From NCBI RefSeq assembly GCF_044324785.1, contig NZ_CP172133.1: 2,312 nucleotides of DNA, one strand, 5' to 3'. Of this stretch, positions 1 to 2,312 are shown piece after piece. The notes under the pieces are model-generated. The model was not told the DNA's origin. It ran no database searches and saw only the letters and a program-made list of their open reading frames with translations. This DNA is from Escherichia coli. Its GTDB lineage: Bacteria; Pseudomonadota; Gammaproteobacteria; Enterobacterales; Enterobacteriaceae. The number at the start of each line of letters is the position of its first letter. Positions within the stretch are counted from its first letter, which is position 1. The position numbers and the translations under genes are program-made.

Positions 1-44
1 CGTGTACAGGATACTCCTGTAACGTGTGGGCGGTATTCCCGTAA
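1..44. repeat. Two tandem 22-bp iteron-like direct repeats (1-22 cgtgtacaggatactcctgtaa; 23-44 cgtgtgggcggtattcccgtaa), upstream of the repL-like gene
   Basis: Head-to-tail 22-bp units with 15/22 identity to each other; unit 1 is 19/22 identical to the unit at 2291-2312. Each unit starts cgtgt and ends gtaa. No spacers, so not CRISPR. A 22-bp period is typical of plasmid iterons. Confidence 0.55.
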
Positions 45-52
45 TCTATATT

Positions 53-118
53 GAGTGACATTTTGTTTTTTGGGCATTATATTGTCTGTCACCTTTATAA
101 AGTGACAAAGGCGATAAA
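53..118 (+). promoter_or_regulatory. Putative promoter/operator region of the repL-like gene, with three GTGACA/TGTCAC hexamers (55-60, 87-92, 102-107) forming an inverted repeat around a palindromic cTTTATAAAg core, and a weak AAGG ribosome-binding site at 108-111
   Basis: Inverted hexamers tgtcac (87-92) and gtgaca (102-107) flank the palindrome ctttataaag (92-101), with another gtgaca at 55-60. Possible -35 TTGAGT (51-56) and -10 CATTAT (75-80). The promoter hexamers are weak and the assignment is tentative. Confidence 0.3.
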
Positions 119-616
119 ATGAACATTACTGAAAGAACGGATAGCAAGAAAAAAGTTTTAAGACAAAATATTACTGAGGTTATAGATAGAGAAACTGGAA
201 ACATAACACAAGAAATAACCGATATAACAGTTCAATTTCCACAAGAACCTGCGTATGTGAAAATTTATATTGATAATTTATGTGCTGTCACAAAAGCACC
301 TGATTCTCTAAAAGATGTTTTATTTTTAATTCTTAGGAAATTGGATTATGACGGATATATTGCATTATCAACTAGATACCGTAAGGAGATCTGTAAATTA
401 TTGGGAATAAAAGACGGAACATTACGTAACAGATTGTATTCATTATCAAAAATGGGGATTATTGCTAGTTGTGGCGGTAATGAATATCAGGCGAACCCTA
501 ATTTATTTGCTCGTGGTGAATGGAAAAAAATAATTGAACAGCGTCGCGAGTTTGAAATGAGAATTAAATATTCACCTAACGGTGAAACTATTATAACAAC
601 CGAAGAAATAAAATAA
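119..616 (+). CDS. Winged-helix DNA-binding protein, RepL-like plasmid replication initiator (165 aa)
   Basis: Intact ORF, ATG at 119 and TAA at 614-616. By-eye similarity to the staphylococcal pSN2 RepL family as I recall it: YVKIYIDNL resembles FVKAYIVQL, the central segment LSTRYRKEICKLLGIKDGTLRNRLYSLSKMGII resembles the RepL helix-turn-helix/wing, and NPNLFARGEW resembles NPELLMRGDD. Iteron-like repeats lie immediately upstream. Confidence 0.7.
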   Translation: MNITERTDSKKKVLRQNITEVIDRETGNITQEITDITVQFPQEPAYVKIYIDNLCAVTKAPDSLKDVLFLILRKLDYDGYIALSTRYRKEICKLLGIKDGTLRNRLYSLSKMGIIASCGGNEYQANPNLFARGEWKKIIEQRREFEMRIKYSPNGETIITTEEIK

Positions 617-625
617 TGTGCACCT

Positions 626-655
626 AAATAAGGTCTTTTTAAAAAGACCTTATTT
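626..655. terminator. Perfect 30-bp palindrome (aaataaggtcttttt|aaaaagaccttattt) between convergent genes; putative bidirectional terminator or protein-binding site
   Basis: Positions 626-640 are the exact reverse complement of 641-655. It lies between the repL-like stop (616) and the mobC-like stop (650-652). The stem is AT-rich with a GGTC/GACC core and has no clean downstream U-tract on either strand, so terminator function is uncertain. Confidence 0.35.
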
Positions 656-1075
656 GAATAAATCCGAACCTGGATATTTATTTTTATGTATCCTTTTTAT
701 TATTTTTATTTCATCCTTTATTAAATCCATTTCATTATATACATCAGAAATTCGCTTCGTTACTATTTTCATTTCATCGCAAAGTAAAATTATTTTATGC
801 ATCACCTCGAGGTACTCCTTATCCTTCGGCCGCTTTCCCTTATCAAATAATTTCTTCTGCATCCGACCAAGTCGGATTAATTCATCTAAATACCTGGAAG
901 GTACGCGCTGTTTTATTTCATTATTTAAACTTGCCGTCCTGATATATTCTGAAATTGTCAGTCCTTCGTTCTTCGCTCGCCGTCTGATTTCGCTTGCGAC
1001 TCTGTTATTTACTCTAAGGGTGATAACCTTAGTTCTCTGCCGTACTTCTGAACCACTACGTTTATTTTTAGCCAT
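650..1075 (-). CDS. Ribbon-helix-helix relaxosome accessory protein, MobC/MbeC-like (about 141 aa from the ATG at 1075; the ORF track extends to an upstream GTG at 1174)
   Basis: The N-terminal region has the hallmark basic stretch, beta-strand and helix: RQRTKVITLRVNNRVASEIRRRAKNEGLTISEYIRTASL, matching the KRxxxVxVRLTxEExxxLxxxAxxxGxSxSEYLR pattern of mobilization accessory proteins. I prefer the ATG at 1073-1075 because a GGAGAG Shine-Dalgarno sits about 10 nt upstream (minus-strand reading), whereas the 1174 start is GTG with no good ribosome-binding site. Stop TAA at 650-652. Confidence 0.7.
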   Translation of the reverse strand: MAKNKRSGSEVRQRTKVITLRVNNRVASEIRRRAKNEGLTISEYIRTASLNNEIKQRVPSRYLDELIRLGRMQKKLFDKGKRPKDKEYLEVMHKIILLCDEMKIVTKRISDVYNEMDLIKDEIKIIKRIHKNKYPGSDLFK

Positions 1076-1144
1076 CGCAATGACTCTCCATTTTGCACGT
1101 TTGGGGTGTCGGGGCTTGCCCTGACAGGAGGTATTCTCATGCAA

Positions 1145-1181
1145 GCGAATGTATTCGCGGTATGACGAATACACATCCTGT
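1145..1181. other. Candidate oriT: overlapping inverted repeats (gcgaat-gt-attcgc at 1145-1158; gtattcg-N8-cgaatac at 1151-1172) followed by cATCCTGt (1174-1181), which matches the MOBP-type nic consensus YATCCTG|Y
   Basis: Inverted repeat followed by a nic-like heptamer about 70-100 bp upstream of the preferred mobC-like start, which is the usual oriT placement. The heptamer alone would occur about once by chance in a sequence this size; the adjacent inverted repeats and the position are what make it a candidate. Confidence 0.3.
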
Positions 1182-1437
1182 CCAATTTTCCGCTACAACT
1201 TTTCGACGAAAATAAAATACCGCGTCGTAACTTGGTATTTCTGATACAAAAAAATGATGCTTCATTCAATATTATTTACACAGATTTTAAAATTATTGCT
1301 TGTTATTTAATAAATAACATCGAATTAATTGATGTCTTTGTTGTCTGTCGTTTGTGGATTATTAGAGTGATAAAGATTAGATCTTCCTCGTTATATAATC
1401 CATTGCCTGTTAATGATACGGAGTGAGTCCAAGGAAC

Positions 1438-1451
1438 AGGAAGCGGAAGAG
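1438..1451. repeat. 14-bp exact direct repeat aggaagcggaagag (second copy at 2133-2146)
   Basis: Exact match read directly from the sequence. The copy at 2133-2146 is part of the ColE1-like gcgaggaagcggaagag motif. Confidence 0.8.
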
Positions 1452-1509
1452 CAAGATAGTAGCATGTACATAAAATATAAATCCGTGAGTTATTGATATC
1501 GCGTTTATA

Positions 1510-1524
1510 TATTAAAAATATAAC
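1510..1524. repeat. 15-bp exact direct repeat atattaaaaatataa (second copy at 2231-2245)
   Basis: Exact match read directly from the sequence. Both copies are in AT-rich DNA adjacent to gatatc-containing sequence, one on each flank of the GC-rich block. Confidence 0.8.
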
Positions 1525-2082
1525 TTAACATTGCTCTTAATATTTATTTTGTCCTGGCAATGGGAGCATTAATCCCCGTGCAGTGCTCCGCCAGCTGCTG
1601 ACAACCTCGACATATAACCATCGATACGATAGAACATCAGGGCGCGTTTCCGGCAAGAACTAACCATGGGGATGGTTTGCGTGCCGACAAACGCCGGAAC
1701 GCGCCTCAAATCCACCAAGCCGCCACGGTTCCGGCAGCGCCTTGAGCGCAACCCGAAACCGTCTGGGGAGAACCCCAGACCCCCACCGCTGCAACATCAT
1801 CGGTCTACGACCACCTACCAACCGAGTGGCTACCTGTGCCGTGCAAACAGGCTTTGCAGGGGGCTGGCGCGGTTCCTGGCGACCTGAAAGCCCCTGGTTA
1901 GGGGTATCGGCGCGCCTGGCCTCCTGAAACCCTCTGTAAGCGTTTTTCGCGCCTTCCATGCCCTGACGGGCATTTAGACCCCGTTTCGTGCGTCTGGGAG
2001 GCTCTGAGCGCGTTTAACAGATGACCAGCGACTCGATCGCCTGAGATCAAATCGGGATCATCAACGATATGCGAGAGGTGAC

Positions 2083-2146
2083 ACCGCTCGCCGCAGCCCC
2101 AGCGACCGAGCCGCCAGGCTCGCGAGTGGGCGAGGAAGCGGAAGAG
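2083..2146 (+). other. Segment homologous to the conserved sequence just downstream of the ColE1/pMB1 origin (the region reported to hold primosome assembly sites)
   Basis: Window accgctcgccgcagcc-ccagcgaccgag-ccgccaggctcgcgagtgg-gcgaggaagcggaagag aligns with pUC19 accgctcgccgcagcc-gaacgaccgag-cgcagcgagtcagtga-gcgaggaagcggaagag from memory, in the same orientation and order relative to the cggttcctggc motif. Confidence 0.55.
2133..2146. repeat. Second copy of the 14-bp direct repeat aggaagcggaagag
   Basis: Exact match to 1438-1451. Embedded in a GGAAG triplet cluster (2134-2156). Confidence 0.8.
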
Positions 2147-2160
2147 AACCGGAAGCTACA

Positions 2161-2178
2161 TTGAGCACGCACGCTCAA
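2161..2178. repeat. Inverted repeat ttgagc-acgcac-gctcaa at the GC-rich/AT-rich boundary
   Basis: 6-bp arms are reverse complements with a 6-bp spacer, read directly from the sequence. Confidence 0.5.
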
Positions 2179-2230
2179 TATTAAAATTGTCACTTCGTAA
2201 ATAGAGATAATGCCTCGTGCTTATGGATAC

Positions 2231-2245
2231 ATATTAAAAATATAA
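2231..2245. repeat. Second copy of the 15-bp direct repeat atattaaaaatataa
   Basis: Exact match to 1510-1524. Confidence 0.8.
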
Positions 2246-2268
2246 GATATCCGAATTAGGCTACATAC

Positions 2269-2312
2269 GGGCTGATCGCCAATGTTGTAACGTGTAGAAG
2301 ATACACCTGTAA
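2269..2312. repeat. Iteron-like 22-bp unit (2291-2312 cgtgtagaagatacacctgtaa) preceded by a possible degenerate unit (2269-2290), continuing in phase with the units at 1-44 if the molecule is circular
   Basis: The 2291-2312 unit is 19/22 identical to 1-22. The window ends exactly at a unit boundary and starts exactly at the next. The 2269-2290 unit keeps only the terminal tgtaa and a few other positions. Confidence 0.5.

Follow-up and report, generated by a model that had tools for sequence, protein, structure and literature searches.

The closest described systems are the small plasmids pHW126 from Rahnella and pIGRK and pIGMS31 from Klebsiella pneumoniae, which are A+T-rich, carry two genes on 2.3-2.9 kb, and share a REP module of fixed order: an ssi-like palindrome (ssi, single-strand initiation site), a conserved region, four 20-bp repeats with 2-nt spacers (a 22-bp period), a promoter with short inverted or direct repeats, and the rep gene (PMC2831885; PMC6854812; bioRxiv 10.1101/2022.12.05.519187). 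Their Rep proteins (201-240 aa) are small, autoregulatory winged-helix proteins distantly related to RepL, and mobilization is mediated by a MOBV or MobK relaxase. A RepL-superfamily winged-helix Rep and upstream repeats, here palindromic and with periods of 21-25 bp, are also found on pKL1 and the 1.5-kb 'Col(MG828)' plasmids of E. coli. In the Firmicutes, the RepL plasmids (pSN2/pIM13; Bacillus, Priestia) are small, cryptic or resistance plasmids whose replication mode is poorly studied (bioRxiv 10.1101/2022.12.05.519187). In pSC101, R6K, F, and pPS10, helically phased direct repeats adjoin an A+T-rich region, and iteron-related inverted half-sites in the rep promoter serve autorepression. 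Initiators of the RepA/pi/RepE type have two winged helices. Plasmids of the NTP16/pCERC7/pU302S type are ColE1-type RNA-primed replicons.

The stretch of E. coli DNA analyzed here (2,312 bp at its full length, hereafter the window) has the order of elements of the pHW126-like REP module. It is a complete circular, probably mobilizable cryptic plasmid that has already been sequenced. Three records of 2,312 bp, 100% identical and entered as complete plasmids, are available, and the one that we checked is marked circular. As identical records have different start points, the joint between positions 2312 and 1 of the window is internal in them: the 300 bp across it are uninterrupted both in L001 (NZ_CP160120.1, circular, 2312 bp) and in L002, a cointegrate with an IncK2 plasmid, in which the integrated copy is opened at oriT and not at 2312/1. 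The ends of a SPAdes contig overlap by 127 bp, which leaves a circle of 2,310 bp, and the p25155 record consists of 2,312 bp plus a redundancy of 524 bp. At least 80% of the window is present in 24 of 5,426 complete E. coli genomes. The plasmid is typed as 'Col(MG828)' (PlasmidFinder/MOB-suite), as are near-identical copies. A preliminary description, made from the letters of the window, had proposed a complete circular replicon that encodes only two proteins, and both proposals are borne out. RefSeq annotates RepL and MobA and nothing else; the open reading frame at 1232-1426 is broken by an indel in relatives, and the minus-strand frames across the G+C-rich region are split over three frames. 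That description was silent on the public deposition of the plasmid, on the oriT/NikA mobilization module, and on the conserved G+C-rich ssi module.

The plasmid consists of four modules, i.e., Rep with its iterons, the NikA-like gene with oriT, a convergent terminator, and the G+C-rich hairpin module (Table 1). Among six plasmids that are 96.6-100% identical, 20 variable sites fall in 1400-1500, whereas the three core decamers of the iterons and rep are almost invariant. Our overall explanation, to which we assign a probability of roughly 0.7, is that this circular plasmid replicates through Rep acting on the iterons, primes its displaced strand at an ssi, and is mobilized through the NikA/oriT module.

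Table 1. Coordinates of features in the 2,312-bp window, with functional names as assigned from sequence.
Feature	Position	Strand	Details
Iteron unit 1	2291..2312	+	CGTGTAGAAGATACACCTGTAA; conserved core TGTAACGTGT starts at 2286
Iteron unit 2	1..22	+	CGTGTACAGGATACTCCTGTAA; internal dyad ACAGGA-tac-TCCTGT
Iteron unit 3	23..44	+	CGTGTGGGCGGTATTCCCGTAA; of the three units, most similar to the perfect iterons found in L009 and L010
Partial unit before unit 1	2269..2290		ends in TGTTGTAA
rep promoter and operator	55..107	+	-35 GTGACA 55-60; -10 TATATT 78-83; inverted repeat TGTCAC 87-92 / GTGACA 102-107
rep	119..616	+	165-aa RepL-superfamily initiator, single winged-helix domain
Perfect 30-bp palindrome	626..655	.	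AAATAAGGTCTTTTTAAAAAGACCTTATTT; 100% complementary inverted repeat between convergent rep and mobA
mobA	650..1075	-	NikA-like ribbon-helix-helix relaxosome accessory protein; 141 aa from annotated ATG; ORF open to 1174
oriT, I-complex type	1103..1183	+	NikA-site-like GGGGTGTCGGGGCTTGCCCTGACAGG 1103-1128; inverted repeat TGTATTCG/CGAATACA 1150-1157/1166-1173; nic region CACATCCTGTCC 1172-1183
G+C-rich non-coding hairpin module, 460 bp	1714..2174	+	common to 'Col(MG828)' small plasmids
A+T-rich region upstream of iterons	2178..2290	+	assigned by composition; one TGTCAC motif at 2188-2193

The repeats lie across the two ends of the record. Units 1 and 2 are identical at 19 of 22 positions and unit 3 matches either of them at 15; this heterogeneity (19/22, 15/22, 15/22) is unusual, the copies of relatives being perfect, and counts against our explanation. 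Only if position 2312 is joined to position 1 do the units at 2291-2312, 1-22, and 23-44 form one array with a 22-bp period, and the same is true for the GTAA ends at 2290, 2312, 22, and 44. When 200,000 pairs of 22-mers were drawn at random from the window, no pair had 19/22 matches (maximum 18), and on the circularized sequence adjacent 22-mer pairs with at least 19 matches start at 2286-2296 only. There are exactly three copies of the decamer TGTAACGTGT on the circle (2286-2295, 2308-5, and 18-27), all of them on the + strand and 22 bp apart. Tandem Repeats Finder did not report the array in the window as given, because it is split between the record ends; in L001, the identical plasmid with another start, it returned a period of 22, 2.5 copies, 90% matches, and a score of 87. 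The suggestion that the record was cut within an iteron array is correct: the cut lies exactly between two units and the 22-bp phase holds over the joint. Likewise, the proposal that a RepL-like gene is preceded by three or more tandem iterons of 22 bp agrees with three units that end 74 bp ahead of the rep ATG, with a Pfam RepL match of the protein, and with conservation of the array in relatives. Of the unit register put forward in the preliminary description, the period and the 19/22 identity stand; as a minor correction, the best-conserved core straddles the unit boundaries (...TGTAA/CGTGT..., boundary at the slash), so that the array can equally be read as three TGTAACGTGT cores with variable 12-bp spacers.

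Relatives whose Rep is 34-82% identical keep an array with a 22-bp period, placed between about -165 and -75 relative to the ATG (L009, L010-L012, L013, L015, L004), and the sequence of the iterons shifts along with the divergence of Rep. Three perfect copies of CGTGTGGGCGGTATTCGTGTAA are present in L009 and four copies of the array unit in L004 (pKP13a), while the window has three and one partial unit as compared to the four repeats of the pHW126-like plasmids. Most likely, the three-copy array is the binding site of the replication protein of the plasmid. It is highly improbable that the repeats are operator or regulatory sites only, or a product of chance or assembly (such as a linear contig with redundant ends), rather than part of an origin. 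In favor of this reading, the repeats directly precede the rep promoter, the outer two units are imperfect, and Tandem Repeats Finder finds nothing in the window as given. Against it, independent circular records hold the array internally, relatives have arrays of equal period and placement but of different sequence, and the equivalent repeats of pIGRK and pHW126 are needed in cis for replication (PMC6854812). Moreover, the record ends are 19/22 and not fully identical, so that they do not form a k-mer overlap.

Upstream of the iterons, a stretch at about 2231-2290 (AATATAAGATA..GAATyAGGC..TTGTAA) is conserved within the subfamily and common to L009, L010-L012, L013, L015, and L004; positions 2239-2295 match L010-L012 at 80%. 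The A+T-rich region that contains it is a candidate site of opening or nicking, and by its position resembles the 'CR' of pHW126-like plasmids (PMC6854812).

The match of Rep to the Pfam RepL family (PF05732) is weak (E = 2e-4, 21.3 bits, residues 10-138), and none of the NCBIfam models matched the protein. It is named RepL in RefSeq, several relatives bear precomputed PF05732 hits, and tblastn with Rep retrieved relatives in Enterobacterales as well as RepL plasmids of Bacillus and Priestia. The Firmicutes proteins share PF05732 with Rep and are 25-32% identical to it over 59-91% of the protein, in hosts that differ from that of the window. Pairwise BLAST and phmmer comparisons with Rep proteins of the pHW126 family, whose sequences had been read by OCR from a supplement, were insignificant. 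A profile comparison by hhalign of the Rep alignment against pHW126, pIGRK, pIGMS31, pRAO1, pJW1, and pKL1-like Reps, with the same OCR-read references, gave a probability of 89% (E = 2e-6, 112 columns). This profile similarity indicates that the Rep of the window and those of the pHW126 family would belong to one superfamily, not to one clade. The Reps of 1.5-kb 'Col(MG828)' plasmids fall in other branches: that of L006 is 42% identical to the Rep of pJW1, and pairwise BLAST of the window Rep against the Reps of L006 and L008 detected no similarity. At 165 aa, Rep is shorter than its pHW126-like counterparts. Its model consists of a winged helix only, and a search of Rep for a nuclease motif or fold, including HUH or Rep_trans domains, found none, which counts against a rolling-circle nick.

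The rep promoter matches in 10 of 12 positions with a 17-nt spacer. The hexamers GTGACA/TGTCAC occur six times in the window against 1.0 expected, four of the six within 2188-107, and L009, L010, and L015 have these motifs at equal offsets. The operator hexamer TGTCAC equals the iteron half TGTAAC at only five of six positions, which counts against the explanation, and in L013 the operator half-site is identical to the iteron half TGTACC. Downstream of rep, the palindrome at 626-655 is likely to act as a bidirectional terminator.

We infer Rep-iteron binding, autoregulation, and the direction and mode of replication as follows. Rep, with its single winged helix, would bind the three direct repeats upstream of rep, the TGTAACGTGT cores of which are 22 bp, i.e., two helical turns, apart and so all on one face of the DNA. 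Binding would open the conserved A+T-rich region at 2178-2290, or lead to its nicking, and Rep bound to the GTGACA/TGTCAC half-sites, which overlap the -35 box and the leader, would repress its own promoter. The leading strand would most likely proceed rightward through rep with displacement of the + strand, on which a PriA-type ssi at about 2055-2150 would be exposed last and prime the lagging strand.

That ssi is placed in the G+C-rich module, an arrangement that differs from pHW126-like plasmids. The module is 74-94% identical among plasmids that represent at least five different Rep genes, is contained in every inspected record typed as Col(MG828), and is shared at 85-88% identity with pKL1 and the 1.5-kb 'Col(MG828)' plasmids, which, unlike the window, are without the NikA/oriT module. 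Positions 2055-2150, approximately, align in the sense of the displaced strand to pPst sequence that lies between 90 and 170 nt downstream of its ColE1-type origin, and also to sites in IncX4 and IncF plasmids. Judged by these alignments, the 3' part of the module is a homolog of a single-strand initiation (primosome assembly) site, with the iterons about 140 bp to its 3' side. The hairpins are conserved, with a few compensatory changes. Counts of G:T wobbles in the module did not discriminate the folding strand; its orientation follows from the homology to the ColE1-type site.

The conservation of this module among plasmids with different Rep genes, the homology of its 3' end to a ColE1-type primosome site, and the existence of 1.5-kb plasmids that comprise little beyond the module and one small gene might suggest that it is the real origin, with ColE1-like host-driven RNA/primosome priming, and that RepL and the repeats only regulate copy number or maintenance. 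We give this very little credence. Rfam families, RNAI included, had no match in the window at E up to 1, whereas the same search found RNAI in the true ColE1-type plasmid pPst. A RepL-superfamily gene is present on every plasmid that bears the module, and small plasmids or contigs that lack the module carry homologous Rep-iteron cassettes (L004, L010-L015). Further, pHW126-like plasmids can dispense with the ssi but not with the conserved region, the iterons, or Rep (PMC6854812), and the pKL1 origin was reported to lie upstream of rep, with Rep binding sites.

Within the Rep-iteron explanation, the mode of replication is less clear, and we put the odds that it is asymmetric or rolling-circle-like rather than classical theta at about even. 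In a classical iteron-regulated theta replicon (pSC101, R6K, pPS10), Rep monomers would melt the A+T-rich region, DnaB and primase would be loaded with help of the host, and the ssi would be an auxiliary loading site. The helically phased direct repeats adjoining an A+T-rich stretch, the iteron-like half-sites in the rep promoter, and the winged-helix initiator without nuclease motifs fit this layout. The distant relative pIGMS31 gives theta intermediates on 2D gels (bioRxiv 10.1101/2022.12.05.519187), and pIGRK and pIGMS31 both have a Rep that controls its own expression and iterons that cause incompatibility (PMC6854812; bioRxiv 10.1101/2022.12.05.519187). Nevertheless, we regard it as a possibility with somewhat less than even odds. 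In the window, on either strand, neither a DnaA box (TTWTNCACA at 8/8 specified positions) nor the IHF consensus (WATCAANNNNTTR at 9/9 positions) was found, which argues against a classical class-A theta origin. The window Rep is half the size of the initiators of pSC101, R6K, F, and pPS10 and, with one winged-helix domain, unlike the RepA/pi/RepE type. With its place upstream of the origin and on the strand displaced last by a rightward fork, the ssi has the layout of a rolling-circle sso. Moreover, pHW126 lost one origin out of a tandem pair, which is a hallmark of rolling-circle replication (PMC2831885).

A more specific proposal is that a single winged-helix, RepL-type Rep of 165 aa without a recognizable nuclease domain starts rolling-circle-like replication at the iterons and that the 460-bp module is an exchangeable host-interface cassette. 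The cassette would then be a multi-hairpin single-strand origin, used for priming of the lagging strand in vegetative replication and for complementary-strand synthesis after conjugation, and would be swapped among plasmids with unrelated Rep/iteron specificities. We consider this unlikely; if true, the plasmid would offer a tractable E. coli model for a mixed theta/rolling-circle mode, so far suggested only for pIGMS31.

The second gene and its surroundings point to mobilization in trans. MobA scores 98.5 bits against NCBIfam NF041264 (MobA; cut-off 80), matches the Pfam NikA-like family PF21983 (E = 2e-16), and is 44% identical to NikA of the IncK2 plasmid pTMSA992. No relaxase gene is present on the plasmid, which has two annotated genes, the other open reading frames being too short. 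In the natural cointegrate with pTMSA992, both joints fall within the shared 12-mer CACATCCTGTCC and the two oriTs are collinear. The transferred strand is the + strand, and the nick would lie between 1180 and 1181, a position that we take from the RP4/R64 rule ATCCTG/Y (nick at the slash). The NikA-like protein and the I-complex oriT would borrow the NikB relaxase and the pilus of IncI1, IncK, or IncB/O plasmids, for which the natural cointegrate is indirect support. As the + strand is also the one transferred, the same ssi could prime complementary-strand synthesis in the recipient. Small plasmids with NikA and without a relaxase are mobilized by I-complex plasmids (PMC9282650). By description, the NTP16, pCERC7, and pU302S group likewise has a NikA-like ribbon-helix-helix protein beside an R64-like oriT and no relaxase (PMC9282650), but these are ColE1-type RNA-primed replicons, in contrast to the Rep-iteron replicon of the window.

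Databases contain the plasmid in many entries as a complete circular replicon, annotated with RepL and MobA, and it is nothing new in kind. As its layout is that of a family with experimentally dissected origins, it carries little weight as a discovery. In general, a linear record can hide the origin repeats of a small plasmid at its ends, where they escape repeat finders as long as the sequence has not been circularized. Furthermore, the 'Col(MG828)' typing signal appears to lie in the shared non-coding ssi module and not in the Rep/iteron determinant; Col(MG828) would thereby lump together plasmids of differing replication specificity. Finally, the 2.3-kb 'fragment' reported from some blaCMY-2-bearing IncK2 plasmids is the plasmid in its entirety, captured via oriT-oriT recombination, which shows that it interacts with I-complex relaxases in nature.

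Three 2,312-bp E. coli plasmid records match the window at 100% identity, and about twenty further records of 2,310-2,313 bp match it at 96.6-99.9%; at least 80% of the window is present in 24 of 5,426 complete E. coli genomes. The preliminary description took the stretch to be a complete circular replicon and suggested a check of the metadata for circularity, and both the metadata and the structure of related records bear this out. The identical record NZ_CP160120.1 is circular and holds the 300 bp across the 2312/1 joint intact in its interior, a SPAdes contig with a 127-bp terminal overlap closes to a circle of 2,310 bp, and the 79.8-kb IncK2 plasmid pTMSA992 contains the whole plasmid, opened elsewhere than at 2312/1. 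Plasmid p25155 (NZ_CP005932.1), 2,836 bp in RefSeq, has a 524-bp exact terminal redundancy and a real circle of 2,312 bp. The window therefore represents a known circular plasmid in one complete turn. Its ends are not perfectly identical, and the circular records are independent of it; together these two points exclude an artefactual terminal repeat. RefSeq annotates RepL and MobA, in agreement with the two proteins proposed at the outset; an ORF at 1232-1426 was rejected as a third gene because of a 1-bp indel within it among relatives. The plasmid is of a known kind, sequenced and annotated before, with an ordinary RepL/pHW126-type architecture (see table).

Features of the plasmid outside the iteron units, in window coordinates
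Feature	Position	Strand	Remarks
A+T-rich stretch	2178-2290		upstream of the array; proximal part conserved in the subfamily
rep promoter (predicted)	-35 GTGACA 55-60; -10 TATATT 78-83		good sigma-70 promoter, between array and ATG
Inverted pair TGTCAC/GTGACA	87-107		downstream of the -10 box
Perfect 30-bp palindrome AAATAAGGTCTTTTTAAAAAGACCTTATTT	626-655		between convergent rep and mobA; overlaps the mobA stop codon
mobA, NikA-like ribbon-helix-helix protein	650-1075	-	NCBIfam MobA 98.5 bits (cut-off 80); Pfam NikA-like E=2e-16
oriT	immediately upstream of mobA		GGGGTGTCGGGGCTTGCCCTGACAGG, 8-bp inverted repeat, CACATCCTGTCC; collinear with the IncK2 oriT
Conserved hairpins in the G+C-rich module	1725-1762, 1763-1778, 1909-1953, 1958-1973

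The final 22 bases of the window (CGTGTAGAAGATACACCTGTAA) and its initial 22 bases (CGTGTACAGGATACTCCTGTAA) agree at 19 of 22 positions, a level reached by none of 200,000 random 22-mer pairs drawn from the window, and on the circularised sequence adjacent 22-mers attain 19/22 only at starts 2286-2296. A third 22-bp unit (CGTGTGGGCGGTATTCCCGTAA, 23-44) is 15/22 identical to each of units 1 (2291-2312) and 2 (1-22). The decamer TGTAACGTGT is present in exactly three copies (2286-2295, 2308-5 and 18-27), all on the + strand and spaced by exactly 22 bp. The identity counts and the decamer spacing confirm the repeat at both ends and its 22-bp phase across 2312/1, with the refinement that the conserved core crosses the unit boundaries as first described. 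Tandem Repeats Finder detected no array at the ends of the window as a linear record, and a period-22 array (score 87) on an identical plasmid record with another start. In the window lineage, the 12-bp spacer of units 1 and 2 has diverged while the TGTAACGTGT cores are intact; the two distal units differ from the proximal unit at 7 of 22 positions, all in this spacer. Unit 2 gained an internal dyad, ACAGGAtacTCCTGT, through the spacer divergence (window 1-44 compared with 1282-1353 of L009, a record with a related Rep). In a set of six plasmids with 96.6-100% identity, the cores are nearly invariant, as is rep (one variable site in 498 bp), and 20 variable sites fall within 1400-1500.

Every Rep relative examined is preceded by a tandem array with a 22-bp period, at about -165 to -75 from the ATG. 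L009 (Rep 82% identical) has three perfect copies; L010-L012 (about 60%) have three near-perfect ones, one base off in the third; L013 and L015 (54-59%) have three that differ in sequence from those of the window; and pKP13a (34%) has four of unrelated sequence. The geometry of the array is thus kept while its sequence changes with Rep, as predicted for Rep-binding iterons, and from these comparisons we consider the 22-bp repeats candidate Rep-binding iterons. Database records of the plasmid carry no annotation of the array, and none of the papers in the library searched describes the origin of this plasmid lineage or its iterons. L010 was rejected as a clean plasmid dimer, its self-shift identity being only 63%.

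By analogy with other iteron-binding initiators, whose promoters usually carry such an operator, Rep would repress its own synthesis. The window has six copies of the GTGACA/TGTCAC hexamer, six-fold more than expected, and four of them lie within 2188-107. The hexamer keeps its offsets in L009, L010 and L015, and L013 has the iteron half-site TGTACC itself at the operator position. Motif scans of the window found no DnaA boxes, IHF sites or XerC/D core sites (at least 16/22), and no cer-like resolution site was identified.

Pairwise similarity between the window Rep and the pHW126-family Reps is insignificant (the reference sequences came from an OCR-read supplement); profile-profile comparison of the two families gives 89% probability (E=2e-6, 112 columns), and BLAST connects them via intermediate Reps. 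Judged by sequence, the window Rep falls outside the close pHW126 clade, and a PDB sequence search with it found no relative among solved structures. A RepL/pSN2/pHW126 superfamily was proposed earlier by Rozhon et al. (PMC2831885). The experimentally dissected plasmids pHW126, pIGRK and pIGMS31 share with the window the order of ssi, conserved A+T-rich region, repeats with a 22-bp period, operator repeats in a strong promoter and a small winged-helix rep gene (PMC6854812; bioRxiv 10.1101/2022.12.05.519187). Their replication needs the conserved region, the iterons and Rep, which represses its own promoter; the ssi is dispensable, yet its loss leads to multimers (PMC6854812; bioRxiv 10.1101/2022.12.05.519187).

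Between about 1560 and 2150 the plasmid has 58-64% G+C, compared with 24-45% elsewhere. The 460-bp core of this region (1714-2174) recurs at 74-94% identity in small E. coli plasmids whose RepL-superfamily Rep genes are of at least five different kinds; the 1.5-kb pKL1-like plasmids are among them. All Col(MG828)-typed records inspected have the module and Rep relatives lacking it are untyped, so the Col(MG828) typing marker probably sits within it. The module is non-coding. Its minus-strand ORF (1660-2193; 499-1254 in L006, a 1.5-kb Col(MG828)-type cryptic plasmid), which the records of some 1.5-kb plasmids label "rep protein" or "replication protein", was rejected as a real rep protein as it is broken across three frames in the window and is of low complexity and Arg/Pro-rich; the annotation is probably spurious. 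The module folds into several conserved hairpins with a few compensatory substitutions. Single-sequence fold z-scores of -3.2 and -3.1 and consensus folds of -108 and -130 kcal/mol were obtained for its two strands, G:T pairs are abundant on both, and wobble counts do not discriminate the folding strand. Since the fold data are indecisive on the strand, the orientation was taken from homology to a ColE1-type site.

The 3' end of the module (about 2055-2150, with CCGCTCGCCGCAGCC, GACCGAGC and GCGAGGAAGCGGAAGAG) aligns with ColE1-like, IncX4 and IncF plasmid sequences. According to Rfam, RNAI of the ColE1-type plasmid pPst lies about 550 nt upstream of the homologous segment and on the other strand. 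This puts the segment about 90-170 nt beyond the expected origin, on the strand that leading-strand synthesis displaces, which is where ColE1 has its PriA-dependent primosome assembly site. By homology, the active ssi would lie on the + strand of the window. Only the 3' 70-100 nt of the module have an obvious putative role, as a ColE1-like primosome assembly site; the other ~350 nt hold the conserved hairpins. That the module is itself the true, ColE1-like origin is unlikely: an Rfam scan of the whole window (E up to 1) returned one chance snoRNA match, no known RNA family and no RNAI, every module-bearing plasmid still encodes a Rep, and Rep-iteron cassettes occur without the module. The 14-mer AGGAAGCGGAAGAG at the ssi end (2133-2146) and the motif ATATTAAAAATATAA at the start of the pre-iteron conserved region (2231-2248) recur in the same order about 700 bp upstream (1438-1451 and 1509-1526), in the A+T-rich leading region, and may represent a degenerate second copy or a recombination scar.

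A scan of genome contigs for the module retrieved nothing but near-E. coli-type copies, on tiny contigs assigned to unrelated taxa. These Col(MG828)-type plasmids (L022-L037) lie on 0.4-7.6-kb contigs of assemblies labelled Streptomyces, Flagellimonas, Clostridium, Bradyrhizobium, Micromonospora, Mycobacterium, Pseudomonas and others, one of them (L031) being near-identical to the window, and likely reflect contamination with E. coli plasmid DNA. A 98.9% identical copy in a record filed under Actinobacillus pleuropneumoniae (Pasteurellales; plasmid NZ_CP031857.1) reflects either a true wider host range or contamination.

The window has no relaxase gene, and its NikA-like protein is 44% identical to NikA of pTMSA992. 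In this IncK2 blaCMY-2 plasmid, the entire small plasmid lies beside nikA as a natural cointegrate (NZ_KR905387.1, 4001-6330), described solely as a "fragment of 2.3 kb between yggA and nikA" in pTMSA992 and p5312.29 (PMC5350095). Both joints fall within the shared oriT 12-mer CACATCCTGTCC (1172-1183), with flanks 100% identical, which points to relaxase-mediated oriT-oriT recombination and indicates, at the sequence level, that an I-complex relaxase acts on the window oriT. Mobilisation by I-complex plasmids is known for relaxase-less small plasmids bearing NikA (PMC9282650). Since it is the + strand that is nicked and transferred, the ssi would have a further use in the recipient, in synthesis of the complementary strand. 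The palindrome between rep and mobA is likely a bidirectional terminator.

In the proposed mechanism, Rep would bind the three cores on one helix face and open or nick the adjoining conserved A+T-rich region; rightward synthesis would displace the + strand, and the + strand ssi, just upstream of the origin, would be exposed last and prime the lagging strand. Results on the studied relatives point both to initiation by a nick (rolling circle) and to initiation by melting (theta). One of two tandem origins is lost in pHW126 (PMC2831885), pHW126 Rep and RepM relax DNA in vitro (PMC2831885; bioRxiv 10.1101/2022.12.05.519187), and both theta and rolling-circle intermediates were seen for pIGMS31 (bioRxiv 10.1101/2022.12.05.519187). 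For the window, a Rep with no nuclease fold counts against rolling circle, and the lack of DnaA and IHF sites together with the sso-like position of the ssi counts against classical theta. Any residual novelty would lie in the replication mode of this class of initiator and in the exchangeable G+C-rich ssi module.

Follow-up and report, generated by a model that had tools for sequence, protein, structure and literature searches.

The 2312-nt DNA analyzed here (the window) places an initiator gene with iterons next to DNA that resembles the origin-proximal region of ColE1, which raises the question whether this plasmid harbors two replication origins. The original prediction was a chimeric plasmid, or a decayed ColE1 origin captured by another replicon. 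The window represents a whole circular E. coli plasmid with 99.7-99.9% identity to several 2310-2313-bp E. coli plasmids; it was typed as Col(MG828) by PlasmidFinder/MOB-suite, and only two genes (repL-family and nikA-like) are annotated on it. The exact Rep protein was found on at least 1000 contigs. As predicted, an AT-rich module adjoins a GC-rich, non-coding one, with GC contents of 24-45% over positions 1-1500 vs 58-64% over 1600-2100. The analyses below identified this 2.3-kb plasmid as complete and common, with one replication system, a RepL-type initiator with 22-bp repeats. It is an ordinary, modular plasmid, and the two-origin chimera was rejected.

A RepL-family initiator with 22-bp iterons

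The following features of the replication region were assigned:

119-616, + strand: repL-family initiator gene (165 aa, winged-helix type)
2286-2312, + strand: iteron 1 (2286-2307) plus the initial 5 nt of iteron 2, in an array running over the circular junction into 1-39
1-39, + strand: remainder of iteron 2 (1-17) and iteron 3 (18-39); presumed RepL binding sites and origin core
55-107, + strand: promoter-like site for repL (-35 GTGACA, 55-60; -10 TATATT, 78-83) and near-palindrome
626-655, no strand assigned: perfect palindrome of 30 nt where the repL and nikA-like genes converge
2159-2176, + strand: short conserved motif CATTGAGCACGCACGCTC by the right end of the shared module
2177-2285, no strand assigned: AT-rich spacer from the shared module to the iterons; presumed unwinding region

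By homology, the product of 119-616 belongs to the RepL family, in line with the predicted RepL-like initiator. Residues 10-138 matched Pfam PF05732 (RepL) with an E-value of 2e-4, and the same family was matched at E≤0.001 by 15 of 21 homologues (best value, 4.8e-9). A tblastn comparison with annotated RepL proteins of Bacillus, Priestia, and Streptococcus gave full-length similarities of ~30% identity (E 1e-11 to 1e-15), and hhalign of the Rep protein with RepL alleles of sister plasmids gave 87% probability (E 4e-6).

The predicted iterons are present as three tandem 22-bp direct repeats (2286-2307, 2308-2312 plus 1-17, and 18-39) of the unit TGTAACGTGTNNNNGATACNCC; the number of such matches expected by chance from shuffled sequences was 0. 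Related plasmids contain other repeats at the same place with the 22-bp spacing retained, and each repeat set goes with a different Rep allele. The promoter-like site of repL, which follows the array, has 10/12 consensus matches, and the 21-nt near-palindrome TGTCACCTTTATAAAGTGACA read from the sequence 3' of it (87-107) is a putative operator. The palindrome at 626-655 is likely a bidirectional terminator. No DnaA-box or IHF consensus matches above chance level were found. The best candidate for a Xer/cer-type site (XerC arm, 6-8-bp spacer, XerD arm) had 7/22 mismatches, the level of shuffled sequences, and the whole-plasmid comparison gave no similarity to ColE1 cer.

The layout resembles that of the pHW126-like plasmids (pHW126, pIGRK, and pIGMS31), mobilizable 2.3-2.9-kb plasmids from Gammaproteobacteria. 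Their winged-helix Rep is distantly related to staphylococcal RepL, and their REP module comprises an ssi-like palindrome, a short conserved region (CR), four 20-bp iterons with 2-nt spacers, and rep; the ssi is dispensable for replication, its loss resulting in higher copy number and multimers (PMC6854812; bioRxiv 10.1101/2022.12.05.519187). Likened via this published layout, the plasmid studied here shares the module order and the 22-bp period but has three instead of four iterons, an additional GC core of 312 bp preceding the hairpin, and a NikA protein plus oriT without relaxase instead of a MOBV relaxase. The sole link of its Rep to the pHW126-type layout is the MOBV plasmid pKP13a: the two Rep proteins are 36% identical, and in pKP13a a hairpin is followed by four or five 22-bp iterons and then rep, which is the published ssi-CR-iterons-rep order. 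The sequence GCAC(G/T)TACGCAC within 2159-2176 is kept in all sister plasmids, with homology stopping just 3' of the motif, and it may be the counterpart of the CR. Firmicute RepL plasmids (pSN2 family, PF05732) have a Rep of the same Pfam family with ~30% full-length similarity, but differ in host phylum and lack the enterobacterial ssi, GC core, and oriT modules; their replication mode is unsettled (bioRxiv 10.1101/2022.12.05.519187).

The ColE1-like DNA is an ssiA-type hairpin

2084-2143, + strand: ssiA-type primosome assembly hairpin (phiX174-type ssi) consisting of CCGCTCGCCGCA, a variable stem-loop, and GAGGAAGCGGAA

A match to ColE1-family origin DNA had been predicted at two places, of which one was confirmed. 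Positions 2083-2146 aligned, in the same orientation, with origin-proximal DNA of ColE1 (L007 1308-1367; 76% identity, E 7e-6) and of pPCP1 (79%, E 1e-12). The ColE1 counterpart is located ~110-170 nt downstream of the origin, with the origin inferred from the RNAI position. It falls at what we take to be the exact coordinates of ssiA within ColE1. According to PMC3167613, PriA is recruited by ssiA, a site downstream of the RNA/DNA switch. The second place, 1870-1880, shares only the 8-mer GTTCCTGG with ColE1, and even a shared 11-mer arose in 38 of 500 shuffles. The remaining GC-rich DNA (1556-2082) did not resemble the RNA II/origin region of ColE1 (ColE1 641-1310), the longest shared word being 8 nt.

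As the original prediction had suspected, the RNA I/RNA II region is absent: a search of the window for RNAI (Rfam RF00106) gave no match, whether the gathering threshold or E≤1 was applied, whereas the positive controls ColE1, pPCP1, and L017 scored 62-81 bits. A ColE1-type (RNA II/RNA I) replicon was rejected on these grounds, with neither RNAI nor origin homology found and a RepL gene plus iterons present.

The hairpin itself shares with the PriA-dependent ssiA (n'-pas) of ColE1/pMB1 a length of 56-60 nt, 76% identity, the orientation of the displaced strand, and identical flanks CCGCTCGCCGCA...GAGGAAGCGGAA; the invariance of these flanks was set by the search pattern and carries no weight as evidence. 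It differs in its surroundings, which lack RNA II, RNA I, the RNA/DNA switch, and rop, and it precedes iterons and rep, whereas the ColE1 hairpin follows a transcript-primed origin. Among the 49 distinct variants found, 28 were aligned and revealed covariation at 7 pairs with 44 cells changed on both sides, a value reached in 0 of 500 shuffles. The stem was paired to 87%, vs 29-43% when slid. Because pairing is kept via compensatory changes, the hairpin is not decayed. Wobble pairs were only weakly biased to the + strand (10 vs 5), and this strand is assigned as the ssiA sense strand by ColE1 homology.

More than 5000 plasmid records contain the hairpin, including MobQ/Rep plasmids, IncX4, an I-complex-like RepA plasmid, and pKP13a. 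Since it occurs in many replicons, the RepL-related layout among them, a Rep protein beside it is normal and not contradictory; the conflict that had been seen between Rep/iterons and ColE1-like DNA dissolves, as the ssi-iterons-rep layout is regular (e.g., in pKP13a). Judged by homology and the conserved stem-loop, 2084-2143 is an ssiA-type site with putative PriA-dependent activity. On the same sequence basis, the ColE1-like DNA is a 60-base priming hairpin only, common to thousands of unrelated plasmids; a second or decayed origin was rejected.

A NikA-like protein and an I-complex-type oriT

650-1075, - strand: NikA-like ribbon-helix-helix relaxosome accessory gene (141 aa; PGAP name 'MobA')
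1103-1185, + strand: I-complex-type oriT, aligned with DNA 15 bp upstream of IncK2/Z nikA

The second gene had been called mobC-like. Its product matched Pfam PF21983 (NikA-like, E 3.4e-16) and NCBIfam MobA NF041264 (98.5 bits, cut-off 80), and it shares 43% identity (E 2e-25) with the protein in the nikA position of a conjugative IncK2/Z plasmid. The assignment is NikA-like and not MobC, although both are ribbon-helix-helix relaxosome accessory proteins. Upstream of the gene, the oriT contains the inverted repeat TGTCGGGGC-TT-GCCCTGACA (1107-1126) and the ATCCTG nick region ACATCCTG/TCC, with a predicted nick at 1180/1181 of the + strand; no relaxase gene is among the two annotated genes. This oriT is 76% identical to that of pCERC7 (NZ_KX356458.1) and 75-76% to those of IncK2/Z plasmids.

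A NikA-like protein encoded next to an R64-like oriT, with the relaxase provided in trans, is described for pCERC7, NTP16, and pU302S in PMC9282650, which summarises Moran & Hall 2017. The plasmid studied here shares with these and with R64/I-complex systems the NikA-like ribbon-helix-helix gene at an R64-like oriT and the missing relaxase. It differs from pCERC7, NTP16, and pU302S, which are ColE1-type replicons, in being RepL-type; its NikA-like protein, 43% identical to the IncK2/Z one, has 141 aa and is extended at the C-terminus. In a natural cointegrate with an IncK2/Z plasmid, both junctions are inside ACATCCTGTCC, exactly at the predicted nick. This oriT-to-oriT cointegrate lends indirect support to the predicted mobilization by an I-complex conjugative plasmid.

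A conserved GC-rich core shared by unrelated Rep cassettes

1714-2025, + strand: conserved GC-rich non-coding core with several strong hairpins

The core was found in 756 plasmid records, 575 of which contain it at near full length and with 90-95% conservation. It is always positioned upstream of varied Rep/iteron cassettes in the same orientation, and the position and orientation of the module relative to rep were fixed in 9/9 small plasmids examined. Indels in the core shift the frame, which argues against coding. Neither compensatory changes (covariation) nor a strand-specific wobble bias (11 vs 11) was found in the core, and the GC block gave neither a promoter-like site nor an Rfam match. 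Phage genomes, searched for comparison with G4-type ssi/G-sites, yielded no match except contaminating small plasmids, and IncF-type records were not evident among the sampled part of the 756 core matches.

Block 650-2170 recurs with 85-95% identity in plasmids with other Rep/iteron cassettes, so the plasmid is modular; the unit of nikA and oriT, core, and hairpin is kept in this order across 890 plasmids. The predicted chimerism holds in this modular sense, but not as two origin signatures, the ColE1-like piece being an ssiA-type hairpin only. Fragments of the core adjoin the rep genes of IncX4, an I-complex-like plasmid, and an Arsenophonus plasmid, and 1926-2143 is kept as a single block upstream of the IncX4 rep gene. 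The Rep proteins of core-sharing plasmids are barely related; every core-bearing plasmid also has a rep gene, and most have private iterons.

Cryptic Col(MG828) plasmids of 1.45-1.55 kb, to which pKL1 is compared by size class only, share 1714-2174 (~88% identity) upstream of and co-oriented with rep, as well as the PlasmidFinder/MOB-suite type. They differ in a 146-aa Rep that shares only a winged-helix stretch (29% over 49 aa), in the missing nikA, in an oriT that directly follows the hairpin, and, in our reading of the comparison, in an additional ColE1-type bom-like sequence. The core is a conserved element of Col(MG828) small plasmids and appears to underlie this type assignment.

Strain EC21Z-147 harbors two plasmids that are near-identical in the core and differ in Rep/iterons; since this pair coexists, the core is no RNA I-like incompatibility determinant. 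The core is also present, separately, in a ColE1-type plasmid (L017). There, ssiA lies beside the plasmid's own origin ~1 kb from the core, and in view of this distance the core is not ColE1 origin DNA. L017 has retained the core beside its oriT, whereas the hairpin that formerly adjoined the core has been deleted, so the core may serve transfer or another role, not replication. By its distribution, the core is a putative origin-accessory or single-strand priming region.

Proposed mechanism and alternative explanations

The homologies, repeat structure, hairpin covariation, module distribution, lack of RNA I/II, and cointegrate junctions established above suggest the following model. The RepL-family winged-helix protein would bind the three iterons (2286-39) just upstream of the repL promoter, and replication would start there by a mode that may be rolling-circle-like or theta; the AT-rich DNA at 2177-2285 is presumed to unwind. 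The core (1714-2025) and the 60-nt hairpin (2084-2143) would form a GC-rich, host-dependent accessory module upstream of the iterons. If synthesis leaves the iterons toward repL and proceeds around the circle, the + strand (ssiA sense) would be displaced; on this single-stranded DNA, ssiA would recruit PriA, PriB, DnaT, and DnaC, resulting in loading of DnaB and primase. The + strand is also predicted to be nicked at oriT (1180/1181) and then transferred, using the plasmid's own NikA-like protein and oriT and a relaxase supplied by an I-complex plasmid (e.g., IncK2/Z) in the same cell. As the ssiA-sense strand would be both the displaced and the transferred strand, the hairpin would be a complementary (lagging) strand origin serving vegetative replication as well as post-conjugative entry. 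A single-replicon, relaxase-less mobilizable plasmid with a RepL/iteron start, an ssiA-type hairpin, and trans-mobilized NikA/oriT is the probable reading of these sequence comparisons.

Alternatively, the core and hairpin could be a Rep-independent start site, with RepL/iterons providing chiefly control or a second way to initiate. The leading strand would be started in 1714-2025 from a primer made by the host, either by primase or by RNA polymerase acting at an R-loop or structured site, and ssiA would thereby be exposed 60-430 nt downstream. Such a portable initiation cassette, which we regard as unlikely, would be ColE1-origin-like in action but unrelated in sequence and without RNA I control. 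The order of core and then ssiA-sense strand is that of ori and ssiA in ColE1, the 1926-2143 block at the IncX4 rep gene and the barely related Rep proteins fit a self-contained start, and plasmids sharing this block alone receive the same Col(MG828) type. On the other hand, the GC block has no promoter-like site or Rfam match, each core-bearing plasmid has its rep gene and most have private iterons, and two such plasmids coexist in one strain. Moreover, PMC3832669, citing Burian 2003, reports the pKL1-type origin upstream of repA with Rep-binding sites, and the minimal origin of the pHW126 family is CR plus iterons, with ssi dispensable (PMC6854812).

It is similarly improbable that the core is a transfer element, linked to oriT and traveling with I-complex-type oriTs, that aids establishment of the incoming single strand or relaxosome formation. 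The unit of 890 plasmids spans nikA, oriT, core, and hairpin (650-2170), the 1.5-kb plasmids and L017 have an R64-like oriT immediately next to the module, L017 keeps the core despite the lost hairpin and its own ssiA, and transfer is predicted for the structured strand. However, parts of it lie beside rep and not oriT in IncX4, the I-complex-like RepA plasmid, and the Arsenophonus plasmid, and its placement relative to rep is fixed in all nine small plasmids. This view partly overlaps with the RepL/iteron model because complementary-strand priming serves both processes.

A chimera with a second ColE1-type origin, active or decayed, whose GC block would be an RNA II/ori/ssiA remnant captured by a RepL replicon, could invoke the co-oriented homology of 2083-2146 to ColE1/pPCP1 DNA just downstream of the origins, the composition of the GC block, foreign to the rest of the plasmid, and the movement of the module among replicons, but it is highly improbable and has in large part been refuted by the results from Rfam and the alignments: RNAI is missing, 1556-2082 is unlike ColE1 RNA II/ori, the 1870-1880 motif does not exceed chance, many replicons other than ColE1 carry the hairpin, core conservation in 575 plasmids and hairpin covariation indicate that neither is decaying, and L017, a true ColE1-type plasmid, has its own ssiA at the origin with the core ~1 kb off.

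Implications

The two-origin finding as posed matters little, as the plasmid is common, already annotated, and of a layout matching published RepL-related and NikA-type plasmids. Its 60-nt 'ColE1-like' hairpin, with clear stem covariation and >5000 records, is among the most widely shared non-coding plasmid elements, and neither plasmid typing nor sequence scanning should take it as a sign of a ColE1 replicon. The natural oriT-to-oriT cointegrate documents which helper relaxase acts on the plasmid. If the Rep-independent cassette were real, the plasmid would have two routes to start DNA synthesis, and at least five replicon kinds would make use of the same cassette (two RepL subfamilies, pKL1-size, IncX4, and I-complex-like RepA plasmids). 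The 312-bp core is a highly conserved cis element exchanged among unrelated Rep cassettes, and the Col(MG828) label therefore defines no single replication system.

Identity and features of the plasmid

The window is a complete circular plasmid of 2312 bases. Several E. coli plasmids of 2310–2313 bp match it end to end with 96.6–99.7% identity (for example p2EC1-4, NZ_CP047575.1), the matches coming as two pieces because the records begin at different points; records of the same plasmid also exist from Klebsiella and Actinobacillus. The PLSDB type is Col(MG828), RefSeq annotates two genes, and the exact Rep protein is recorded on at least 1000 contigs. The GC content is 24–45% over 1–1500 and 58–64% over 1600–2100, in agreement with the AT-rich and GC-rich modules originally described. 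The following features were assigned.

Features of the 2312-base plasmid
2286–2307; 2308–2312 continuing into 1–17; 18–39: 22-bp iterons (0 expected by chance)
55–83: promoter-like site, downstream of the iterons and shortly before repL
87–107: 21-nt near-palindrome, after the promoter-like site and shortly before repL
119–616: 'replication/maintenance protein RepL' (RefSeq annotation)
650–1075, minus strand: 'plasmid mobilization protein MobA' (RefSeq annotation)
1103–1185: oriT, with inverted repeat TGTCGGGGC..GCCCTGACA and nick region ACATCCTGTCC, both within the alignment to an IncK2/Z plasmid
1714–2025: GC-rich core
2084–2143: ssiA-type hairpin, composed of CCGCTCGCCGCA, a stem-loop and GAGGAAGCGGAA, with constant flanks and a variable stem

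Similarity to ColE1

The original prediction assumed matches to ColE1 origin-proximal DNA at 1870–1880 and 2083–2146. The sole significant alignment to ColE1 covered window positions 2083–2146 (ColE1 positions 1308–1367, 76% identity, E = 7e-6), and the pPCP1 plasmid aligned to this ColE1-like piece with 79% identity over 82 nt. The other proposed match did not hold: the motif at 1870–1880 shares an 8-mer with ColE1, and a common 11-mer arose in 38 of 500 shuffles. As RNA I of ColE1 was located by Rfam at 645–749, the ColE1 origin lies near position 1200 and the matching stretch approximately 110–170 nt downstream of it, at the location of ssiA (n'-pas) in ColE1-type plasmids. On the displaced strand, ssiA recruits PriA, and thereby the primosome, for lagging-strand synthesis (PMC3167613).

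No RNA I was detected in the window at any Rfam threshold used, while good scores were obtained for ColE1, pPCP1 and one more ColE1-type plasmid, and neither RNA I/RNA II nor another Rfam family was found in the GC-rich block (approximately 1556–2160). The absence of RNA I/RNA II noted before was thus confirmed. Outside the hairpin, the comparison of the block with the RNA II/origin region of ColE1 gave no similarity, 1556–2082 having no word of more than 8 nt in common with it. Of the original interpretation, the modular build of the plasmid and its lack of RNA I/II stand, but a second or decayed ColE1 origin is not present.

RepL and the iterons

Three tandem 22-bp iterons with the unit TGTAACGTGTNNNNGATACNCC span the circular junction. 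The 165-aa protein itself matched the RepL family PF05732 weakly (E = 2e-4); 15 of its 21 homologues matched at E ≤ 0.001, and annotated RepL proteins from Bacillus, Priestia and Streptococcus showed approximately 30% identity over nearly the full length in tblastn searches (E = 1e-11 to 1e-15). Judged by these similarities, the protein is a member of the RepL family, and both the iterons and the RepL-like initiator of the original prediction were borne out. A sequence search found no solved structures related to Rep. Matches to DnaA boxes and IHF sites were not above chance, and the best Xer/cer-type site was no better than chance. Four copies of the heptamer AGTGACA or its complement lie around the repL promoter (87–107 and 54–60) and one in the AT-rich spacer (2188–2194); these heptamers may represent operator half-sites for RepL autoregulation, separate from the iterons.

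The closest analogue is the Klebsiella MOBV plasmid pKP13a (2459 bp; Rep 36% identical), where rep comes after the hairpin with four or five 22-bp direct repeats in between. This layout agrees with that of the pHW126 family (pHW126, pIGRK, pIGMS31), which was compared by its published description: the Reps are winged-helix proteins distantly related to RepL, and ahead of rep come a palindrome resembling an ssi, then a short conserved region, then four 20-bp iterons separated by 2-nt spacers; the ssi is dispensable for replication, its loss leading to higher copy number and multimers (PMC6854812; bioRxiv 10.1101/2022.12.05.519187). Thus, a Rep protein and iterons beside the hairpin are a known arrangement and no contradiction.

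The ssiA-type hairpin

The flank pattern of the hairpin was scanned in one genome per species, giving 120 loci that together with the plasmids already compared yielded 49 distinct variants; the invariance of the flanks, being set by the search pattern, carries no weight. The inner stem varies in a complementary manner (GTCGAT/ATCGAC, GAACGGAT/GTCCGTTC, GGATTAACC/GGTTAATCC, GTTTTGAC/GTCAAAAC). For the 28 alignable variants, RNAalifold predicted a single hairpin. Pair counting gave both-side changes at seven pairs (44 cells), a value reached in none of 500 shuffles; 87% of the cells were paired, versus 29–43% with the partners slid. The G-T versus A-C counts for the hairpin (10 versus 5) did not decide which strand is the functional one.

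More than 5000 plasmid records matched a query containing the hairpin; it precedes rep in a MobQ/Rep plasmid and the initiator gene in IncX4. An I-complex-like RepA plasmid (NZ_CP140467.1), with an Rfam PK-repBA pseudoknot upstream of repA, carries two hairpins in opposite orientations (1355–1416 and 3329–3415) flanking repA and core-like DNA, a pair reminiscent of ssiA/ssiB of ColE1. The hairpin is not specific to ColE1.

The 14-mer AGGAAGCGGAAGAG that forms the 3' flank of the hairpin (2133–2146) is repeated at 1438–1451, where it follows a CCTGTT...AACAGG stem (1406–1440) without the 5' flank CCGCTCGCC. The region 1406–1451, part of the AT-rich DNA that a recipient would receive first, may represent a second priming hairpin, either vestigial or alternative.

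The conserved GC-rich core

The 312-bp core was present in 756 plasmid records, nearly at full length in 575 of them and mostly with 90–95% identity. Most of these plasmids are 1.45–1.55 kb in size, are of type Col(MG828) and encode a 146-aa replication protein as sole product. After rotation of nine plasmids to a common frame, all nine had the order core, variable linker, hairpin, GCAC(G/T)TACGCAC, plasmid-specific region and rep in one orientation, with homology ending just past the GCAC(G/T)TACGCAC motif. In most of the nine, the plasmid-specific region contains direct repeats that vary with the Rep allele, often 22 bp apart, a pattern characteristic of iteron-initiator pairs. Strain EC21Z-147 harbors two such plasmids with near-identical cores and different Rep/iterons; the core therefore does not behave as an RNA I-type incompatibility determinant. 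Nor is it ColE1 origin DNA: the ColE1-type plasmid NZ_CP142935.1 has RNA I, its own hairpin beside the origin and rop, with the core lying apart from this origin, approximately 1 kb further on. Other replicons also contain parts of the core: in IncX4, contiguous with the hairpin, approximately 780 bp before the initiator gene; in an I-complex-like plasmid, approximately 400 bp downstream of repA; and in an Arsenophonus plasmid, approximately 680 bp upstream of rep.

Two open reading frames in the GC-rich block (1660–1959, minus strand; 1666–1887, plus strand) were rejected as coding; they are typical of GC-rich DNA, and the homologues contain 1-, 2- and 8-nt indels. The core is thus predicted to be non-coding. 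Within it lie several strong hairpins. Folding is more stable than in shuffles for both strands (z = −2.3 and −3.5), so that folding energies do not separate them. No compensatory changes were found in the core hairpins because these are nearly invariant, and no strand-specific wobble bias was observed in the core (G-T versus A-C counts, 11 versus 11). The phage collection gave no similarity to the origin of G4 or of other phages, its matches being small plasmids or vector pieces.

At the left of the GC-rich block, a 90-nt stretch (1618–1704) aligns with Yersinia pestis pPCP1 (2416–2505, beyond rop) at 77% identity (E = 4e-11). Three sister plasmids contain an unrelated segment in its place; it therefore behaves as a separate exchangeable cassette. 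The 1982-bp plasmid pBuzz, at first considered related to the 1.5-kb plasmids, was dropped because it is a rolling-circle plasmid of another family.

Mobilization and cointegrate formation

The 141-aa protein encoded at 650–1075 is NikA-like (Pfam E = 3.4e-16; NCBIfam MobA above the cut-off) and 43% identical to the nikA-position protein of an IncK2/Z conjugative plasmid; window 1103–1185 aligns with the DNA immediately upstream of that gene. In MOBP oriTs the nick position is ATCCTG|Y. The plasmid has no relaxase gene. With its NikA-like protein and oriT, it therefore belongs with the relaxase-in-trans plasmids pCERC7, NTP16 and pU302S (PMC9282650); its oriT matches that of pCERC7 at 76%.

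In the 79.8-kb IncK2/Z plasmid pTMSA992 (NZ_KR905387.1), the whole window plasmid is inserted at 3001–5330 with 99.8–100% identity. The insertion is located exactly at the oriT of pTMSA992, and both junctions lie inside the common ACATCCTGTCC (window 1173–1183). This cointegrate looks like the outcome expected of relaxase-mediated oriT-to-oriT recombination. It supports the NikA/oriT relaxase-in-trans assignment and puts the predicted nick at 1180|1181 on the plus strand, and pTMSA992 is, from these sequences, a likely helper plasmid.

The 1.5-kb Col(MG828) plasmids (for example NZ_CP103478.1, 1458 bp) have the hairpin directly followed by an R64-like oriT and contain a ColE1 bom/nic-like sequence (GTATACACTCCGCTATCGCTACGTGACTGGGTCATGGCTGCG) in the opposite orientation; they have no mob gene and are called non-mobilizable by MOB-suite. 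Positions 2501–3000 of NZ_CP142935.1 comprise the core, linker, a deleted hairpin, GCACGTTCGCAC and an R64-like oriT (ACATCCTGTCC), in the order found in the 1.5-kb plasmids; this plasmid is typed Col(MG828) and also by its ColE1-type cluster.

Proposed replication mode

From family membership and anatomy, RepL would bind the iterons and start replication beside them. Homology to ColE1 makes the plus strand the ssiA-sense strand; synthesis in the direction of repL would displace this strand around the circle and expose the hairpin last. The single-strand origin of rolling-circle plasmids likewise has its place immediately before the start site. Such an order would fit the mixed rolling-circle and theta intermediates reportedly observed for pIGMS31. 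Transfer, too, is predicted to involve the plus strand, so that the hairpin could prime the complementary strand in the recipient.

The core may form part of the priming region, though its assignment to the lagging-strand origin specifically is tentative, at slightly less than even chances. Alternatively, it may have a role in transfer: the module abuts an oriT both in the 1.5-kb plasmids and in NZ_CP142935.1, and the latter retains the core though its adjacent hairpin is deleted. Overall, a single RepL replicon with an ssi hairpin is the probable reading, held with good confidence. The plasmid is an ordinary member of known plasmid types, and the two-origin reading is not upheld.

Follow-up and report, generated by a model that had tools for sequence, protein, structure and literature searches.

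The 2,312-nucleotide stretch of DNA analyzed here (hereafter, the window) contains, from position 2079 across the circle junction to position 616, what is probably a RepL replication module, in which the initiator represses its own promoter via two operators, O1 and O2, and the iterons build the origin complex. As delineated here, the module would consist, in this order, of an ssi-like element, a CR-like block, the iterons, the promoter between O1 and O2, the Shine-Dalgarno sequence and repL (Table 1). The sequence anatomy, its conservation, the co-variation of iterons and operators, and the family and fold of the encoded protein are matters of direct observation. This control region is an ordinary arrangement, already known in related plasmids.

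The window represents an entire circular plasmid of ~2.31 kb, of the Col(MG828) type, and 19 PLSDB records (2310–2313 bp) match it end to end. The point of linearization falls within the iteron array and splits the second iteron across the circle junction. The elements named in an earlier note on this DNA, GTGACA at 55–60 and 102–107, TGTCAC at 87–92, TTTATAAA at 94–101 and the 165-aa open reading frame at 119–616, are all present in the sequence; however, the span 23–118, to which that note assigned the iterons along with the operator, includes only part of one iteron, and the array crosses the junction. GTGACA occurs in the window in 6 copies against 0.56 expected (0/200 shuffles) and is the second most enriched among 1248 hexamers, with a Poisson P of 2.7e-5 that becomes borderline once corrected. 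Dinucleotide shuffling of the region 40–118 yields a perfect 6-nt inverted repeat with an 8–10 nt spacer in 7.5% of cases, at least three copies of any hexamer in 7.9%, and both together in 1.2%. For the window taken alone, the evidence from the inverted repeat and the hexamer is thus suggestive and moderate rather than decisive, so that it is the comparison with 14 lineages that decides the reading, and the reality of the control elements is settled because the same elements are conserved in relatives.

Table 1. Features of the plasmid, in the order in which they follow one another across the circle junction
Feature	Position	Strand	Remarks
ssi-like GC-rich palindromic element, ccgctcgccgcag ... 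gcgaggaagcggaagag	2079–2150	+	motif recurs in relatives
Isolated TGTCAC half-site	2188–2193	+	in AT-rich stretch 5' of the iterons; context ATTGTCACTTCG
CR-like block, ATATAAGATA ... AGGC ... ACGGGCTGATCGCC	2240–2285	+	follows the AT-rich stretch and precedes the first iteron
Iteron 1, TGTAACGTGTAGAAGATACACC	2286–2307	+	internal imperfect inverted repeat TGTAAC-N8-GATACA
Iteron 2, first 5 nt, TGTAA	2308–2312	+	runs on at position 1 over the circle junction
Iteron 2, other 17 nt, CGTGTACAGGATACTCC	1–17	+	
Iteron 3, TGTAACGTGTGGGCGGTATTCC	18–39	+	20/22 nt identical to the L036 iteron
O1, CGTAAT-N9-GTGACA	40–60	+	hybrid fourth repeat unit and distal operator-type site
Predicted -10, TATATT	78–83	+	17-nt spacer from -35 GTGACA (55–60); 10/12 matches
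Divergent promoter-like site, TTGTCA-N16-GACAAT	81–108	-	overlaps O2; 9/12 matches, weak
O2, TGTCAC-CTTTATAAA-GTGACA	87–107	+	proximal operator; spans the predicted start, reaches the Shine-Dalgarno sequence
Shine-Dalgarno sequence, AAGG	108–111	+	7 nt 5' of ATG
repL	119–616	+	165-aa RepL-family initiator; single winged-helix domain, residues ~62–125 (nt 302–493)
Perfect 30-bp palindrome, AAATAAGGTCTTTTTAAAAAGACCTTATTT	626–655		between convergent repL and mobA; 17-nt arms, 100% complementary
NikA-like ribbon-helix-helix gene	650–1174	-	PF21983 NikA-like, NCBIfam MobA

The product of repL, which is labeled RepL in the RefSeq records of the identical protein, matches Pfam PF05732 over residues 10–138 with a marginal score that is above the threshold (21.7 bits, cut-off 20.3). 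An hhalign comparison of a 35-sequence profile with pSN2 RepL yields a probability of 96% (E = 3.5e-9) over 119 columns; the alignments with the Reps of pHW126 and pIGMS31 (probabilities of 3.2% and 1.5%, respectively) are collinear, but not significant. The sequences of the pSN2, pHW126 and pIGMS31 Reps used here are OCR-derived, from a literature supplement. In the AlphaFold model, the protein has one winged-helix (WH) domain, with the wHTH core at residues 62–125 (pLDDT 85–94), and the Foldseek matches of this model are all wHTH regulators. No Rep_3 match is detected by Pfam at E <= 1, neither Pfam nor the Foldseek matches point to an HUH or Rep_trans family or fold, an NCBIfam search assigns RepL to no family, and a PDB sequence search identifies nothing meaningful.

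Rep_3 theta replicons (pPS10 RepA, F RepE, R6K pi, pSC101 RepA) possess phased ~22-bp iterons and an inverted repeat at the rep promoter that is built from part of the iteron and mediates autorepression. Tandem iterons and a promoter inverted repeat with partial iteron sequence are also found here; however, Rep_3 initiators contain two WH domains, whereas RepL, judging from the model, has one that is not of the Rep_3 type, and Rep_3-type replicons carry a DnaA box by the iterons, whereas none is found near the iterons here. A scan of the window for DnaA boxes reveals no perfect box, with the sole 1-mismatch site at 1353–1361, a long way from the iterons; in all, the 13 sites do not exceed chance (8.2). 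The description of this DNA as a classic iteron plasmid, proposed in the earlier note, is not supported, given the single-WH RepL that is not Rep_3, the lack of a DnaA box near the iterons and the disputed mode of replication, rolling circle or theta, of the RepL/pHW126 superfamily.

After the circle is rejoined, the iteron array consists of three 22-bp iterons followed by a degenerate or hybrid fourth repeat unit at 40–61 that is in the 22-bp register with them. The iterons are quasi-palindromic pairs of inverted half-sites spaced by 8 nt, the right halves of which are weak in the window (1–3 mismatches out of 6). Because each iteron is such a pair, the rule of a monomer on the iteron and a dimer on the operator need not apply here. 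A MAFFT alignment of the 14 lineages shows that the CR-like block comprises a purine-rich ATAAGA/ATAGA box, then CAGGC and then GG(G/C)CTAGAG, and stops 8–10 nt 5' of the first iteron; by its position, it can be considered an analog of the ‘CR’ in pHW126-like origins. The isolated TGTCAC half-site farther upstream may be an extra Rep contact; ATTGTCACTTCG occurs at the equivalent place in lineage L036, with TGTCATTTCG found there in L045. The motif GAGGAAGCGGAA of the ssi-like element and its partner CCGCTCGCCGCA recur 250–350 nt 5' of rep in L002, L003, L006, L036, L037, L039 and L041, and a 4.09-kb MOBQ plasmid also has the element, 5' of a rep gene that is unrelated. As single-stranded DNA, 2079–2150 folds into a long imperfect hairpin (-18 kcal/mol) that is not significant (z = -1.4). 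This element, which we take to resemble the primosome-assembly site of pBR322/pUC, is a candidate primosome-assembly or single-strand initiation site, and pHW126-like REP modules contain an ssi at the equivalent position.

O1 and O2 flank a predicted sigma-70 promoter, GTGACA(55–60)-N17-TATATT(78–83), of which the right arm of O1 is the -35 hexamer; in the window and in five lineages, the promoter that scores best has this arm as its -35. A 6-N9-6 unit like O1 is present in L036 (TGTAAC-N9-GTGACA), L039, L037, L046 and L041, and an N10 form in L043. The position of the -10 element is conserved among relatives (TATAAA, TATACT, TATGCT, TATGTT or TAAATT), and both here and in five lineages, this element ends 3–4 nt short of O2; the predicted start of repL transcription is at about 90–91. 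In 12 of the 14 lineages, an inverted repeat equivalent to O2 precedes the ATG by 9–20 nt; in L045 and L019, it lies farther upstream. The O2 arms are free of substitutions among eight near-identical plasmids, in which all seven variable positions of the control region (15, 38, 39, 71, 72, 75 and 86) fall outside the hexamers and the -10 element. The Shine-Dalgarno context, AGTGACAAAGGCG, is common to the window and the Arsenophonus lineage L007. In the earlier note, TTTATAAA was considered the core of the promoter, an assignment that is not upheld because this sequence is the AT-rich spacer of O2, is not conserved, and is outscored by the promoter described above. TATAAA (96–101) was also rejected as a -10 element because it lacks an acceptable -35 hexamer 16–18 nt upstream and belongs to spacer sequence that is unconserved in relatives.

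Given that GTGACA agrees with the -35 consensus (TTGACA) at 5 of the 6 positions, GTGACA and TGTCAC might be promoter elements only, including those of a divergent promoter, that are not bound by RepL, with rep expressed constitutively or controlled elsewhere. Indeed, the promoter scan takes 55–60 as -35 and also finds the minus-strand TTGTCA-N16-GACAAT at 108–81, and in both pIGMS31 and pIGRK, divergent promoters overlap the rep promoter. We consider this explanation very improbable, however, because the TGTACC, TGTCCC and TATACT lineages carry the same non-promoter-like hexamers in the operator, which a -35 role cannot explain, and because the arms hold a fixed inverted geometry of 9–10 nt immediately after the -10 element. 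The minus-strand site could be, speculatively, analogous to P_MS5 of pIGMS31 and P_RK2 of pIGRK, divergent promoters that are repressed by Rep and overlap the rep promoters.

Alternatively, the inverted repeat at 87–107 might form, in the leader of the repL mRNA, a hairpin that affects translation or mRNA stability, and not be a DNA operator. The RNA 84–124 is predicted to fold with -8 kcal/mol (z = -2.5, 2/200 shuffles), the outer stem contacts the AGGC of the Shine-Dalgarno sequence, and the changes of arm class among lineages are symmetric. Nevertheless, with the predicted start inside the left arm, transcription would not cover the full stem; furthermore, pairing is broken in L039 (an A-G mismatch and a wobble), L037 (two mismatches), L046 and L049 (one each), and O1 and the iterons, which are located 5' of the promoter, carry the same half-sites and co-vary with the operator. 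An RNA hairpin is, thus, no more probable than a role as promoter elements only, and the interpretation of 87–107 as an operator remains the preferred one.

The comparison across lineages, in which Rep identity ranges from 34 to 81%, relies on automatic detection of iterons with a 22-bp period and of an inverted repeat before the ATG; L047 was omitted from the tests because its called start is evidently wrong, with iteron-like sequence inside the open reading frame. All 14 lineages contain 22-bp iterons, then a promoter, then an inverted repeat before rep, so that the order of elements described in the earlier note is real, and in pHW126-like plasmids it does correspond to autoregulation by Rep. 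The first hexamer of the iteron, TGTAAC, is one base off the operator hexamer TGTCAC, and TGTAAC, TGTAAT, TGTCAC and TGTCAT are mixed inside single operators in L046 (TGTAAC-N9-GTGACA), L039 (TGTAAT-N9-GTGACA), L037 (TGTCAC-N9-ATTACA) and L041. The lineages with the iteron hexamers TGTACC, TGTACT, TATACT, TGTCCC or TGTCAC have the identical hexamer in their own operator. In general, operator arms fit the iteron hexamer of their own lineage much more closely than the hexamers of other lineages: when only the proximal operator is scored, mismatches add up to 21, compared with an average of 44.5 on permutation (0/100,000 permutations), and with one lineage per class, the co-variation is matched in 2/720 permutations. 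The predicted recognition helix, KDGTLRNRL, is identical in the TGTAAC, TGTCAC, TGTAAT and TGTACC lineages. A specificity code of the recognition helix for hexamer positions 4–6 was considered and rejected since the helix is the same in TGTAAC, TGTCAC and TGTACC lineages. By these sequence comparisons, the operator half-site and the first hexamer of the iteron are variants of one site, TGTNNY.

The earlier note had taken the difference between the GTGACA hexamer and the iteron as a sign of two recognition modes or a second regulator. Such a regulator, bound to the GTGACA inverted repeat, could be the NikA-like protein of the plasmid or a host factor. The operator hexamer of the window, TGTCAC, does indeed differ from TGTAAC of the iterons, and the plasmid does encode a second DNA-binding protein (PF21983 NikA-like, NCBIfam MobA). 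However, the same operators are present in L039, L043, L046 and L007, which have a MOBV relaxase or other genes instead of the NikA-like gene, and operator arms follow the iterons of each lineage, with both types of hexamers found within single operators. In view of this co-variation, the mixed operators and the identical helix, the argument from unlike hexamers is not supported and a second regulator is highly unlikely; what survives of the two modes is one half-site at two spacings, 8 nt in the iterons versus 9–10 nt in the operators. Operator and iteron hexamers are unlike in the window as well as in L036 and L045, so that iterons and operators may differ in affinity or in their mode of binding.

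Under the RepL autoregulation model favored here, RepL would most likely read a single degenerate half-site, 5'-TGTNNY-3', in the form of TGTAAC in the iterons and TGTCAC in the operators. Bound to O1, at the -35 arm, and to O2, at the predicted start, RepL would turn off its own promoter; bound to the iterons, where half-sites are 8 and not 9 nt apart, it would form the origin complex, and the latter binding probably sets incompatibility and copy number. Binding of RepL to the predicted sites, repression, and the location of the origin in the CR/iteron region are proposed by analogy with pIGMS31, pIGRK and pHW126. This functional analogy between RepL and pHW126-type Reps spans a large evolutionary distance, because the hhalign comparisons with the pHW126 and pIGMS31 Reps are not significant; in the literature, no more than a distant PSI-BLAST link between them has been claimed.

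The pHW126-like plasmids (pHW126 from Rahnella; pIGRK and pIGMS31 from Klebsiella pneumoniae) have an order of elements like that of the RepL module: an ssi and a conserved region, to which the ssi-like element and the CR-like block are the candidate counterparts here, then direct repeats, short operator(s) consisting of inverted or direct repeats at a strong sigma-70 promoter, and a small wHTH Rep. Their four direct repeats of ~20 bp with 2-bp spacers give the same 22-bp period, compared with three full repeats and a hybrid fourth here. In pIGMS31, two inverted repeats around the promoter, with the start inside IR2, are the counterparts of O1 and O2; RepM binds most strongly to IR1/IR2 and more weakly to the iterons, the IR and IT sequences are similar to each other, and P_MS1 is repressed. 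In pIGRK, RepR and RepR' bind the origin and the operator, and repR is repressed. The sequence prerequisites for such autorepression are in place here, with O1 covering the -35 hexamer and O2 the predicted start. The differences include the length of Rep (165 aa without a C-terminal coiled coil, compared with 201–240 aa), homology to the pHW126-like Reps that is undetectable by profile comparison (with OCR-derived query sequences), and the mobilization module (only a NikA-like gene, compared with MOBV or MobK).

Both RepL/pSN2 and pHW126-like plasmids have been classified as rolling-circle replicons, pHW126 Rep and pIGMS31 RepM relax supercoiled DNA, and IR1 is part of the minimal origin of pIGMS31, all of which is compatible with the inverted repeat being a nick-site stem-loop of a rolling-circle double-strand origin and not a transcriptional operator. 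Nonetheless, this appears to be the least probable of the explanations considered: the only mapped nick in the superfamily, that of RepM in pIGMS31, is located 5' of the iterons, next to CR, and not at the rep-proximal inverted repeat; O2 lies between the -10 element and the Shine-Dalgarno sequence in all lineages; and the RepL model lacks an HUH or Rep_trans nuclease fold. According to the literature, the HUH and Rep_trans features are absent from pHW126-like and pSN2-like Reps as well.

The staphylococcal RepL plasmids of the pSN2 family encode small (~18 kDa) HTH initiators of the same family, PF05732, and are very small too; they have been described as rolling-circle replicons with dso and ssoA, whereas the plasmid here comes from a Gram-negative host. 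According to a review, a mechanism of copy control has yet to be identified for pSN2 plasmids, and this review describes for them no iteron-plus-operator architecture like the one present here. A more speculative and, in our estimate, rather doubtful possibility is that RepL initiators are a distinct class of iteron initiators in which the spacing of half-sites, and not a change between monomer and dimer, switches between replication and repression. A single WH domain would then recognize one half-site (in this clade, TGTNNY) with either of two fixed geometries: inverted pairs 7–8 nt apart within each 22-bp iteron would support origin assembly, and pairs 1–2 nt wider, at two operators that clamp the promoter, would cause autorepression. 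If the spacing rule holds for pSN2-type plasmids, it would provide their missing mechanism of copy control.

E. coli and other Enterobacterales very commonly carry this ~2.3-kb plasmid and its relatives, which surveillance routinely lists under the name ‘Col(MG828)’, and a search of the literature yielded no dissection of the replication control of plasmids of this type. The comparison provides a testable map of the iterons, two operators, the promoter, TGTNNY and the rule of 8 versus 9–10 nt spacing, and links RepL plasmids of Gram-negative bacteria to the experimentally studied pHW126-like modules. It extends the known design of autoregulated initiators to another branch of the RepL superfamily and does not overturn the current understanding. 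A GC-rich block of the plasmid is common to ~900 other plasmids; therefore, RepL need not be the sole determinant of replication. The ‘Col(MG828)’ typing marker probably reports a shared GC-rich accessory block and not the rep gene. The 1.5-kb plasmids were considered as repL-less derivatives that would prove the existence of a second replicon in the window, but this was rejected: they have only 1714–2174 in common with the window and encode their own wHTH Rep, unrelated to RepL. An Rfam scan of the whole window (E <= 1) detects no known antisense or replication RNA, with a single chance match to a snoRNA at 620–686. The perfect palindrome downstream of repL is likely to function as a bidirectional terminator that closes the rep module.

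The window corresponds to an entire small plasmid, circular and 2312 nt long. It is covered end to end, with 96.6-99.9% identity, by 19 PLSDB records of 2310-2313 bp; most of these are of E. coli origin, and others derive from Klebsiella, E. fergusonii or Actinobacillus. One full-length record, typed as Col(MG828), carries two annotated genes, 'replication/maintenance protein RepL' and 'plasmid mobilization protein MobA'. Once the circle is rejoined, three tandem 22-bp iterons become visible, with a fourth, degenerate unit in register; the earlier note described part of this array only, because the linearisation point lies within it. The GTGACA repeat and the palindrome that it pointed out are present, and the features are collected in the following table.

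Features of the plasmid (O1 and O2, inverted repeats of operator type; ssi, single-strand initiation site; CR, conserved region of pHW126-like origins)
Feature	Position	Strand	Sequence or evidence
Iteron 1, 22 bp	2286-2307		TGTAACGTGTAGAAGATACACC
Iteron 2, 22 bp	2308-17, across circle junction		TGTAACGTGTACAGGATACTCC
Iteron 3, 22 bp	18-39		TGTAACGTGTGGGCGGTATTCC
Fourth, degenerate unit	40-61
O1	40-60		CGTAAT-N9-GTGACA
GTGACA	55-60, 102-107; complement 87-92
Predicted promoter	55-60, 78-83	+	GTGACA-N17-TATATT
O2 (proximal)	87-107		TGTCAC-N9-GTGACA
Palindromic O2 spacer	94-101		TTTATAAA
Shine-Dalgarno	108-111		AAGG
repL, 165 aa	119-616	+	ORF and Pfam RepL match
Further TGTCAC/GTGACA	286-291, 2078-2083
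Perfect 30-bp palindrome	626-655		AAATAAGGTCTTTTTAAAAAGACCTTATTT
NikA-like ORF	650-1174	-	PF21983, E = 1.4e-16; NCBIfam MobA
13-nt direct repeat	1439-1451, 2134-2146		GGAAGCGGAAGAG
AT-rich direct repeats	1509-1526, 2178-2195, 2231-2248		ATATTAAAAATATAA(C/G)
GC-rich block	1714-2174		58-64% GC
ssi-like palindromic motif	2079-2150		CCGCTCGCCGCAG ... GCGAGGAAGCGGAAGAG
CR-like block	~2240-2285

The window contains six copies of GTGACA where 0.56 would be expected (reached in 0 of 200 shuffles), and in an unbiased ranking of 1248 hexamers by enrichment GTGACA comes second (P = 2.7e-5, borderline once corrected). Within 40-118, dinucleotide shuffles yield an inverted repeat with perfect 6-nt arms 8-10 nt apart in 7.5% of cases, any hexamer in at least three copies in 7.9%, and both jointly in 1.2%. 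The features of the control region are real, yet only moderately improbable on the window sequence alone. Two more copies of the hexamer lie beyond this region, one within the repL reading frame, at codons 56-58, and the other at the left edge of the ssi-like element; Rep-responsive promoters within repM are known in pIGMS31.

The decisive evidence is the comparative anatomy of the upstream regions of relatives (34-81% Rep identity) from PLSDB, GTDB genomes, and metagenome or Logan contigs. The layout proposed in the earlier note, iterons followed by an inverted repeat at the promoter and then rep, is present in every lineage compared: 2-4 iterons with a 22-bp period precede the promoter and a short inverted repeat near the start codon, also under automatic detection.

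Half-sites in RepL lineages of the window's clade
Locus	Rep identity	Iteron first hexamer	Proximal operator	O1 equivalent
Window		TGTAAC	TGTCAC-N9-GTGACA	CGTAAT-N9-GTGACA
L036	81%	TGTAAC	TGTCAT-N9-GTGACA	TGTAAC-N9-GTGACA
L039	64%	TGTAAC	TGTAAT-N9-GTGACA	CGTAAC-N9-GTGACA
L037	63%	TGTAAC	TGTCAC-N9-ATTACA	TGTAAT-N9-ATGACA
L046	62%	TGTAAC	TGTAAC-N9-GTGACA	TGTAAC-N9-GTGACA
L009, Arsenophonus triatominarum	61%	TGTAAC (one unit)	TGTCAC-N10-GTGACA
L043	61%	TGTACC	TGTACC-N10-GGTACA
L041	60%	TGTAAC	TGTAAT-N10-GTTACA	TGTCAT-N9-GTGACA
L045	55%	TGTACC	TGTCAC-N9-GTGACA
L048	52%	TGTACT	TGTACT-N10-GGTACA
L050	50%	TATACT	TATACT-N10-AGTATA
L049	49%	TGTCCC	TATCCC-N10-GGGACA

TGTAAC, TGTAAT, TGTCAC and TGTCAT interchange inside single operators; therefore, the iteron and operator hexamers of the window are variants of one half-site. 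Between lineages, the operator class shifts together with the iteron hexamer class. In a test limited to the proximal operator arms, which was also run in an automatic version, the arms differ from the iteron hexamer of the same lineage by 21 mismatches in total, whereas permutations average 44.5 (0 of 100,000; 2 of 720 with one lineage per hexamer class). This co-variation links the operator to the protein that reads the iterons, whichever it is, and speaks against the separate regulator that the earlier note derived from the difference between the two hexamers. It is also a main counterpoint to the other disfavoured explanations, namely that the hexamers are pure promoter elements or that the inverted repeat is a leader RNA hairpin or a rolling-circle nick hairpin. 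The two recognition modes suggested in the same note find no support in the sequences and survive only as geometry: the operator spacer consistently exceeds the iteron spacer by 1-2 nt (9-10 vs 8; 8 vs 7). Iterons of the window's clade are imperfect inverted half-site pairs with an 8-nt spacer (in the window TGTAAC-N8-GATACA, GATACT or GGTATT, with 1-3 mismatches), and the pairs are perfect in L049 and in one L041 unit. In the more distant L007, L004 and L019 (34-37%), the iterons are TGTCAC-N7-GTGACA palindromes and the operator is TGTCAY-N8.

A scan of the lineages shows that the 'fourth iteron' has operator geometry; it is designated O1 here. Of the plus-strand sigma-70 matches in the region, the predicted promoter alone is strong (10/12), and the equivalent pair was chosen in relatives scored independently, one by one. 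In the window, L036, L039, L037, L046 and L041, the right arm of O1 serves as the predicted -35, while the predicted -10 ends 3-4 nt upstream of O2, so that the predicted start (~90-91) falls within the left arm of O2; in L009 and L007, TTGACA occupies the equivalent -35 place. The O2 end abuts the Shine-Dalgarno sequence. That the sites keep their position with respect to the promoter is the other main counterpoint to all four rivals, the second regulator included. The palindrome that had been taken for the promoter core is instead the O2 spacer, which in relatives is AT-rich and not conserved (CCTATAAAA, CTCATTCAA, TCTATTTAC, CTAATATAC, GTTATATAGA and others), and its TATAAA (96-101) has no usable -35. 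Comparison of eight near-identical plasmids shows variation in the control region at positions 15, 38, 39, 71, 72, 75 and 86 only, never in a half-site hexamer or the -10; with a chance of ~0.06 by our estimate, this is consistent but weak support.

The 165-aa ORF scores just over the gathering threshold of Pfam RepL (PF05732). Searched against reference sequences taken from an OCR'd supplement, a 35-sequence profile aligns to pSN2 RepL with a probability of 96% (E = 3.5e-9); with pHW126 Rep and pIGMS31 RepM the alignments, although collinear, fall short of significance (3% and 1.5%). The AlphaFold model (mean pLDDT 71.7; confident core at residues 50-130, pLDDT 85-94) contains a single winged-helix domain with H62-72, H85-95, recognition helix H99-111 and wing 115-125. 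Its Foldseek matches in the PDB are generic wHTH regulators only (MarR, IclR, CRP and ArsR types; E >= 0.012), with no HUH, Rep_trans or Rep_3 fold among them. The predicted recognition helix, KDGTLRNRL, is identical throughout lineages with TGTAAC, TGTCAC, TGTAAT or TGTACC, differs in the TGTCCC lineage only at its N-terminal end (SSKTLRNRL), and is changed in the TGTACT/TATACT lineages. Evidently, one protein surface tolerates variation at half-site positions 4-6.

If the ssi-like and CR-like elements are taken as counterparts of ssi and CR, the element order is exactly that of the pHW126-like REP module, which runs from ssi and CR through four repeats of 20+2 bp and an IR/DR operator to a wHTH Rep. 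In pIGMS31, where inverted repeat (IR) and iteron sequences are similar, RepM binds IR1/IR2 fragments most strongly and iterons more weakly, and represses the repM promoter, whose start lies inside IR2, and which is overlapped by a divergent Rep-repressed promoter; the iterons determine incompatibility, a nick was mapped to a site adjacent to CR, and intermediates of both rolling-circle and theta type are seen on 2D gels. RepR and RepR' of pIGRK bind origin and operator and repress repR. The pHW126-like Reps have been reported as only distant relatives of pSN2 RepL, which a 2026 preprint places among winged-helix initiators; pSN2-family plasmids are classed as rolling-circle replicons whose copy control is not known. 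Thus, by protein family the window is RepL proper, and by analogy it would work like a pHW126-type module; it does not belong to the classical Rep_3 theta iteron replicons.

These observations are best compatible with RepL binding pairs of TGTNNY half-sites. At O1 it would occlude the -35 and at O2 block open-complex formation or promoter escape, the two together resulting in negative autoregulation, whereas at the three phased iterons and the CR-like block it would assemble the origin complex; iteron titration, possibly with handcuffing, would govern copy number as well as incompatibility. The region is an ordinary initiator control region, presumably autoregulated, of a widespread, uncharacterised RepL plasmid. 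The observation in the earlier note is confirmed and its interpretation partly supported. The RepL/pHW126 replication mechanism is disputed, and becomes easier to test with the clean co-variation of half-sites and the spacing rule in hand.

The CR-like block is moderately conserved in 14 lineages, ends 8-10 nt upstream of the first iteron, and consists of a purine-rich ATAAGA/ATAGA box, CAGGC and GG(G/C)CTAGAG, in this order. No DnaA box was detected near the iterons in a scan of the window. The ssi-like motif, found upstream of many RepL modules and also before the unrelated rep gene of a MOBQ plasmid, can fold as a long ssDNA hairpin (-18 kcal/mol), no better than shuffles (z = -1.4); we take it to resemble the pBR322/pUC primosome-assembly site. 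The surrounding GC-rich block (~30% GC elsewhere in the window) contains no long ORF, annotation or Rfam match and is common to ~900 plasmids at 85-89% identity, including many 1.46-1.57-kb plasmids of E. coli and Shigella. The Col(MG828) marker probably stands for this accessory block, be it oriT, ssi or something else, and not for repL, because pSF301-1 (1549 bp), also Col(MG828), shares only the block and encodes a different 157-aa wHTH ORF. The 13-nt repeats flank the block, the second being the end of the ssi-like element, and could be two single-strand initiation sites or module junctions. The AT-rich repeats, which likewise flank it and also occur in the AT-rich stretch directly before the CR-like block, may represent a DNA-unwinding element or mark a recombination junction.

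The sole other gene encodes a NikA-like ribbon-helix-helix relaxosome accessory protein (141 aa in RefSeq vs 174 aa counted from the first GTG); Pfam and NCBIfam searches of the window detect no relaxase gene, and the plasmid's records are not consistent in their label, 'non-mobilizable' or 'mobilizable'. The palindrome between the convergent repL and mobA looks like a candidate bidirectional intrinsic terminator and is absent from the output of a simple terminator scan.

Among the relatives, at least eight contigs of one Candidatus Arsenophonus triatominarum genome (L009-L015, L017) carry a 61%-identical RepL locus with a shared operator, TGTCAC-N10-GTGACA. In A. nasoniae (L007), the RepL gene is on a 32-kb plasmid between DNA-circularisation and tail tape-measure genes, which suggests that RepL modules also serve phage-plasmids. 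The metagenome scaffold L048 has a mirror-symmetric iteron region between two divergent RepL genes; this may be a small plasmid in the form of a head-to-head dimer or inverted duplication, unless the assembly is at fault. The plasmid sequence itself is integrated, with 99.9% identity, in a 79.8-kb E. coli plasmid and occurs as a 2836-bp variant with ~520 additional bases; Actinobacillus pleuropneumoniae and a contig with the label Pseudomonas sp. carry it too (PLSDB NZ_KR905387.1, NZ_CP005932.1 and NZ_CP031857.1; L008). These contexts could reflect broad host range, cointegration or contamination.

Follow-up and report, generated by a model that had tools for sequence, protein, structure and literature searches.

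The stretch of DNA analysed here (2,312 nucleotides, hereafter the window) is a complete circular Escherichia coli plasmid of 2312 bp and Col(MG828)/RepL type, which is very probably a relaxase-less mobilisable plasmid that depends on the NikB of I-complex plasmids, acting in trans. The plasmid itself would supply two of three relaxosome components, namely an oriT (1103-1183) and a NikA-type ribbon-helix-helix (RHH) protein. At its core, the initial annotation of this DNA had proposed an orphan accessory gene that lacks a relaxase, lies next to a MOBP-type oriT and may serve mobilisation in trans, a reading that is now supported, although NikA binding, nicking and actual transfer are points that we infer by homology.

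Whole circular records of 2310-2313 bp equal the window, and near-identical copies of the plasmid occur also in Klebsiella and Actinobacillus. Among 5426 complete E. coli genomes, 45 carry the plasmid family, in every case on plasmids of 2.2-3.9 kb, and in the literature on Col(MG828) plasmids with an oriT this 2.3-kb lineage was not found described. Its replicon consists of RepL and iterons; an Rfam scan of the whole window (E<=1) gave no match to RNAI and returned a snoRNA match at 620-686 alone, which was rejected as a chance match to the terminator palindrome. Likewise rejected was a 168-aa ORF at 618-1124 (+), an antisense shadow of the nikA-like gene, and the ORF list holds no further plausible coding ORFs in the window. 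The coordinates of all features are collected in Table 1.

Table 1. Features of the 2.3-kb plasmid, in window coordinates or in residues of the nikA-like product.
Feature	Position	Strand	Details
repL-like replication gene	119..616	+	convergent with nikA-like gene; Pfam RepL E=2e-4, weak; PGAP name RepL
perfect palindrome, 14-bp stem	625..656		bidirectional terminator hairpin between convergent repL-like and nikA-like genes
nikA-like gene, 141-aa RHH relaxosome accessory protein	650..1075	-	stop codon 650-652; ORF, Pfam and NCBIfam
RHH DNA-binding domain	residues 1-55		nikA-like product
region conserved with R64 and IncK2 NikA	residues 56-95		nikA-like product
lineage-specific extension of C-terminal helix	residues 96-141		nikA-like product
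Shine-Dalgarno GGAG (CTCC on + strand)	1086..1089	-	10 nt upstream of ATG 1075; read from sequence
oriT core, IncI-complex (R64-like, MOBP) type	1103..1183	+	alignment with known oriTs; ssDNA fold
8-bp inverted repeat	1108..1125	+	GTCGGGGC (1108-1115) / GCCCTGAC (1118-1125); no variation among the I-type oriTs compared
long imperfect inverted repeat	1131..1172	+	arms 1131-1142 and 1160-1172; C1166 bulged
nick region CACATCCTGTCC	1172..1183	+	shared unchanged by R64, IncK2/Z and every small-plasmid lineage

Central to the interpretation is the product of the minus-strand gene. Read from the first GTG, the ORF spans 650-1174; translation actually begins at ATG 1075, for a product of 141 aa, and this start brings the N-terminus into register with R64 NikA and is the one that PGAP annotates in identical plasmids (WP_001107325.1). 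A sigma-70 scan of the oriT region found no convincing nikA promoter. The protein matches the Pfam NikA-like family PF21983 over residues 12-78 (E=2.1e-16), NCBIfam NF041264 with 99.3 bits against a cutoff of 80, a model that also names the bona fide IncK2 NikA adjoining its relaxase, and PDB 2BA3, the NikA(1-51) structure (E=1e-6). In the AlphaFold model (pLDDT 84.5), residues 24-36 and 41-50 form the two RHH helices, and a long helix covers residues 86-133. Against the PDB, Foldseek gave no significant full-length match, only RHH-domain matches (E>1), with Arc and CopG matched at probability 0.93. The RHH motif proposed in the initial annotation is thus confirmed by family models, structure prediction and structural comparison. 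Its label of mobC/MbeC-like holds for the function, that of an RHH accessory protein, but not for the family: Pfam MobC PF05713 gave no match in a scan that kept all matches to E<=10, and the minus-strand protein is a NikA-family relaxosome accessory protein, not a Pfam MobC. Homology with R64 NikA goes well past the RHH domain, to query residue 103 and approximately R64 residue 100, with 98 residues of the 110-residue R64 NikA aligned at 50% identity and a post-RHH motif, LGRMQKxLF..GKR..DKEY.EV, common to the 141-aa protein and R64/IncK NikA; identity is 44% to IncK2 NikA and 42% to the pCERC7-type NikA. An exhaustive representative search yielded 56 relatives at E<=1e-3, whereas a word-indexed protein search returned relatives of at least 74% identity only.

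An RHH protein could also act mainly as a CopG/Arc/antitoxin-type regulator of maintenance or copy number, the oriT, if active, then relying on the NikA of a helper. Relaxosome RHH proteins often autoregulate too, and this protein carries a PGAP GO term for transcription regulation, shows the Arc and CopG structural matches just described, and weakly matches RelB antitoxin (1.7e-4), CopG antitoxin (E=0.004) and other RHH families; moreover, the stability of pMUT1 was altered by deletion of its nikA (PMC10859263). Nevertheless, we judge such a role improbable as the main one. The searches against MobC and RHH families point to the relaxosome-specific NikA family rather than to a generic RHH repressor only, the NikA signal standing 12 orders of magnitude above any generic RHH match; the homology with R64 NikA continues well beyond the DNA-binding domain; and the gene is convergent with repL, lies far from the repL promoter and has no adjacent toxin gene.

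The assignment to the NikA family is matched by the adjoining DNA, since the nikA-like gene abuts the oriT, its transcription pointing away from the nick, with the order, spacing and orientation seen in R64 and IncK2. The initial annotation had pointed to an inverted repeat followed by cATCCTGt upstream of the gene; both are present, the nick sequence CATCCTGT lying at 1174-1181 (invariant form CACATCCTG/TCC, the slash marking the cut). Over its full 81 bp, the block 1103-1183 can be aligned with the oriTs of R64, IncK2/Z and pCERC7-type plasmids, of a 1.5-kb plasmid and of a 2.8-kb plasmid, and GGGTGTCGGGGC, GCCCTGAC and CACATCCTGTCC are unchanged in all I-type oriTs aligned. The short nic consensus YATCCTGY, with 2 matches in the window against 0.23 expected, would by itself be weak evidence, whereas the alignment covers the entire block; the second match, at 6-13 (-), was discarded as an oriT, as it lies inside the iterons without flanking repeats. 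As single-stranded DNA the block folds with z=-4.4, and the folds of seven oriTs have a common architecture with differing arm sequences. The repeat sets of the R64 oriT, one of 8 bp and one of ~17 bp, are described in PMC3817090. The long repeat at 1131-1172, which encloses an inner palindrome GCGAATGTATTCGC (1145-1158), corresponds to the 17-bp repeat of R64, and NikA presumably binds its nick-proximal arm, NikA having been placed on one repeat arm in R64 (Furuya & Komano 1995, as cited in PMC9413875).

The repeat arms vary between lineages yet remain self-complementary, a covariation that fits lineage-specific NikA recognition. Within the family, C1136:G1167 has changed to T:A, a compensatory change, and G1141 has become A, which repairs the G.T pair of the long repeat. 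An initial reading of the repeat as the 8-bp pair TGTATTCG/CGAATACA, in which G1167A would be pair-breaking, was abandoned when the seven-oriT folds showed a longer repeat that compensates the change. These arms bear again on the possibility that the protein is mainly a regulator: they are unlike those of R64 and IncK2, so that a helper NikA is not expected to recognise them, and the 1.5-kb relatives without nikA have an R64-like arm instead. A plasmid carrying its own NikA matches, as far as the alignments indicate, a design in which the arms (specificity) are unlike those of every helper and the nick region (relaxase target) is identical.

The exact G/T nick position of the R64 oriT was reportedly established by Furuya and Komano in 1991, and the R64-like nick region ACATCCTG/T is present within CACATCCTGTCC at 1172-1183. 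The predicted nick of the 2.3-kb plasmid lies on the + strand between G1180 and T1181 (CATCCTG/T), 8 nt past the long repeat, a placement made by analogy with the pCTX-M3 nick ACATCTTG/T, for which a resemblance to the IncI1 site is described (PMC8125031). With a bulge and a G.T pair, the long repeat is less perfect than its R64 counterpart, and the ssDNA fold places the predicted nick within a stem; efficiency could therefore be low.

The relaxase gene, reported as absent in the initial annotation, is indeed missing from the whole replicon, as judged from the ORFs and from the identical circular records. The canonical nikAB order is not found, for the nikA-like gene ends at the terminator facing the repL-like gene, as the initial annotation had noticed, and the repL-like gene sits where nikAB operons would have the relaxase gene. 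As RNA, the palindrome of this terminator forms a hairpin from either strand (z=-5.9 and -4.1), a fold equalled by 0/200 shuffles. Comparison with related plasmids gave the same picture: no relaxase gene was found beside the homologues (contigs of <=8.7 kb), a rep gene taking its place downstream, and the nikA-then-rep layout, always convergent, is common to all relatives examined.

Taken alone, these observations would suit the remnant that the initial annotation had allowed, here an inactive block left behind when a nikAB operon lost its relaxase gene by deletion. The plasmid would then be in effect non-mobilisable, and MOB-suite types it as 'non-mobilizable'. Descent from a nikAB module is plausible, because the nikA-oriT block is clearly homologous to the nikA-oriT of I-complex plasmids. 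As an account of present function, however, a remnant is very improbable. All nikA variants are intact 141-codon ORFs with dN/dS of 0.13-0.39, values across three parts of the protein range from 0.03 to 0.33 with the C-terminal part included, and the nikA-like gene is under purifying selection. The oriT is even more constrained: family variants differ at 0-4 positions in 81 bp and at up to 103/426 nt in nikA, so that the oriT is 95-100% conserved where nikA diverges by 24%, with the compensatory repeat changes noted above. Furthermore, three separate orphan-NikA lineages retain one layout, and two independent, precise cointegrates at the nick region argue against an inert sequence.

These cointegrates are found in the IncK2 conjugative plasmids pTMSA992 and p5312.29, each of which carries exactly one copy of the small plasmid inserted at its own oriT. 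In pTMSA992 the copy is identical to the window at 2312/2312 positions and is flanked by hybrid oriTs in direct repeat. The sequence preceding the left junction agrees at 110/110 positions with the intact IncK2/Z oriT, and that preceding the right junction at 110/110 with the window. In p5312.29 a like junction holds a different small-plasmid variant (73% NikA identity). The crossover of both is confined to the shared 12-bp nick region CACATCCTGTCC, flanked by sequence with an identity of 36/110. A 2.3-kb fragment between yggA and nikA was given, without interpretation, as distinguishing the two plasmids (PMC5350095). A crossover so placed is the hallmark of oriT x oriT joining by a relaxase; the cointegrates implicate a nick-region-specific event, by themselves being no proof of NikB as the catalyst, and as natural products they would show the nick region in use.

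Both cointegrate sequences are 454 assemblies of plasmid preparations (PMC5350095), and short identical stretches are common to the two oriTs, so that assembly errors or ordinary homologous recombination, uninformative on relaxase action, might be invoked. We give this explanation almost no credence: the authors state that insertion/deletion events in general were verified by PCR and Sanger sequencing (PMC5350095), RecA recombination is disfavoured because the 12-bp identity is too short for RecA and the flanks are dissimilar, the insert between the directly repeated hybrid oriTs measures exactly one plasmid unit (2312 bp), and the junction arose twice, with variants 27% apart in NikA.

Co-occurrence with potential helpers points in the same direction. 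Six of the 45 host genomes of the small plasmid fall among 59 genomes with nikB closest to IncK2 (0.49 expected, P=7e-6), in a test that used the best 60 nikB matches listed, against 768 nikB-positive genomes in all, and is confounded by a shared poultry niche and by the clonal strains PK8275 and PK8261. Strain PK8275 carries the free small plasmid plus two IncK2/Z plasmids, and EC05 and EC17CM6 likewise contain both kinds of plasmid as free molecules. APEC IMT5155 also carries the small plasmid and presumably has a ColV plasmid only; this host may thus lack an I-complex helper and is counted against mobilisation by NikB in trans.

For the relaxase-less mobilisable plasmid that we favour, the following course of events is proposed. 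The plasmid's own NikA would bind the nick-proximal arm of its diverged inverted repeat and recruit NikB from a co-resident I-complex conjugative plasmid; NikB would cut the + strand at the predicted site (1180/1181), and the cut strand would leave 5'->3' by way of the coupling protein and the MPF_I type IV secretion system of the helper, so that nikA would enter last. Occasionally, NikB might join the small-plasmid oriT to that of the helper, with cointegrates as the outcome. As to the range of helpers, IncK2/Z is shown indirectly, and IncI1, IncB/O and IncK1 are likely. A more far-reaching proposal, tentative and on balance doubtful, is that the 141-aa NikA, with its conserved additional C-terminal helix, is a dedicated adaptor that couples a private, diverged oriT arm to the NikBs of several I-complex helpers (perhaps also of IncL/M), rendering the helper NikA unneeded, and that NikB-catalysed fusion of the small, high-copy replicon into blaCMY-2 IncK2 plasmids is recurrent.

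In poultry and humans, blaCMY-2 and ESBL genes are carried to a large extent by IncI-complex plasmids. Relaxase-based typing calls the small plasmids non-mobilisable, whereas the evidence presented here suggests that they ride on IncI-complex plasmids, which would explain near-identical 2.3-kb plasmids across E. coli, Klebsiella and Actinobacillus; recognising modules of orphan NikA and oriT improves the prediction of plasmid mobility. The IncK2 cointegrates may represent a natural record of relaxase-mediated recombination and one route of small replicons into resistance plasmids. Should the proposal of an adaptor with recurrent fusion be true, IncK2 resistance plasmids would gain a second replicon and a second hybrid oriT, a consequence that went unrecognised in the paper sequencing the IncK2 plasmids (PMC5350095). 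The gain in knowledge is an extra lineage and a clean natural experiment rather than a new mechanism, because the principle has been published for the pCERC7/NTP16 family.

Among known systems, the prototype MOBP relaxosome, that of the IncP plasmid RP4, has TraJ as its oriT-binding RHH protein. The sequence signal to TraJ is weak (NCBIfam PRK13877, E=5.6e-4, 20 bits against a cutoff of 134); both plasmids have an ATCCTG-type nick consensus, and the partner relaxase in RP4 is TraI. MobC/MbeC proteins of ColE1- and RSF1010-type mob operons resemble the NikA-like protein in being small, RHH-type, oriT-binding and relaxase-assisting, and they normally share an operon with their relaxase. They differ in that PF05713 is unmatched here and the oriT is of I type, not of the ColE1 bom type; NikA has been termed a distant relative of MobC (PMC9282650).

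Also comparable are the oriT-only plasmids pBuzz, pEC156 and the 1.5-kb Col(MG828) plasmids, the last of which have a 460-bp GC-rich module in common with the window. Their relaxase-in-trans use of an I-complex oriT is the one proposed here: pBuzz was mobilised by a B/O plasmid (PMC9282650), and the R64-like oriT of pEC156 by R64drd11 (PMC4743918). In contrast to the 2.3-kb plasmid, which has its own NikA and its own arm, they encode no accessory protein and have a repeat arm that mimics that of R64, and presumably they therefore need the helper NikA too.

The oriT-nikA-nikB relaxosome of R64/ColIb-P9 (IncI1), IncK, IncB/O and IncZ plasmids uses an accessory protein of the same Pfam family, and its oriT likewise combines an 8-bp repeat, a long repeat and an identical CACATCCTGTCC. 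The 2.3-kb plasmid differs in the lack of nikB and transfer genes, in long-repeat arms that are unlike the R64-type arms and more degenerate, in a NikA of 141 aa with a longer C-terminal helix as against 110 aa in R64, and in its small RepL-type replicon of 2.3 kb.

A parallel in strategy is offered by the ColE1-like plasmids pCERC7, NTP16, pU302S and pMUT1, which combine an orphan NikA with an R64-related oriT (Moran & Hall 2017, as relayed in PMC9282650) and of which NTP16 has been mobilised by R64 (PMC9282650). Like the 2.3-kb plasmid, this family has its own NikA and an I-type oriT but no NikB, with identical nick region and 8-bp repeat. Its NikA, however, is of 107 aa, its arms differ and form a cleaner 20-bp repeat, and its replicon is RNA-primed, of ColE1 type with Rop, in place of RepL and iterons. 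Given the 42% NikA identity, the other repeat arms and a RepL replicon without RNAI, the 2.3-kb plasmid is, by these sequence comparisons, best described as an analogue of the pCERC7/NTP16 family and not as a member of it.

The 2312 bases matched circular E. coli plasmids of 2310-2313 bp end to end at 96.6-99.7% identity (megablast, PLSDB), with p2EC1-4 (NZ_CP047575) and NZ_CP045208 as examples, and because p2EC1-4 is a plain rotation of the same sequence by 756 bp, the ends of the window are contiguous, so that the window constitutes the complete replicon. In PLSDB, the matching plasmids are assigned to replicon type Col(MG828) and labelled 'non-mobilizable', and two genes are annotated in them, the RepL-like gene and a convergent minus-strand gene named 'plasmid mobilization protein MobA' by PGAP and 'IncI1-type relaxosome accessory protein NikA' in one other annotation. 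The protein name in the databases is already correct; the plasmid is mislabelled by mobility typing. The three iteron-like copies upstream of repL are probably the RepL origin, and a second YATCCTGY match (6-13, minus strand) was rejected as an oriT, lying inside these iterons and without oriT repeats.

Copies 98.9% identical to the window were also recorded in PLSDB from Actinobacillus pleuropneumoniae (pig; hit H6) and Klebsiella pneumoniae (human; hit H9), which implies inter-genus spread or, for Actinobacillus, contamination. Among E. coli genomes, up to three different family variants reside in single strains (GF4, hits H121/H123/H137; EC21Z-147, hits H112/H133/H143). Furthermore, some draft or metagenome contigs (loci L008 and L014-L016) contain two or three nikA-rep units of differing variants, which could be heteromultimers or assembly joins.

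Coordinates of features in the window and in related plasmids
Feature	Coordinates	Strand	Remarks
RepL-like gene	119-616	+	Pfam RepL E=2e-4
Iteron-like copies of (C)CTGTAACGTGT, n=3	2283-2312 and 1-27		~22 bp apart; upstream of repL, across circle junction
Long repeat arms	1131-1142 / 1160-1172		One bulge; enclosed palindrome GCGAATGTATTCGC
CATCCTGT	1174-1181		With upstream inverted repeat; both present in window
Perfect 14-nt direct repeat AGGAAGCGGAAGAG	1438-1451, 2133-2146		Flanks GC-rich module
Repeated ATATTAAAAATATAA motif	1509-1526, 2178-2195, 2231-2248		Flanks GC-rich module
Cointegrate region of pTMSA992 (L003)	6001-8324
Cointegrate region of p5312.29 (L004)	3767-6106
R64-like oriT of L006 (NZ_CP027131, 1552 bp)	1449-1532		Directly after GC-rich module; 8-bp repeat, near-R64 arm, CACATCCTGTCC

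The minus-strand ORF spans 650-1174 when read from its first GTG; its credible start is the ATG at 1075, given a GGAG 10 nt upstream, the PGAP start and an N-terminus that aligns with R64 NikA. The initial annotation had described a mobC-like ribbon-helix-helix (RHH) accessory gene, and the RHH accessory character of the 141-aa product stands, its family being NikA (PF21983, E=2.1e-16; NCBIfam NF041264, 99.3 bits, cutoff 80; PDB 2BA3, the solved RHH domain of R64 NikA, E=1e-6) and not MobC, since PF05713 was absent among Pfam hits listed up to E=10. The HMM match is thus NikA-specific, beyond a generic RHH signal. The AlphaFold model (43 homologues as input, pLDDT 84.5) contains an RHH helix pair (24-36 and 41-50) and two further helices, at 60-78 and 86-133, the latter 48 residues long; Foldseek retrieved the small RHH domain only (Arc and CopG at probability 0.93, E>1). 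The palindrome noted initially at the gene end facing the repL-like gene was recovered at 625-656, where both strands fold (z=-5.9 and -4.1), as would be expected of a bidirectional terminator.

The reported absence of a relaxase is borne out at every level inspected: the ORF list shows no relaxase-coding capacity elsewhere in the 2312 bp, and close homologues (74-100% identity), confined to contigs of <=8.7 kb, are always followed by a convergent rep gene and never by a relaxase gene. The nikA-oriT block was located at 56 places in 45 of 5426 complete E. coli genomes; every copy lies on a plasmid of 2.2-3.9 kb, none on a chromosome. Only 56 relatives at E<=1e-3 emerged when 1.84 billion representatives were searched exhaustively, the nearest other long-C-terminus relative being a 152-aa protein (43% identity) on a 2.8-kb plasmid that likewise lacks a relaxase and has an I-type oriT of its own. 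This protein represents a third orphan-NikA lineage, found on 2.8-kb contigs (L023/L024) with a DUF29 gene, whose oriT has the inner palindrome GCGAATGTATTCGC in common with the window and different outer arms. The alternative that the gene is a remnant of a deleted mob operon is rejected as regards present-day function: every variant retains the full 141 codons, free of indels, and pairwise dN/dS is 0.13-0.39 overall and 0.03-0.33 by part (RHH domain, middle region common with R64 NikA, and lineage-specific C-terminal 46 residues), so the gene is maintained by selection.

The candidate oriT proposed from CATCCTGT and its upstream inverted repeat likewise holds, as 1103-1183 aligns with the oriTs of R64 (NC_005014, upstream of nikA), IncK2/Z, pMB9292_4 (a pCERC7/pMUT1-type plasmid), a 1.5-kb Col(MG828) plasmid, the 2.8-kb plasmid and a divergent family variant. 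Across the seven oriTs, three blocks do not vary, namely GGGTGTCGGGGC, the 8-bp repeat GCCCTGAC and the nick region CACATCCTGTCC; the long inverted repeat located between them has arms that vary in sequence by lineage, and every oriT folded as ssDNA adopts the same architecture, a long imperfect hairpin that abuts the nick region. The most divergent family variant differs from the window at 4/81 oriT positions versus 103/426 in nikA; two of the four changes form a compensatory pair (C1136:G1167 to T:A) and a third (G1141 to A) repairs a G.T pair. For these reasons, the window oriT behaves as a selected cis-acting structure, unlike a chance similarity. The nick is predicted between G1180 and T1181, a G/T placement with which the position given by Furuya and Komano in 1991 reportedly agrees. 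The prediction was made by analogy with the pCTX-M3 nick site, ACATCTTG cleaved before T, which is described as similar to that of IncI1 plasmids (PMC8125031). Additionally, GACAGGAGGT (1123-1132) and the nick region ACATCCTGTC (1173-1182) are 90% complementary, which places the predicted nick inside the base of the long hairpin in ssDNA folds; a shorter form of this pairing, CAGG/CCTG or GATG/CATC, occurs in 7/7 oriTs folded.

Altogether, mobilisation in trans by the relaxase of a co-resident plasmid, the main reading initially offered, is supported and most likely operates with a self-encoded adaptor, with binding, nicking and transfer as the steps that we infer. The plasmid's NikA would bind its own repeat arm, distinct from those of R64 and IncK2, the relaxase would read the nick region, identical between plasmid and helpers, and the post-RHH part of NikA would interact with NikB, fitting its sequence conservation with helper NikAs. 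I-complex-type nikB is present in 768/5426 genomes (14%). Within the best 60 nikB rows of these 768 genomes, comprising 59 genomes with nikB closest to IncK2, 6 of the 45 small-plasmid genomes were found (EC05, EC17CM6, EC100, CFIAFB20190157, PK8275 and PK8261; expected 0.49, hypergeometric P=7e-6), a figure to be read knowing that PK8275 and PK8261 are probably clonal and that poultry commonly carry both plasmid types. PK8275 holds a free 2313-bp plasmid alongside two IncK2/Z conjugative plasmids, and some small-plasmid hosts may have no I-complex plasmid.

Recombinant plasmids provide a further line of evidence. Two IncK2 blaCMY-2 plasmids, pTMSA992 (KR905387) and p5312.29 (KR905385), each have a Col(MG828) unit adjoining their own nikA-nikB. 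In pTMSA992, two CACATCCTGTCC copies are spaced exactly 2312 bp apart and enclose DNA that matches the window, rotated to this point, at 2312/2312 positions; upstream of the left copy, 110 bp equal the intact IncK2/Z oriT of pPK8275-82kb (110/110), upstream of the right copy, 110 bp equal the window (110/110), and past the right copy lies the IncK leading region (75/78). The exchange was therefore limited to 12 common bases containing the nick, and homologous recombination is discounted because flanking identity at the crossover is too low (36/110). In p5312.29, the junctions are the same and the 2328-bp unit derives from a different small-plasmid variant (NikA 73% identical), so the two events were independent. 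Directly repeated hybrid oriTs around one unit length are the expected product when a relaxase joins one oriT to another, an activity well established for conjugative relaxases; NikB-dependent recombination was reportedly described for R64 by Furuya and Komano in 2003. In both plasmids, a small Col(MG828) plasmid is joined at oriT to form a cointegrate, which consequently has two replicons and two hybrid oriTs. In the original paper, these units figure solely as an extra 2.3-kb fragment between yggA and nikA that sets the two plasmids apart; its authors state that they confirmed insertion/deletion events in general by PCR and Sanger sequencing, and oriT is absent from their text (PMC5350095).

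The window also contains a non-coding GC-rich module (1715-2172; ~460 bp, ~60% GC), without an Rfam match or conserved ORF, that is ~90% identical to ubiquitous 1.5-kb Col(MG828)/pKL1-like E. coli plasmids. It matches about 900 PLSDB records, and its part 2084-2151, which also matches 4-5 kb plasmids, may resemble the ColE1 primosome-assembly region. The flanking AGGAAGCGGAAGAG and ATATTAAAAATATAA repeats may have been left behind by modular recombination among small plasmids. The 1.5-kb plasmids encode a Rep unrelated to the window RepL (BLASTP E=0.095), lack nikA and combine this module with a repeat arm that is a close copy of R64's; presumably they also use the helper's NikA. Their R64-like oriT explains why MOB-suite calls them 'mobilizable' and the nikA-bearing 2.3-kb plasmids 'non-mobilizable'.

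The strategy itself is already published for the ColE1-like group pCERC7/NTP16/pU302S/pMUT1, for which Moran & Hall (2017), as summarised in PMC9282650, describe a common NikA 53% identical to R64's, a conserved oriT, absence of NikB and mobilisation of NTP16 by R64. Membership of the window in the pCERC7 family was rejected, its NikA being 42% identical, its replicon RepL-type without RNAI and its repeat arms different. R64 and IncK2 have the same nick region as the window and different repeat arms, and pBuzz and pEC156 are relatives of the idea with an oriT only. No description of this lineage was found in the literature. The window is best filed as a new lineage of the published strategy, in which the only elements possibly new to specialists are the precise nick-site cointegrates with IncK2 resistance plasmids and the conserved C-terminal extension of NikA.

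Follow-up and report, generated by a model that had tools for sequence, protein, structure and literature searches.

The 30-bp perfect palindrome that lies between the convergent repL and mobA genes of a small cryptic plasmid of Escherichia coli is probably a bidirectional intrinsic (Rho-independent) terminator, and with it the 3'-end hairpin common to both transcription units. Such a role was among several that an earlier note on this DNA had floated, and it is the one that we favor. The predicted RNA fold, the terminator scores, which pass the thresholds on both strands, and the hairpins at the same junction in related plasmids all point toward it; termination itself is what we infer from them. 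Elements of this class are well known, and the palindrome, though unannotated, is an ordinary example of them on a plasmid that is common and has been sequenced before.

The window, by which we mean the whole 2312-bp stretch of DNA that was analyzed, is a complete cryptic plasmid of the Col(MG828) type. A megablast search against PLSDB returned 19 plasmid records whose coverage of the window is at least 80%, with identities of 96.6-99.9%. Most of the near-identical records are circular E. coli plasmids of 2310-2313 bp that are typed as Col(MG828). Klebsiella, E. fergusonii and Actinobacillus records account for others, and one copy resides within a 79.8-kb plasmid. Essentially the same plasmid is present in assemblies labelled Pseudomonas sp. 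(L031 in Table 1), Actinobacillus pleuropneumoniae and Klebsiella pneumoniae, an occurrence that reflects either a broad host range or assembly contamination.

RefSeq calls two genes on these plasmids, repL and mobA (Table 1). The first is labelled 'replication/maintenance protein RepL' in the identical plasmids, and its product gives a weak match to the Pfam RepL family (E 1.6e-4) that lies above the gathering score. The second encodes a ribbon-helix-helix relaxosome accessory protein (Pfam NikA-like, E 9e-17; NCBIfam MobA, E 1e-28). The earlier note was right to say that the palindrome overlaps the stop codon of this gene, but the name that it used, 'mobC-like', should give way to NikA-like or MobA, which are the best matches and agree with the mobA of the database records. 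No relaxase gene was found on the plasmid, which MOB-suite classes as non-mobilizable, and no recombinase gene is found among the plasmid ORFs. Gene annotation varies among the near-identical copies, with repL absent from some, mobA absent from others, and one copy carrying the label 'nikA'. None of the near-identical records annotates a palindrome or a terminator, and the titles and abstracts of the top-ranked papers on Col(MG828) and RepL small plasmids, which deal with replicon typing or genomic surveys, show no evident mention of the palindrome.

The palindrome reads AAATAAGGTCTTTTT|AAAAAGACCTTATTT, a perfect 15 + 15 reverse-complement match centered between positions 640 and 641. No other perfect palindrome in the window has half-arms longer than 5, and the longest half-arm in 2000 dinucleotide-preserving shuffles averaged 5.8 and never exceeded 11, whether the whole window or its AT-rich part alone was shuffled. 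A 15 + 15 palindrome is far beyond chance, and the earlier description of it as perfect is borne out by the sequence and the shuffles alike. Its placement between convergent genes holds as well: repL ends at 616 on the plus strand and mobA at 650 on the minus strand, and the palindrome occupies the 33-nt gap between them, starting 9 nt past the repL stop codon and overlapping with its right arm both the stop codon and the last Lys codon of mobA (the latter being the reverse complement of 653-655).

Table 1. Features of the plasmid and of the corresponding junction in related plasmids (positions are those of the window unless a handle is given)
Feature	Position	Strand	Description
repL	119..616	+	165 aa; stop codon TAA at 614-616
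mobA (NikA-like)	650..1075	-	141 aa; stop codon TAA is the reverse complement of 650-652
Palindrome	626..655	both	Hairpin plus paired A-tail and T-tail; from sequence and RNA fold
Core hairpin	632..649	both	GGTCTTT-TTAA-AAAGACC; 7 pairs, 3 of them G-C; 4-nt loop
T-tail (U-tract) of repL transcript	650..664	+	TTATTTGAATAAATC; the palindrome's outer right arm supplies the first 6 nt
T-tail (U-tract) of mobA transcript	617..631	-	TTATTTAGGTGCACA; the plus-strand A-tail
Second terminator-like hairpin	862-876	+	TCCGACCAAGTCGGA, then ttaattcatc
Iteron-like repeats (three, tandem, 22 bp)	2291-2312, 1-22, 23-44		CGTGTAGAAGATACACCTGTAA, CGTGTACAGGATACTCCTGTAA, CGTGTGGGCGGTATTCCCGTAA; across the circular junction
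Best sigma-70-like promoter	55-83		
GC-rich block	~1560-2170		57-64% GC
Direct repeat, exact, 14 nt	1438-1451, 2133-2146		AGGAAGCGGAAGAG
Second repeat pair, 89% identity	1509-1526, 2231-2248		ATATTAAAAATATAA..
Imperfect inverted repeat	~1108-1130		TGTCGGGGC..GCCCTGACA
Imperfect inverted repeat	~1150-1173		TGTATTCG-N8-CGAATACA
Same plasmid, L031			Pseudomonas sp. A-RE-19 NODE_63, 2437 bp
Recombinant lineage, L005	560-760 (L005)		Complete plasmid
Recombinant lineage, L040	5011-5087 (L040)		Metagenome contig
Junction hairpin, L004			Arms AAACCCCGCTC / GAGCAGGGTTT
Junction hairpin, L002 and L003			Arms AAGCCCGTCAA / TTGGCGGGTTT
Junction hairpin, L035 and L038			Arms AGCCGATAT / ATATCGGCT
Junction hairpin, L037 and L039			Arms TATAGGTCTTTA / TAAAGACCTATG
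Junction, L006			Canonical terminator CCCGCAGCAATGCGGG, then T-rich tail (ATTTTTTT)

Transcripts of the two strands fold alike, into a hairpin of 13-14 bp with a 4-nt loop. The predicted energy is -15.1 kcal/mol for the plus-strand RNA (z -6.1) and -14.8 kcal/mol for the minus-strand RNA (z -5.2), and on either strand none of 200 shuffles folded as well. The hairpin has a GC content of just 28%, and no other 40-nt window with less than 40% GC folds into a more stable local hairpin. Only three of the 13 pairs in the stem are G-C (G632-C649, G633-C648 and C635-G646), the rest being A-U; this reaches the minimum of our consensus scan (at least 3 such pairs) but is poor in comparison with classical terminators. 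Outside the core, the arms AAATAA (626-631) and TTATTT (650-655) mirror each other. An A-tract that mirrors the T-tract has been described for bidirectional terminators (PMC1852404, PMC12207403), in which flanking A's pair in silico with the complementary T's of the opposite flank, which is the reason that T is barred as the last stem base in the scoring scheme of Kingsford et al. (PMC1852404). The outer AAATAA/TTATTT arms of the 15 + 15 symmetry can be understood in the same way, because the tails of a bidirectional terminator pair in silico.

Terminator potential was scored in the manner of TransTermHP, re-implemented from the published tail formula, Table 1 energies and thresholds (PMC1852404), so the values given here come from code different from that of the original program. 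The thresholds are a hairpin score of -2 or lower and a tail score of -2.5 or lower, with a last stem base other than T. On both strands the hairpin score is -8.5 for the core at 632-649 and -11.2 for an extended stem at 629-652. The plus-strand tail scores -3.97 after C649 and -3.67 after A652, and the minus-strand tail -3.96 when the core is taken as the stem and -3.66 when the extended version is. By this scoring the palindrome is the top terminator candidate of the plasmid on each strand. In 2 Mb of random sequence at 30% GC no candidate equalled it on both scores, and three combined a hairpin score of -10 or lower with such a tail. The earlier objection that the palindrome lacks a clean U-tract is mostly explained by its T-rich outer arm, in which UUAUUU is the U-tract, an arrangement common to most bidirectional terminators; part of the objection stands, in that the tract is still interrupted and the stem GC-poor. 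The tails that follow the core stem, TTATTTGA and TTATTTAG, each have T at five of their first eight bases, and the interruption comes after 6 nt (UUAUUUGAAU and UUAUUUAGGU).

The consensus promoter/terminator scan of the window did not call the palindrome, probably as a consequence of extending the stem into the tails and so leaving a poor tail. An Rfam scan of the whole window gave a lone match, to snoZ118, that we attribute to chance (22.3 bits, where the gathering score is 48; E 0.71). A second terminator-like hairpin, with a hairpin score of -10.0 and a tail score of -3.43, was found on the plus strand about 210 nt past the palindrome, within mobA and antisense to it (Table 1). This hairpin could be a back-up stop for read-through from repL, or it could be there by chance.

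The perfect dyad implies a simple scheme for how the element would work. Transcripts of repL (plus strand) and of mobA (minus strand) would form the same hairpin, with the core GGUCUUU-UUAA-AAAGACC, and on either strand the core would be followed by the outer arm UUAUUU, while the 5' AAAUAA would be an A-tail that doubles as the U-tract of the opposite strand. Whichever side it comes from, RNA polymerase would be expected to pause and release within UUAUUU or just past it, placing the predicted 3' ends at about 655-661 on the plus strand and at about 620-626 on the minus strand, the latter shortly before the repL stop codon is reached. This would spare both genes antisense transcription and keep polymerase from continuing round the tiny circle into the origin/iteron region. 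The hairpin left at the 3' end may also shield each mRNA from 3' exonucleases.

How completely such an element terminates may depend on the ribosome. In the mobA transcript the stop codon is part of the 5' arm of the hairpin, and the repL stop codon is 9-15 nt upstream of the hairpin. Stop codon-to-hairpin distances of 8-59 bp have been tested; at 17-18 bp the result varied with the sequence, and maximal efficiency was seen above 30 bp (PMC4824070). Given how near both stop codons are, termination may be leaky under tight transcription-translation coupling, especially for mobA. Leakiness might even be the point, in that a terminating ribosome would mask the hairpin and the resulting read-through would yield antisense RNA over the opposing gene, making the element a translation-sensitive and deliberately leaky terminator. 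We consider this version very improbable. If it were true, the mobilization gene, the replication initiator and the copy number would be coupled through one 30-bp element, and a variant with an 8-nt insertion that is described below (L005 and L040) would be a natural uncoupled allele.

A related proposal is that the hairpin acts only as an RNA 3'-end stabilizer or pause element, blocking exonucleases or pausing colliding polymerases and causing little release by itself. The weak and interrupted U-tract, the GC-poor stem and the position of both stop codons within the range of ribosome interference are all compatible with this, and there are reported precedents among convergent genes of E. coli. 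The bidirectional terminator between ynaJ and uspE is reported to terminate weakly by intrinsic means in either direction, and Wang et al. (bioRxiv 10.1101/2022.10.23.513370) propose that its hairpin is a pause site that programs head-on collisions. REP325 is reported to act as a dual terminator and stabilizer, and where REPs separate convergent genes, their presence correlates with higher expression of the two genes (bioRxiv 10.64898/2026.03.23.713779). That said, on both strands the palindrome has the scores of a high-confidence classical terminator, and several relatives have clearly canonical terminators, hairpin and T-tract, at the same place. A role confined to stabilization or pausing is on balance unlikely; it overlaps with the main explanation and does not exclude a terminator.

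The relatives in question share one side of the junction and differ in the other. Many Col(MG828)-type plasmids carry the portion of the window from about 650 to 2168, which includes mobA and the GC-rich block, at 88-94% nucleotide identity and have a different repL region. The MobA proteins of the relatives are 73-98% identical to that of the window, while RepL is at most 25% identical or undetectable in seven of them. The closest RepL homologue (64% identical) belongs to L006, from Klebsiella aerogenes, which has a MobV relaxase in place of mobA. A stable hairpin is present at the convergent junction in every relative, and five hairpin sequences other than that of the window were found (Table 1). 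With the window included, the TransTermHP-style thresholds are passed at all 10 junctions in the repL sense and at 7 of 10 in the mob sense. Position and structure are kept at the junction, together with T-rich tails, and sequence is not; this pattern fits what would be expected of a terminator, and not of a sequence-specific protein or recombination site. The comparative support rests on non-homologous hairpins at the same position, the palindrome being invariant within its own type.

The type of hairpin tracks the type of repL and not the similarity of MobA. For example, L037 and L039 have a common RepL and a common hairpin, whereas in MobA identity to the window L037 stands at 87% and L039 at 74%. 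Their hairpin also has the AGGTCTTT/AAAGACCT core in common with the palindrome, and two pairs just outside the GG are flipped, one from A-U to U-A and the other from U-A to A-U. These flips would be compensatory changes if the two hairpins are homologous, which is uncertain. An asymmetry of G-U wobbles in the hairpins of the relatives was considered as a sign of selection at the RNA level and then dropped, since it comprised three cases and any transition gives that pattern.

The stem core itself, AAGGTCTTTnnnnAAAGACCTT, turned up in 24 genome contigs: L031, which is the same plasmid, and 23 from unrelated taxa; viral contigs gave 0 matches. About 10 of the 23 unrelated contigs have poly-A and poly-T flanks (aaaa...tttt), as in Spirabiliibacterium, Chitinophaga and Lishizhenia, and in several the core lies directly past a long ORF or faces a convergent one. 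The core thus appears to be a recurrent, generic terminator solution and not a recognition sequence specific to the plasmid.

These comparisons bear on the earlier suggestion of a protein-binding site, that is, a double-stranded DNA site for a dimeric protein (RepL, MobA or a host factor) that would serve as an operator, in replication or in a manner akin to a partition site. A perfect dyad is typical of the sites that dimers bind, the palindrome always accompanies this type of RepL, and the recombinant plasmid L005, discussed below, retained a 3' remnant of repL together with the palindrome; moreover, the one natural variant of the palindrome is at the central base, where the spacer of a binding site would tolerate a change as readily as would a loop. 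The half-site, however, has no second copy in the plasmid even with up to 3 mismatches allowed, the 3' ends of two genes are not where an operator is located, and plasmids whose MobA is 73-98% identical lack this sequence, so that MobA does not need the palindrome; for RepL the records allow no such separation, since its type and the palindrome are always found together. The unrelated T-tailed hairpins of the relatives fit a role for structure, not recognition of sequence, and RepL has likelier sites in the three iterons upstream of its gene. A protein-binding site is quite improbable on this evidence, and the suggestion goes unsupported.

The three iteron-like repeats span the circular junction of the plasmid and lie directly upstream of the best sigma-70-like promoter and of repL (Table 1). 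The middle one contains an internal dyad, TACAGGA-N3-TCCTGTA. From their arrangement the iterons are likely a RepL binding site, an origin or an operator.

Variation within the plasmid type is sparse. Among 5426 complete E. coli genomes, 26 contain the palindrome, in every case on plasmids and with 0 chromosomal copies. It is unchanged in 19 plasmid records, 24 E. coli genome records (at least 99% identity) and 6 metagenome contigs, records that are too alike overall for the invariance to be informative. A metagenome scan anchored on both flanks found 7 loci, of which six were identical and the other, L040, was the variant also seen in L005; no within-type covariation was available among these 7 loci. 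The lone substitution in the palindrome, a central A641T found in L005 (NZ_CP101218) and L040, falls in the loop. Both records also have an 8-nt insertion, GTTTATTT, past the right arm, which lengthens the plus-strand T-tail, bringing its score to -4.47, and shifts the mobA stop codon outside the hairpin.

L005 is a recombinant. It carries a different repL; after this come about 130 bp left over, with a frameshift, from the 3' end of a window-type repL, and then the palindrome variant. The window-type remnant begins at about position 487, inside repL, and therefore the recombination joint is not at the palindrome. Elsewhere the homology between the window and relatives that have other repL modules breaks off at 650, 654, 656, 657, 666 and 675. 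Taken together, the alignments indicate that module exchange is real and that one of its boundaries is at the convergent gene ends. The earlier placement of the palindrome at a module junction is accurate in that a real module boundary is there; against it, the joint in L005 is inside repL, and the hairpin travels with the repL module.

The coincidence of the homology boundary (650-675) with the edge of the palindrome is also what recommends the other function proposed earlier, that of a site for site-specific recombination or multimer resolution (cer/dif-like Xer, or res) that would serve as the crossover point for modules as well. Xer sites are frequent on small plasmids. But the breakpoints are scattered over 650-675 and not fixed, each repL type has its own, different hairpin, the joint of L005 is elsewhere, and the plasmid has no recombinase gene of its own. 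The best match to the arms of dif, cer or psi anywhere in the plasmid is 15 of 22 positions, and shuffled sequence gives 14.98 on average and at most 18. A Xer site (dif, cer or psi), with its 11-bp arms and 6-8 bp spacer, was accordingly rejected, the match being no better than that of shuffles. With the half-site unique in the plasmid besides, we give a recombination or resolution site hardly any credence.

Finally, the palindrome might act at the level of single-stranded DNA. It could form a cruciform or, should the RepL replicon use rolling-circle replication, serve as a single-strand origin or a signal for priming. The DNA strand does fold well (-10.7 kcal/mol, z -6.5), and the Pfam RepL family is named for replication proteins of Firmicute plasmids, among which the pSN2 group of RepL-type plasmids uses rolling-circle replication. 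The single-strand origins described so far run to about 130-300 nt, far more than the palindrome, and are imperfect and orientation-specific. A symmetric 30-nt hairpin with A and T tails, placed exactly between two stop codons, has instead the signature of a terminator, and a function as single-stranded DNA seems extremely unlikely.

Several other features of the plasmid deserve mention. The GC-rich block stands out from the rest of the plasmid, which has a GC content of about 30%. It is common to hundreds of Col(MG828)-typed plasmids at 85-94% identity, including plasmids of 1597 bp that have neither repL nor mobA. In pECAZ155_4 the block carries a 555-nt CDS annotated as 'rep protein', and the same frame is broken into short ORFs in the window; a Pfam search with the ORFs of the block in the window gave no match. 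The block may be a non-coding origin, or the 'rep protein' CDS may be spurious. Two pairs of repeats, one of them an exact direct repeat, bracket the block (Table 1), an arrangement that suggests a module that was inserted or that has duplicated flanks. The right-hand boundary of homology to the relatives (about 2150-2168) falls at the second repeat copy. Upstream of the mobA start, at 1075, are two imperfect inverted repeats, and a motif in the same region (about 1100-1175), GGGTGTCGGGGC, presumably resembles part of the bom region of ColE1/pBR322. The inverted repeats of this region are candidates for oriT or for MobA operator sequences.

Comparison with known systems places the palindrome closest to the bidirectional terminators modelled by TransTermHP (Kingsford et al. 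2007, PMC1852404). Like them it has a short, stable hairpin that is preceded by an A-rich tail and followed by a T-rich one complementary to it, is located where two genes meet tail to tail, passes the thresholds on both strands, and appears to have a longer stem when its tails pair in silico. It differs from them in the unusually AT-rich stem, with its three G-C pairs, in a U-tract interrupted after 6 nt, and in a symmetry that is perfect over 30 bp and includes a stop codon; its function is a prediction. There is also a likeness to the collision-assisted terminators of Ju et al. 2019, as these are described by Wang et al. (bioRxiv 10.1101/2022.10.23.513370), in which a hairpin with sub-canonical intrinsic features is found between convergent genes. 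As in those cases, both genes that flank the palindrome are presumably transcribed toward it. Collision-assisted elements are said, in that secondhand description, not to resemble intrinsic terminators, whereas the palindrome scores as one.

REP elements (bioRxiv 10.64898/2026.03.23.713779) are likewise extragenic palindromic hairpins at the 3' ends of genes with a possible dual role. Unlike REP elements, the palindrome belongs to no repeated family and is found on plasmids only. The REP consensus is GC-rich, and the palindrome is not known to resemble it. The Xer sites dif, cer and psi resemble the palindrome in being partly palindromic sites of about 30 bp, as might occur on a small plasmid, but it has no similarity to XerC/XerD arms beyond chance and no accessory sequences.

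As a probable bidirectional terminator, the palindrome would mark the 3' ends of the sole two annotated genes of a widespread cryptic plasmid, a result of little import beyond annotation. It would be a candidate for a compact, fully symmetric two-way terminator of 30 bp, which could become a part for synthetic biology if validated. For this plasmid family, it would also explain why there is a module boundary at the convergent gene ends.
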